A stretch of DNA of 64,000 nucleotides, from assembly GCA_951406725.2 (NCBI GenBank), contig OX597822.1, positions 111,848,001 through 111,912,000 on the forward strand. Reading direction: 5' to 3'. The first letter of the stretch is position 1, and the number at the start of each line of letters is the position of its first letter. A program made the position numbers and the translations under genes. Below the pieces are notes generated by a model. The model saw only the letters and a program-made list of their open reading frames with translations. It had not been told where the DNA came from and did no database searches. The DNA is from Octopus vulgaris (taxonomy: Eukaryota). Below, piece after piece: positions 1 through 64,000 of the stretch.

Positions 1-88
1 TCTTCGTTTTTGTGAGTGGGTTTGTTGTAAATTGATGTTGTTCGGTATAATGTTTATATATATATATCCATGTCCTTTAGATTTCTAA

Positions 89-479
89 TTGATGGATGGA
101 AGCACTCCGTCGGTTACGACGACGAGGGTTCCGGTTGATCCGAATCAACGGAACAGCCTGCTCGTGAAATTAACGTGAAAGTGGCTGAGCACTCCACAGA
201 CACGTGTACCCTTAACGTAGTTCTCGGGGATATTCAGCGTGACACAGGGAGTGACAAGGCCGACCCTTTGAAATACACGTACAACAGAAACAGGAAGTAA
301 GAGTGAGAGAAAGTTGTGGTGAAAGAGTACAGCAGGGATCACCACCATCCCCTGCCGGAGCCTCGTGGAGCTTTAGGTGTTTTCGCTCAATAAACACTCA
401 CAACGCCCGGTCTGGGAATCGAAACCGCGATCCTATGACCGCGAGTCCGCTGCCCTAACCACTGGGCCATTGCGCCTCC
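89..479 (-). mobile_element. tRNA-derived SINE family A (Octopus OR1/OR2-like), full length
   Basis: Reverse complement starts GGAGGCGCAATGGCCCAGTGGTTAGGGCAGCGGACTCGCGGTC with A-box TGGCCCAGTGG and B-box-like GGTTTCGATTCC. 10-bp TSD AGATTTCTAA at 79-88 and 480-489. Near-identical copies at 14196 and 15017. Confidence 0.9.
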
Positions 480-1144
480 AGATTTCTAACTAGTATGTTG
501 TGTAATTTAAGTGGTTTTCATCAATATAGGGAGGGTGGTAATATCAAGTATTATAGTTTCTGAATAAAACTGTAACGTGCGCATAGGATGTCACGTCAGT
601 AAGCTTTTGTTGCGCGTTAGAACAGTCAAGGTGTTTACCATGTTTTGGTAGAAGTAATTGTAGCAGTTGTGAGTGCTTATAATCTCAGACGTTCAGTGAT
701 TTTCAGCCTGTGAATCTGCGTGTCTTTCAATGTTGTGTTTCTTTAGACTTCTATATAAATGTTGGGTGTGTGAAGTGTTTCACGTCGAGACAGCTTTCTA
801 AAGTACGTGTTGAGAAACGTTCAATGAGAGATAAGCCGAGGATATTAGAGTATTTAACGTCGTCATTGTAACAAGGTGTGTAATGTGGTCATGATTGCTG
901 CCTCTTCATTAGCTTTTCCTTGATATTTCCTCGCCCAGTTATTTAATTATTTCTGTCGTGCATGATGTCAGTCTATTGTTTTCGAAGTTTCTCCCTGGTT
1001 TTCAACTGCGAGTTATATCTTATGTCTAAATGGCGTTGTGTTGTATTTTATGCTTTGTTTGGTTGGATATATTTCAGAATTTGGGTTTACCAACTTCCTG
1101 GAATATGTCCTGAAGTGTCGATTATGCTATATTGAATTCTGAAA

Positions 1145-1375
1145 GGCGTCGAACTGGCAGAAACGTTAGCACGCCGGGCGAAATGCATAGCCGTATTTCG
1201 TCTGTCATTACGTTCCGGGTTCGAATTCCGCCGAGGTCGACTTCGCCTTTCATCCTTTCGGGGTCGATAAATTAAGTACCAGTTACGCACTGGGGTCGAT
1301 GTAATCGACTTAATCCCTTTGTCTGTCCTTGTTTGTCCCCTCTGTGTTTAGCCCCTTATGGGTAGTAAAGAAATA
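1145..1375 (+). mobile_element. tRNA-derived SINE family B with central GCCTTTCATCCTTTCGGGGTCGATAAA domain
   Basis: B-box GGTTCGAATTCC. 17-bp TSD TATATTGAATTCTGAAA at 1128-1144 and 1376-1392. Multiple copies in the window. Confidence 0.9.
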
Positions 1376-1602
1376 TATATTGAATTCTGAAAAAAAAAAA
1401 AAAACCCCAATACTTTCGCTTGCTTGAATTGGTTAACAGCTCTGCAATCTTTTTCAAATTTCGTTACATATTTTCATCTGGAAAGTGTGTATGGGTGTTC
1501 TCAATTATAATAATTGCAAGGGGAAATGATTGGTTGCTCACCAAGACATATGTCCTCTATGTATTCGTAGAGTAGCAGAGTTCTGGACTACTTTAGTGGG
1601 TA

Positions 1603-1997
1603 CTAGCAGTATCGCCCGGCGTTGCTCGGGTTTGTAAGGGAAATAACTATATAAGCATTTTTAGAGATGTAAAGTATAATAACCATCTCAGTATGGTTAA
1701 CCACAAAGGGGGCGGTGTTACTGTAGCTTTTTACGTTCTGAGATTTAATAATAAACTTTTAGAGAGTTACTTCCCTTATATATGCCAAAAATGCATTAAA
1801 ATGGGAAAAATTGATGGTAAATATTTTTTAAATCGTAGACTCATCGTAGACGCGCGCTAATACCCAGAAGGGCTCGATATGAATCACGACTATAAGATAC
1901 CCGGTTTTGGTTAAACTGCACCGCAAAATGTGGGAGTAGTTAGGAATCTAAATCGTAGGAGACAGACAGCACACAACCTCACTTTTATATATAAAGA
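1603..1997 (-). mobile_element. Non-autonomous Helitron (about 395 bp)
   Basis: On the minus strand: 5' TC, 3' CTAG, subterminal hairpin CCCGAGCAACGCCGGG, inserted between A and T without a TSD. Homologous copies at 38326 and 41262. Confidence 0.85.
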
Positions 1998-2255
1998 TTT
2001 ACATATCGTGAAAACATTTAGCAACTTTAAAGAGAATTAGGAGTGTATTCATTGTGAATTGTCTTCCACTTGGAAATAAGTTCACGCTAAACATTCCAAT
2101 CTTCAAGGTATATTTTAGATCTGGATTATGATAACTTGACAATGATACATTTTAAAAAGATATTAAAATATGTAGGTGTAAAACAGTTTCAAATTGTTAC
2201 GTTTATATATTTGCTTTGCAAGGTTTTTTGGTGTGAAATCTTGTGTTCAAACAGA

Positions 2256-2558
2256 TATTGTTGTATTTAGGAATGGTCATTTTGCTAGTTTAGCCAGTAA
2301 AAACACACGCACTATATATTTGGTCTTACTTTGCTTCAAAATGGCTGACCGTTAGTAAGGAGAGACACACAAATAAGAAAGAAGAAAGCAAAGGACTACT
2401 GATGAGGTCACGGGAGTGTGACGAAAGTACACTGGCCGAAATAAGATTAAGATTAATGTAAAAAATAATTAAAACTGAAGCAAAGTAAAACCAAATATAT
2501 AGTACGTGTATTTTTACTGGCTAAACTGGTAAAATGACCATTCTTAAATACAACAATA
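2256..2558. repeat. 83-bp imperfect inverted repeat with a hammerhead-like core in the spacer (probable Penelope pLTR remnant)
   Basis: 2256-2338 is the reverse complement of 2476-2558 with a few mismatches. The spacer contains CTGATGA-GGTCA...TGGCC-GAAA (2399-2441). Confidence 0.65.
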
Positions 2559-3763
2559 GTTTTAAATTGAACATCACTAAACGATAAATAGTCATAGCTG
2601 AACACAATTAAATACTCGTGTTAAATAATTTTCTAATCTAGCGTACGTTCTCATTTAAATTATTATTGTATACAGTCGGAACGAATCGAGACGATAAGTG
2701 TTCACAAGTGTCTTTTATGTATAGACAGTCATGTAATAGAATCTGGGGCATTTTCTATCTTTTAAGAATGTTATCTACAACGATTAGTACTGCAAAGTAC
2801 GTCAGGATATTCTTTCAACTGGAAGTGGGAGATAAATGAAAGGGTGTATCTGAAATGTTTTGTGATTACTCACAGGGAATCGACTACAATGTATCAAAGA
2901 AAAGAAAAACCCGTTTTTAGCAACATGTAAGTCGTCGTTGTGAGCGTTTCTAAGAAAATCGATAAATTAAAAATAAGGTGAAATTTATCTGTTTCAAGAA
3001 CGAGTTTTTATTATGTAACTATGAATGTTTTATTGTTGTTTAATAGTTCTGTGTGTGTCTTGTGTCTATTTAATCAACTTCCGCAACCCAAAACTGTTGC
3101 TAAAAGGAAATAAATCCAATTTGATAGTAATAAAAACTACATTAACATGAAGACTACAGTGTTTAGTTCAAATTAAATGCCCTCGTAGAGGAGAAGGAAT
3201 AATAGTTTATTTTGTACCTGACTGCTGTAGAAATGCAATTTATTTCCACTTGAGATTTTAGAGACTTGTTTTATCATTTTTATTTCATTGCAATTCAAGG
3301 GTTGATTGTATTATTTCGAGTGTATGAGTATGTTTAATCATCGCACACCCTACAATAGGAAACTCATTTGTTATGCAGTTTGATTAAAAAGAAGAAACAT
3401 TAAATAAATGACATGAGTGTGACACATATAGAACATTGTTGATCATTTGTTTTTCTTTACATAAAAACAAGCCAGAAACATTTGAGTGAGCCTCAAAGCA
3501 AAAGATAAGCGCTCAGTAAATGTAAACATTTTGCGGTTTCAAATTTCCTAGCTGATTCCTGTCAATTATATAATAGAAGCCGTTAAATGATTAATCTTCA
3601 CAGCAGAGTTCTTGAATTCGCTTGTCACAGTCCATTCTTTGTGAGCTTGAAAATATTGCCATCACACACACGCAATTACACAGATACACACACATAGATA
3701 AACACACACACACACACACACACGTACATATATAATGTTGAGAAGTAAACCAAGAACTATTAT

Positions 3764-3930
3764 TCAGTAGTCTTATTTTGTTAACGTGCTTTCACTTCAC
3801 TACCGAGCACAGCTCTGTGTGCCTTGGGAAGGTGCTGTCGTTTGTTGTGATGTACTTATTTTTACTATAATCGAAAGTGCTTTACGTTGCGCGGTGCCTA
3901 GTAGTGCTATTTTCTGTGTTATTATTTTCA
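3764..3930 (-). mobile_element. 3' end fragment of an R4/Dong-type non-LTR retrotransposon
   Basis: Homologous to 4828-5035. Minus strand reads ...KIALLGTA.. and ends in TAA repeats. Confidence 0.65.
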
Positions 3931-4115
3931 TATACAGTCAACAGATTACACTTTTCGAAAACAAAAGAATCTTAACATCGGGTTATAAAATATAAGAAAA
4001 TAAGAAGTTTGTTTTAAAAGTAATTTCATTAAAAGATGATATAAGTGTTATCTTAAGATGACAGTAACAGATGTTTGCTATTATGTACATTTAAAAGTAC
4101 TTTTGATAATGTTTA

Positions 4116-4165
<50 letters not shown>

Positions 4166-4191
4166 GTTATTATTATTGTTATTATTATTAT

Positions 4192-4739
4192 TGAGTGAGA
4201 GAACAGTTCATGCCATCAAAGTGACACTGGGGTAAAATATACGAAGCCCAGTATACCCATCATGACTACCCGTCTGATAAGGGTACACTAGGTACATGCA
4301 TCACAACCATATGTGCGCAACATGGTGATCTCATATCAAGATAAACAGCACATAACCTTGCAGGTGGGGCCCAGTTAGAATTTTCTTCAGGTTGAGTAGC
4401 CCATCCCGCTCAAAAGGTCCCTGAATAAGGGTTGTTTAAAGATGTTGAAAGAACCACCCATGTTTCCAGAGGTGAATTATTCAAACCCCAAAGAATCCCT
4501 CTCAACACATGGCTATGATGCTCCCCCACTACTTCTGCTCGTGATCAGAGATGCACATATCGTCAGCCACTAAGGGACATGCTCAACTGGTTAAGGTCAA
4601 ACGACTGACAAGCAAATCTGTGGTATTGAGCAGAATATTTGCTGTAGCCCATACCAAGACAAAACAATGTACATAATAACACTTCCAATCAGTTAAGATC
4701 AGAAGCCATGAGAGCCACTGCCTGGTACTGCATCAGGGC

Positions 4740-4741
<2 letters not shown>
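4192..4741 (-). mobile_element. About 550-bp non-coding interspersed repeat embedded in (TAA)n
   Basis: Reverse complement of 33811-34313 and of the more diverged 34436-34990. Flanked on both sides by TTA arrays. Confidence 0.8.
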
Positions 4742-4776
<35 letters not shown>

Positions 4777-4792
4777 ATTATTATTATTATTA

Positions 4793-4827
<35 letters not shown>

Positions 4828-4833
<6 letters not shown>

Positions 4834-5035
4834 TAGTTTTATTTTTATAGCGTGCTTTCACTTCACTACCGAGCGCAGCTCTGTGTGCCTTGGGTATGTG
4901 CTGTGATTTGTTGTGATGCTCTGATGGTTATTGAATGGAAAGTGTTCTGCGTAGGATGTGTGCAGTGCCTAGTAGTGCAATTTTCTGTATGTTATGTGTT
5001 TGTAAGTCCTGGTGTTTTTGTTATGTATTCGTCTG
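4828..5035 (-). mobile_element. 3' end fragment of an R4/Dong-type non-LTR retrotransposon
   Basis: Minus strand encodes KTPGLTNT*NIQKIALLGTAHILRRTLSIQ*, typical of the C-terminus of RLE-type elements. Flanked by TAA arrays. Confidence 0.75.
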
Positions 5036-5039
5036 AATA

Positions 5040-5077
<38 letters not shown>

Positions 5078-5088
5078 CATCATCATCA

Positions 5089-5153
<65 letters not shown>

Positions 5154-5329
5154 CATTATTATTATCATCATTATTATTGTTAATATCATTATTATTACTT
5201 GTACTCTCAATTTTGTTTCCATTTTTCGTCAAGTTTCCTCCCGGCATCTAGGGCGAAGAAACGCACTGTATTCGTTGATAAGCCATTAAAAGACAAGCAC
5301 CAGATTGTTCCTTTGCAAGATCAATGTTA

Positions 5330-6780
5330 TGAAAAGAAATTGTTTCCAAGGATGGTAATCGATTTCACAGCGAGAATTCTCTTCTCAGTACGTGAGACGT
5401 GTCAGCTAAAGCAATTTTGGGGGTAATGTTTACAGCTATGGTAAGCAAGAGAACTTTCTCTAATAATTGTCTGACTCTTCTTTATATCCTTCCTAGTGTC
5501 ACTACGATAACTGGATTTTAAACGCTTTAAGATGCTAAATTTCAATTTCTGTGAGCAAATCTTTATAATTTCTGATTTTGTGAGACACTTGCCACAATTT
5601 TATGCACACAAGAGATACTCATCTCAATCAATAAACATTATATTACTTAGGTCTTTCACAACAATATCCAGTTTATAAGCTTTAATGTTTGTATGTACAA
5701 GGAAGTCCCAAAAATTGGTTACGATTTCTTCTTCAGTTACAGCCTCAAGGCTGTCAATAATTATGATTTTATGATGCCGAAATATTTAAGCAGTATATGT
5801 GTTGGCCATCTCTGTCATGTGTTGATTTATACCCCACTGGCGCTAAAACTTTACATCCAAAGATTAAATGATCCATTTGTTCATTCTCATTCATCAAAAG
5901 TTGGCAATTTGAATCTATTTTCACTTTTCATTGGCCTGGTAATTCCTGGTAAATATTACTTGGTATTGAGCAGCAAAGATGAAGCCCTCAGTCTCTACCG
6001 CTAGCCCAGATCCTCGTGGACACCGATAGTTGTGTTTCAATTTAGCATCACCTTGTTTGATAGCGGCAACATATTTGCCATGCATGGGTTTCTGCACTCT
6101 CCAGGAAACCAATTGTTTTTGCACGATTTTCATCGCTAGTAATATTATTTTCTTTTTAATATGAACGGCCATGTTTCTATACTGAGGCTGGGTAACATCC
6201 ATGAAATTATTGGCAAATATTTTGCTTTCATTCAAGATAGAATGAAGCTTCTTACACCTCTTGTGATTTTCAACGTGATTGAGTGTCAAATCGTCAGATG
6301 CTTCGAGATATTATGTCAGTAAAACTGTTGTAGTTTTGTAAGAAAGTTCAAACAAGTTGAATTACGCCTCAATCTCCTGTGAGCTCTCATGTCTGGCGGC
6401 TTTGGGTGTTGCATCTGGTTACAAGTCAGTTACTTACGAATTTTTCTCTATTTACCTTTTGTTTCACTGATATTCCATTCAACAAATTGAAGCTATAAGT
6501 AACGACTAAAACTTCACAGGAATTTATGGCAAACACTTTGTTGTATGCATTTAGCTCAGATTTCCTATAACACTCCTCCCGGCCTTCTCTATCATGCATT
6601 CATACTAAATTCATTCCTAATTATCAATAGGGGGGATAAAGGGTCTTCATTTGCTAAAAGGTATTTTGTTTGTTCTTGTTCAAGTCCCTTTACAGGGGTT
6701 ACAACATCTGACTCAACTGAATTGCAGTTTATCAATTTCGCTTTCTCGAAAGCAGCATTGGCACAGTTTTGAAGACCAAA
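5330..6780 (-). mobile_element. Degenerate R4/Dong-type element, 3' half
   Basis: Minus-strand peptides KPMHGKY, GLAVETEGFIFAAQYQVIFTRNY and a KPDIVVKD-like RLE motif, with many stops and frameshifts. Confidence 0.7.
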
Positions 6781-6781
6781 T

Positions 6782-6854
6782 TTTCTTCTTCTTCTTCTTC
6801 TTCTTCTTCTTCTTCTTCTTCTTCTTCTTCTTCATCATCATCATCATCATCATC

Positions 6855-6885
<31 letters not shown>

Positions 6886-6955
6886 CAACAACAATAACAA
6901 CAACAACAACAACAACGACGACGACGACGACGATGACGACTACGATGATGATGAC

Positions 6956-6990
<35 letters not shown>
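6782..6990. repeat. Compound trinucleotide microsatellite (TTC)(ATC)(ATA)(ACA)(ACG)(ATG)
   Basis: Read directly from the sequence. Confidence 0.95.
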
Positions 6991-6991
<1 letters not shown>

Positions 6992-6994
6992 AAA

Positions 6995-8178
6995 CGTCTC
7001 TTGAAATCAAAACTCAATGGTGCACTCATTCTGAAATGGACTCAAGCGGAGATTAACCGACTTGATCACCATACCCGAAAGACAATGACAATCTATGTTG
7101 CCCTCCACACTAAGGCGAATATACACAGGCTCTACATGAAGAGGGTTAAAGGTGGATGTGGGCTGATTAGCGTAGGTGAGTGCATCAACAGTGAAAGAAG
7201 AAATATGGCAGAATATTTGGTAAATAGGAAAGAAGAACTACTCTAGTATACTGCTAATGCAGAAGTATTTAACAAAAATGGACTTGAGAGTGCTCATGAA
7301 TTCCGATCAAGTACAGCCAACGGAAGAGAAGAAACCCTACTTTGCATGAAATTACATGGTCAGTTCTACCGTGAAACCAACAACTTTAAAGACCAGGAAG
7401 CATCATGGGGTTTGCTCACAAGGGTGACCTGACAAAGAATACCGAAAGCCTAATAATCGCTGCCCCGGACCAGACATTGACTAGCAACTCAGGGAAAAAA
7501 GAATATATACCACACAAGTGCAAACGGACCACTGCAGAATGTGCGGGAAGAGCGTCGAAAACGTGGCTCATATTGTTAGTGCTTGTGAAAGCCTTGTACA
7601 GAAAGAGTACCAGCGTAGACACAACAAGGTATCCCCAAACCTTCACTGACTACTATGACGTAAGTATGGATATGAGGTTACGGGTGCTTGGTACCAACAT
7701 ACACCGCAAAAGGAAAAGGACGAAAAGGGGAATGCAAAATTCCTATGGGACTTTGACTTCCAGACATACAAGATATTAGAGCACCGAAGACTGGATACAG
7801 TAACCGTTAAGAGGGACAAACAAGAGTACCAAAAATTGACTAGACAGTGACAGATGATCAAAGTATCATCAAGAAAGAAAGAGAAAAAGTTGATAAATAT
7901 GAAGACTTAAGAATTGAGATGGTTAAGAGGTAGCAGCATAAAGATTATCCCTATTGACATTGGCATTTCGTTCAATAAGGTCCAATCTGAAAACTTTAGA
8001 AATACCCTACAATCTAGGTGAATTACAAAAGTTGACATTACTTGGAACTGCACGCGTATTGTGAAAAGTACTGTCTGTCTGAGGTCGTTGTTGTGACTTG
8101 ACAAAACTCCCGCTAGACACAATATCTTCAAGCAACAACCTCACGATATTGTATTCTGTGCGACGTCTATAATAATAA
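6995..8178 (+). mobile_element. Degenerate R4/Dong-type element, 3' portion (thumb, CCHC, RLE)
   Basis: Peptides LKWTQAEINRLDHHTRK..LHTKANIHRLYMKRVKGGCGL, LHGQFYR, TESLIIAAPDQTL, CRMCG..ENVAHIVSAC and LLGTARIV. Ends at TATAATAATAA. Confidence 0.8.
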
Positions 8179-8199
8179 CGTTAATTCTGGACGACAGAA

Positions 8200-9040
8200 T
8201 ATTTTAAAGAAATTAGACCCAGCAGAGAGTTACAAATACCTTGCAGTTTTGTAGGTGATCAAATAATACATTCAATGATGAGTGTAAAGATCAGAACAGA
8301 ATAAATATTATCACAGGGTAAGGGCAATACTAAAGACAGAGCTGAACGTAAGAAACGGGATCACAGCGATCAATTACTGAGATCTGTAATCTTGACAGAA
8401 AAATGCAAAAATTGTAGACAATGCATAGAATGCATCATTATAAGTCATATACAGAACGACTTTACTTGCCAAGAAAAGAGGATGGCCGTGGACTTTTACA
8501 ACTAGAATTAACAATGAAGGTTGCCACAATTGGCTTAAACACTTGCCGGAAAAACTCTGATGACTAGATGCTAAAATTTGCCTTAAAGCACGAAAACAAG
8601 AAAAAGTCATACTTAGGACAAAAGTTATATCTAAGTGAATTCCAAATATAACAAATCCCAGAATTAGTTGTATCGGAAACAAACACAGAAAAAGTAAACG
8701 GATGAAGACCCTTGCTAAAACTGCTGCTTTAGTTATCCTTACTGGTAAATGACAAGAAAACCAGTCGTATTTTACGATACAATGTGACCCCCTAATCGAT
8801 GCTCGGAAATCAGATGTTGATGTAGTTAGAGGAAAAGAGGAAACCAAGATTATAGATATTGCAATACCTGGGGATGCACGCATAGGTGACAGAGAATTAG
8901 AAAATATTGAAAAGTACAGATTACTAAAAGACGAAATTTCAAGAATGTGGACCATGAGGAGAGTGTAGTTGTAGGGGCACTCGGAACACTAACAACCGAT
9001 TTCGAGTAATATGTCAGAGAAATCGGAATTGATTTGAGTT
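8200..9040 (+). mobile_element. Fragmented R4/Dong-type remnants
   Basis: 8200-8760 is homologous to 32220-32815 (e.g. GAACGACTTTACTTGCCAAGAA, CCCTTGCTAAAACTGCTGC). 8790-9040 has RLE motifs IIDIAIPGD and KYRLLKDEI. Confidence 0.65.
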
Positions 9041-9044
9041 CAGG

Positions 9045-9860
9045 GTTGCTTCGTCGCCCTGTACGCATCATGACATCCTAGGCTAACTTCTGTACCAGTA
9101 GGATTTATCTGGAAAGAATAAGTCTCACCGGTAACACTGCCAGGCCGGTGGTTTCTGGAAGTTGCTCATCGGTTGAAAGTTCTCCGTAACGCAGTTTTTA
9201 GTTGATGATCTTTAACACCTAGGGTTTCTTCAAGAGCTCCGTCGCACTTTCCGACCATTAATCGTCTATAGAACGCTAAAGTGGACTTCCAACCTATCGC
9301 AGTGTCCACCTGGCTGAGAGCTGAGACCGTTTGAAGGCACTTTATTTTACAAATGCTTTCTCTTGGTCCTTGATTCACTCAAGACTGAAACTCCTTCAAG
9401 GAGACCAACTGGCTGGGAAAGCGCGCATCTGGCGAACGGCGACTACAGCTCTTAATCGTCAAGGAAGCGCTGGAAATGTCGTAGCCTCAACGCTTGTCAT
9501 AATACCTATTTCTTTATTACCCACAAGGGGCTAAACACAGAGGGGACAAACAAGGACAGACATAGGTATTAAGTCGATTACATAGGTATTAAGTCGACCC
9601 CAGTTAGTAACTGGTACTTAATTTATCGACCCCGAAAGGATGAAAGGCAAAGTCAACATCGGCGGAATTTGAACTCAGAACGTAGCGGCAGACAAAATAC
9701 CGCAAAGCATTTCGCCCGGCGTGCTAACAATTCTGCCCAGCCACAGCATACCCAGACCACCATGTAGCGGGTGCTCAACGCAGATGGACCGCCTGACAAT
9801 ATGCGTTCCTCTGCAGACAATGCAAGACGGTTAGGAAATATTAGTTGACGGATGCGATGT
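9045..9860 (-). mobile_element. Degenerate L1/Tx1-like ORF2 C-terminal fragment, interrupted by a SINE B
   Basis: GC-richer segment. Minus-strand peptides TLAFYRRLMVGKCDGALEETLGV and MSNFQKPPAWQCYR resemble the zf-RVT-proximal region of Tx1/L1 ORF2 (recognised from memory). Confidence 0.45.
9502..9741 (-). mobile_element. SINE family B
   Basis: Reverse complement of 1145-1375, with a short internal duplication (ACATAGGTATTAAGTCGA twice). Confidence 0.85.
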
Positions 9861-12800
9861 ACATATTAGCCACACATTTTACTCCTCAGCATCTGGTAAG
9901 CAACTTCAATGCCATATACTTAATCATTATTCTAATATTTGGAATAGAATGGCTTTAAAGACAAAGAATTCTAGCCGGCATATACTAATTTCGTCCTTGT
10001 TATGATATTACTTAAGCTCCGCAAAAACCCAGCACATAACTTTTTACCTTTATTTTCTTTTATTTTTATCATAATTCTGCAAATGCAGTTAATTTTATTA
10101 AGCTAGTGTAGCATTTTCTGCACTATCAATGTGCTGTTATTGTGCTTGACATATTGTGTCAATCATTTTGTTGAATTCATTCCTCCACGAACTGAATTAT
10201 TTCGCCTCTATTAGTGACGTAAGTGGAATGAATTCGAATCTATGCGTCAAGGCACCTAACTAGGACGCATAGAAAATAGCTAATATTTGATATTATTTTC
10301 CTTGCACATATTAATTTTAACGCATTTTTATTATGTACTCTAGCATTGCATATTATATAAACGATAACTAGCTATTCACCATATAAGTCGATTATTAGTC
10401 TTGTATGTACTAATGATTTCTCGAACTATATTTTAGTGTATTTAGTTATATTCCATTGGGGGGTTGAGTCGTACAGCCACTGGTATTTACTTTGTCTTTT
10501 GTTTCCTCGAATGTCATTAAAATAAAACGCCTAATATCTACAAACACAAACACCAAATATTTGACAAGTCACTAGCGGAGGTTACCAAGATTATTATTTA
10601 CTTTCATAAACAACTGGGAAAATGTGATATATCTCAAACATTTAATTCAGGTAAAGTTTATTCCTTTCACTAAATCATTAACCACCATTATTGCCCTTCC
10701 AAAAAAAAAGACCAAACAATCAACAGAACGAGATTATTTTTATGCATAACACGTGTTTTATAGAAATATTGCTTATTAAAATATTATCGCGATTTAAATG
10801 CATTTGACTTTAATCTATTTGCTATTCACTTGTATAAGTTTTAGAGTTTTGTATTATTTACTTCCAAAAGATCTATACATTTTTTTGTGTTAGATTGTAT
10901 TTTATGAGAGTTTTAAATATAGATTAAGTGTCAAATAGTGAATCCTGCAGGAAATTAAAATGGTATCGTATATCACGACGTTAATTAGAAACTCGAAAAG
11001 TCTGAATATATTCCAATGGGTACAACTATTTAAAAATTAATTTTCATCGACGCTCGTATACTAGAAATTCTCATTAACTGCGAAGATAAGAGCAAATATT
11101 TACTGGTTTATTTCTTTACATTTCTGTGACCTGATTAATGTATTCACAAACTTCTTTCATTTTTTTTACATTTTGTTTCTGATTCCTATAACTTGCACTC
11201 TCTAGTCTGTGCAATCATGCTGTGAATAACCCTGTTATGTTACTTAAAAAATATAGATAATGTTTATGTTCAAATATTTTCTATTCAAGTGTACTAATTC
11301 ACACCCATAGACTTGAAACGTACTTAAAATGAAATTTCGAAAACCACTTTAACTATGTTTCCGTGAGCTTTCAGAAGATAATAATGTCATTCCATTCAAT
11401 TTGGTCTATGTTTATATGTGCTGGGGGTTAGCAAGTGTACAAATTAGTATGTTGGTGGTGCTGCTGAGAGAGAACACGTTTTATAAAAACTAATGGAAAA
11501 ATATTAAGGAAATAGATTTTTTCAAATTTATATTCGAGTATTAATATTAATACATTATTATTGATTTTTTCTTTTGTGGGAGAAACAGATACCATAGCAA
11601 ATGTTAGAATACTTTACAGTGTAAAGTGACAAACTCCTGACGGGAATACTTTGCGATGCGCTTTCCATTTAGGATCAGTGCTAATTCCTATAAATACAAA
11701 TATTAATTTTGTTGATTATATCGGAAGCTGATTTGAAGTTGCCCATCTCTTCTAAGTGACTAAACATTTACCACATATAAGCTTCTTATGTTGTTTACCC
11801 TTAACGACCTTAAAGTTGGTGTTTGGGTTGGCGTTTGGGTTACAGCTCCCCAGATGGAGGAAATTTGAATGTACGTGTGGACAGACGCCCTTCTGGGGTG
11901 TGTTTGTAAACGCATCGTTGTTTCCAGAGTAGGCCTAAATTTCTTAATTTTGTGTTGTTATGTTTTGAACTGCCAAACTTAATTACCTGATATACCAATC
12001 TTTCATCAGATAGTGTAGAATTGCTTGCTCTGAAGCCAGCTAGCTGCTGAAGTAAGAAATCCTTAGCTTTTTCGTGGTGATGATCTACCTGGTGGTAGTG
12101 ACACCAATTTCAAAGCGATACCACTTCGTTTTTAAACCCCATTGAAAATCATGCGAACTAAGATGTGTGACATCTAGAAGTAGCAGTAAAAGCAACTCTT
12201 GTCTTGATCTCTAAATATTGCTATTTTTGTGTTTTGTTCTACTTCCGGACAGAAAAAGAACAGGTGAATCTTACACTCGCACTTGTAGCTCCCATCCATG
12301 AAATACAAGACTGATTGATGCCTTAGAGCATCCTATTATATAATTCAGGTAGACCCCTCGCTACACATTGCATATACCGTATAAAATACTGAATAAAACA
12401 TGCCACACAATATGTATTGCACGAAATTGTCAGTTAATAGTTTATAAAACAGTACATAATTCAAATGACCAACACCTAATGAACTAAGAAGAAAGGAATC
12501 TATTATTTAAAACTTAGACTAATCTGTATATATTGAAATATAAAGAAAATACTGATATTAGTTTTGATTGACAATATGACTTCGTGAGAGTTTTCGCGGA
12601 GTGGACGCAAAGCGTTGTCATACCAAATAATAAGTAAGAAGAAAAAAGCAATCCTGTAACCACAATCCACAGGGATAGATGACATAAAATCTAGTGTTCA
12701 ACTCGCATGCTATTTTAACTTCTACACAGTTCTGCCACTGATACAAATTAAAAGGATGTATCAGCACCTTGCCTCATATATCTATAGTAACTCATCATAT

Positions 12801-13161
12801 ATTTACCACAACACCATGAAGAATTTTGATTACCTGAAATTATCCGTATGTTACAGAAAAAATATTTTTTCTACGAATGTTTACAAAGTGTCTAAAACTT
12901 ATAAAGCAACCGGTATGATATGGAAATCCATTGATATTCGCTAACACTACATTATGGAAATTAAGGACACAATACATTTAGGAAGTGTATCGTTTTTAGG
13001 TGTTGTGACATCGAGCGGAATACATCTCGCTGAGGTGTATTCTCTTTCATAGACATATATCTCAAGCGCTCAACAGTTGCTATTAAATGACCCATCAACT
13101 ACTAACTGCATCTTTATTTTTCCAAAAGACTGGATTAGCTGATAACATTGACTTTAGTGAA

Positions 13162-13452
13162 GGCGCATGGCTCGGTGGTTAGAGTGACGGACTCACGATC
13201 TCGAAGTAGTGAGTTCGATTCTCGGACCAGGCTGTGTGTTCTGTTCTGTTGTTCCAGTTCACTCAGCTGTAGAAATGAGTTTCGACGTCACTGGATAACA
13301 TCAGTGGCGTGGAGAGGGAAGGCAGGTGTGCATGGGAGACTGCTTGTCTTTCATAAACAATCTTGCTCGGACTTTTGCCTCGGAAGGTAACTTCATATGT
13401 GCAATCCCATGATCATTCATGAACGAAGGGGGTTTTGTACCCTTTACCCTTT
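13162..13452 (+). mobile_element. tRNA-derived SINE family D (diverged)
   Basis: Head GGCGCATGGCTCGGTGGTTAGAG (A-box) then GAGTTCGATTC (B-box). Tail TACCCTT repeated. Confidence 0.7.
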
Positions 13453-13670
13453 GTTTACTTTACTACATGCTTTCTTTTCCAATTTTAAAAATACATGGAG
13501 AATTATGTTTTAATTGCAAAGATGATAGAATAATATAATCACATTGAAGTATAACATTACATGTAGCAAACATGTAAATATCCATGTTATGTGTATTACC
13601 AAAACGCAATCATATTTAGCTCTGCAGTTTCCCTAAATATATACTCAGTTTAGGAATATATATAAATATA

Positions 13671-14079
13671 GGCGCAGGAGTGGCTGTGTGGTAAGTAGCT
13701 TGCTAACCAACCACATGGTTCCAGGTTCAGTCCCACTGCGTGGCATCTTGGGCAAGTGTCTTCTGCTATAGCCCCGGGCCGACCAATGCCTTGTGAGTGG
13801 ATTTGGTAGACGGAAACTGAAAGAAGCCTGCCGTATATATGTATATATATATATATGTGTGTGTGCGTGTTTGTGTGTCTGTGTTTGTCTCCCTAGCATT
13901 GCTTGACAACCGATGCAGGTGTGTTTACGTCCCCGTTACTTAGCGGTTCGGCAAAAGAGACCGATAGAATAAGTACTAGGCTTACAAAGAATAAGTCCTG
14001 GAGTCGATTTGCTCGACTAAAGGCGGTGCTCCAGCATGGCCGCAGTCAAATGACTGAAACAAGTAAAAGAGTAAAGAGT
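13671..14079 (+). mobile_element. tRNA-derived SINE family C with internal (TA)n(TG)n and (AGAGTAAA)n tail
   Basis: Head GGCGCAGGAGTGGCTGTGTGGTAAG..GGTTCAGTCCC and a CTTGGGCAAGTG motif. Eight copies in the window. Confidence 0.9.
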
Positions 14080-14195
14080 ATATGCTTCTAAATATGTATC
14101 ATTGTGTGTTATACCTTACTATACCGAATATATATACCTGAGGAAAACTTATATTATGAAAATGTGTGTGTTCATTTCACTGCTGATTAGAAAGA

Positions 14196-14577
14196 GGAGG
14201 CGCATTGGCCCAGTGGTTAGGGCAGCGGACTCGCGGTCATAGGATCGCGGTTTCGATTCCCACACCGGGCGTTGTGAGTGCTTATTGAGCGAAAACACCT
14301 AAAGCTCCACGAGGCTCCGGCAGGGGATGGTGGTGATCCCTGCTGTACTCTTTCACCACAACTTTCTCTCACTCTTACTTCCTGTTTCTGTTGTACCTGT
14401 ATTTCAAAGGGCCGGCCTTGACACTCTCTGTGTCCCGCTGAATATCCCCGAGAACTACGTTAAGGGTACACGTGTCTGTGGAGTGCTCAGCCACTTACAC
14501 GTTAATTTCACGAGCAGGCTGTTCCGTTGATTCGGATCAACCGGAACCCTCATCGTCGTAACCGACGGAGTGCTTCC
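14196..14577 (+). mobile_element. SINE family A
   Basis: Homologous to 89-479. TSD GATTAGAAAGAG at 14185-14196 and 14578-14589. Confidence 0.9.
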
Positions 14578-15016
14578 GATTAGAAAGAGTAGCTGTAACC
14601 CTAATTGCATTGTTTTTACTTTTTAAAACTCAGCTTAAATTTGAAAGCTAATTTTATTAATTCTATCTTACCTGTTTGTTTCATTTAGATTTTTAATACT
14701 TCAAGATGGGATTTTTTTTTTTTGTCATCTGATAGCAAGAATAGTGTGATTTAATCTAAAAGTGTTCAACTTGTATATTCTATACGTGAGACTCGTCGGT
14801 AGACTATTTGTATACGACTTAACACTTCCAGTATAGTAGACATAATTAATAGACAAATTCAATAACCGCTGCTTAACAGGAAAATACAAAAATAGAAACA
14901 CTAATCGGAAAGTAATACGGCGCAATACAGCTGCAGGAGATTAAACAGAAACAGGAAAAAAAATTTGTAGCGAGAGTGAGTAATGTAAATACAGTGCAGA
15001 CAACTTCATGCCTGAC

Positions 15017-15420
15017 GCATGGAACATGGAAGCACTCCGTCGGTTACGACGACGAGGGTTCCGGTTGATCCGAATCAACGGAACAGCCTGCTCGTGAAAT
15101 TAACGTGTAAGTGTGCTGAGCACTCCACAGACACGTGTACCCTTAACGTAGTTCTCGGGGGATATTCAGCGTGACACAGAGAGTGACAAGGTCGGCCCCT
15201 TTGAAAAATACAGGTACAACAGAAACAGGAAGTAAGAGTGAGAGAAAGTTGTGGTGAAAGAGTACAGCAGGGATCACCACCATCCCCTGCCGGAGCCTCG
15301 TGGAGCTTTTTAGGTGTTTTCGCTCAATAAACACTCACAACGCCCGGTCTGGGAATCGAAACCGCGATCCTATGACCGCGAGTCCGCTGCCCTAACCACT
15401 GGGCCATTGCGCCTCCACCC
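15017..15420 (-). mobile_element. SINE family A
   Basis: Homologous to 89-479. TSD CATGCCTGAC at 15007-15016 and 15421-15430. Confidence 0.9.
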
Positions 15421-15795
15421 CATGCCTGACACTATCAAGGGATAGAAATACAGATGATCGGTTGGTGGCAAAACAAATCACTGAATGCAGTGAGTTAGAA
15501 CAGATTAGAAAGGAAATTCAACAAATATTTAAAGAGTAAGTTATACAAATTCAAATACAGAGTTGCAAACAATGGAAAATATCCTAAATATAAAAGCAGA
15601 GCGTTATTCACACAAGTTAGCACTGCATAGAAATAGTTGCGAATGTCATATAGATATAATGGCTTAAAACAAGGTGTACTCCATTTAATGTTTAACAACC
15701 AGGTGTTCTAGGAATAATAGAGAATGCTTGAAAAAACTAAAAATGCATTTGAAAAATAGATTAAAAAGGAGATAATTACTAAGAAAAGATAGATA

Positions 15796-16226
15796 GCGCA
15801 GGAGTGGCTGTGTGGTAAGTAGCTTGCTTACCAACCACATGGTTCTGGGTTCAGTCCCACTGCGTGGCATCTTGGGCAAAGTGTCTTCTGCTATAGCCCC
15901 GGGCCGACCAATGCCTTGTGAGTGGATTTGGTAGACGGAAACCGAAAGAAGCCTGTCGTATATATGTATATATATATATGTATGTATGTGTATGTATATG
16001 TTTGTGTGTCTGTGTTTGTCCCTCTAGCATTGCTTGACAACCGATGCTGGTGTGGTTACGTCTCCGTCACTTAGCGGTTCGGCAAAAGAGACCGATAGAA
16101 TAAGTACTGGGCTTACAAAAGAATAAGTCCCGGGGTCGATTTGCTCGACTAAAAAAAGGCGGTGCTCCAGCATGGCCGCAGTCAAATGACTGAAACAAGT
16201 AAAAGAGTAAAAGAGAGAAAAGAGTA
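15796..16226 (+). mobile_element. SINE family C
   Basis: Homologous to 13671-14079. Confidence 0.9.
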
Positions 16227-16514
16227 AGTAAAATATGTGAGAGTTCATTTAGAGAGAAATATCCCAGCCAGAATGGAATTAGGGGTGGAATTAGGGGTGG
16301 ATATCTCACTTTCCTGTAGGGAAGTGACGTATGAAGGGAAAAACGCGAGGCCAGCATGATTTAAATTAAAAGAAATATCAATTACACGGGATGCTGCCTC
16401 TGATGAAGAGGAAATCCTCATCACTGGAGAAGGGACCTCTTCATTGTGGGCCATGGGAGGAGTCTATATGCTTTGGCATTTCTTGATTGATTTTTGAATC
16501 ATATGTATATATGT

Positions 16515-16818
16515 GGAGGCGCAATGGCCTAGTGGTTAGGGCAGCGGACTCGCGGTCGCAGGATCGCGGTTTCGATTCCCAGACCGGGCGTTGTGAGTGT
16601 TTATTGAGCGAAAACACCTAAAAGTTCCACGAGGCTCCGGCAGGGGGGTGGTGATCCTTGCTGTACTCTTTCACCACTCTTTCTCCCACTCTTTCTTCTG
16701 TTGGCCTGCTCGCTTAGCCAGCGAGGTGGCGTCATTCGAAGGCTAAAACAATGCGAACGCATTGTGACCAGCGATGTGTAACAACATCTGATGGTCTGGT
16801 CGGTCACGTGATCACGTG
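16515..16818 (+). mobile_element. SINE family A2 (family A head, RTE-like 3' tail)
   Basis: The first ~180 bp match family A. The 3' part differs and ends TGTGACCAGCGATGT...CTGATGGTCTGGTCGGTCACGTGATCACGTG. Flanks ATGTATATATGTG are duplicated. Confidence 0.85.
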
Positions 16819-17417
16819 ATGTATATATGTGTATTTGTATGTCTGTGTGTACCCGCATGCAGATGTTTGCCAGCACATTATTCGACTTCATGCTGATAAC
16901 AATAAGAGACGCAGGTGTATAAGGTAAATTTTATTCTCACTTAAAAGGGAATGTTCTATCAAAACAAACTTTACTGCGGAAGATACCATAAAATAAACTC
17001 TTGTATTGGCTTTGTGGTGCAGCGATATCTAGATTGATAGTGCAAGGACGGTTAAAAAAAGCAAACTCGCTACTCGCAAGACAAGCGCCTATTCTGGCAC
17101 TGCCGATCCCTGGCGAGGAAATAAATCGCAGGTTTCGCTAGTGGTTAAATGCCCATCGTAAAGAAGACCAAAAAAGGTCGAAATTACGTGATCTGTTGGA
17201 CACGTTGCTGGGGGTAGAGGGAATTTTTCTCCCTTCTAGCGACATGAACAGCAGTGCATTTTGCAATCAAAAGTTAATACGAAAGCTCCTATCAAGGATA
17301 ATTCGCAATAAATTCTTCCCTAATAGAAAATTCACGTTTATGTGTGTGTGTGTGGGTGGGTGGGTAACTGTACTGTTACCTGTTGGTATTAATACTGTCT
17401 CTCCTTATATATATATA

Positions 17418-17630
17418 CCAAAATGTGACCTCGTGCGTACCGTTGGCGATTTTTTTCCCTCTGTCTTCCCTTCTCGGGATCTTTCCTTCTCCTATGTTTC
17501 CGACGAAGAGCTCCGTTCGAAACGTTAAACCCTCCTTCTTCCCTTCTTTCCTGAGCGTCCAATTATACTATATTTGTTCCACGTCCTCACGTTGTTGTGT
17601 TTTTTTGTGCTTTCTTGTTTGGATTAACTT
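17418..17630 (+). mobile_element. Solo Penelope-like pLTR fragment in (TA)n
   Basis: Flanked by TA repeats on both sides. Contains a minimal hammerhead-like motif at 17496-17530. Confidence 0.6.
17496..17530 (+). ncRNA. Minimal hammerhead ribozyme-like motif (U4C variant)
   Basis: GTTT-CCGACGA-A-GAGC TCC GTTC-GAAAC-GT-T-AAAC: stem I GTTT/AAAC, stem II GAGC/GTTC, palindromic ACGT stem III. Confidence 0.55.
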
Positions 17631-17643
17631 TATATATATATAC

Positions 17644-17674
<31 letters not shown>

Positions 17675-18073
17675 TGTATGTATGTATGTATGTATGTATG
17701 TATGTATGTATGTATGTATGTATATACGCAGTGTGTTCGTGTGGGTTTAACAAGCTAACTGGCTAATCGTGACACATGTGCATGTTCTGATGCGGGGAAT
17801 CTACATAATGCTGGGCGGGGGGATGAACCACTGTTGTCTCTAGTAGTCATTTGTCCATCATTTACAAGACCATTCAACGTCGAAATCACGTGATTTGGTG
17901 GTCACAGCGCCGGAGGTAGCGTAGGTTTATCTCCCCGCTACCGATATAAACAAAATGGCGTTTTGAACCACAATGTCAATATGAGAGTTTCTCTCATGGG
18001 AACTGCCGCTGTAAGGTTTCTTCTAACAGAATATTCACACTGAAGTGGGGATAAATATTACTTCTCGGTATTA

Positions 18074-18214
18074 TAAGGTTGTCCCAAAAGTTCGTAGAAA
18101 GTCTTGGAAAATAATGGTTTTTATTTTGAGGAATAATTTTTGTTGTTTTTGTTAGTACTTAGCGAGTAAAAATTCAATTTTCGCAAGTGTTTACGAACTT
18201 TTGGGACAACCTAA
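18074..18214. mobile_element. Tc1/mariner-type MITE
   Basis: TIRs AGGTTGTCCCAAAAGTTCGTA / TACGAACTTTTGGGACAACCT with TA on both outer flanks. Confidence 0.85.
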
Positions 18215-18455
18215 TAATTCTGCCTCTATCACTAATGTATATAAGTGGATAAGAATATACTATTAAGGGATACTCGTTCTCAACAACACACCGTGGTGTT
18301 TTCTGTTATTGTTTCCTTATCTTAAAAGCTTCCAATCAGTAAGCATTTGCAGAACTGCTATTACTTCATTGATAAGGGACCTCAAAATATTAATCGATCA
18401 GTTTTAAGCCCTTTTTCTCATAGCCGCTTACAGGTCAGGTACGTATAATCCAGTT

Positions 18456-19308
18456 GTAGATTTGGAGGAAATAAAGTGTTTTTCATCCATCCTAACTCTG
18501 AACATTACAAGAATAACACCGCTGATATTTGACCTCTAACATAAAACCAAACCAAAAGTGGACGAACCCCTGATGTTCTGATGTTGATCGATTTTCTTTT
18601 AACCAACAGTTCTTCGCCAAGGGATCCAAGCGCTGCAACATCTGTGTAAGAATTGTGTGAACCGCAAGCGTGACTATGTAGACGAAGGAACGTTATCTGA
18701 TCACATTCTCTGGGAGTATCTTGATCAGTCTATGAACTTTTCAGCCGACCCTCATAAATTAGATATTTTCTGATTGTAAAAATTCAAAGGAAACTAACAT
18801 TACGGTGGAAAACAGTAGATAACGCATGTAACTTCAGCAAACTTTCAGTTCGTATACTGACATTTAAACATTTTCAAAAGATAGCATTTCGAATGCAATT
18901 TATAATCGATTATACAGAAGCCTACCTTGAAATAAATCGACTAGATTTGCGAAATGAGCAAATGCGTGGCAGAATTCTATCCTTAAACTTGTATTTCTTT
19001 CACAGAAGCTAGCAATTTGTTGCGAGAAAAAAGAAAAATAACGTTCTCACGCATTGCTAAAGTGCCAGATCTTTCCTCCATACTCAAAAGTTCAGTTCGA
19101 AGCAATCACTTCTGTTACATGAAAGGAACTCTGTTCCAAATTGAGAAGATACTTTGAAATGGTATGCACATTTTATTCAAAAGGGTGAGAATACGGGTTC
19201 GTCCACTTTTGGTTTGGTTTTATGTTAGAGGTCAAGTATTAGCGGTGTTATTCTTGTAATGCTCAGAGTTAGGATGGATGAAAAACACTTTATTTCCTCC
19301 AAATCTAC
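18456..19308. repeat. 114-bp inverted repeat pair (18456-18569 / 19195-19308)
   Basis: Arms are reverse complements with only a few mismatches. Spacer is about 625 bp. Confidence 0.85.
18640..18756 (+). mobile_element. Mariner-like transposon 3' end remnant
   Basis: NCVNRKRDYVDE resembles the mariner C-terminal KC...GDY.E motif. It is followed by TIR-like CTATGAACTTTTCAGCCGACCCTCATA. Confidence 0.55.
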
Positions 19309-19757
19309 TGCTCAAGACGAAGCCCATAACTATCTCATTGAAAAATGTATTAGAAAGATGGACATAGATCTGGCTCACCATATCAATTGGTTTTGGGACA
19401 ATATCATAAACATTTCGGTTTCTTAAGAAATAATATGACTTACAAGTTGTTCATTACACAGTCTTATCATCGTTGATATAACAGTTAAATGAAACACTGT
19501 TACCTGATTAACTAGACATAAGGAGTTAAGATGGAACGCGTTCAGAATATTTTCTTTTTTTTAAATCTTCTCATCCTCGACTATGTCAAACTGCTAAGGC
19601 TACGGCGCGAACGTTTGCAAATGAGACAGCCTGGATATTGATATGAAGGAATACTACCATCTAAAAGTGAGTATCTTTAGAAATTTCAGCAACAACAGAG
19701 ATGATACAGTCAAACATTATTTTTAGAGAAATATAAGCTCGTGTACACAAACACACA

Positions 19758-19789
<32 letters not shown>

Positions 19790-19914
19790 TACACAAAGAC
19801 CAACAAACATACGCACACGCACACATACACACACTCATACACACACACGCACACACGCGTATATATGGGTGTGTTTGTGTTTGTGAGTGTATATGTATAT
19901 ATATATATATATAT

Positions 19915-22195
19915 ATCACTTTGACTTGATCACTTTGACCGACCAGTCCGTCAGGCGTCCATTTGACACCGCTGGTCACAGCACGCTGTCCACTCCTCGC
20001 TGGATCGCGCCTTTCTCATCCACGTGATCCCAATCGTCCTCCTGAAATCGTCACTCCGCCGTCGTGGAGGTCTTCCGGGTGGTCTTTTCCGCTCACGCGG
20101 GTACCACTCGACAACTGCGTGCGTCCACCGATTATCGGTGAGCCGGGCGATGTGTCCAGCCCATCTATACTTGCTGCGAGTATACTCTGCGATGACATCT
20201 CTCACGCCGGACTTCTTTCTGATGCTGCTGCTATTTATGTGCTCTCTCAACGAGATACCAAGCATTGACCTTTCTATGGCTCTTTGAGCCGTTATCAATC
20301 TTTGCTCTTCTCTCTTTGTGGTAGCCCATGTTTCACTACCATATAACATTGCAGGCAGAACTGCACTGTTAATGAGGTTGGCGCGGGTGGTCCTGTCCAA
20401 CCTTCCCTTGAGCATATCCCTTGGCTACCATGGCAGAGGCGAGGCAGCTCTACATCGGAAACAGCCTATTCAGGAAGAGGGAGAGGAAGAGATGGACTTG
20501 GATATCGCCGAACTCTAAGCACCGAAGCGAGATCGACTACATCCTGGTTGATAAGCGACGCATATTGCATGACGTCTCCGTCGTGACGCCATTCAACACC
20601 GGCAGCGATCATCGTCTGGTAAGGGCGAGGGTCGTCATCCACGAGAAGAGGGAGAAGATGGCGTTATATTTGGCGTCGAAGGGAAAAAGCGTCCGAGTCT
20701 ACAACGAGGCAAAGCTGCAGGAAGCCATCATGCAGAAAGACTGGTGCCAAGGAGACGACATAGACGATGACTACAACTCATTGATAGGGAAACTGAAGGA
20801 GTGTTTAAGGAAGGCTAAGGGTGTATGCCCAAGAGAAAAGAAGGGAAGAATCTCGGAAGAAACTACGAAGTTACTCGAGAAGAGGAAAAATATGAAGAGG
20901 ACTATTGAAGATCACCTTGAATATTCCATTCTCAGCAGAGTGATTCGTCAACAACTAAAGAAATACTTTGAGGCATACCGGATGGAGAAGCTTTTGAAGG
21001 CCGCAGAGGAAAAGAAGAGCCTCAAGAAATGCAAGAGGGACATGGTACTATATAGATCGGAGGTGACGGCCCTGAAAAATACAGATGGAATACCGGTCAA
21101 CGAGAAGAGCGAGATGAAAAAAGTTTGTGAAGACTTCTACACCAAGCTCTTTAAGTCTACCAGCCGTTACCACCACTCCAACAGGAAGAAAACGTGCCAC
21201 CTATCCTTGTCAGTGAGGTTGAAAGAGCCATCGGCTCGATGAAAAACGGAAAGGCTCCAGGAAAGACGGTATAACATCGGAGGTGCTAAAGTCAGGCAGA
21301 GAGCAGCTCTGGAAAATCCTCGCTGAGCGATTTACGCACTATCTAGACGAGGAAGAATTCCCTCGCAGTGGAAAGAGTCAAATACCATCCTGCTGTATAA
21401 GAAGGGCGACAGAGAAGATCTAAAGAACTACCGACCCATATGCCTGCTGTCTCACGTGTACAAGCTGTTCACGAAGATAATTCTGAACAGGTTGTCACGT
21501 CGTCTCGACGAACAACAACCGAGGGAGCAAGCAGGCTTCCGGAAGAACTACAGCACAATGGACCATATATTTGCTCTAACGCAACTGCTTGAGCGAGCAA
21601 ATGAGTACAAGCTGCCTCTTTGCGTTGCGTTTATAGATTATGAGAAGGCCTTCGATAGCGTCGAAACCAACGCAGTGCTGAACTCGCTGCAGAGGCAAGG
21701 AATCGAAGCGCAATATGTGCAGCTGCTCAGGGTGGCAAATTCCGGATGCACCACCGACATAGCTCTACTGTCATCACCCATACGAGTGCCGGTCGAGAAG
21801 GGAGTGAAGCAAGGAGATACAATCTCCCAAAAACTTTTCACTGCATGTCTCGAACAGATCATCAGAGGCATCGAATGGCAAGGTGGTGTCAACATCAATG
21901 GCGAGCTCCTCACTCACCTCCGTTTCGCTGACGACATCGTACTCATCGCTGAAAACATGGATCAGCTTCAGACCATGCTGACGGAGCTCGACATCAAAAG
22001 TTCTGCAGTAGGTCTCAAGATGAACCGCATGAAAACAAAGTTCATGCGGTCAGACAACATACCAACAGGTCGAATGGTGATCGGCAGTGATGAAACAGAG
22101 GAGGTGAGAGAATATGTCTACCTGGGACAAGTAAATATGTGCCGGGATATCAAAAAGGAGATCTCACGGAGATTAAGGGACGGATGGAAGGCGTT

Positions 22196-22198
<3 letters not shown>
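19915..22198 (-). mobile_element. RTE-clade LINE, 5'-truncated with inverted 5' segment
   Basis: 3' segment on the minus strand 19915-20420 (MLKGRLDRTTRANLINSAVLPAMLYGSETW...CDQRCQMDA*, short UTR with TCAAAGTGA repeats). The upstream EN-RT segment lies on the plus strand 20421-22198. (TA)n on both flanks. Confidence 0.9.
20421..22198 (+). pseudogene. RTE ORF: C-terminal APE endonuclease plus reverse transcriptase, frameshifted
   Basis: APE motifs WTW.SPN..EIDYIL and SDHRLV. RT motifs KNYRPICLLS, EQAGFR, FIDYEKAFDSV, GVKQGDTIS and LRFADDIVL. Frameshifts around 21160-21270. Confidence 0.9.
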
Positions 22199-22254
<56 letters not shown>

Positions 22255-22548
22255 TAGATAAGTGGTACAACAAGGCACCAATATTTACTGGAAAATAGCA
22301 ATCGATACAAATACGAAGCTATTGTATAGCTTCACTGCATGTATACTAGCAAAGGCGTGAAAAAAATTTGTCTTACCTCTAGGAAGAACGTTCGATAAAT
22401 GGACAACCTAGAATCGAGTAATGCAGGGCCGGTTTCTGACACTTCAAATACGTTTGACAACGTAAATTTCATTAGTCTTCATCAGCTGCATTTACCTCGA
22501 CAATATTTCAAATGTTGTCACATCAATATATATATATATATATATATA

Positions 22549-22700
22549 CCAGTATTTATGCGTTGATGAATTTGAAACGGCAATGAAGAAGGGCTGGGAA
22601 TAGCGTCCAATTGATCTGCTGCAAAAGTCGATTGTAAGCATGGAATCACGTGTTTTAGAAGTAAATAATAAAGGCTGTTGCCAAACACGCCATTGTTGAT
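22549..22700 (+). mobile_element. Tc1-like transposase C-terminal remnant
   Basis: Reads DEFETAMKKGWE*RPIDLLQKSIVSMESRVLEVNNKGCCQTRH, matching the Tc1 C-terminal pattern W......L..SM..R...V....G..T.Y. Confidence 0.45.
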
Positions 22701-23133
22701 GCATTGCATAAGAATATAATTGAAATATATCACATTTTCTCTCTTTCGCATCACTTTCGCTACCTTATTCAACTTGGTGTTAAAGTTTCCAACAGGGGGT
22801 TTATGGTGGCTCTGTATATTTTTTCTGCATTATTATCAAATTTATTTTTGGATTTCAATAAATTTGAATATTGCAATGCCTTCTATTCCATTTCCTATCA
22901 AGAGGGGAGTCTCATGAATTTGGGTAGTATAATTTGCTAGAAAAAAAATAGACACTGCATTGGCTCTATAGTTTTGAAGAGCAATTTACATCCATCCATC
23001 CATACATACATACATACATAATACATACATATATATATATATATATATACATATATATGTGTGTGTGCGAGAGTGTGTGAGTGTTTGTATATATGCGTAT
23101 ACATGCATACATGTATATACACATACACACACA

Positions 23134-23193
<60 letters not shown>

Positions 23194-24061
23194 TTCATCA
23201 TATTGATGTAGATAGCAAAATACAGTTAGTATGTTCTTGTAAGTTAATTTCCAAACACAATGCTTCTCATCCAATGGATGCAACCATGCTGTGGGTAGAA
23301 CTACATAGATAGTAATTCCTCTATTTAGATTTAAAACCATTATATGTCAATCAATACTTCGTTTCCTGAACTTTGGTGGAACTCTAGAGTGATCATAGCT
23401 TTTTAAAATACCAGGAATATTTTTCCTCAAATGTCATGCTTGTGTCTCGCAAATAACGCATGTGAAAAGCTAATCCTTCATGCACAGTTGAGAGGTAAAT
23501 AAGAGCAGGATGATCGCTTGAGTAATATCCTGTGACGAAAGGCTGTATTATTAACATTTCACTGGGCATGAAAACACTCTCCTCATAAAACCCAAACAAT
23601 GCAAAATAACCTGTAGCCGTTGGTACACAGTCTTAGCAGGATATATGGTATGGTCATGGCTGGAAAGCTAGTCTCCTGGATACTCAGAGAAATAATGTAT
23701 TTGACACCTCGGGTTTTACAGACGCAATATTCGTTATCATAACAATTATTCAAAATAGAAGATGAATTATATGTGGCTGATTGAAGTTCTACTCCCTGCT
23801 AAAACAAGGTGGGGCATTGATCTAATGCAATCACTAATAGTACCCAACGGGGGTGGGTGGAATGGAAGCAACATCCCTGCGAAAACAAGGACAACGGGAA
23901 AACAGTAATGATTAGTTTGCCCATACACAGACGTACAACACAAGCACTGACACGTTTTCCTGTTTAGAATTGTGTGTTTTAAAAACTAATTCTCTCTACA
24001 TTACTTGGGTAGCAGCGAAATAAAAAGATACCGTATGCGCCCTAGTCATAAACTATATATA

Positions 24062-24261
24062 TATTTCTTTACTACCCACAAGGAGCTAAACACAGAGGGG
24101 ACAAACAAAGACAGACAAACGGATTAAGTCGATTACATCGGCCCCAGAGCGTAACTGGTACTTAATTTATCGACCCCGAAAGGATGAAAGGCAAAGTCGA
24201 CCTCGGCGGAATTTGAACGCGGAACGTAACGACAGATGAAATACGGCTACGCATTTCGCCC
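24062..24261 (-). mobile_element. SINE family B, 5'-truncated
   Basis: 17-bp TSD GTCATAAACTATATATA at 24045-24061 and 24262-24278. Confidence 0.9.
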
Positions 24262-24320
24262 GTCATAAACTATATATAGCATGACACATGCTATATATGT
24301 TGCTATTTATCTTCATAAAC

Positions 24321-24555
24321 TGAGGTTACCGTGGTCTTTTCTGTAGGCTTTTCTTCCCCCGGATGAACCCAATCTTGTTTCTTAATGTTTTAAAAAAAAT
24401 TGTTTCTGTGATACACTCCACGATTTCTTTTTTTTTTTTTTTTTTCCCCGATTCCTTTTGATCGGAATTTTACATTTATTTCCTTTTCGAAAAGAAAAGC
24501 TCTACGTTTGTATTTGTCCCCTCTGTATTCAACCCTGTGTGGCCAATAAAGAAAG
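24321..24555 (+). mobile_element. 5'-truncated LINE 3' UTR insertion sharing its tail with SINE B
   Basis: 14-bp TSD TTATCTTCATAAAC at 24307-24320 and 24556-24569. Ends TTTGTCCCCTCTGTATTCAACCCTGTGTGGCCAATAAAGAAA. Confidence 0.75.
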
Positions 24556-25311
24556 TTATCTTCATAAACGATGACAAACTTAGTATTTGAAGGTGAATGT
24601 GAATCGAACGCTTATATTTAGAACAGCTTGTTTAACTCCTAACGGTCATTTAAACAGCGATGTATGAGCAAACAAAAACAAAAACAAAGTTTGTCAGTTC
24701 TAACATTACAAGTAGATTGTATTACATATCGATACTGAAACTGGTGTAAATAACATGAGTCAGCATGTGCAGTATATGCTCTGGTTGCAACGATGATACT
24801 GCAATTGTCTGATCATGTTAAATGTCATTAGGAAATACGATGTTTGAAATAATAATGTGAAATTGTGCTTCTTTTATTTGATTACATAGATTTTGTGCAA
24901 TAAAGAGCAAACGTTATTCACTTTGAAGATATTTAGTATAATTGGTAATAATCCATTGATGACGGAATGCTGTGGTTACTAGTTCACATAAAAAAGCAGA
25001 GTTGAAACAATTATAGATGTTTGTGTAATTCAATACCAATTCATAAATTCATGATTAATTTATATAACGAAGATGAAAATAAATTATATTGCACAGTGAT
25101 GAAAGCCCCTCGGGTTTTACAGACGCAAAATTCGTTAAGTTATCTTAACAATTATTCACAATAGAATATGAATTATATGTGACTGATTGAATCAATTCTA
25201 CTCCCTCCTAAAACAATGTGGTGCATTGATCTAATGCAATCACAAATAGAATCCAACGGGGAGGAGGATTAATGGAAGCTAACCTTTCATTTGTGGGGAC
25301 CAATATAAGAA

Positions 25312-25346
<35 letters not shown>

Positions 25347-25417
25347 ATTTAATAAATAAAACATATGCATACATAGATACATATATGTACATACCTACAT
25401 CTATATGTATATATACA

Positions 25418-25481
<64 letters not shown>

Positions 25482-25485
<4 letters not shown>

Positions 25486-25659
25486 TACAGGACACCACAA
25501 ATATACGTAGAACACAACGAGAAAAGAAAACATAAAATCAAACAAAGAAACGGACTTTTTAACAACGAAAAAACAGAGTACAAGACAAACAATACAAGGA
25601 ATATTCCCCTTCATCAGCTGTCCCTGGTTCGACTCCATGCGTGTTTTGAAGGTAAGGGA
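25482..25659 (-). mobile_element. Probable Penelope-like pLTR fragment in (TA)n
   Basis: Inserted between TA arrays. Minus strand has CTGATGAAGGGG followed by a T-rich tail similar in character to 17418-17630. Confidence 0.4.
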
Positions 25660-28366
25660 TATATATATATATATATATCTATATATATATATATATATAT
25701 ATATAATACAAATAAGAAAATGGAGAAACAAATTTGGTTTGTTCATCAACTTACGGATATTATATTGTTGTATTATTTATTCATTTTATAAATGAGAACA
25801 TCAAAAGCATCCAAAAATATTATATAAATCAATAGATGAGATAATAATACAAATACAGATTTTAAAAGGCATAGTATAAATTAATGAAATCCTAGTATAC
25901 GTCATTTCTTCAGATTCGCATTTTAACCCGAAATTTAGTTTATTCTCTGTCTGATACTCTGATAAATATTATTGCCTCATTAATCCAGTTAAACTCAGTG
26001 TATAGATTCTGTATCTATATGCCAAAACAAAAGAACAAACAAACAAAAAGATGGCCTAAGTTTTACATCTCTCATAAACTATTGCTAATATTCCGGTTGC
26101 GATTTGTTATAGGCTTTTTATAAAATAATTCGAAAGAAACAATACTTGTTGTATTCCCCCAAAAGGTGTATATCTGAGTTGTGTGTTGGAAATGAATTTT
26201 ATTCGACGAAAGCCAATGCCGCTTACCTGTATTGTTTGTATAGCTTATCCATTTCTTATCACGTTTCAACTCGATTAAGGACAATTATTTGTTCATTGCT
26301 AATTAGCAAATTGTTGAGTGCTCTGCGATAGCACATGAGATATACACTTATTGTTCCAGTCTGTCTGGGCTGATCTTGCACAGTAGGCAAAGGTTTATTT
26401 AGCCAGCAGAAAGGTCTCGGATAATTCGACGCGAATCTTCTTCAATTACTGTTTACTTTTTACTTCGCCAAACAGTTTTCTTGGAAATGGAACATTTCTT
26501 TTCGGTATCACGATCATGATCTGAACCCATGACATGAGATAACTTGAGCATAATTCTTTTAATATCACCTTCGGCCGAGATTGGGCAGTCGGGACGTCTA
26601 CAGGTGCCCACATGTGGATTCTACTTGATGCTACAAATGCAAATTTGATGTGAGTTAGGTTAATTATACGCCTCTCTATAGAACGGTCAGTTACGTATCT
26701 GCTAATTATTTTAACAGATAATTGTCTAGATCGATCATCATTTACACGTACTGTAATGAGTCTAGTAGTTACATATATACTTAAGCATGTACACACGCAC
26801 AAAAGCTCATATATACACGCACGTACACACACACTCGCACGCGTACACACACGCATACACACACACTTTTGTGGCAGTGCGTGCGTTTATCTGAGGAAAC
26901 ATATTTCCAGTGTATTGGCAGACCTTTTAATACAAAAATTTATCGCAGATGATTTTTCATTTTAATAATCTCTAAATTGACAAATGGAGAAAAAATCGTT
27001 GGTGATTAAATAGTGAAGCTTAAATATACACCACATAATATGGAAATTATTTCTTGTTTTATGGATTGATATGAAGGCATACATATAATTGGAAATATAA
27101 TCAATGTTTTCATTTCTCTTTGTGTCAAATACTGAACTGAAATTCAATATTTCTCATTCTATTCTTTATGTGTAATGATAGCAATGTTTTAATAAACAGG
27201 AAACATTGTCTTCAGTGATAAAAATCTGGCTGTATGAATTGATAGAATTGACAGAAGCGATTTTGTTTATTGAATAAATTTAAGCAATTTGTTTGTCTAT
27301 AAAACCGTGTGCATCAATATAAAATTGATGAAAGCACTTGTATATCAATATATATTGGCTGAATTACCTGTTAAATGAAAGTGTATAGAGCAGGTGTATA
27401 CTGGATTATGAATGACGGTAATAAAACATAAAGTATCTTCGTTACCTGAACTTGTTACACAAGGTGTATACTTGATTATACCGGCGGTAATAAAATATGA
27501 GTATCGTATTCGGCTTAACTTTGTTCCATAACGTGACATGTCAGATTGCCTTGCTACTATAGAAAGTTTAAAGATATTTGCGCTATCATAAATTTTCTTC
27601 AAGAAGTGAAAGAAATATTACATAAGAAATTATTTATCTCTTAACTTACAAATTCAAAGGTTTCGTTTTTCAGTTATGTGCATAGACCTAATCAAGAAAT
27701 GAAATGTCGTTATGGTTTTCGCTATGTCAGCGAAATGCGCAGTATGAGACAATTATTTGATCTAGGTATAAATTTAATCAGGAATAACAAAAATCAAGCA
27801 ATGTCACACGATGTCTCTGTGATAAGATCGTCATAAGTTATAAATGCGTTAGCGATATTGATAGTAACCTTAGATATCTCACAAAGTATCGCTGCTTCAC
27901 TGCAGAGTCAGTATAGTTGTATTGCAAAGATATCAGGGAAGGAGTTTGTCGTTTTATTACTGATTGTAAACTGTATTGAAGGCAATGGAGGAGATATTTA
28001 TCAAGTGTCAGACTATGAAAACTGAATCCGAATACGATATATATAATAATGCGACGCCTGACGAATTGTCCATATAATTCTTTTGTTAGCAATGATGATA
28101 ATGCGGGTTTTATACATTAAGTATGAACTTTATAAAGTTATATTTTCGTAGGTAATAAAATAAGGGAAAGCAACTCCCTGGGTTACTATGATTCAAATTG
28201 TCTACAATTCATGGAATAAACACATTTTATTTCTTTGAAAGCTACGTCTAAACACTTACCGTTGTTTAACTTCTCATAAAAATATGAACATTTAACATAA
28301 GACGTGTGTCTGTCGTTTACTAAAAAAACAATCATAGATTGATATATTCATCACATAGCATCATAT

Positions 28367-28831
28367 TCTCTTTTACTCTTTTACTTGTTTCAGTCATTTG
28401 ACTGCGACCATGCTGGAGCACCGCCTTTAATCGAGCAAATCGACCCCGGAACTTATTATTTTGTAAGCCCAGTACTTATTCTATCGGTCTCTTTTGCCGA
28501 ACCGCTAAGTAACGGGGACATAAACACACCACCATCGGTTGTCAAGCAATGCTAGGGGGACAAACACAGACACGCGCACACATATATATATATATATATA
28601 TATATGCATATATATACATACATATATGCATATACATATATATGTATGTATGTATATATACATATATACGTCGGGCTTCTTTCAGTTTCCGTCAACCAAA
28701 TCTACTCACAAGGCTTTGGTTGGCCCGAGACTATAGTAGAAGACACTTGCCCAAGGTGCCACGCAGTGGGACTGAACCCGGAACCATGTGGTTGGTAAAC
28801 AAGCTACTCACCACACAGCCACTCCTGCGCC
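28367..28831 (-). mobile_element. SINE family C
   Basis: Reverse complement of 13671-14079. Confidence 0.9.
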
Positions 28832-29266
28832 TATATAATATACAATACTCTAGAATCTTTTTATACACATCGACGTTTTTCGCGTCATTTATATGAGTCA
28901 GAGTTGTAACGATTTTAATAAGCAAACGCATTCAACAAGCGGTCGTCTGACCATTTCAAAATACATCTCGAACAAGATTATGAACTGCGTTATTCCTTCT
29001 TTTAAGACAGTAGATTCTTCGGCCATTTATTTCAGATCGATGATTGTGTAAAAGAACGATCGCTGATACGTGAAAGAAGCTCCTCCTAAAAATATTATAC
29101 AAAATGTTGAACATCCATCGGATGGGAATGGACGAAAGCCGCTGGACTACGTTGATGATTTTAGCATTATTAGGAAACAAAATACCTGCCATATTGATTG
29201 AGGAACAGAAATTCTTGTCTCGAGTGTGAAATTTAACTCGTTGCAACATTTTGTATATTAATAACG

Positions 29267-29324
<58 letters not shown>

Positions 29325-29421
29325 TAATAATAATAATAATGTTGATGATGATGACAACAACAACAACAATAATAGTTAAAAAATGAAGAAGAACAAGAAC
29401 AACAACAACAACAGCAACAAC

Positions 29422-29477
<56 letters not shown>

Positions 29478-29478
<1 letters not shown>

Positions 29479-30170
29479 TAGGTCAATTTCATAGGGATAT
29501 TGAAGATAAGACAGACAGAGAAAAAAGATTGCTGTGGGTGACTAAAAGTGATTTAAAACCGGATACGGAGGCTCTAATCTGTGCTGCCCAAGAGCAAGCA
29601 CTAAGAACAATCTACATAAAATACAGAATAGATAGCACATCAGAAAGTGATAAGTGCAGAATTTGTAGATAAAACGGTAAAAAAGTATGGTATATTACCA
29701 GAATTGGTACCACCACAAACCTGAAGGAATTGTCGAAAATAGAATGCAAAGATCCTATTGGATTTTAGGATTCAGTGCGACCATGAGATAGAGAATAGGA
29801 AACCGGACATAGTCTTAATTGAGAAAGAAAGCAAACTATGCTGGACATCGATATAGCATGTCCAGCTGAAAACAAGGTATGCGATAAAGAAGAAAGAAAA
29901 GTAGAGAGATATGACAGGTTAGCTTGGGAATGTAAACAGTTGTGGTCGATGAAAAGGTAGCAGTAGTAACAATAATTGTCGGAACCCTGGGAACAGTGAG
30001 CAAAAGTCTCGAGTAGTACGTGGAACAAAGAGGGGCTGCAATAAGGGTGGAGAACTTGCAGAAAAGAGCAGTGCTTGGAACCGCTCGAATACTCCAGAAG
30101 GTGCTCGAAAAATAAGAGGTGTTTGTACACCACAACCGCAATATTCCAACAGATGGTCATCTGTGCTCGT
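29478..30170 (+). mobile_element. R4/Dong-type 3' fragment (CCHC/RLE region)
   Basis: GQFHRDI, LKPDTEALICAAQEQALRT, DKCRIC, NRKPDIVLI, DIACPAE and LGTARILQKVLEK*. Preceded by an (AAT)n array. Confidence 0.8.
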
Positions 30171-30171
30171 C

Positions 30172-33100
30172 ATCAAGTAGCCAAAAGGAAAAGAATGAAA
30201 AATGGTCTACAGGAGATAATAAAGAAGTTCTTAAGGCCTTCTATCATGCTAGATATTTCCCCACAAATAAATCTAATGCTGTACCACTTTGAGATAAGAC
30301 CCTACGTAGACAATAACAAACTTGCCAAAGTGAGGAGAAATTATTAACTGAATTAGAGATTGACCAAATTAAACAATCATTAATGGATAAAATGAACGAA
30401 GTTGCAGCTAAAGAAGATACTACTGAGGAAATAATTATAGACCAACCCAGGGCTGATGAAAATACAATAATGATTGAAAGCGTTGATATAACTGATAAGC
30501 AAAATGAAATACTATCTGAGCCAACCATAAACACTAAGGCAGATGAAAATCAAATAGATGAAGAAAGTAACACAGAAATTGACCCAACAGAACTACATGA
30601 TATAAAAAAATCAAATCATGTTTCAAGAGCTGAAAATTAAAGAAACCAGTATGAATAAACACGACACTCTCACAAAAATTCGCAACTCAAACCAAAACTT
30701 GAAAATAATTGGTAAAATACACCTTATATTTCAGGATATAATTTCAGCTAATGATGTTGATATTACAGATCTCATCCACTCTTAACGTTTCTATGTGGTG
30801 AAAAGATTAGAAAACAACAACATTCCAACAAAAATCGTACTTGGCAAGAGCGTATTCAACACCAAATTCAGCTACTTAGGTATGACATAGAATGTTTAAA
30901 AAACCTTAAGTTTGGCAAGACTATTAAACCAGCAAAAATCCGAAAATTAAAGAAAACTATGAATATGAAAGCCATATTTGACATCGATACTACCATAGAA
31001 ACTATGAAGTAAAAGGTATATGCTAAAGTTACCTGCATACACGGTATAAATTGCACATTAGATTCTTAAGGCAACAACATGTTAAAAAATAACCCAACAT
31101 TCATTTTACAGGAAGATAGGGAAAATACTAGTTACAGTAAAGTCTGTCCCGTCAAAGAAAGTAGTGCAAGAATTTTGGAATAAAATTTGGGCAGAAGAAA
31201 AAACACACAATGAAAAGGCCCCTTGGATTGATAGAATATCCACAGACTTAGATTCCTGAGAAGAGTAAAGGTGGGTGAGTATCAAGGTACAGGATGTAAG
31301 ATCTGCTCCCAGGAAGTCAAGCAAATGGAAGTCTCCGGTAAAGGATAAAATTCCTAAATTCTGGTTGAATGCCCTCCCAGAGAGCCAAGAACCACTCACG
31401 AAATTTTATAACGTTGTTTTGCAACAACCTAGTACGATTCCCTATTGACTACTGGTGTTACATTCCTACTTCCAAAAAATTAAGAAACAAATAAACCCAA
31501 AAATTATAGACGCATAACCTGCTTAACAACAATGTATAAAATGCTAGCATCTGTCATAACTGAATACACCTATTTGTTAATAGACCGTGGCTAATTTCCT
31601 AATGAGCAAAGAGGATGTAAACGTGGGTCCTGTGCTTGTAAAGATCAGCTACTCATCAATAAGATGATCTTGGAAGATTGTCACAAATGTCACAAAAACA
31701 TGTCGATAATCCGGATAGACTATAATAAAGCTTTTGATAGTCTAGCACATAGCTGGATTAAGAAATGTCTGGAAATGTAGAAAACATCACCTACTCTGCG
31801 AAAGTTTTGTCTGTAAGTATGAGATCAAGGAGAAGCACACTGACTTCGAACACAGACAATGAATCTCTTAATGCTGGAGATGTAAGAATTTCATGTGGCA
31901 TTTTCCAAAGTGACTCTCTATCACCACTCCTCTTTTGTCTAACTTTAATACCTCTCTAGAAATTGTTCAATGATGTACAATAAGGTTATAAAATGTTTGA
32001 AAAAATATAAATAATCTCATTTACATGGAGGATTTAATGCTCTTTGTAAAAAAAAATGGCTAACAAATACATCGCTTACTAGCAATTGTTAAACAATTCG
32101 GTGAGGACATCAGGATGCAATTTGGCCTCGATAAATGTGCAAACGCTACCTTTATCAAAGGGAAAAATGATAGAAACATCCAATGGTAATCTAGACACCA
32201 TCGGAATGTCATAAAATACTTAGAACTAGCGGAGAGTTACAAACACCTAGGGATATTTGAAAGGGAAGGTATCAAACATTCAGTGATGAGGGAAAGTTTC
32301 AGAAGAAACTGTTATCGCAGAGTAGGGGCAATACTAAAGATAGAGCTGAAGGCAAGAAACAGGATCGAAGCAATCAATACTTTAACCATGAAAGTCTTTA
32401 CTTACAGTTTCACTATCATTAACTGGTCAATTAATGAAATATGAAATCTTGGCAGAAAAATAAGCAAATTGTTGACAATGCGTGGAATTACCACTCTAAG
32501 GCAGATATAGAACGACTTTACTTGCCAAGAAGAGAGTGTGGCCGTGGAATTAACAATGATGATTGCCAAATTTGGTCTAGACAACTACCTAAAAACTCTG
32601 ATGACAGGATGTTAAAACTTGTCTCAAAGCTTGAAAGCAAGAACGCCTCATACTCAGTAACAAATCAGGCAAAGGAATATCCAAATGAATTCCAAATACA
32701 AAAAATTCCATAATTAGACGTCCTGGAGACAAGCACAGAAAAAGCTAAGCGTATGAAAACCCTTGCTAAAACTGCTGCCTTAAATATTCTTACTGATAAA
32801 TGGCAAGAAAAACCTCAATGACAAATATCCAAAGAGTGATAATGGTGCCGATGTCGACAAAGCTCTTACCCATCAATGGTTAGTGTCTTCTGGTTTAAAA
32901 TCACAAACACAAGTGTTTATCATAGCAACCCATGATCAATGCCTACCTACAAGAAACTACCAGGCCAACATATTAAAGAACGGCAGTAGCCCAACGTGTC
33001 GGGTAAGTAAACAACAAAATGAAACCATTGATCATGTTGTCACCATGTGCAATCATTCTGGGCCTACAGGGTATTTGAACAGGCATGATAGAGCAGCACA

Positions 33101-33738
33101 ATATATTCATTGGGTAATTTTCAGAAAACTGGCCCTATCCCATGATAAAAACTGGTGGAAAACACAAACCAACCCAGTGCTTGGAAATGATCACATCTCA
33201 TCCCTCTAGAACTTCACCGTTGAAACTGACAAACAGATAGATGCGAATAGGCCAAACATTTTATTGAAAGACTTCAGACAAATATGCCTCCTCACGGATA
33301 TGACTGTCCCAATCGACATAGATGTATCTGTCAAGACCTACCAAAAACTGAGTATATATAAAGATCTTGAAATAGAGATTGGCAAAATGTGGAACCTCAA
33401 GACTAAAACAATATCTGTTGTCATAGGTGTCCTAGGAATGATAGCAAAAGAGCTGATTCCCAACTAGCTCAGATACCAAGAAACCCAAAAATGGCAGAAA
33501 TTCAAAAGTTAGTAATCATGGGAACTGCCTCTATCCTACGTAAAATACTGTCTATATAATCTCAAATTTTAAAGCAAACTCATAAGTTTCATATGTTTTC
33601 TTAAACATTCTCTATGTGCAAAACTAAATATATGACACCCTCGGCATAACACCAACTTGAACCTCTAACTTGTTGCCACTTGAGGTCTCTGGGTGAGATT
33701 TGGAGTCAACTTGTACAAACGTAAAGCAAAAGTCAAAC

Positions 33739-33739
<1 letters not shown>
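30172..33739 (+). mobile_element. Near full-length degenerate R4/Dong-type non-LTR retrotransposon (RT plus restriction-like endonuclease)
   Basis: RT motifs PKNYRRITCLTTMYK, KDQLLINK, IDYNKAFDSLAHSW and GIFQSDSLSPLLFCL. C-terminal ETIDHVVTMC..RHD, NRPNIL and KYKDLEIEI-like motifs. Ends in (TAA)n. Many stops and frameshifts. Confidence 0.88.
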
Positions 33740-33807
<68 letters not shown>

Positions 33808-33810
33808 CAA

Positions 33811-34313
33811 TGGAAGTGTTATCATGTACATTGTTTTGTCTTGGTATAAAAGATGGGCTACAGCAAATATTCTGCTCAATACCACAGATTTGCTTGTCAG
33901 TTGTTTGACCTTAACCAGTTGAGCATGTCCCTTAGTGGCTGACGATATATGCATCTCTGATCACGAGCAGAAATAGTGGGGGAGCATCAGAGCCATGTGT
34001 TGAGAGGGATTCTTTGGGGTTTGAATAATTCACCTCTGGAAACATGGGTGGTTCTTTCAACATCCTTAAACAACCCTTATTCAGGGACCTTTTAAGCGGA
34101 ATGGGCTACTCAACCTGAAGAAAATTCTAACTGGACCCCACCTGCAAGGTCATGTGCTGTTTATCTTAATATGAGATCACCATGTCGCGCACATATGGTT
34201 GTGATGCATGTGCCTAGTGTACCCTTATCAGACGGGTAGTCATGATGGGTGTACTGGGCTTCGTATATTTTACCCCAGTGTCACTTTGATAGCATGCACT
34301 GCTCTCTCACTCA
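33811..34313 (+). mobile_element. ~550-bp TAA-associated non-coding repeat, 5'-truncated
   Basis: High identity to the reverse complement of 4192-4741. TAA/CAA arrays on both sides. Confidence 0.8.
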
Positions 34314-34327
34314 ATAATAATAATAAT

Positions 34328-34410
<83 letters not shown>

Positions 34411-34435
34411 TGATGATGATGATGATGATGATTTG

Positions 34436-34990
34436 ATGCTTTGATGCAATACCAGGCACTGGGTGTGTTATGATTTTAACTGATTTGACATATTTTGTGC
34501 TATGCATATTTTGTCTTGGTATTAAAGATGGGCCGCAACAATTATTTTGCTTAATATCACAGATTTTCTTGTCAGCTGCTTGATCTTACCCAGTTGGGTC
34601 TCTCCCTTAGTGACTGACGATATGTGCACCTATGATCAGGCGCAGGAGTAGTTGGAAACAATCAGAAGTATATCGTTATAGGGATTCCTTGGTGTTTCAA
34701 TGGTCCCTGTCTGGAAACATGGGTATTTTTTTCATCATGCTTAAACATCCTCTATCAAGGGGACTTTTAAGTGTATGTGCTACTCAACTTGAAGAAAAAA
34801 TTCTTACTTTGCCCCACTTGCAAGTTCACGCGATGTTTATCTTGGTATGTGGTTACCATGTTGCACACATGTAGTTGTGATGCCCGTGACTGGTGTACCA
34901 TTTTCAAATGGGCAGTCACGGTGTGAAGACTGGGTTTCCTATATCTGTTCTCCAGCATCACTTTCATCGCGTAAGATGCCCTCTCACTCA
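34436..34990 (+). mobile_element. ~550-bp TAA-associated non-coding repeat, older copy
   Basis: Colinear but diverged homolog of 33811-34313. Flanked by GAT/AAT arrays. Confidence 0.75.
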
Positions 34991-35104
34991 ATGATGATTA
35001 TGATGATTTTGATGATGATGATGATTATGATAATGATGACGACAACTACGACGATGACAACGATGACGATGGCAATGAAGGGAAAAAAGAAGAAAATGAT
35101 GATG

Positions 35105-35156
<52 letters not shown>

Positions 35157-35873
35157 GGAGGAGGAGGAGGAGGAGGAGGAGGAGGAGGAGGAGGAAGAGG
35201 AGGATGTCGAAGAAGTACTAGAACATATTCAAATTACGAATCAAGTAATTTAACGATGTATTTACGAATCAAGTAATTTAACGATGTGACTTGTAGTATT
35301 ATGGAATCAGTTTTCATACCACTCATCTCAAGTAAAAAAAAAAACGATGAAGACACTAAAAGATTAAATTTTTCATCCTTTTAAAAACACATTTCTTTAC
35401 ATTTCTGTTAATTTAAGATGTCAATAACGATGCTTTTGCTGCTTTTCTTTTTCTATATTACGCGAATCTACTCATTATTAACTTACAGGGATAAATTAGT
35501 TCCTCATATATTTTGTTAAGTACAGTTAAACGTGCTAAGTGCATGACACTATGAAGCTCTCACTGCTGGTAATTATTTTCGATATTGCATTTTTATTTCA
35601 AATATTTGAGGAGCGAGTTAGTGGATGGTATAAAAATGTTGCTGTATGACTTCATCGCTCGCTAATGAGATGGAGAAACATGTCAATGACAGTTGCTGAT
35701 GGAGTGGAAAGTCACTGGAATTGTAAACATCGATCACCGATAAACATCTTATATGCAATTACTGAATATTTTTTTTTAATAAGAATTTGCTGATTTCCAG
35801 TAAATGTACACTTATCTAAAATGTAAGACAATAACCATTGATACATTAATACATATTATGTTTATCATTTGAA

Positions 35874-36575
35874 GGCAGCGAGATAGCAGAATCGTTAGCA
35901 TGCCGGGTAATATGCTTAGCGGCGTTTTATCCGTCTTTTCGTTCAACGATCAAATTTCACTTAGGTCAGCTTTGCCTTTCACCCTCTTGGGGGTCTGTAT
36001 AAAATAAGTAAAAGCTGAATACTGGGGGTCGATGTAATCGATTTATTCCCTAACCAAAACAGCAGGTTTTGTGCCAAAATTTGAAATCAATATATATTAT
36101 GCTTATTATTTGAAGGGGACGGAACCATTAACTCACCGGGCAAAATGCTTCCGTCTACATGCTCCGAGTCCAAATTCTGCTGAAGTTGATTTTGCCTTTC
36201 AATCCTTTCGAGGTGGATGAAATAAGTACAAGTCACGCACTGGGGTCGTTGTAATCAAATAGGTCCCTCCCACGAAAATTCAGGTCTTGTGTCTATAGTA
36301 GAATGGATTATTTGATGCGGCGAGCTGGCACAATCTTCAGCGCGAATGATTATCAGCATTTCGTCCATCTTTGCGTTCTGAGTTCAAATTCCACCGAAGT
36401 GGAATTTACCTGCCATCCATTTGAAATGCAAACTGGTAATATGAAATATAGTTATAAATCTAACTAACAGCTGTTACTCTGATTAGAGATCCACTTGTAC
36501 ACTGTAGGTTTACAGGGGTCGATGTAATCGACATACCTCGTCCCCCAAAACGTGCTGGCCTTGTGCAAATATGTA
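35874..36575 (+). mobile_element. Three tandem diverged SINE B-related copies
   Basis: Heads at about 35874, 36115 and 36316, each preceded by TTATT(A)TTTGA. All share TTTGCCTTTCA..GGGGTCGATGTAATCGA-like motifs. The third copy is interrupted at 36423-36513. Confidence 0.7.
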
Positions 36576-36956
36576 AAACCATTGTACATTACTTTTATCA
36601 TTAGCAATAATAGTTCTATTGAAAGTGGATCAACATCAAATGTAACAGATTTCCCCAATAAAAATACCACATTTACTATCTCCAAATACGAGTAAAATTA
36701 TGAAATATACCTAGTGGTATTGAAAATGCGCCGAAACTGCATTTGATCTTACTTTGTCTTTCATTCTTTCCGCGTTAATCGTATCCATCTTCCTCGGAAT
36801 TTTCATTACTAAATCAATAGGACACAGAAACTCTCATCATTTCCATTTCCGCCTTTCCATCTTCTTTGTTCATTCTTTCTCGTCCTCTTTGTCTTTCTAT
36901 CGTTTTCACTGCCATTTAATATGTATGTTTCTTTGTCTCTCTCTGCCTGCCTCTCC

Positions 36957-36998
<42 letters not shown>

Positions 36999-37585
36999 CT
37001 CACACTCTTTACTTACTAGCTGTTCTATTGAGCACTTACACTTCTCTTTCTTTCTCAATCTCAATTCTATACGCTACGACCGCTACTGCCGGTCACTCCC
37101 ATATTTTTTTTTTCCATTTGGCTATTTATTAAAAAAATTTGGGGTAAGATCGACACTGTCTTTCTTGTCTCCTGCTAAGATACCCTAGTCGCTCCCTTCC
37201 TTTGTGCTGAATTGCAACACTTTGAGCGTCTCTCCTCTGCATCTTGTTGAAAAGCTAACGTGCATTTCCATAAGTACTTGAGGATTTATGTGTACGTGTA
37301 AGCGCTTGTGTGTACACAGAGAAACTTACGGTCACACACTATATACGAATATATATATCGAAGAGGCCAGGGAACAGAAGAAAGAAGAAGAAAGAAGACA
37401 TGCACCCAACACCAGAGCTGAAAACACCTCCGAAAGGTGGGGCCCCGCCACGTCAAAACGGTAGAGGAGTAGGGGCCGAAACCGGACGTGGTTCCTCCTG
37501 ATGATGTCTTGAGCTAACTGGATCCTATAAAGGAGCTGTTGTGGTAGCAGACCACGAAACACGGTTGTAATTCCCCTATGTGTGT

Positions 37586-37655
<70 letters not shown>

Positions 37656-38325
37656 CGAAGACACAGGGCTTAGGAATTGTTGAAGGTTATTTACTGAACC
37701 CTCATTCATCGTCTTCGATGAGAGAATCCACCATATATGTGTGTGTGTGTCTGTCTGTCTGTCTGTGTATTCTGCAGCAGTATTGTTTCTATCGGTAATT
37801 TTTTGTTCTATTTCTAAATTGTTTTACCTTGTGTGACCATTGCCTCAGTGATATTCTCTATATCACCAGCGCAACCAGACGAGGAGTAGCACAGAATTTA
37901 GATGTGCCAGAACGTCGATCGAATTACTACAACTATATTAGCCATTGTTACTTGGATTTCGTTCCACGCGTGCTACCTCAACAATCCCTTCCCCTCTAAC
38001 TCGTCACTACGTCATTCATCTTCTTTTGTATCCAGGACACCTTCTAGTGTTCCTTTCCTGCTCACGGCTACATGATGGTATTAACTTTCGACATTTTAAC
38101 CAGAATAATAACGGTGAAACCATGGAGACTCCTCATGCCCCCAGATTAAACATTTGAAATTGGAGATATCTGTTATAATTCAGATTTACATAGATTATGT
38201 TGTCAGCTCATTGGAATCTGCTTTTCTTTTCCTGTGGAAACCGGAAAACATTTAAGACATTATTAAAAAAATTCCACGTTCCCGAAGCAGTTACATGCAC
38301 AAAGGAAAGAAATGTAAGCTGTTTA

Positions 38326-38715
38326 TCTTTATATATAAAAGCGAAGTTGTGTGTCTATCTCCTACGATTTAGATTCCTAACTACTCCCACATTTTGCGGT
38401 GCAGTTTAACCAAAACCGGGTATCTTATAGTCGTGATTCATATCGAGCCCTTCTGGGTATTAGCACGCGTCTACGATGAGTCTACGATTTAAAAAATAAT
38501 TTACCATCATTTTTTTCCATTTTAAGGCATATTTTTTTAAAGGGAAGTAACTCTCTAAAAATGTCTACGATGAGTCAACGATTTCTTTAAAAATTTACCA
38601 TCATATTTTTTCCATTTCTAATGCATTTTTTTGCTATTTTTTGGCTATAACTCTCTAAATATGCTTTATAGTTATTTTCCTTACAAACCCGAGCAACGCC
38701 TGGCGATACTGCTAG
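38326..38715 (+). mobile_element. Non-autonomous Helitron
   Basis: A|TC...hairpin CCCGAGCAACGCCTGG...CTAG|T. Homologous to 1603-1997. Confidence 0.85.
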
Positions 38716-41261
38716 TATGAAATAAAATTATAAACCTAACAGCTGTTTCTGTGATTAAGAGTCACTTGTACACTGTAAGTTTACTGCTACTCTGAAAGCA
38801 CGTTATGATCATTGTTCTTTTTCACATAACCAATCAAAGAACTAGTTTGAACCTTCTTTCACTCCTTCTGGCAAAATTCTCCAGGTTAGTGAATTTCAAA
38901 GAAAATGCTTCGCCAAATAATAAGAATCCGATGATATTACTTTGAAAAATAAAACCAATGCTTAATTTACACCAATCTCCACAAAATGGAAGAAATATTT
39001 GATAAATGAAATAAATTTTTATCCTGGCCTTGTATTATGTTTTAGGTGTATTTTTATATTTATTTATAAGTATTATCTTTATTCGATTCATAATATTTAA
39101 TGGATTTTTCTCTTGTTTATCTTTCGTATATTGTTTGAGCTTTTGGTTTTATTTCTAAATAAAACTCGAATTTCACCAATTAATCTTTCAGTCGTATTTA
39201 ATTAAAATGATATTAGATTTTTATCTGTTGGTCGATTGAATGCCAAAACAAAAAATAATTCCTCTTGAAATAGCGTTTTTCCTTCGGTTAACAAGCAGAA
39301 ATTCTTTAATATAGCATTTTTTCTTAAAAAGGAAAGCTGCGCAAATACTTTATAAATGATTGATAACCCTTTGCTGGAAAAATAATACCATGCAATTGGT
39401 CTTTGCAGTGACAGGTGAAGCATCGCAACTACCCTTGGAATTTCCAAATCGCAAGAGTAATTGTCCAATGTGAGAACTTGAATAAGTTTAACATATATCA
39501 AGAACTTGCCAGAAAGAAATTGAAATTAAAATACGCTTGGTGATATGTAATTTAATTCCCATCTTCTGCAATGAAATATTGTTCCCCTACCGACACGAAC
39601 AGCTGGAAAAATTCCATTAAAAAATTTGTGAGAAACAAATACAGCTTCAATATCATTTTGAATTTAAACACAGTGGGGTAACAAAGAGTTATAAAATATT
39701 GTTTTCTATAAAATCTGTTAAGAAAGTTAATATTTTTAAGTATATGCTAAGGAAATATCGAATATATGTTACTCTACATATTACAAAATAGCACATATAC
39801 AGGTACAATTAAAACTAAATATTATCAAGTGCCTTGAAGCAGAAATGGTTAGGTTTATTAAACACAAAATTAAGAATATTCAATATTAAAGTGTTATTGA
39901 TTCGTATATTAATATATTCCACGCATTAAATGATGTGTTACTTGATTAGTATCTGTAGAAATATTGTTTTCATTGACATTTTCATATATATTGGTGACGG
40001 ATATCACAAGACTGCTGAATTAGTCGATGACTGATCTGAAGAGTAAGAAAACGTGTGATATGATAACCAAACAATTATTTCCATCCAGTTGTATGGAAGT
40101 AGTTTGGATCCGTACAGCAGAGCCAAATACAGACTGGATTCGTTATCACACAGGCAGAAGGCCAATGCAGTTGCTACTGAAAGTTCATTCAAACAAACGA
40201 CTTTAAAATGTAATCATTAAAGATACTGGCCAGAAAACTTCCCAATCAATATACTTATCTTTGAATAGAATATTGCCTAGGTCACTTTTTGTAGTCATAC
40301 TGCTAAACAAGTAGGGCAATCCCACGGAAGTAGTCAGTGAAATGGTGAAATAAGATCTGTTTTCAAAATGCTCCATGAATTCATCAAATGAATGTCCATG
40401 GCTTGCACTATAAATTGTAAATGTAGATGTATCTGGGCGTCTGTAGGGATTGTATATATTGTGCTACCTTGATGTTATGTAGGTTCGCTTTTGGCGATGA
40501 CAATGTCTTTGTGTCTTGTATATTCTATTAATGTATTTGAAAACAGTCAAGGTGATGTGATGATATGGTATAAACTCACGCCCAGATAATGTGAGGAGCG
40601 CTGCATTTTTTCCTTCGTACTTTCTTCTACATAGAGAACTTAGTAATGTTTGGCTTGGCGAAGAGTAGTATCTGTATACTTTTGTTGATTACTTCTGTAT
40701 CATATGTATTGCTCTTGTGAGTATTTTAAGTGCGTTTGTCAACTTTTATTTTCTCGACCAATTGTGACGTGATCTTATTGCGCAGTATTTCAATTTTGTT
40801 AATGAGTGTGAGTTTGGAATCTTTGAATGATGCTTATAATAGAGAAAGATTCACTGTTTGGTCTCTTATTTTTGGTAACCCTGATGTGCTTGATTTCTGT
40901 TTACCTTAGTCCTGCCGAGGTTACTATACCCTTTTGTCTTATCCAATTTCGAAATTAACATCTATCACTATCTTTTTTTTCTATGCCACATATATACACG
41001 CATACACACGCTTACATCCCTGCACACTTGTGTGAAAAGCTACGGACATTTTTGTTCTGCAAGAGAGCCTTCAGAGATGAAGCTAAATTCAGATTTTTAG
41101 CTAAATTAATCATGTCCATCCATCCCTTATTTTACAAACCACCTTGTAAGTAGCTACGTATTAAAACAACGAAAACTAAGCTATGAAAGGGATTTTAAAT
41201 GTTATATTTCTGCGGTCGAAAATAAATTGGCACAGAGTGGAACAACCATTACACCGCGTCA

Positions 41262-41661
41262 TCTTTATATATAAAAGTGAGGTTGTGTGCTGTCTGTCTC
41301 CTACGATTTAGATTCCTTACTCCCACATTTTGCGGTGCAGTTTAACCAAAAGCGGGTATCTTATAGTCGTGATTCACATCGAGCCCTTCTGGGTATTAGC
41401 GCGCATCTACGATGAGTCTACGATTTAAAAAAAAAAATTACCATCAATTTTTTCCATTTTAATGCATTTTTTTCGCTATTTATATAAGGGAAGTAACTCT
41501 CTAAAAATGTCTACGTTGAGTCAACGATTTTTTAAAAAAATTACCATCATTTTTTTTCCAATTTTAATGCATTTTTTGCTATTTTTTGGCTATAACTCTC
41601 TAAAAATGCTTATATAGTTATTTCCCTTACAAACTCGAGCAACGCCGGGCGATGCTGCTAG
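41262..41661 (+). mobile_element. Non-autonomous Helitron
   Basis: A|TC...CTCGAGCAACGCCGGGCGATGCTG-CTAG|T. Homologous to 1603-1997 and 38326-38715. Confidence 0.85.
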
Positions 41662-42442
41662 TATATATATAAATTGCATTTCGTTACTATTTACAGAACT
41701 GCCTTTTAGCAAGACCCAAAAGTGATTATGCACATATTTAATGAGTATCAGTTGTTTTCATTCACGAGAGTGAATTTTATATCAATGTTAAGCATTTGGT
41801 TTCTATCTATACATCTGCTTGTGCGTTACATTCGCGTTAGTGAACGTAAAACGTATTCGTGCGCGTAGGCATAAAATGCCAAAATACGGTTACCTAAGGT
41901 CAGTTTAATATATCTCTGTGCACAACGGTAATTATAAGTATTTTTCTATACCGTATTTTAATTTGTTTGAACTAATATAATTCTCACTATGCTAGAATTT
42001 AATGCTTTTAGTGGGAAATGTCAAATTAATTTATTGTCATCGGTAAAACATCCACAGAAAAAGAAAGGCACGGCGTATATCACGTATTCTGAATATAAAT
42101 CATTCGATATTTATTTATACGTGTATGTATATACGTATGTATGTATGCATGTATGTATGTATGTATGTATATATGTATGTATGTATGTATGTGTGTGTAT
42201 GTATGTATGTATGTATGTATGTATGTATGTATGTATGTATGTATGTATGTGTATGTATGTATGTATGTATGTATGTATGTATGTATGTATGTGTCAGGTC
42301 GTTTATGCTACTGGTACCATGTAATCCAGTATTACCTGTTGCATGGTCGGGTTGAAATGTGGATGTGTGTACCAGTTGCATGTTTGGTGTGGTGAACTGA
42401 GGGTGAGTGTTGGGTGTATATATATATATATATACATATATG

Positions 42443-42494
<52 letters not shown>

Positions 42495-42496
<2 letters not shown>

Positions 42497-42708
42497 CCGT
42501 TTGCCAGCTCTGTCTGGCACCAGTGCGGGTGGCACGTAAAAAGCACCCACTACACTCACGGAGTGGTTGGCGTTAGGAAGGGCATCCAGCCGTAGAAACA
42601 CTGCCAGATTTGACTGGGCCTGATGAAGCCTTCTGGCTTCACAGACCCCAGTAGAACGTCCAACCCATGCTAGCATGGAAAACGGACGCTAAACGATGAT
42701 GATGATGA
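42495..42708 (+). mobile_element. 3' fragment of an RTE-related retroposon or SINE with (GAT)n tail
   Basis: GGTTGGCGTTAGGAAGGGCATCCAGCCGTAGAAAC motif, terminal hairpin CCATGCTAGCATGG and a (GAT)n tail. Inserted in (TA)n. Confidence 0.6.
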
Positions 42709-43005
<297 letters not shown>

Positions 43006-43088
43006 AACAATTGCAGAGTGGAAGGTGTTTATAAGCCATTTAAGACACACGCAAAAACCGTTAGATTCACTTCTACATTTAAATTTAA

Positions 43089-43139
43089 TTTGCCAAAATA
43101 TTTTCGTCGCTTTGAGACCGCGACCAGTTCACTGACAAA
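43089..43139 (-). ncRNA. Hammerhead-shaped motif with G3-C8 swapped core, in a Penelope-like pLTR fragment
   Basis: Minus strand: TTTGTCA-GTGAACT-G-GTCGC GGTCTCAAA GCGAC-GAA-AATATT-T-TGGCAAA. 7-bp stem I, 5-bp stem II, palindromic stem III. Confidence 0.5.
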
Positions 43140-44070
43140 ATTCCGTACTGCAGTATCCCTCAGGAGTAGGTGGTTAAAACAAGTTAAAATAATATGCAGA
43201 GAACACCACTAGAAAATACGAAAACTAAAAGAAGCAGCACATATGCTAGGACACAACAACCTCTTAAGAAGACCGAGTGCCGATATGAGCAGCATGTGGG
43301 AATCGGTATTAAGGAAGGAGAGGAGAATATTAGATTTATAAGCCCTGAAATTCATTCCACAGTTTTTGGTGGGAGGGCGAAATCATTTGAATTTGTGTGC
43401 GTGCTGGCTTGAATTTAGGGTTTAACGTTTTGGGGGAAGGACTGGTTATTAGGCGCATGAGTAGGAAGCGGTGGTGGCGCAGGGTGTCTGTTTATTTGCT
43501 ATTGTTTAGATTTCCGGACATGAATACATAGTCAACGCTTTAGTGACAACATAAAATGCATGAAATGTTGGTGATATTTGTGTATGGTTATGTGTGTATC
43601 TTTATATGTATACTTATACATATATAGCGAGAGAGAGAGAGTGAGAGAGATAAATGTGTATTTATATGTATGTATATGTATACTCTTTTACTCTTTTACT
43701 TGTTTCGGTCATTTGACTGCGGCCATGCTGGAACACCGCCTTTAATCGAGCAACTCGAACCCGGGACTTATTCTTTTGTAAGCCCAGTACTTATTCTATC
43801 GGTCTCTTTTGCCGAACCGCTAAGTAACGGGGACATAAACACACCAGCATCGGTTGTCAAGCAATGCTAGGGGGACAAACACAAACACACAAACACACAC
43901 ACGCATTGATATATATATATACATATATACGACGGGCTTCTTTCAGTTTCCGTCTACCAAATCCACTCACAAGGCTTTGGTCGGCCCGAGGCTATAGTAG
44001 AAAACACTTGCCCAAGGTGCCACGCAGTGGGACTGAACCCGGAACCATGTGGTTGGTAAACAAGCTACTT

Positions 44071-46102
44071 TATTTCATAAGATTTGCCACTAGGGCAGTA
44101 CAAAGAGTAGCTGCATGCTGGACAAAAAACATTAAAGAATGATGGTGATGGGAGAAGACGAAAGCGCCCGCCGACTTTCGCTTCTCTAAGACATTGTTCT
44201 TTTTTTTCAAAATTTGACAAAAAATTCAATAAATTATTACAAATTTTAAAAGAGGCAATAAACCTCTTTTTCAGTACAATACAAAATGTTCAATAGGCCT
44301 ATGTAACCCGGCCGACCATCGCTCTTGCCTCACCGAGGCAATAATCGCTGGTCAGGTCGTGGTCCAAAGGTATAATTTGGAATGAGTCCATCGGGAAGGA
44401 ACCCACGATCCTGCCTAGATAACCCCTCCCCATGACCTCCGCAGCCAGCTGCGAAGGCCACTCGGGGTCCTCCGTGCAGGACCGAAGTCCCTCCCAATGG
44501 CCTCCCTTTCTCATTTTACGCACTGTATTTTCCACTGTTCCTCCTTTGAAAAAGAGGAGCACAAATTTTTCCACAAACTGTCCCTCAGGCGGCACACCCG
44601 CCTGAGAAGACTTGGGAGACGCCGTCTGCGTATCACAATCCGCCGGCAGCGTTCCGTTTCTCTTTTTTTTTCTTCTTTTTGCCTTGGGCCACGGGAGGTT
44701 GAGGTTCCGGAGTTGCACACACCGGGTTCTCTTCTCCCGCAGTTTCCAGGTCTTTTGGTGGGTCGCCATTGCTCCCCACTTTTCTTTTTCTTTTAGAGGA
44801 AGTCTTTGCTTCCTCACTCTGTTTCTCTCCCTCCATTGGGGGGGGCAGGGAGAGGCTCCGATATCAACTGCTCCAGGATCCTACTTTGGTCCCTGGGGCA
44901 GTTCTTCTTAATGTGGCCGGTCTCCAGACACAGGTGACACTTGGTGGGGCGTCCCTCAAGCAACACCGGATACCTGTACCCGGCCATCCTCAGAAAGTCC
45001 GGCAAGACCAGACTTTTGGCTGATTGGGTCCATAGGGTCAAAGTGGCCTTTGACCCCTCCCAATCAGCCGCAGGCTGTATTTTCACATTTAGGAGCTTGG
45101 CGCTGCTACCACCCAGACCCCGGCGGATAGAGTCCTCTATCCACTCGGGTTCAATGCCGGGTGGTAGGCCGCAGATCCACGCTCTCAGCAATTTTTCTCC
45201 CTTGTAGTTAGGGAGAAACAAAATCTCCTTGCCCTCAATGGGCTTGCTTGCAAAGTCGCAAGCTGCTTTAGGGGAGTCAAACAGCAACCAAACCGTTGCG
45301 TATTTGACTCCCCGTGCAATGTATTTAACGACTGGCATATAGTCTGCCAGCTCGTTAATGATAGTTGCCTTTGGAAAAATAGCTATGGTGTTGAGCGACT
45401 TTGAATAAGTCCTCAACACCACGGTCTTGTCCTCTAGCTCCTTCAAGTATTTTTTGGGAAGTGCTAGGTCCCACACAATAAGTTCCTTTGCCATTTTGTA
45501 ACGGAATCCAATAAAAGTTCAACAGGTGTAAAAATAAATACGATAGAAAGAGTGAGAAGAGAAAACACAACAGAAGAGAAGAATTACAATAAAAATGACA
45601 GTTCAAAAAGAGTTCTTTTTTAAATACAAGATAGCTGGAAGGAAGAGAGTTCAAATTTGGCAAAGAAATTAATTTTTTGGCCGAAAAGGTACTCCTAGCC
45701 AAGCGTCCAAAACAGTCCTTGGTTACTCTTGGTGCTTCTTGGTAAATCCCAAAAAACAGTCCTTGAATATCCTTTGTGCTTCTTGGTAAATCCAATTTGA
45801 ATTAATTTTTGAGGAGGGGCTACGCCTCCTCAAAAAACACAATTCTCACTGCAAAGTGAGTCTTTATACCCGACAACAGGCAGGAAAAAATACCTGGAAC
45901 AAAGTGAAGTCTATTACCTGCTAAAAAATATTAATGCTAAATAACACTAAATGCTAAAAACATTAAAAGCAAGCAATAAACCTCACTAAGCTCCTAAAAA
46001 TATAAAACGCCTACCTGTCGTCGAGTCAAAAAGTTCAACAAAAGTTCAATAATTCACGTAGCAACACGTGACTTTTGGAGCAGCCAAAAAAACACGTCTG
46101 TC
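44071..46102 (-). mobile_element. ORF1-only non-autonomous LINE-like retroposon (copy 1)
   Basis: Bounded by an imperfect 16-17-bp TSD inside a SINE. About 600-nt 5' UTR, one Gag/ORF1-like ORF, about 230-nt 3' UTR ending TGCCCTAGTGGCA...GAAATA. No RT sequence. Confidence 0.8.
44299..45494 (-). pseudogene. Gag/ORF1-like nucleic-acid-binding protein with CCHC zinc knuckle (about 397 aa; two homopolymer frameshifts)
   Basis: CHLCLETGHIKKNC = C-x2-C-x4-H-x4-C. Basic linker SSKRKRK. Frameshifts map to the G8 (44838-44845) and T9 (44663-44671) runs. Colinear with 50844-52156. Confidence 0.8.
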
Positions 46103-46152
46103 TGGTAAGAAGCTACTTACCACACAGCCACGCCTACGCCTATGTATGTGTA

Positions 46153-46255
<103 letters not shown>

Positions 46256-47668
46256 CATATTTCTGTGTACACATGCATTTGCATTTATGGAAAACATAGT
46301 TATATACACAAACAAGCACACACTCACACACACACACACACACAATTATAAATACTAGCTTTTATAATTTTAAACCTAATAACTTGCTTCAATAACAAGT
46401 CATTATTCTTCGGGTATTCGTTTTTAGACGCCAATGCTCTCCCATAAACTCATCCTTACTTAATCAATTTCCTATTTCCATCGACGCAGAGTCTGCTTTC
46501 GTACACCATATTGCTTTTTTGTATTCAGCAAAATATAACGTATCCCATAACGAAACCAATATGTATTAATGGTGAATATTTTATGCATTTGAGACATTTT
46601 CACATCCTAATATATAGATTAGTACCAATTAGTGGTATTCCACTGAGAACTAATAGATTTTGTCACTTTTTCTGAATTTAAGTAATGTGGGATTGATATC
46701 AATAATTTCATTTATCCATATCCATATATTCATTAAGACACCGACTTATCAACTATATTAGTATCTTAACTTACACAAATTTTCATATATAAATGTTCAT
46801 CTATATTTTTTTCCGTGGTTTATATCTAATGCAAATTACTTTCAAATAATTATCAACGAATATTGCCGTATATATGATCGCCTGCAGTCATATATTATCC
46901 TCTGTCGTTATCTCGACTCTATTTATATCAGATACATTCAACTTACCACACTGTAGTTATTAATTCAAAGTTTCATATTTGTTCAAATGGTCATTAATAG
47001 GAATTTCATTTCATTGGAACTCTTCAAGTTGACATAGTAGTTTTCTGATCGATAGAGTCTTTATAGACGTTTGGCCTTTGATTCCGACCGATATATATAT
47101 ACACAACACAATGGAATGTATGCATTATCTCTTACACTTTCCTAATATTGTGCATTTAAAGTTTGTATTCTCTAGATTTCAATATTTTCCTATAGAAATA
47201 TATTACTAAGATTTTGTCCTGATCAGTATATAGATTTCTCTTTCACATAGAGATTAGGAATACAGTTTAGTATGGAGTGTGTCAACATCCATCTTCCTAG
47301 CTTTATTGAATATTGGTCTCAAAGGAGATTAATTTTTAAACTGACCTAAACTGACTTTATACCGCTCTGCTGTTATTAATTCACTCTCTCACTTGTTACA
47401 TTCACTAATATATTCAAATTGCTATGCTCCTAAGTGTTGATGCCTATTGATGATTTATTTCGTATTGTGTCTTTTGATGCATTATGGAGACGTTACATAC
47501 ACTTTAGACAAAACATTTTACTAAGCTTTTTGCAGAATGTGCGTTTATAATGAATATATGCATTTTAATGTATACATTTTTTCTGTTCGTCTGCCTCATT
47601 GTCTATCTCTGTGTATGTATATACACAACACACACGCACGCGCACACACAGACACAAACACACACACG

Positions 47669-47746
<78 letters not shown>

Positions 47747-47747
<1 letters not shown>

Positions 47748-48004
47748 TTTATTTTAAGCAGCAGAAAATTCAACAAAATCTGTTACTCTGAGTTTCTCGT
47801 TGCCGTTCATCAGACAGTTTTTGCTAGAATGGAACCGGAAATATCGGTTCCATTCTAGCAAAAACTGTCTGATGAACGGCAACGAGAAACTCAGAGTAAC
47901 AGATTTTGTTGAATTTTCTGCTGCTTAAAATAAAGCATATTACTCTACCACTGGTATTTGAGTACTCTTTTTTCCACCTTGTTTCACATTTATGTGTTTA
48001 CTCC

Positions 48005-48007
<3 letters not shown>
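47747..48007 (+). mobile_element. Solo Penelope-like pLTR with inverted partial copy forming a perfect 91-bp-arm palindrome
   Basis: 47747-47837 is the exact reverse complement of 47845-47935 (7-nt loop GAAATAT). (TA)n on both flanks. A hammerhead motif lies in the arms. Confidence 0.8.
47861..47907 (+). ncRNA. Type I minimal hammerhead ribozyme-like motif
   Basis: AAAACTGT-CTGATGA-A CG GCAA CG A-GAAA-CTCAGA-GTA-ACAGATTTT. Canonical CUGAUGA and GAAA, GUA cleavage triplet, near-palindromic stem III ACTCAGAGT. Stem II is short. Confidence 0.7.
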
Positions 48008-48047
<40 letters not shown>

Positions 48048-48818
48048 TCACATACACACGCATATATGTAAGGGTGTATTGTATAGGAGGACTGCTACCT
48101 TCGTAACCATATCATGTGTCCTAAATTGCTAAAAACAGATTTAGACAAAACATTAGTTTCCCTAGAAACAAGTAACTCGTTTAAGGCAACAAGAAATAGG
48201 CTACGCCCAACGTTGTCTCCATTAACATAGCTACGTTCGTCTGGCGAGGTAAAATAAAGACAGTCCATTGCATATGAGACATCACTCTCTAAGATCACAG
48301 TAACTTGAGCGTCATAACAAGCGGATGAACAAAATAAATATCAATGTTCTCATATGACAGCTAAATGTGCCGCATAAAGGTAGGGCAGCTAAATGTGCCG
48401 CATAAAGGTATGAAAGCTAAATGAGTGTCACACAAAGACAATATTCAGATGTAAAAAAAAGCTGTCATCAGTTTCGGTGTAACAGATTGTGAAAATCGGA
48501 TGTACACATCCTTATTAATTATAAACAGCATTTTAATAGAACGGAAAAGTTATGGATTTCCCTTTTCCCAGATCCCGGTTACTAATCCCCGGGAAAAAAA
48601 AAAAACGGGGAAAAATCTGACGAGTATTTGAGTTGTTCACAAGATGGTGATTGTAATAAAAAAAAACTATAACTGTACATCAATGACATTTAGCGTTGAT
48701 CTGAAAACGAGGAATAGGAAGTTGGTCTACAAATTTTGAAAACAACAAGTTTGAATAACCAGTAAATTGTGACTACCTTCGGCAATAAATAAGAATATAT
48801 GAGTATTGAAATGGTATA

Positions 48819-49223
48819 TACTCTTTACTCTTTTACTTGTTTCAGTCATTTGACTGCGGCCATGCTGGAGCACCGCCTTTAGTCAAGCAAATTGACCCCG
48901 GGACTTATTCTTTGTAAGCCCAGTACTTATCCTATCGGTCTCTTTTTGCCGAACCGCTAAGTGACGGGGACGTAAACACATCAGCATCGGTTGTCAAGCA
49001 ATGCTAGGGGGACAAACACAGACACACACACACATACATATACATATACATATATATATACGACAGGCTTCTTTCAGTTTCCGTCTACCAAATCCACTCA
49101 CAAGGCATTGGTCGGCCCGAGGCTATAGCAGAAGACACTTGCCCAAAGTGCCACACAGTGGGACTGAACCCGGAACCATGTGGTTGGTAAGCAAGCTACT
49201 TACCACACAGCCACTCCCGCGCC
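48819..49223 (-). mobile_element. SINE family C
   Basis: Reverse complement of 13671-14079. Confidence 0.9.
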
Positions 49224-50167
49224 TATGATCTAAACCTACATGTACAAATTATATTAGACTTGTAAGAAAAAAAATCAACGTTTCATTTAATCGAAAAACA
49301 CAATAGGAAAATATTGGGAAATACATTTTACATTGTAAACTACATAGCCGGAAGATTAATCCGATATTTGAAAATCTGAAATACAGTGATAATGGTGACA
49401 CTGAGAATTCCTTCTGTATCAACATCATTTAGAATAGTTAATGGAGCCTGGGAACGACGCGCACAAACAAACCCCAAATGTAATAATCTATACCAAAGCT
49501 AAATAAACCACAATTGTATTGTATAATTTTAATAAAAATTTCCGCAAAGAAAACAGTGGCAATTTGGTATAAGAGACAAGAATTATGGGGCGATTACTTT
49601 ACCCAAAGTTCGTGGTGTCGCTAATGCTCTATTCCAGCTACAGTCAACAATGTTATACATGGCGACGAGTTAGTTGGAGATTATAAAAGATCACTGATAA
49701 ACCAATATTTTGAAAACTATGAAACTTGTAAAAACAGGCCCTCCAGCAAAGTATTACATCTAAGAGACCAGGAACAAATCAAAGCTAAGAAAATGAGAAT
49801 AGTTGAATAGGATAACAATTAACTATAATTTTGTTTATAATAGATAATACAAACATAAATGTATTGTGGAAAAAGGAAAACTAGATAACTGCACAATGGA
49901 AAGGAAATACAAGAACCATTTAATTGAGAAGGTATTTGGAGAAAACTGCAACACAAATGAACAGACGAATGAAAGACAGAATGAAAATAGCTCCAAAATT
50001 AAATACACCAATTCTTAATGTAAGGGAGAAACATAATTATTTAGAACATCAATACGTTGTAAAGAACAATATCCATCTTAAACCCAAAGAAATATATGGT
50101 AAAATAAATGCCAATGCAAACTTCAAATCCATGACACGACAGACAAGAAACAGTAATGAAAATACAT

Positions 50168-50550
50168 TACTCTTTTACTCTTTTACTTGTTTCAGTCATT
50201 TGACTGCGGCCATGCTGGAGCACCGCCTTTAGTCGAGCAACTCGACCCCGGGACTTATTCTTTGTAAGCCCAGTATTTATTCTATCTTTTGCCGAACCGC
50301 TAAGTAACGGGGACATAAACACACCAGCATCGGTTGCCAAGCAATGCTAGGGGGACAAACACATATATATATATATATACATATATACGACGGGCTTCTT
50401 TCAGTTTCCGTCTACCAAATCCCCTCACAAGGCTTTGGTCGGCCCGAGGCTATAGTAGAAGACACTTGCCCAAGGTGTCACGCAGTGGGACTGAACCCGG
50501 AACCATGTGGTTGGTAAACAAGCTACTTACCACACAGCCACTCCTGCGCC
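50168..50550 (-). mobile_element. SINE family C
   Basis: Reverse complement of 13671-14079. Confidence 0.9.
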
Positions 50551-50843
50551 TATTTACATTTGACGAATATTTGTCTTCATCATGTTTGTTGTTAGCACAA
50601 CGTTTCGGCTGATATATCCTCCAGGTTCTAATCAGAGTACCATAGGGCTTGGAGTACCTGAATGCCCAGACAATTTTTTTTGCTGTGTTTTGCTGAACTG
50701 TTGTTGTTTTTTTCTTCTATTGTGACTCTCTTAGTGAACTGTTTGCTTTTTCTTTTCTCCCCTTTTGTTTCCTTTTGATTTCTCTCTTTTCTTTTTGAAA
50801 TTTGTGACCTATTTTTTGAACTTTTTACTTTTTAATATTAAAC

Positions 50844-52156
50844 ATGGCAAAACCTACGGATAAGATTGTAGAATGGGAGATTGCCCCACTTAAGGAGTGG
50901 CTCAAACAGCATGAGGAGAGGACGGTGGTTTTGAGAACGTATTCGAAGGTTCTCGACACCATTGCCGTCTTCTCCAGGCAGATGATTGAGCAGGAGTTGG
51001 CGGAACATCTGCCAATCATTAAGTATATCTCTTGGGGTGTCAAATATGCAACGGTGTGGTTGCTGTTTGACACCCCAGAGGAGACTCGCAGTTTTGCGAG
51101 CCAGCCCTTTGAGGGTAAATTTATTTTGTTTGTTCCCACTTATTGTGGGGAAAAAATTGACGAGGGCCTGGGTCTGTGGTTTACCACCCGGAATTGGACC
51201 GCAGTGGATAGCGGATACTATCCGTCGGAGTCTGGGTAGCAGCGGAGCCAGACTCCTCAATGTCAAAATTCTTCATGCAGCTGATTGGGTTGGGGCAAAA
51301 GCTGTTTTGACCCTGTGGACCCTATCAGCTATGAATCTGGTTATGCCAGATTTTTTGAAAATGACCGGGTGCAGGTTTCTTGAGGGTCGAACCCCCAGGT
51401 GTCATCGGTGCCTGGAGCCTGGCCATATAAAGAACAACTGTACTGAGGAGCAAATTCCTGGAGCAGTTGATTGAGACCTCCGTAGAAGAAGGAACGAAGG
51501 CAGCCGAGGAGACGGAAGACTCCTCAAAGAAGGGCCGCAAGAGGAAGAAGGTGAGTAACAGTGTGTGCTCACCGAAGGATCTTAGGGGTGAGGGAGGGGA
51601 GGCGAAACTCCCGCTTACGGAGGGGACGCACCCTCCCTCAGTTGAAGGAAAAAAAGAGGAATAGGAAGAGAAACCGGACATTGCCGGCAGTCGGTGACAT
51701 AGCACCGAAATTTCCCGGAACCTTGCCGGCAGGGGTTGTGCCACCGGCAGGGGTTGTGCCACCGGCAGGTGAAAAGACACCGTTGGGGGAATTGTTCCAC
51801 CAACGGTAGAATTGACTACCTCGAACCCGGAGGAAGACGAATTATTGGTCTTCTTCTCCAGAGGCGGAGAAGTATAAGAGGTGGTGGAGAAGCACCATAA
51901 GGGAGTACCTTTAACCTTCACACAGGATCTGGAATGGCCTCCGCAGATAGTTGTGGAGGTCATAACGTTGTCCGCGTCGTATAGGCCGCAGGGTCTCAAT
52001 GAGAGACATCGCTTGTGGCCGGGCGACGTCGACTCGGATCTCGCCTTGGTCTTGAATAAGGCGTGGGCGATGGCGAAGTATACGGCACAAGCGATGTTGG
52101 GGAGGAATAGTGACAAGAGGTTGAAAAGCCCCAGTGTTATAATGTTTATTGTATAA
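50844..52156 (+). pseudogene. Gag/ORF1-like CCHC protein of an ORF1-only retroposon (copy 2), disrupted
   Basis: Homologous to 44299-45494 (TVVLRTYSK, GVKYATVWLLFD, RAW.CGLPPGI, CHRCLEPGHIKNNC, EWP.Q...EV). Frameshifts and stops. No ORF2 downstream. Confidence 0.8.
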
Positions 52157-53830
52157 TGTTTAATGTTTATTGTATGTTATTATGTTTAAGAGGCTTAACG
52201 CCCGAATTTTTAAATGGCCTATTAGTCCATAACTGTAAAACTGGAGTAAGAGGTTCGTGTGCTACATTTTATCGACAGACCAAGGCCACTCTTTCTGGGA
52301 CAATTTATTTGGAGTGAGGTCGCGTTTTCCGTACTATAGCAATGTTATTTTTGCTAGCGCTATCATCCTTAAACTTGAAGTGTTCTTTTTATAATTAACA
52401 TGTGAACACACTTCAAAATAGTGGAATGCATGTTGCAAGATTTAGCTTTCTGATATGAAAAAAGTAATACATAAAATTTCGGAAATATTAGTAAAGTAAA
52501 AAGATTTGCCATAAATCAGATACTCGAACCACACATCTTTCTTTAGAGAGTATCAGAACTCTGTGTGAAACTGATAGCCACACATACCTTGCACACCTTT
52601 CCAACAGCATCGCCTATGCCTGCGTGGCACCCGACTGCAACACTTGCCATGGTAGTAATTCAAAATTCAAAGAAATAGAAAACATTCTATATAAATGATG
52701 GAAGAGAAACGTTAGTATTATGAGAACCATACATTACTTTTAAACGAAATAAAGAATATCATCTTCAGAAAACCAAATTTGGATTCATAAATCTACGAAC
52801 GTGTAAGATAAGTAGATTCCATCATGTATATATGTGTGTGTATCTGTAAAGATGTAAGCACGAATGCTTATGTGTATTTATGCATACAAAATTTCAAGCG
52901 CTACACTATGAATCATGTAACAATATACAACATAAATGAATTGAGATGAAATGATTTGCAAGAAATCTTGTGTGTTCTGGGAAATATGTCCAACGTCCCA
53001 TGGGCAATTTATGAAAATAACACAAACTAACGAAATCACATCATTGAAGACGTATTCTGTGTAATATAATTCTTTTCAATAGCTTTAGATATGACATATT
53101 TTACTTAGAAGACGCCTACTGGACATGATTAAAATCAAAATATCTATACAAAAGATGTAGCAGACGTTCCATGAGTAGTTGTCGAAATTTTGAAGCCATT
53201 CACTTTTAACTAAAGAGATGAGAGATAAGTAATTATCTTTTTATGTAAAGTCGACAGCGTTGTGTCAAAAGCTCTGCCGCTATACACGAGTGAAAACGGA
53301 ATATTGCAGCAAGGGTGATTCCGTTTGTATGAGGAAAAGCTCTTTCTAAATCGCTGCTTTTATATCAAGATGAAAATAAATCATTGCAGCCACACGGGTT
53401 ACGTTTCGAAGATGTGAGGCTTAAGAATGTTCTAGCTCGAACATTAAACAATGTGCCACGTATGGATATTAATAGTTGCAAAATATATCTGTCCGTCTGC
53501 GAATAATATCTAATGATAGACAATTGGAGCAGGAATTGCAGATGAGTCGTGAAAGACAAACAAGAAATACTTAAACATGAGCCTGTGGACCAAATATACT
53601 TATATGTGTGCATATATATGAAGAGAAAGAAAGGAATATAGAAATAGAGATGAATATGTTAATTGTCAGGCATTGATCATAAATATGATTTCTAACATCA
53701 AGCAATTTTACCTGAGAAAATACAATGATTAAAGTGAACGAATACTATTGCAGTTGTCTTTGTGAAACGAACTGAGTTGAAAAAGCTGGAATTATCTGAA
53801 GCGCAAACGAGTGTTTATGTGTGCGTGTGT

Positions 53831-53958
53831 GTCCCGGGGGTGGTCTTCAAGTGCGATTTTGGCAAGCATCTTGGTCTTATTATTTCAGGCACAGTCGTTG
53901 GTGTCTTTCTCAACCGCGCCCCACACATAGTAATGCATGGGATTGCAATTGGGTGAAT
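53831..53958 (-). mobile_element. Fragment of the mariner-like transposase also seen at 61198-61325
   Basis: Reverse complement aligns to 61198-61325 (NSPNCNPMHYYVWGAVEKDTN). Confidence 0.75.
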
Positions 53959-53999
53959 TGCACTCACATATACTCACACGTTTTATGTCACGGCAACAC

Positions 54000-54112
54000 A
54001 ATATCGACCAGACCACCCGACATTGCTACATATCGCTGGTTACAATGCGTTAATCATTGATTTTAGCTTTGGAGTGACGCCTTCCAGTTGGCTGAGCGAC
54101 AAGGCCAACATT
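54000..54112 (-). mobile_element. Diverged 3' tail of SINE A2
   Basis: Reverse complement aligns to 16700-16810. Confidence 0.6.
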
Positions 54113-54191
54113 AACCCCAAACGTAAGTATATTCCGTCAAAGAATAACTTTTTCAGGCTGAGGGGACAGTAAAAACGTGAAATGAAGTATT

Positions 54192-54229
<38 letters not shown>

Positions 54230-54325
54230 CCCACTAGAATGGGAGCAAGCGCTAATCCGAATGATATGATATATATGTAAAAAATGTAATATATAAATAA
54301 ATATCTACAAATATGAACCATCTGA

Positions 54326-54379
<54 letters not shown>

Positions 54380-54485
54380 TGAATGTGTACGGGTATAGTT
54401 ATATAAGTACGCAGGTCTATATAATAATGCATACACATATATGTATATGTGTGTGTGTGTGTACGTGTCTATGTGTGTGGCTTAA

Positions 54486-55327
54486 ATTTCTTTTAAGCAC
54501 GAGGCCCCAAAACACAGAGAAGATTGTACAAGGACAGATAAGACAATACAAACGGGGATATAAAGCATAAAACGATGAATGAAAATATGAAATGTGCAAA
54601 AATGAGGATGAACGTCCTTGCTTGAGCCCCACCCTCAAGCAATCACATTTACTGTTCTTTACAGTTCATTTAAAGATTTCAATATGGAATCCATTCTAGC
54701 ATGTACGGGTCTAAGTCCTCATAATTGACCATCGGGGGCAGGTATTTGTATCTTACCTTCTCTGGTGTAAAATCTATAACATAAACGTGATATTTCCTTA
54801 AAAATTCATATCTCTTCCTGTCACCTAAGATGCATTTATCCTCCGATACAGTCGGCTTCACTCAAATTACATCCTTGAATCTCTACGTGGTCTTCTCTAA
54901 TGCTTCACTTGTTTTATATAATAGCAAATTTTCTGTCTTCCATTCCGAGGTCTGATCTTCTGCCGTTGTCTGCTTACTGGGAGTTTCTTTGTTGCTTTCT
55001 CCGGTAGATGTTTGCTGTTGTGTGACGCTTTCTGTCGCTGCTTGTATTTGGTCACTTCTCCTTATCTTTTTTGAAGCTTTAGGGGACGAGTCACTCTTTC
55101 CCCCTTTTTCTGGTTACCTGAGTGTAATCTCCCTCGGTATCTGTTCGACGTAATTCGTTCGCATTTCTTTTCTCTTCTACTTACAGTTTCTGGCTAGAGA
55201 TGCGAACGATGATTTCCCTTCGCAAATACAGACAGTGTACCGTTAGCCAGCTGGGGGAGATGTCTTCTGGAGTAGCATCGTCAGTCACACTTTCGTGGAA
55301 AATATACTCGCCCGGAGATTTATTATT

Positions 55328-55330
<3 letters not shown>
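54486..55330 (-). mobile_element. 5'-truncated ORF1-only retroposon (distant copy 3)
   Basis: Minus strand: basic linker YTQVTRKRGK, low-complexity region, then ENLLLYK...DLDPYMLEWIPY* (stop at 54679). A ~190-nt UTR ends TCTGTCCTTGT..CTCTGTGTTTTGGGGCCTCGTGCTTAAAAGAAAT, like the SINE B tail. Confidence 0.55.
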
Positions 55331-55413
<83 letters not shown>

Positions 55414-55709
55414 GAGAAAGAAAGGAATATAGAAATAGAGATGAATATGTTAATTGTCAGGCATTGATCATAAATATGAATCCTGAATTAAACCAAACAA
55501 CACATGCTCTTAATCCCTTTGGATCCTAATACCTCAAGGTAATTTTTTCGTGAACAATCATTAAACTAAAGATACACAACGAACTCACAATGTATCGGAG
55601 TACTTATTTTTTAATTTTTGTACATTTTTATCATTATTCTTTTACAAAAAACAATGCAATTTTCTTTTTTTCCCCTTTCTAATTTTTAAAAAACTTTTTA
55701 AAACATAAA

Positions 55710-55750
55710 TATTCTTGACAAGTCATACAATGACGAAAACCGGTTGAATA
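55710..55750 (+). ncRNA. Hammerhead-like motif with U3-A8 core in the 5' pLTR
   Basis: TATTC-TTGACAA-GTCAT ACA ATGAC-GAAA-ACCGGT-T-GAATA. Identical copy at 60218-60258. Confidence 0.6.
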
Positions 55751-55918
55751 AATATATATTTATATATTTTATCAATTTCTCATTTTATTAAAATTTTCTT
55801 TCATTTGAGCATTCTGCATTTTTAAAAAAATTTTTCCTTACTTATCATTTCTCCACGTGCGGTCAACACGACCCCACCATTTATTGATCTGTACCCTCTA
55901 CCACACGTGTGATTCAGA

Positions 55919-58900
55919 ATGCCTCCGAAAAACAAGAGTACTCTTACAGAGACAGTCACCAATAAAACCATTCTAAAAGTACTCAAAGTACTCAATACAC
56001 ATCTACTTACATTCTCCAAAAAATTGACGAACTTCTCCATCAATCCCGGGACAACTCAGAAAACAACCATCATCAACAACTTTCGGATAAAATTGATGTA
56101 AACCTAAACGAAATCAACACTACACTGAAAACTCTACTTACCAATTCAACGCCAAAGAGACCTCAGACACCACTCAACACACAGAAGGAACACACTTCAA
56201 CCCCAGCACAACGCATTAAAAACCAGATCATCACTACTTGGACTAAGAAACTACACAACAGAAAACTTCTCTTCTGGAACATGCTCAAAAACCAAAACAA
56301 AGCTGAAATTTACGACAAATGGTTAAACTCCCTCCCCTATCATACTACCCCGAAAATTCCAAATCAAACACATCCCAGACGAACCTGAAAAACAATGCTC
56401 CCTAAGAGAAAAACTAACATTGGAAAAAATGAAAACTGAAGTAGAACTTCTAAAACTCAGAGCACAAAACCACGAACAAAAATACACAAAAATAGACGAT
56501 GAGATACTTCTAGAACTAACCTCACACACCAACGAACAGCCCCTCGAACTTGTTATTAAACTATGGAAAGATGAATGTGAAAAGGAAGAACGAACCTCCC
56601 TTAAACGCTGGGAAAACAACAAAGATTTCTTCCTCAACTATGAAACACAATTCATATTAAACCATAAATCCAAAAACCCATTCATAAAAGTACCCACAAC
56701 ACAGACTTCCACTGTACCCCATAAACACCATTCCAAACCGCACCTCAAATACACATACTCTCCAAACCCCCTCCTAACAGGACACAACCTCCCCCAACCA
56801 TATAAAAAACCTTTTCCCCCCCGAAACATCTCAAACAAGACCCACCACAAAACCTGGTTTTCCAGTCACTCTAACACCCCTCCCCACCGATAAGAACCTT
56901 CAAGAACCTCCCATACACTAGGAATTATCCCCCCTCAATGCTACCCTCCCTCACACTAATAACAAACAAGGCATCCTACCCACACCGATACATATAATAC
57001 CCACCCAACGAACCCCCTATAGTCCACCCATCCAACAACCACATTCCTACCACATTTCCTACAGATCTCCAAACCCTCACATCCCACACGAACCCAATCA
57101 CCACAACTACATACCCCCTACATCCCCCCATACAATCTACCAGACACACACCCACAAACCCATCGCATTTCTCACAAAACCTTACACCATCGCATCCCAT
57201 ACCAACATAAATACCACAACTACCTACCCCCCCCCCAACCTCCCCACCCCAAAACACTCCTACACATACAACCAGAACTTTAACAAAGAATACACCCCTT
57301 ACCTCAACAACCATTTTTTAGACAGAGGGGGAAAATACAAAACCACCGCTAACACAGACCCAAAATAAGAAAACAAAGATTATAAACCTCTCCAGCCAAA
57401 CACTGACACCAACCCAAATCAACATCCTAGCAAGAGGTTTGAATGACGTTTCTGAATTCTGCAGAAAACTTCGCCTAACAGAAGCTTTGACAGATATCAA
57501 CAATGGGGACGATTCATTGATCAGAAATAAAAGCAACTTCCTACCATCAAAAGGGAGAAATAAAACACTGGACGATTTCTGCAAACACATCCAGAGTCTC
57601 CCCTTTACCCCAAGCAAAACCAAGGTAAAATCCAATTTCAGTAAGGAAGAATGGGAAAACCTACGTGACATACAACTGGATAAAAACCTCACCATCAAAG
57701 AAGCGGACAAAGGGAGTGCTGTGGTCCTTATGGACACGGAATTTTATAAACACCTAGTGTTTTCCATGCTTAACAATAACATTTTCTATGAGGTTATTAA
57801 CAACTACAAACAACAAAAAACAATCAGAAACCTCACCACACTCATACGCCAACACGGTCAGGGACTCACAGAAAAAGAAAGGGATTATATCACCATTTTC
57901 AAATGCAAGCCCAGCCTTTTTTATGGCCTTCCTAAAATCCATAAAAACAAATACATCACCGAAGCCTGCAAACTCTCCACTGACATCCACATCAACATCA
58001 AAGCACCGGAGGACCTAAAACTAAGGCCCATCGTGGCTGGTACCTCCTGTGAAACACACCGCCTGAGTAACTTCCTAGACATCCTTTTGAAACCTTTCCT
58101 TACCCACATCAAAAGTTTCATTAGGGATGATCTGGACATGCTCAAACACCTCCCGAAAACAGTTAACGAGGAGGCACTCCTGGTATCCTTTGATGTCATC
58201 AACCTCTACACCAACATCCCACATGAGTATGGTATAGAGGCAATTGACTTCTGGCTAGAAAAACACCCAGAGACATTCCCTGACCGCATTAACAAGTCTT
58301 TTATTACAGAATCTCTCAAGTTCATTCTGACAAACAATTTTTTTCTCTTCAACGACACATACTACCGTCAAAAATGTGGTATTGCGATGGGTACCAAGGC
58401 TGCACCAGTCCTTGCGAACCTCATAATGGGTTACTTCGAACTGTCACTCTATGAAATATCAAGCCAGAAATTTGGACATGTTTTCCACACCTACCTAATG
58501 GAAAACTGGAAAAGGTATTTAGATGATTGTTTCAGCATATGGAAAGAACCTTATGAAAAACTCCTGGAATTCAAAACCATACTAAACAACATACATCCCA
58601 ACATCCAATTCACTATGGAATTAAGCAAACATCATCTCCCATTCCTTGATCTCCTAATTATAAAAACACCTAAGAACCAAATCATAACAGACATCTACCA
58701 CAAACCTACAGACTCACAACAATACCTCCTCTTTAGTTCATGCCACCCAAAACACACCAAGACAAATATCCCTTTCAATTTAGCTAAAAGGGTGTGCACC
58801 ATTGTCTCGGATCCAAAAACACGAGAAATACGCCTTCAAGACCTCAAAAAAACACTATTACAACGTCAATATCCCTCCACCCTTATAGAGTATGGAATAA

Positions 58901-59585
58901 AACGCGCCAAAGAACTAGATAACACTACACTGAAAACCACCCAACCTAACACCACACACAACCTCAAAATACTTCCATACATTTCCACCCACAACCCCAA
59001 AAATATCGAAGCATACACCACAATCATACAAAACCTCAGTCTACTGTCAACAGACCCAAAAATGAAAAACATTATAAATACACACAAAATCCTCAAATGT
59101 AAAAGGCAACACAAATCTTTAAAAAAACTCTTGACAAATGCCAAACTTCACACACCACATCCACCCCCAACAGTAAAAAATGTGCACGCTCAAACTGTGG
59201 TACCTGCCCCTTTCTACTTGAAGGCTCTGAATTTACCTTCAAACAAGGTACGAAGTTTAAAATCAAGACTAACTTCTCCTGTTCCTCCGAGAACCTTATC
59301 TACGTTCTCACATGCGCTGGTTGCCAACATAATTATGTTGGACAAACGAGTCTCCCGTTACGTAAACGAGTAACGGTGCATAAAGAACAAATAAATCGCC
59401 CGGAATACCGACAAATTCCACTGAGTGACCACTTAGACTCATGTGCTAAAGACTTAAACCCCAAATTCTATATATTCCCCTTCTACCAATGTAAAGACGG
59501 GATCACCACACAGGAGAGAATTAACAAGGAGAATCTCTTTATTGAAAAATTCCAAACACAACTTAATATGCAAACTCCTCGTTGA
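55919..59585 (+). pseudogene. Penelope polyprotein: N-terminal region, RT, Cys linker, GIY-YIG endonuclease (frameshifted)
   Basis: 644-aa ORF 57439-59373 with ADKG, FYGLPKIHK, LRPIV, SFDVINLYTNIP, GIAMG and RYLDD. After a shift in the A-run near 59175 it reads KCARSNCGTCPF...NLIYVLTCAGCQHNYVGQT..LRKRVTVH...LN*. Confidence 0.92.
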
Positions 59586-60217
59586 TCAAACTTCCTTTTT
59601 CTACCTCACTCTTCATGGATGGACTAACACAAATATATAAAGATACCATGCATTCATCACTTCAAGCTAAAACTTATATTCTTTAAATATCATTTTTACT
59701 ATTGTTGTTATTACTATCATTTTTATTATAAATGATATGACAATCTGAAATGCAATTGTCTATGCAGATTTATATAATTAGAAAATAATATAAATAAAGT
59801 GTTAAAATCTGAAAGTTAAGTTAACAAGCAATTATATAAAAAAGATAACGCAAATGAAGCTAAAATGATAATTTTATAATTTGGGTTTTACCAACAGCCC
59901 TTATTGAAGAACTCAAAAGAGTTGTCTCCCCTTACTCACAACACAGGAACTGAAGAACCGCAATTACTACTACTTCCTGTCCTGCCAACATCCTGAATTA
60001 AACCAAACAACACATGCTCTTAATCCCTTTGGATCCTAATACCTCAAGGTAATTTTTTCGTGAACAATCATTAAACTCAAGATACACAACGAACTCACAA
60101 TGTATCGGAGTACTTATTTTTTAATTTTTGTACATTTTTATCATTATTCTTTTGCAAAAGACAATGCAATTTTCTTTTTTCCCCTTTCTAATTTTTAAAA
60201 AACTTTTTAAACATAAA

Positions 60218-60258
60218 TATTCTTGACAAGTCATACAATGACGAAAACCGGTTGAATA
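60218..60258 (+). ncRNA. Hammerhead-like motif with U3-A8 core in the 3' pLTR
   Basis: Identical to 55710-55750. Confidence 0.6.
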
Positions 60259-60437
60259 AATATATATTTATATATTTTATCAATTTCTCATTTTATTAAA
60301 ATTTTCTTTCATTTGAGCATTCTGCATTTTTAAAATAAATTTTCCTTACTATATATATATATATATATTAGAAAAAAACACCTTTTATCAATTCAAAATG
60401 AGCAATTAAATTACACCCTCAAATAATATTCCCTCAA

Positions 60438-60508
<71 letters not shown>

Positions 60509-60700
60509 TATCCATGTATGTATATCCATCTATCTGTCTATCTATCTGTCTATCTATCTATCTATCTATCTATATATATATATATATATATATATATAAG
60601 AATGAATGTTTTTATATATAATGAACGTGAAATACAGGAAGGGACGAACACGGAACACAGACAAATCATTCGAAGCCTTCAATACGCACACACATACACA

Positions 60701-61532
60701 CAAGATGTTCTGGTTAAATTTGACGTTTTATAATGTCACCTTTGCTTTTAGGAACAGAGTAATGTTTTGGTGAACAGTCAACAGCACTGGAGATCGTAAA
60801 CAGTGAAGTTGTGGTTTAGAGTGTTAGCTGACATGGAAGACAGGAGACCATCTGAATATTTTTTTTTCAACGTGATGACATCATGACTGTTACTCAATAG
60901 TCTGTGAACAATGTAAGGGCTGTAAAACGTAACATGGATAGCTGCAATGGAGAATACAAAGCCAACATGAATTGACAGACGTTTGCACGCCGGAATTCAA
61001 TCCTACATATTTGAACCGTTCGGTAGGCTCAGTTCAGATGGTTATGTGAAGCTGCTAGAGACTGGCTGCTGGAAGGCCATTTGTGTGACAGCTGGATGTG
61101 GCCCCTTGCCAAGCCTCCGGAAACAGTCATAAGTAAGTGCCATAAATGGTTGCCGGAGAATTTCTACGAATTGACTAGACCCAAGTTTTGGCCTTCTAAT
61201 TCACACGATTGCAATCCCATGTATTACTATGTGTGGGCCGCGGTTGAGAAAGACACCAACGACTGTGCCTGCAATAATAAGGCCAAGATGCCTGCCAAAA
61301 TCGAATTTGAAGATCATCCCAGGGACAGAGTGACGAACGCATGCGCTACATTCCGAAGCAGTTTTGAGATTGTGAGGGAAGCTGAGAGTGGCTTCTTAGA
61401 GTAAAGTGCTATCTCCCAGGCCATAATATTTTTATATCCTTTTGACATTTTAAAAATCATTGTAATTTTCGATAGGATATTGTATTTTCTCTTCCATTTA
61501 TACAGAATCTGAACTGTAACCCGAATATCCTG
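60701..61532 (+). mobile_element. Internally deleted Tc1/mariner-superfamily transposon remnant
   Basis: ORF 61081-61404 has FWPSNSHDCNPMYYYVW (WP.NSPD.NP.DY..W motif) and a C-terminal RSSFEIVREAESGFLE*. Degenerate TIR-like ends. Confidence 0.7.
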
Positions 61533-61766
61533 TATGTATGTATGTATGTATGTATGTATGTATGTATGTATGTATGCATGCATGCATGTATGTATGTATG
61601 TATGTATGTATGCATGCATGCATGTATGTATGTATGTATGTATGCATGCATGCATGTATGTATGTATGTATGTATGCATACATGCAATGTATGTATGTAT
61701 GTATGTATGTATGCATGTATGTATGTATGCATGCATGCATGTATGTATGTATGTATGTATGTATGC

Positions 61767-61836
<70 letters not shown>

Positions 61837-61935
61837 GTACGTATGTGCATATGTAAGTATGTATGTATGTTTGTACCCATGCATGTAGGTATGTATGTAT
61901 GTACTTACGTACGTATGTATGTATATATGTTATAT
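61533..61935. repeat. (TATG)n/(CATG)n/(TA)n compound microsatellite
   Basis: Read directly from the sequence. Similar arrays at 17630-17725 and 42120-42292. Confidence 0.95.
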
Positions 61936-62233
61936 ATGCGATTAAGTGTTCTTTTATCATTCCACACTTACCTGGAAGGTTTTGGGGAATGTTTATATCT
62001 TATAAATGTACATGAATATGTAACTATTTCTATATTAATATAATTTGTGCGTACATTAAGTAAATCATATCGCTAAGTATTAAAAATAATGCTTTGCTAT
62101 CTCTACAAATATTGGCATATGTGATGTTTCTCCTGTAATCCTGTCAATCTTAGCGTTAGTGTTCTCACGCAACATTTAATTATCTCTCTATTTTAAATGT
62201 TCACATACGTCGTTATGTGCATAAATAAACTAT

Positions 62234-62454
62234 TACTCTTTTACTCTTTTACTTGTTTCAGTCATTCGACTGCGACCATGCTGGAGCACCGCCTTTTAGT
62301 CGAGCAAATCTACCCCGGGACTTATTCTTTTGTAAGCCCAGTACTTATTCTATCGGTCTCTTTTTGCCGAACCGCTAAGTGACGGGGACGTAAATACACC
62401 AGCATCGGTTGTAAGCAATGCTAGGGGGGGCAAATACAGACACACAAACACACA

Positions 62455-62504
<50 letters not shown>

Positions 62505-62664
62505 TACGACAGGCTTTTTTCAGTGTCCGTCTACCAAATCCACTCACAAGGCATTGGTCGGCCCGGGGCTATAGGAGAAGGCATTTGTCCAAAATGCCAC
62601 GCAGTGGGACTGAACCCGGAACCATGTGGTTGGTTAGCAAGCTACTTACCACACAGCCACTCCC
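62234..62664 (-). mobile_element. SINE family C
   Basis: Reverse complement of 13671-14079. Confidence 0.9.
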
Positions 62665-62974
62665 GTATACTTTCATTTTATTTTTGTATTTGTAATTTTC
62701 TCACAGATTATTAACGCTAACACGCCATCTTTACTTTGTGGCTACTTACTAACATATACTTTAAACGAAGAGATGAAAGTAAATCTGTAGTTAACATTAG
62801 TCGTGGTGAGTACGAAAGTGTTCGTTGTGTTAACTGCAGAAACCAAATTCATGGAACTCTCAAGTTTCTTTAATTTATTGCCACCGTCCCCATAAATTCC
62901 CAACCGAAATCTGAAACGTTTAGAAAACTACTAAAGATATTTCCGAAAATTCTATGAATGACTCAAAAATAAAT

Positions 62975-63383
62975 GGAGTGGCTGTATGGTAAGTAGCTTG
63001 TTTAACAACCACATGGTTCCGGGCTCAGTCCCACTGCGTGGCATCTTGGGCAAGTGTCTTCTACTATAGCCCCGGGCCGACCAATGCCTTGTGAGTGGAT
63101 TTGGTAGACAGAAACTGAAAGAAGCCTGTCGTATATATGTATATATATATATCTATGCATGTGTGTGTATGTGTGTCGGTATTTGTCCCCCCTAGCATTG
63201 CTTGACAACCGATGCTGGTGTGTTTACGTCCCCGTCACTTAGCGGTTCGGCAAAAGAGACTGATAGAATAAGTACTGGGCTTACAAAGAATAAGTCCCGG
63301 GGTCGATTTGCTCGACTAAAGGCGGTGCTCCAGCATGGCCGCACTCAAATGACTGAAACAAGTAAAAGAGTAAAGAGTAAGAG

Positions 63384-63385
<2 letters not shown>
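62975..63385 (+). mobile_element. SINE family C
   Basis: Homologous to 13671-14079. Followed by (AAAT)n. Confidence 0.9.
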
Positions 63386-63422
<37 letters not shown>

Positions 63423-63489
63423 ACTTCTAATCCAGTAATATGTATTTTGCTTCTTCAGTTGATTTTGATCGTAAAATTGGTCATGAGAA

Positions 63490-63710
63490 AGGCGTCGAGT
63501 TAGGAGAAACTTTACCCCGCTGAGGAAAATGCGTAGCGGTATTTCGTCCGCCTTTCCTTTCTGAATTCAAATTCTGCCGAGGGCGTCTTCTTTTTCTCCC
63601 TTTTGGGATTGATGAAATACGTACCACCTGAGCCCCGAGATCGATGTAATCGACTTACCCACATCCTCGAAATTGCTGACCACGTGCCAAAAAATTTGAA
63701 CCTAATATTG
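63490..63710 (+). mobile_element. Diverged SINE B-related copy
   Basis: GCGTAGCGGTATTTCGTC..TTCAAATTCTGCCGAGG..GATCGATGTAATCGACTT. Confidence 0.65.
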
Positions 63711-64000
63711 GTCGTCATTATTCCACCATTGCGAGGATTCTGTTCATATTTTCTTTTATTCTATGAATTGTCACGAGGATGTTTTTGATGAACCTGGTTG
63801 ACTAGCGTTCCATTTTAATTCAGAGGTAATAAATTAAAGGAACTTGAGAGTTTCATGTATTTTGTTTCCGCAGTTAACACAACGATCATACCCCGATTTA
63901 TATAAACTGACTTAACATCCAAACTGTACGTACTTTTGTATATGACCAGTATAACCTTCGGTTTTACGGCAATAACATTTGCATTGATGCAAGCACGACT

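Follow-up and report, generated by a model that had tools for sequence, protein, structure and literature searches.

How does a 2.03-kb insert that encodes one ORF1-type protein, with no sign of an ORF2, come to sit in an octopus genome? The insert lies in a stretch of 64,000 nucleotides from Octopus vulgaris contig OX597822.1 (the window, to which all positions refer), and was originally predicted to be a retroposon that moved as a complete unit. We consider it probable that a multi-copy retroposon family is represented here by a complete copy. The family would encode nothing but an ORF1-type protein (predicted to bind RNA), and for its movement it likely borrows the endonuclease and reverse transcriptase (RT) of an autonomous LINE, which probably belongs to the L1/Tx1 group. 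Alternatively, the insert could be a single deletion product of such a LINE, a retrocopy of a host gene, or a derivative of some other kind of retroelement.

Comparison with other SINE copies in the window shows that the insert (44071-46102, minus strand) splits the head of a SINE, as the original prediction had it: the site is uninterrupted in seven other copies of the host SINE. The head is presumably of the tRNA type, judging by motifs resembling A and B boxes; ARAGORN reported no tRNA in the host SINE. On either side of the insert (44062-44070 and 46110-46118) stands the exact 9-bp duplication AAGCTACTT, which, read against the seven empty SINE copies, is what insertion by target-primed reverse transcription would leave. 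A longer, imperfect duplication of 16-17 bp had been proposed, and the segments 44054-44070 and 46103-46118 do agree at 15 of 17 positions, an indel and a mismatch making up the rest, but the perfect part amounts to only 9 bp. If the 9-bp duplication is the true one, the insert ends at 46109 instead. Contigs assembled from sequencing runs bear on the seven intervening bases: each of four runs holds a high-depth contig that matches 22-23 letters from 46086 (i.e. to 46107-46108), six bases beyond the 5' boundary first given (46102), and the alignment of a diverged contig (X6-24) reaches as far as 46115, which is 13 letters inside the flank. Either bases 46103-46109 are the element's own start, with a 9-bp duplication, or other copies also sit in a SINE head. 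As to target preference, one of the two copies in the window (copy 1, the insert) occupies a SINE head; copy 2 is elsewhere.

Table 1. Position of the insert's parts, of its insertion site and of a second copy within the window.
Feature	Position	Strand	Remarks
Host SINE, body and 3' part	43679..44070	-	83-93% identity to 7 other window copies
Target-site duplication at element 3' end	44062..44070	.	exact 9 bp; imperfect extension to 44054
3' UTR	44071..44298	-	228 nt; two predicted hairpins, 44248-44270 and 44152-44186
ORF1	44299..45494	-	397 codons, broken at two homopolymer runs
C-terminal segment	44302..44577	-	about 90 residues; common to copy 2 (tblastn E 2.7e-4, 27%)
T9 run (A9 on coding strand)	44663..44671		second frame break, in K/R-rich linker
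G8 run	44838..44845	.	first frame break; 1-nt deletions at 44838, 44840 and 44841 in 4/4 runs
Single CCHC zinc knuckle	44895..44942	-	residues 185-200; Pfam PF00098
Predicted RRM 2	44952..45194	-	residues about 101-181; Prp24 4n0t, Z 8.5, rmsd 2.3, 72 aligned (residues 101-180)
Predicted RRM 1	45198..45440	-	residues about 19-99; La RRM 1zh5, Z 9.0, rmsd 2.8, 83 aligned, on residues 11-100
5' UTR	45495..46102	-	T-rich; 608 nt (615 nt if start = 46109); hairpin 45806-45836; covered in all four runs
Seven bases	46103..46109	-	either imperfect part of 16-17-bp duplication or element's own first bases
Target-site duplication (46110-46118) and remaining host-SINE head	46110..46140	-	
Copy 2, decayed relative	50620..52156 (to about 52160)	+	partial 5' UTR; ORF1 from ATG 50844, several frameshifts and stops

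Between these boundaries lie the parts that had been anticipated: a 5' UTR, one ORF of about 397 codons with a CCHC knuckle, and a short 3' UTR. ORF1 begins with an ATG at 45494 and stops at 44301-44299; its 1196 nt make 397 codons once two surplus bases are subtracted, and none of its three pieces contains an in-frame stop. The 3' end of the element reads AATA, which directly abuts the duplication and forms AATAAA with its first two bases; there is no poly(A) tail. Folding of the 3' UTR gives z scores, relative to shuffles, of -2.45 for the whole and of -4.2 and -2.1 for the hairpins. The proposed lack of any trace of RT or endonuclease is borne out: no RT core motif occurs in the six frames of the element, the accompanying Pfam check was empty, and 228 nt lie between the stop and the 3' end. 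The best other open frame in the 3' part has 73 codons and matches nothing in Pfam; as a candidate ORF2 remnant it is unsupported, being equalled in 57 of 2000 shuffles and lacking a start codon. The element bears no terminal direct or inverted repeats, and Rfam returned only microsatellite and palindrome matches below gathering scores. Two stretches of the 5' UTR (45860-45962 and 46009-46086) are replaced or skipped in high-depth contigs of all four runs, which suggests a more common subfamily whose 5' UTR is different.

The window holds other repeats. A LINE remnant, which we take to be RTE-like, runs from 20412 to 22253 (plus strand), with endonuclease-like and RT frames (RVT_1 E 1.6e-32), and is cut by a TA microsatellite. 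A Penelope-like element at 55480-60350 (plus strand) has a 683-codon RT frame, a GIY-YIG frame (59103-59585) and direct repeats of about 400 bp at both ends. There are also a near-perfect 107-bp palindrome, possibly a MITE (47788-47894), and dispersed repeats in inverted orientation that are 93-97% alike (98-479 with 14196-14577; 4101-4652 with 33853-34404). The window's own RT and endonuclease frames matched neither copy by tblastn, a weak test in which control regions reached only E 0.3.

AlphaFold2, given residues 1-217 of the ORF1 protein and an alignment of 64 rows, returned a model with a pLDDT of 90.8 that has the two RRM folds and the knuckle which the original prediction had led one to expect. 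VIA-align gave RRM matches on both halves (Z 7-9), among them, besides those in Table 1, U2AF65 RRM1 for the second half (5w0g: Z 8.4, rmsd 2.7, 74 aligned). Foldseek found 87 matches at E 0.001 or better, and those listed are all tandem-RRM proteins, with low whole-chain TM scores. The sole Pfam signal in the protein is zf-CCHC, at an E of about 0.015 (0.014-0.015) and below the curated cut-off; the knuckle reaches E 0.1 or better in 23 of 64 aligned relatives, and Transposase_22 matched none of the 64 aligned members. In the atlas, CCHC clusters and clusters of the ZCCHC3-type RNA-binding domain appear as neighbours at 0.91-0.93. For the N-terminal 217 residues the model is one of two RRMs plus a CCHC knuckle, the layout of a type I LINE ORF1 protein. 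The C-terminal segment has no assigned family or fold (best atlas hit 0.85, with hits under 0.9; pLDDT of 40 in a single-sequence model), and homology to the tails of five other ORF1 proteins, suggested by visual comparison, was not significant (hhalign probability under 1%, scores below shuffles).

The same data bear on whether the insert could descend from an LTR retroelement, or from another one outside the LINEs, as a Gag-only form whose terminal repeats are lost or absent. CCHC knuckles also occur in Gag of the retroviral type, and the Pfam match covers the knuckle only; but the insert lacks terminal direct or inverted repeats, is flanked by a duplication of 9 bp or longer and ends in AATAAA, and its fold is predicted to be a tandem RRM, not a capsid. 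The model largely refutes such an origin, which we consider extremely improbable.

When 1.84 billion representatives were searched with a profile of the protein, 65 reached E 0.001 or better; those that span the full domain are about 18-28% identical, six of the ten hits looked up are Octopus records, and 21 hits scanned contained neither RT nor endonuclease. In a tree of 21 sequences the two window copies and the relative P0001 form one clade (support 100/100) on a long branch, its three lineages being 57-70% identical in protein sequence, and these three are without the N-terminal extension of 34-285 residues seen in 11 other proteins measured. Two weak searches for longer homologues, such as ORF1-ORF2 fusions, found none; they covered 1377 candidates in the range 397-2000 aa and 7988 in the range 1508-4305 aa. 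Metagenomes yielded as related locus one chance knuckle match (L001), and viral contigs none. Some distant ORF1 relatives (the P0003 cluster, P0007 and P0030) lie on contigs that, at 1.7-2.2 kb, roughly match an ORF1-only element in size; these contigs could equally well be assembly fragments.

The closest protein is LOC115225585 of O. sinensis (281 aa, 68% identity), an annotated gene with three protein accessions, and ZCCHC3, a host protein that resembles a LINE ORF1, has domain clusters at 0.91 in the atlas. Both would suit a retrocopy without a mobile life of its own, made when a LINE passively copied a host gene that had been domesticated from an ORF1. Against such a retrocopy stand the missing poly(A) tail, the large number of copies and their broad spread in identity (mostly below 95%, in a count dominated by SINE flanks), the three divergent lineages of the one clade, and the presence in an unrelated gene model (P0012) of a piece of this ORF, as scattered repeats would give. 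We regard it as very improbable.

A further prediction concerns number: a family in the short form should be represented by other copies in which ORF1 is joined directly to the 3' UTR. Contigs from four of the 24 runs listed were aligned to the element including its SINE flanks, and all 30 bins of the element were covered in each of the four. Relative to single-copy-like depth (a rough reference taken from the low-depth pieces listed; depth is no copy number), the lowest bin stands at 11-29x, the stop and 3' UTR bins at 19-36x, the 3' hairpin bin at 670-1570x and the best-conserved ORF1 bin at 900-2000x. Each of the four runs has four to seven contigs that cover 44274-44277. Contig X8-25 (201 nt, depth 51, i.e. 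several times single-copy-like depth) aligns end to end over 44179-44384 with 17 other letters and 7 gaps, at about 88% identity, and bridges the stop codon. Its alignment suggests a diverged, collapsed set of copies with the same direct join of ORF1 to 3' UTR; among the pieces listed (32 of more than 280,000) it alone is shown to bridge the stop codon by 31 letters on both sides. Together with the coverage, this join gives indirect support to the earlier claim of a multi-copy family: the short form appears, from assembled sequence, to propagate as such.

Depth also speaks for a different history, in which an autonomous Tx1-type LINE suffered a one-off or very low-copy internal deletion, during or after insertion, and the short form never spread. 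In all four runs the depth near 44160 is 20-80 times that at 44274 (8820 against 166 in X5). A depth of hundreds to thousands for the ORF1 core and 3' hairpin, with tens at the junction, fits an abundant parent that shares both; with the ORF1 core so far above the junction bins, most relatives may carry ORF2. Copy 2, moreover, has no recognisable 3' end. A deletion confined to this locus is nevertheless hard to square with X8-25, which crosses the same junction, and with the contigs over 44274-44277 in every run, and the searches (weak ones) found no ORF1 fused to RT or endonuclease. We judge a one-off deletion to be improbable.

Rather unlikely, in our estimation, is also a more far-reaching proposal: an old, self-standing ORF1-only lineage would be the main form of this octopus ORF1 clade (its relatives, numbering roughly a thousand, would have the ORF1 core and the 3' hairpin in common at comparable depth), would have lost the N-terminal extension present in other octopus ORF1 proteins, and would include at least one subfamily that targets the tRNA-like head of the commonest SINE in octopus and has a few target bases at its own 5' end. 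If this were true, a protein-coding LINE parasite would be inserting into another LINE parasite.

Evidence of selection comes from comparison with copy 2, which lies 5 kb from copy 1 and adjoins another copy of the same SINE. The two are 72.7% identical over 578 nt, with amino-acid identities of 56% and 59%. No ORF2 follows ORF1 in copy 2 (the longest stop-free stretch in the next 3.1 kb has 97 codons), and we found neither a convincing target duplication nor a 3' end common to copy 1; copy 2 could thus be an autonomous element truncated later, and lends the family weaker support. Over 198 N-terminal codons dN/dS between the copies is 0.20 (bootstrap 0.12-0.32; dS about 1.1); for the C-terminal segment it is 0.85, on an unsure alignment. 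Variants in the ORF (40 of 594 variants being listed) are synonymous in 12 of 23 cases, with 24% expected (P = 0.003). These values indicate purifying selection on the N-terminal RNA-binding domain, as read from codon comparisons; the low dN/dS could date from autonomous ancestors.

The reading frame of copy 1 is disrupted only at the G8 and T9 runs, exactly as the original prediction stated. At both places relatives appear to keep the frame: among the 12 of 107 indels listed, all four runs show 1-nt deletions at the first (Table 1) and a 2-nt insertion, at 1-16% of depth, at the second, and P0001 reads through the first in frame. If the two breaks are not assembly errors, the present copy has probably lost the ability to make full-length protein. 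The best run covers 0.53 of sampled words, and at positions 44578 and 46073 the window's letter is found in none of the four; the runs therefore represent the exact copy unfaithfully. All three fully read sequences break or end at the same K/R-coding A-run (44663-44671 in copy 1, the 51650 region in copy 2, which also shifts frame there, and the end of P0001), possibly a mutation hot spot, a sequencing error or a recoding site. A programmed frameshift at the A-run was considered and set aside: A-runs are hot spots of mutation and of sequencing error, and some relatives keep the frame.

How would such an element move? The steps that follow are drawn from established LINE biology. The family would have originated when an autonomous LINE lost ORF2 by internal deletion. 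Its RNA would be transcribed from the 5' UTR, coated in cis by its own ORF1 protein, and captured by the ORF2 protein of a partner via a 3' end that the two have in common, namely the hairpin at 44152-44186 together with the terminal motif, with target-primed reverse transcription as the last step. That hairpin is common to a far more abundant set of sequences and is likely the recognition element. As to a possible LINE derivation of the 5' and 3' parts, protein homologues, metagenome loci and viral contigs yielded no autonomous partner or ORF2-bearing parent. Candidate partners are plausible, since O. vulgaris has (PMC13282606) 80 L1-Tx1 consensus families, of which 13 were recently active, with 421 insertions over 2.29 Mb and an average of 5.4 kb per insertion in the recently active families. 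Predicted fold, family, junction and selection agree with the proposal of a non-autonomous, HAL1-analogous family that has its own RNA-binding protein; its candidate partner and its clade we infer.

The kind of element is known. ORF1-present non-autonomous LINEs include HeT-A (from Jockey), HAL1 (from L1) and Ag-Sponge (from CR1), and have been proposed to work through multimerisation of ORF1p with the proteins of a partner (Kojima 2018, PMC5786205). The octopus element has the marks of this class, namely an ORF1p-type protein (predicted), no ORF2 and a target duplication, and it resembles the bipartite members in joining a 5' UTR and ORF1 to a 3' end without ORF2; Tx1-type and molluscan cases, by contrast, are absent from the list in the accessible part of that paper (PMC5786205). 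No description of an ORF1-only family in a cephalopod appeared in the openly searchable literature, including the accessible parts of mollusc repeat papers (PMC8967140, PMC11203168), a scope that leaves out Repbase, Dfam, a Zenodo library and subscription journals. The original statement that no description was known holds to this extent for cephalopods, but not for the kind itself, which has been described, invertebrates included; nothing is overturned.

As to clade, an ORF1p with RRM and CCHC is of type I and, in non-mammalian animals, is consistent with Tx1 (PMC5203782). The octopus protein shares this type, a feature found outside Tx1 as well, and Tx1 is the likely clade on these comparative grounds. 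A preference for repetitive targets, among them snRNA genes, microsatellites and transposons, is seen in many Tx1 families (PMC4494074); here copy 1 sits in a SINE head and copy 2 does not. The element differs from Tx1-clade LINEs in having no ORF2.

The mammalian HAL1 (half-L1) encodes only ORF1p, is non-autonomous and arose several times from its LINE (PMC5753468); in guinea pig it kept ORF1 coding capacity for 29-44 Myr (PMC3627910), and mammalian L1 ORF1p is of type II, with a coiled coil, one RRM and a CTD (PMC5203782). The octopus element likewise encodes only an ORF1p but differs in that the protein is of type I (two RRMs and one CCHC, as predicted) and in its independent origin in a mollusc. 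Another difference lies in the poly(A) tail, which is a feature of HAL1 and which the octopus element lacks. HeT-A of Drosophila is Gag-only and without pol, borrows RT, has a gag under negative selection and is bound to telomeres (PMC5537684). The octopus element resembles it as a Gag-only type without an RT of its own. HeT-A, however, derives from Jockey, is confined to chromosome ends in head-to-tail arrays and serves its host, whereas the octopus element has inserted internally, into a SINE, is flanked by a target duplication and gives no indication of a host role.

Families of this sort would be overlooked or wrongly labelled in repeat libraries that rely on RT domains, and prediction programs annotate them as genes (LOC115225585). 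The element supports the idea that ORF1p is needed in cis and that ORF2p can be borrowed. It works like HAL1, HeT-A and Ag-Sponge, yet is a member of neither HAL1 nor HeT-A, and with it the range of ORF1-only LINE derivatives comes to include a mollusc and, probably, the L1/Tx1 group with an ORF1 protein of type I.

Follow-up and report, generated by a model that had tools for sequence, protein, structure and literature searches.

The window analyzed here, a stretch of 64,000 nucleotides from Octopus vulgaris (GCA_951406725.2 OX597822.1:111848001-111912000), is repeat-rich animal DNA and harbors two copies of an ORF1-only element, copy 1 on the minus strand and copy 2 on the plus strand. Copy 2 and the repeat in which it lies have the following parts (positions counted from the first letter of the window):

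50557..50624, plus strand: end piece of a different high-copy repeat, interrupted by copy 2; related contigs diverge after 50624
50625..52260, plus strand: copy 2, a decayed ORF1-only element, 5′-truncation probable, 3′ end approximate
50625..50843, plus strand: 5′ UTR remnant, matching the last ~200 nt of the 609-nt 5′ UTR of copy 1
50844..51149, plus strand: ATG and first RRM-like domain, with TVVLRTYSK at 50922; fold taken from the model of copy 1
51147..51156, plus strand: frame break at a G/A run, which is 1 base shorter in some related contigs
51157..51447, plus strand: second RRM-like domain, then the only CCHC knuckle (51397-51447); 9 nt are deleted near 51376
51452..51820, plus strand: acidic/basic low-complexity linker with two frame changes and stops
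51821..52156, plus strand: C-terminal module, homologous to that of copy 1, with an internal TAA (51875) and a terminal TAA (52154)
52157..52260, plus strand: AT-rich non-coding 3′ tail without ORF2; its likeness to the tail of copy 1 is weak

Elsewhere in the window lie a Penelope-like element (55966-59585, plus strand) with reverse transcriptase (RT; E 1.6e-6) and GIY-YIG (E 7.9e-5) domains, broken frames and a strong strand skew, and a LINE (19951-22253), which we take to be of the RTE type, with an endonuclease remnant and an RT on the plus strand (20412-22253, RT E 1.4e-32). The stretch 19951-20424, just upstream on the minus strand, resembles by eye the C-terminal part of the RT of this LINE, a possible inversion.

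An earlier note on this DNA, made from its sequence alone, had described 50844-52250 as one open reading frame and had let the element begin at 50844. Translated from the ATG at 50844, copy 2 runs into a stop after 131 codons, and several frame breaks and four stops in the frame of the C-terminal module (51662, 51695, 51770 and 51875) follow; the linker contains an A7 run at 51649 and an 18-bp tandem duplication (51726-51769), and besides the 9-nt deletion there is one of 5 nt near 51455. The element itself begins upstream, at 50625, where the host repeat is broken (75-134 contigs per run continue differently past 50624) and from where the DNA is homologous to the 5′ UTR of copy 1 (score 91.5, reached by 0 of 500 dinucleotide shuffles). 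The continuation of the interrupted repeat has no match within the 64-kb window, and a search for a target-site duplication around copy 2 found none; because a 3′ duplication and the rest of the host repeat are both absent, the 3′ side of copy 2 was likely lost by a later deletion.

Copy 1 is a bounded insertion of 2.0 kb:

44071..46102, minus strand: copy 1, a 2032-bp element; ATG at 45494, stop at 44301-44299
46103..46118, minus strand: 5′ target-site duplication, inside a SINE head
44054..44070, minus strand: 3′ target-site duplication, one base and one gap different from its 5′ counterpart

The SINE is split by copy 1, and its halves overlap by 17 nt, which gives a target duplication of 16-17 bp. 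The 5′ UTR of 609 nt contains a 44-bp tandem repeat, the reading frame has two breaks, both at homopolymer runs (C8 at 44845, A9 at 44671), and the tail between the stop and the target duplication is 228 nt long, leaving no space for an ORF2. The 3′ end is AATAAA without poly(A). On the minus strand the tail (44071-44300) can form several hairpins (z −2.2; 2 of 200 shuffles fold equally well), which are a candidate recognition signal for a helper RT. LTR-like or other terminal repeats in copy 1 were considered and rejected, the likeness between its 5′ and 3′ parts being reached by 15-41 of 500 shuffles. No match of the tail to other LINEs in the 64-kb window was found, and Rfam gave no family at gathering score. 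The insertion point lies between two parts of the SINE head that are presumably A-box-like and B-box-like; a tRNA gene search made no call, the SINE head included. The SINE has a further copy at a distance of 68 bp from copy 2, which lies outside it.

The N-terminal half of the protein encoded by copy 1 was modelled with AlphaFold2 from 34 sequences with a mean pLDDT of 87. With this model Foldseek retrieves tandem RRM proteins (best E 3.1e-5), and VIA-align superimposes each of its halves on single RRMs with Z 8-9.5 and an rmsd of 2-3 Å; residues ~11-100 and ~100-181 of the model are RRMs and residues 185-200 the knuckle, which Pfam detects as zf-CCHC with E 0.0015-0.015 (copy 2 with 19 bits, below the cut-off of 20.8). 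By ESM features the nearest proteins are eukaryotic CCHC and ZCCHC3-RBD clusters (0.92-0.93); matches in a PDB sequence search were limited to the knuckle and to low-complexity stretches. Since an RRM immediately upstream of a CCHC knuckle defines the type I ORF1 proteins of LINEs, described for many clades including I, Jockey, R1, Tad1, plant L1 and L2 (PMC4120745), the N-terminal half, with two RRMs and one knuckle, is predicted to have the type I architecture. Tandem RRMs are likewise a feature of type I proteins (PMC4120745, PMC5203782), whereas those of Jockey, L2 and CR1 are described with three knuckles (PMC4120745) and the octopus protein has a single one, followed by an extra module without a Pfam match. 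The protein also resembles the ZCCHC3-type RBD-RBD-CCHC arrangement (PF23057/PF23058; ESM score 0.92, 178 of 256 features common), which belongs to a single intact gene, whereas the octopus element is multi-copy and decayed; neither PF23057 nor PF23058 is among the 25 families listed as HMM matches for the 34 aligned relatives.

RRM/CCHC variants of ORF1 from non-mammalian animals are stated to be consistent with Tx1 (PMC5203782), and the octopus ORF1 is such a variant, which is consistent with this clade and non-diagnostic of it. L1/Tx1 is our best lead, the element itself being without an RT by which it could be placed. The two insertion sites in the window (n = 2) are a SINE head for copy 1 and another repeat for copy 2; many, not all, Tx1 families have a target-sequence preference.

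Four public runs were found with copy 1, and their contigs were placed on 50557-53560 at an identity of at least 80%. On this stretch each run has 3258 to 5310 contigs, those of the flanking repeat included; no bin between 50658 and 52273 is left uncovered, individual positions have as many as 83-90 different contigs, and the contigs are 80-99%, mostly 90-95%, identical to copy 2. Copy 2 thus belongs to a dispersed multi-copy octopus family, the two copies in the window sitting in different host repeats. The G/A run at 51147-51156 is one base shorter in 3, 13, 2 and 4 contigs of the four runs, respectively. The flank 52274-52778 has no contig cover, which suggests that the exact locus of copy 2 is absent from the four contig runs, although such a gap proves nothing. 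Among the 356 positions at which contigs and window differ, the 40 best supported include 32 in the ORF, 29 of them with a clear frame; 22 of these 29 private differences of copy 2 are non-synonymous and 7 synonymous, close to the neutral expectation. Copy 2 is a dead, neutrally decayed copy without a function of its own.

The closest protein is encoded by LOC115225585 (P0001) of Octopus sinensis, an annotated gene with three RefSeq protein accessions, whose product is 68% identical to copy 1 (E 1.6e-99; the one match among 302 candidates) and in a tblastn-type comparison no more complete than the window copies, ending right after the basic tract. A tree of 25 rows groups copy 1, copy 2 and P0001 in a single clade (96/100), whose stem has a length of 1.63 changes per site. 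Searching 1.84 billion representatives with phmmer gave 44 matches, about 30 of them RRM-knuckle proteins at 18-32% identity and the rest mostly knuckle repeats; among the 21 relatives looked up, the 12 that carry an organism name are all from octopods. Longer homologues (397-2000 aa) of the N-terminal half of copy 1 were not found. Confirmed loci in metagenomes numbered 0 for P0048 (201 candidates) and 0 for the close pair (378 candidates), and confirmed loci in viral contigs also numbered 0 (31 candidates). In a further O. sinensis protein (P0025, XP_029639579.1) the first ~45 residues of the ORF1 (55% identical) are joined to an integrase core domain; it is likely a gene-prediction chimera of nested elements. 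Members of a wider octopod family (P0008, P0014, P0019, P0029, P0036 and P0035/P0048) have the order RRM-RRM-CCHC and a conserved C-terminal module of their own without a Pfam family. This family is large and divergent and is annotated as uncharacterized genes. Several members of the wider family lie on contigs of 1.5-2.2 kb, one on a contig of 5.7 kb.

Copy 2 (ATG at 50844, plus strand) and copy 1 (ATG at 45494, minus strand) are colinear from start to end. The identity of roughly 60% that had been estimated by eye for the N-terminal half comes to 63%, the same residue being encoded by 57 of 99 and 66 of 97 codons in two segments, together 123 of 196, and the five nucleotide differences within TVVLRTYSK are exactly the synonymous ones that had been named (acg/acc, gtt/gtg, aga/agg, acg/act, tcg/tca). 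The earlier note had set a dN/dS well below 1 as the test of its claim that ORF1 stayed under purifying selection. By the method of Nei and Gojobori the N-terminal half gives dN 0.236, dS 1.165 and dN/dS 0.20 (bootstrap 0.12-0.31), with 49, 33 and 91 differences at the first, second and third codon positions. The RRM-RRM-knuckle half has therefore been under purifying selection in the source lineages, which confirms this part of the claim; copy 2 itself, with its 22 non-synonymous differences out of 29, has not. The same dN/dS is expected from the ORF1 of any active LINE and does not place the selection after the loss of ORF2.

The statement that no ORF2 follows copy 2 held: the longest stop-free sense run in the following 2030 nt is 86 codons, and Pfam searches at E ≤ 1 in the three sense frames, read through stops, gave no match in the 2 kb after copy 2 or the 1.2 kb after copy 1. 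We consider it likely that this dispersed octopus family, with a predicted RNA-binding protein of the LINE ORF1 kind, consists of non-autonomous, HAL1-like LINEs of ~2 kb whose members at no time contain an ORF2. Several points speak against an ORF1-only element of this kind: both ends are defined in copy 1 only, copy 2 is without a target duplication and may have lost its 3′ end, copy 1 ends without poly(A), the two tails are only weakly alike, the C-terminal module shows no significant constraint, and a frame change at the same A-run separates it from the N-terminal half in both copies. The comparisons within the window found neither an autonomous partner nor a shared 3′ tail. A rarer sister with an ORF2 may exist, since two contigs near the end of the ORF have 93 and 69 unaligned letters (the side is ambiguous) and the loose ends listed are only 24 of 1734.

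ORF1-only LINEs are a known kind of element, of which the octopus family is a further member. With HAL1 (from L1), HeT-A (from Jockey) and Ag-Sponge (from CR1) (PMC5786205, PMC5753468) the octopus element has in common one ORF1-like gene, no ORF2 (in copy 1 up to its 3′ end, in copy 2 within the following 2 kb), dispersed copies, a probable insertion of the retrotransposition type and an ORF under selection between lineages. It differs from HAL1, described with the order coiled-coil/RRM/CTD, by its type I ORF1 (two RRMs, one knuckle and the C-terminal module), from HeT-A by not being telomeric, and from all three by its mollusc host. With the L1-Tx1 elements of O. vulgaris it has in common the host group and an RRM/CCHC ORF1 consistent with Tx1 (PMC5203782), whereas the insertions reported for the recently active L1-Tx1 families average about 5.4 kb (2,288,644 bp/421, our division; PMC13282606), as compared to 2.0 kb and no RT here.

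By analogy to these systems, transcription of the source elements would start in the 5′ UTR, and the ORF1p that they encode would coat its own RNA (cis preference, as stated for retroposon proteins in PMC10294476), so that the ORF would be kept by selection. An autonomous LINE of the APE type, most likely from the L1/Tx1 clade, would supply the RNP with ORF2p for insertion by target-primed reverse transcription. Possible helpers are the L1-Tx1 families of O. vulgaris, for which 80 families, 56 Mb and 13 recently active families are given (PMC13282606). The proteins of HeT-A, HAL1 and Ag-Sponge, the non-autonomous LINEs in which an ORF1 is present, have been suggested to multimerize with those of the autonomous partner (PMC5786205). 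That ORF1p is needed in cis, as the earlier note had concluded, is a reasonable inference from the analogy to HAL1, and one loss of ORF2 before the lineage split is the simplest reading.

Alternatively, the copies could come from ordinary autonomous LINE families that had this ORF1 including the module, each copy losing its ORF2 late and independently, through an internal deletion or premature polyadenylation; dN/dS would then reflect selection in autonomous elements alone. Loss of ORF2 does recur: HAL1 is reported to have arisen several times (PMC5753468), and ~40% of Drosophila telomeric families are reported to be ORF1-only (PMC13534243). Consistent with separate losses, the tails of copies 1 and 2 are not clearly homologous (their weak likeness is reached by 44 of 500 shuffles, and the match of a tail motif chosen by eye by 16 of 2000 shuffles and 12 of 3170 window segments), their ORF-to-tail junctions are unlike, and one distant relative lies on a contig of 5720 nt, a size that would fit ORF1 plus ORF2. 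On the other hand, ORF2 is absent from both window copies, and contigs of at least 80% identity track copy 2 beyond the end of the ORF into the tail; of the contigs placed on copy 2, 1-2% continue with a different sequence, and the 24 loose ends listed of 1734 include none within 52085-52273 and none that turns into an ORF2. We regard separate losses as unlikely, if by no means far-fetched.

The earlier note had described the C-terminal module as kept in both copies and possibly specific to the family. Homology between the copies was borne out: the modules of copy 1 and copy 2 align with a score of 70, which 0 of 2000 shuffles reach (maximum 55), and by BLASTP 25 of 85 residues are identical, 16 of 42 in the first half. 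Significant constraint was not seen, dN/dS being 0.67 (0.23-1.73) over the 42 codons of the first half, with 15, 14 and 19 differences at the three codon positions, and 0.66 in the poorly aligned second half; nor was a confident fold obtained, AlphaFold2 with five distant tails giving a pLDDT of 46.6. Pfam finds no match for the module, and a PTB/PID identity (best ESM score 0.86, 118-124 shared features) was not accepted.

Six distant octopod relatives have a module at the same position, in one frame with the knuckle, and in leave-one-out comparisons of these modules, with windows anchored on a shared motif, 5 of 6 beat all 300 shuffles. The module of copy 2 aligns with them with few gaps at a score that 69 of 300 shuffles reach (hhalign probability 0.4%), its best pairwise value against the distant tails being 6 of 300 among 30 comparisons, and that of copy 1 at a score reached by 300 of 300; against P0048 hhalign gives a probability of 1.4%. 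These scores lend homology to the distant modules no statistical support. We hold it probable that the module is a diverged version of the one found in other octopod ORF1-like proteins; it may also be specific to the family. It is likely the last domain of ORF1p, in frame with the rest, and could be a fast-evolving part for oligomerization or docking of ORF2p.

This placement has to be weighed against a shorter protein, in which ORF1p ends at ~285 residues, just past the basic tract, and the module lies in a frame of its own, translated only after a +1 shift at the A-run or no longer at all. At one and the same A-rich basic tract (51649-51697, plus strand; 44680-44633, minus strand) the frame changes to +1 in copy 1 as in copy 2, and over 71 nt the two align without an indel; a TGA in the frame of the linker is aligned in both (51695 and about 44635), P0001 stops at 281 aa at this very tract, and the dN/dS of the module, with its interval from 0.23 to 1.73, is not a significant coding signature. 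However, A-runs are indel hot spots, the six distant relatives carry their module in the frame of the knuckle, and the net length of five contig pieces across the A-run agrees with a tract that is 4 nt shorter and in frame, although the test is weak: at the 51147 break it recovered the expected phase for 0 of 4 pieces. Independent slippage at the A-run is likelier than a conserved stop or shift, and an ORF1p that ends before the module we hold to be improbable.

It is very improbable that selection acted on a domesticated host gene family of ZCCHC3-like RNA binders, from which the copies would have arisen as processed retrocopies: the closest protein does come from an annotated gene with three RefSeq accessions, ZCCHC3-RBD clusters are among the ESM neighbours and copy 1 is mRNA-like up to its terminal AATAAA, but that protein has no advantage in completeness over copies 1 and 2, the four runs contain, at 80-99% identity, dozens of different variants for a position, another piece of ORF1 is fused into an integrase-bearing gene model, the many divergent subfamilies fit a transposon radiation, and where a domesticated gene should be an intact low-copy locus under selection, there are frame breaks, stops and many copies.

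Returning to the ORF1-only LINE as the preferred explanation, we put forward, as a tentative extension, that the family is an old octopod lineage in which ORF2 was lost once, whose subfamilies have diverged by over one synonymous change per site and whose autonomous sister with the same ORF1 is gone. Such a lineage would survive on the ORF2p of another LINE via its own fast-evolving ORF1p, in which the module, translated perhaps after a +1 frameshift at the A-run, would be the docking part, and much of the wider, 20-30% identical octopod family of ORF1-like proteins may be of the same kind.

Our literature search found no octopus ORF1-only LINE described; the family may already be in Repbase, Dfam or the Zenodo library of PMC13282606. 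LINE surveys based on RT are blind to ORF1-only elements, and gene annotation labels their copies as "uncharacterized proteins". To the ORF1-only LINEs reported from mammals, flies and mosquitoes in PMC5786205 the octopus family would add the molluscs and a type I ORF1 with a single knuckle. If one ancient loss of ORF2 is true, a dN/dS of 0.2 maintained across a dS of more than 1 would be a clean natural test of an element whose ORF1p acts in cis and whose ORF2p is borrowed.
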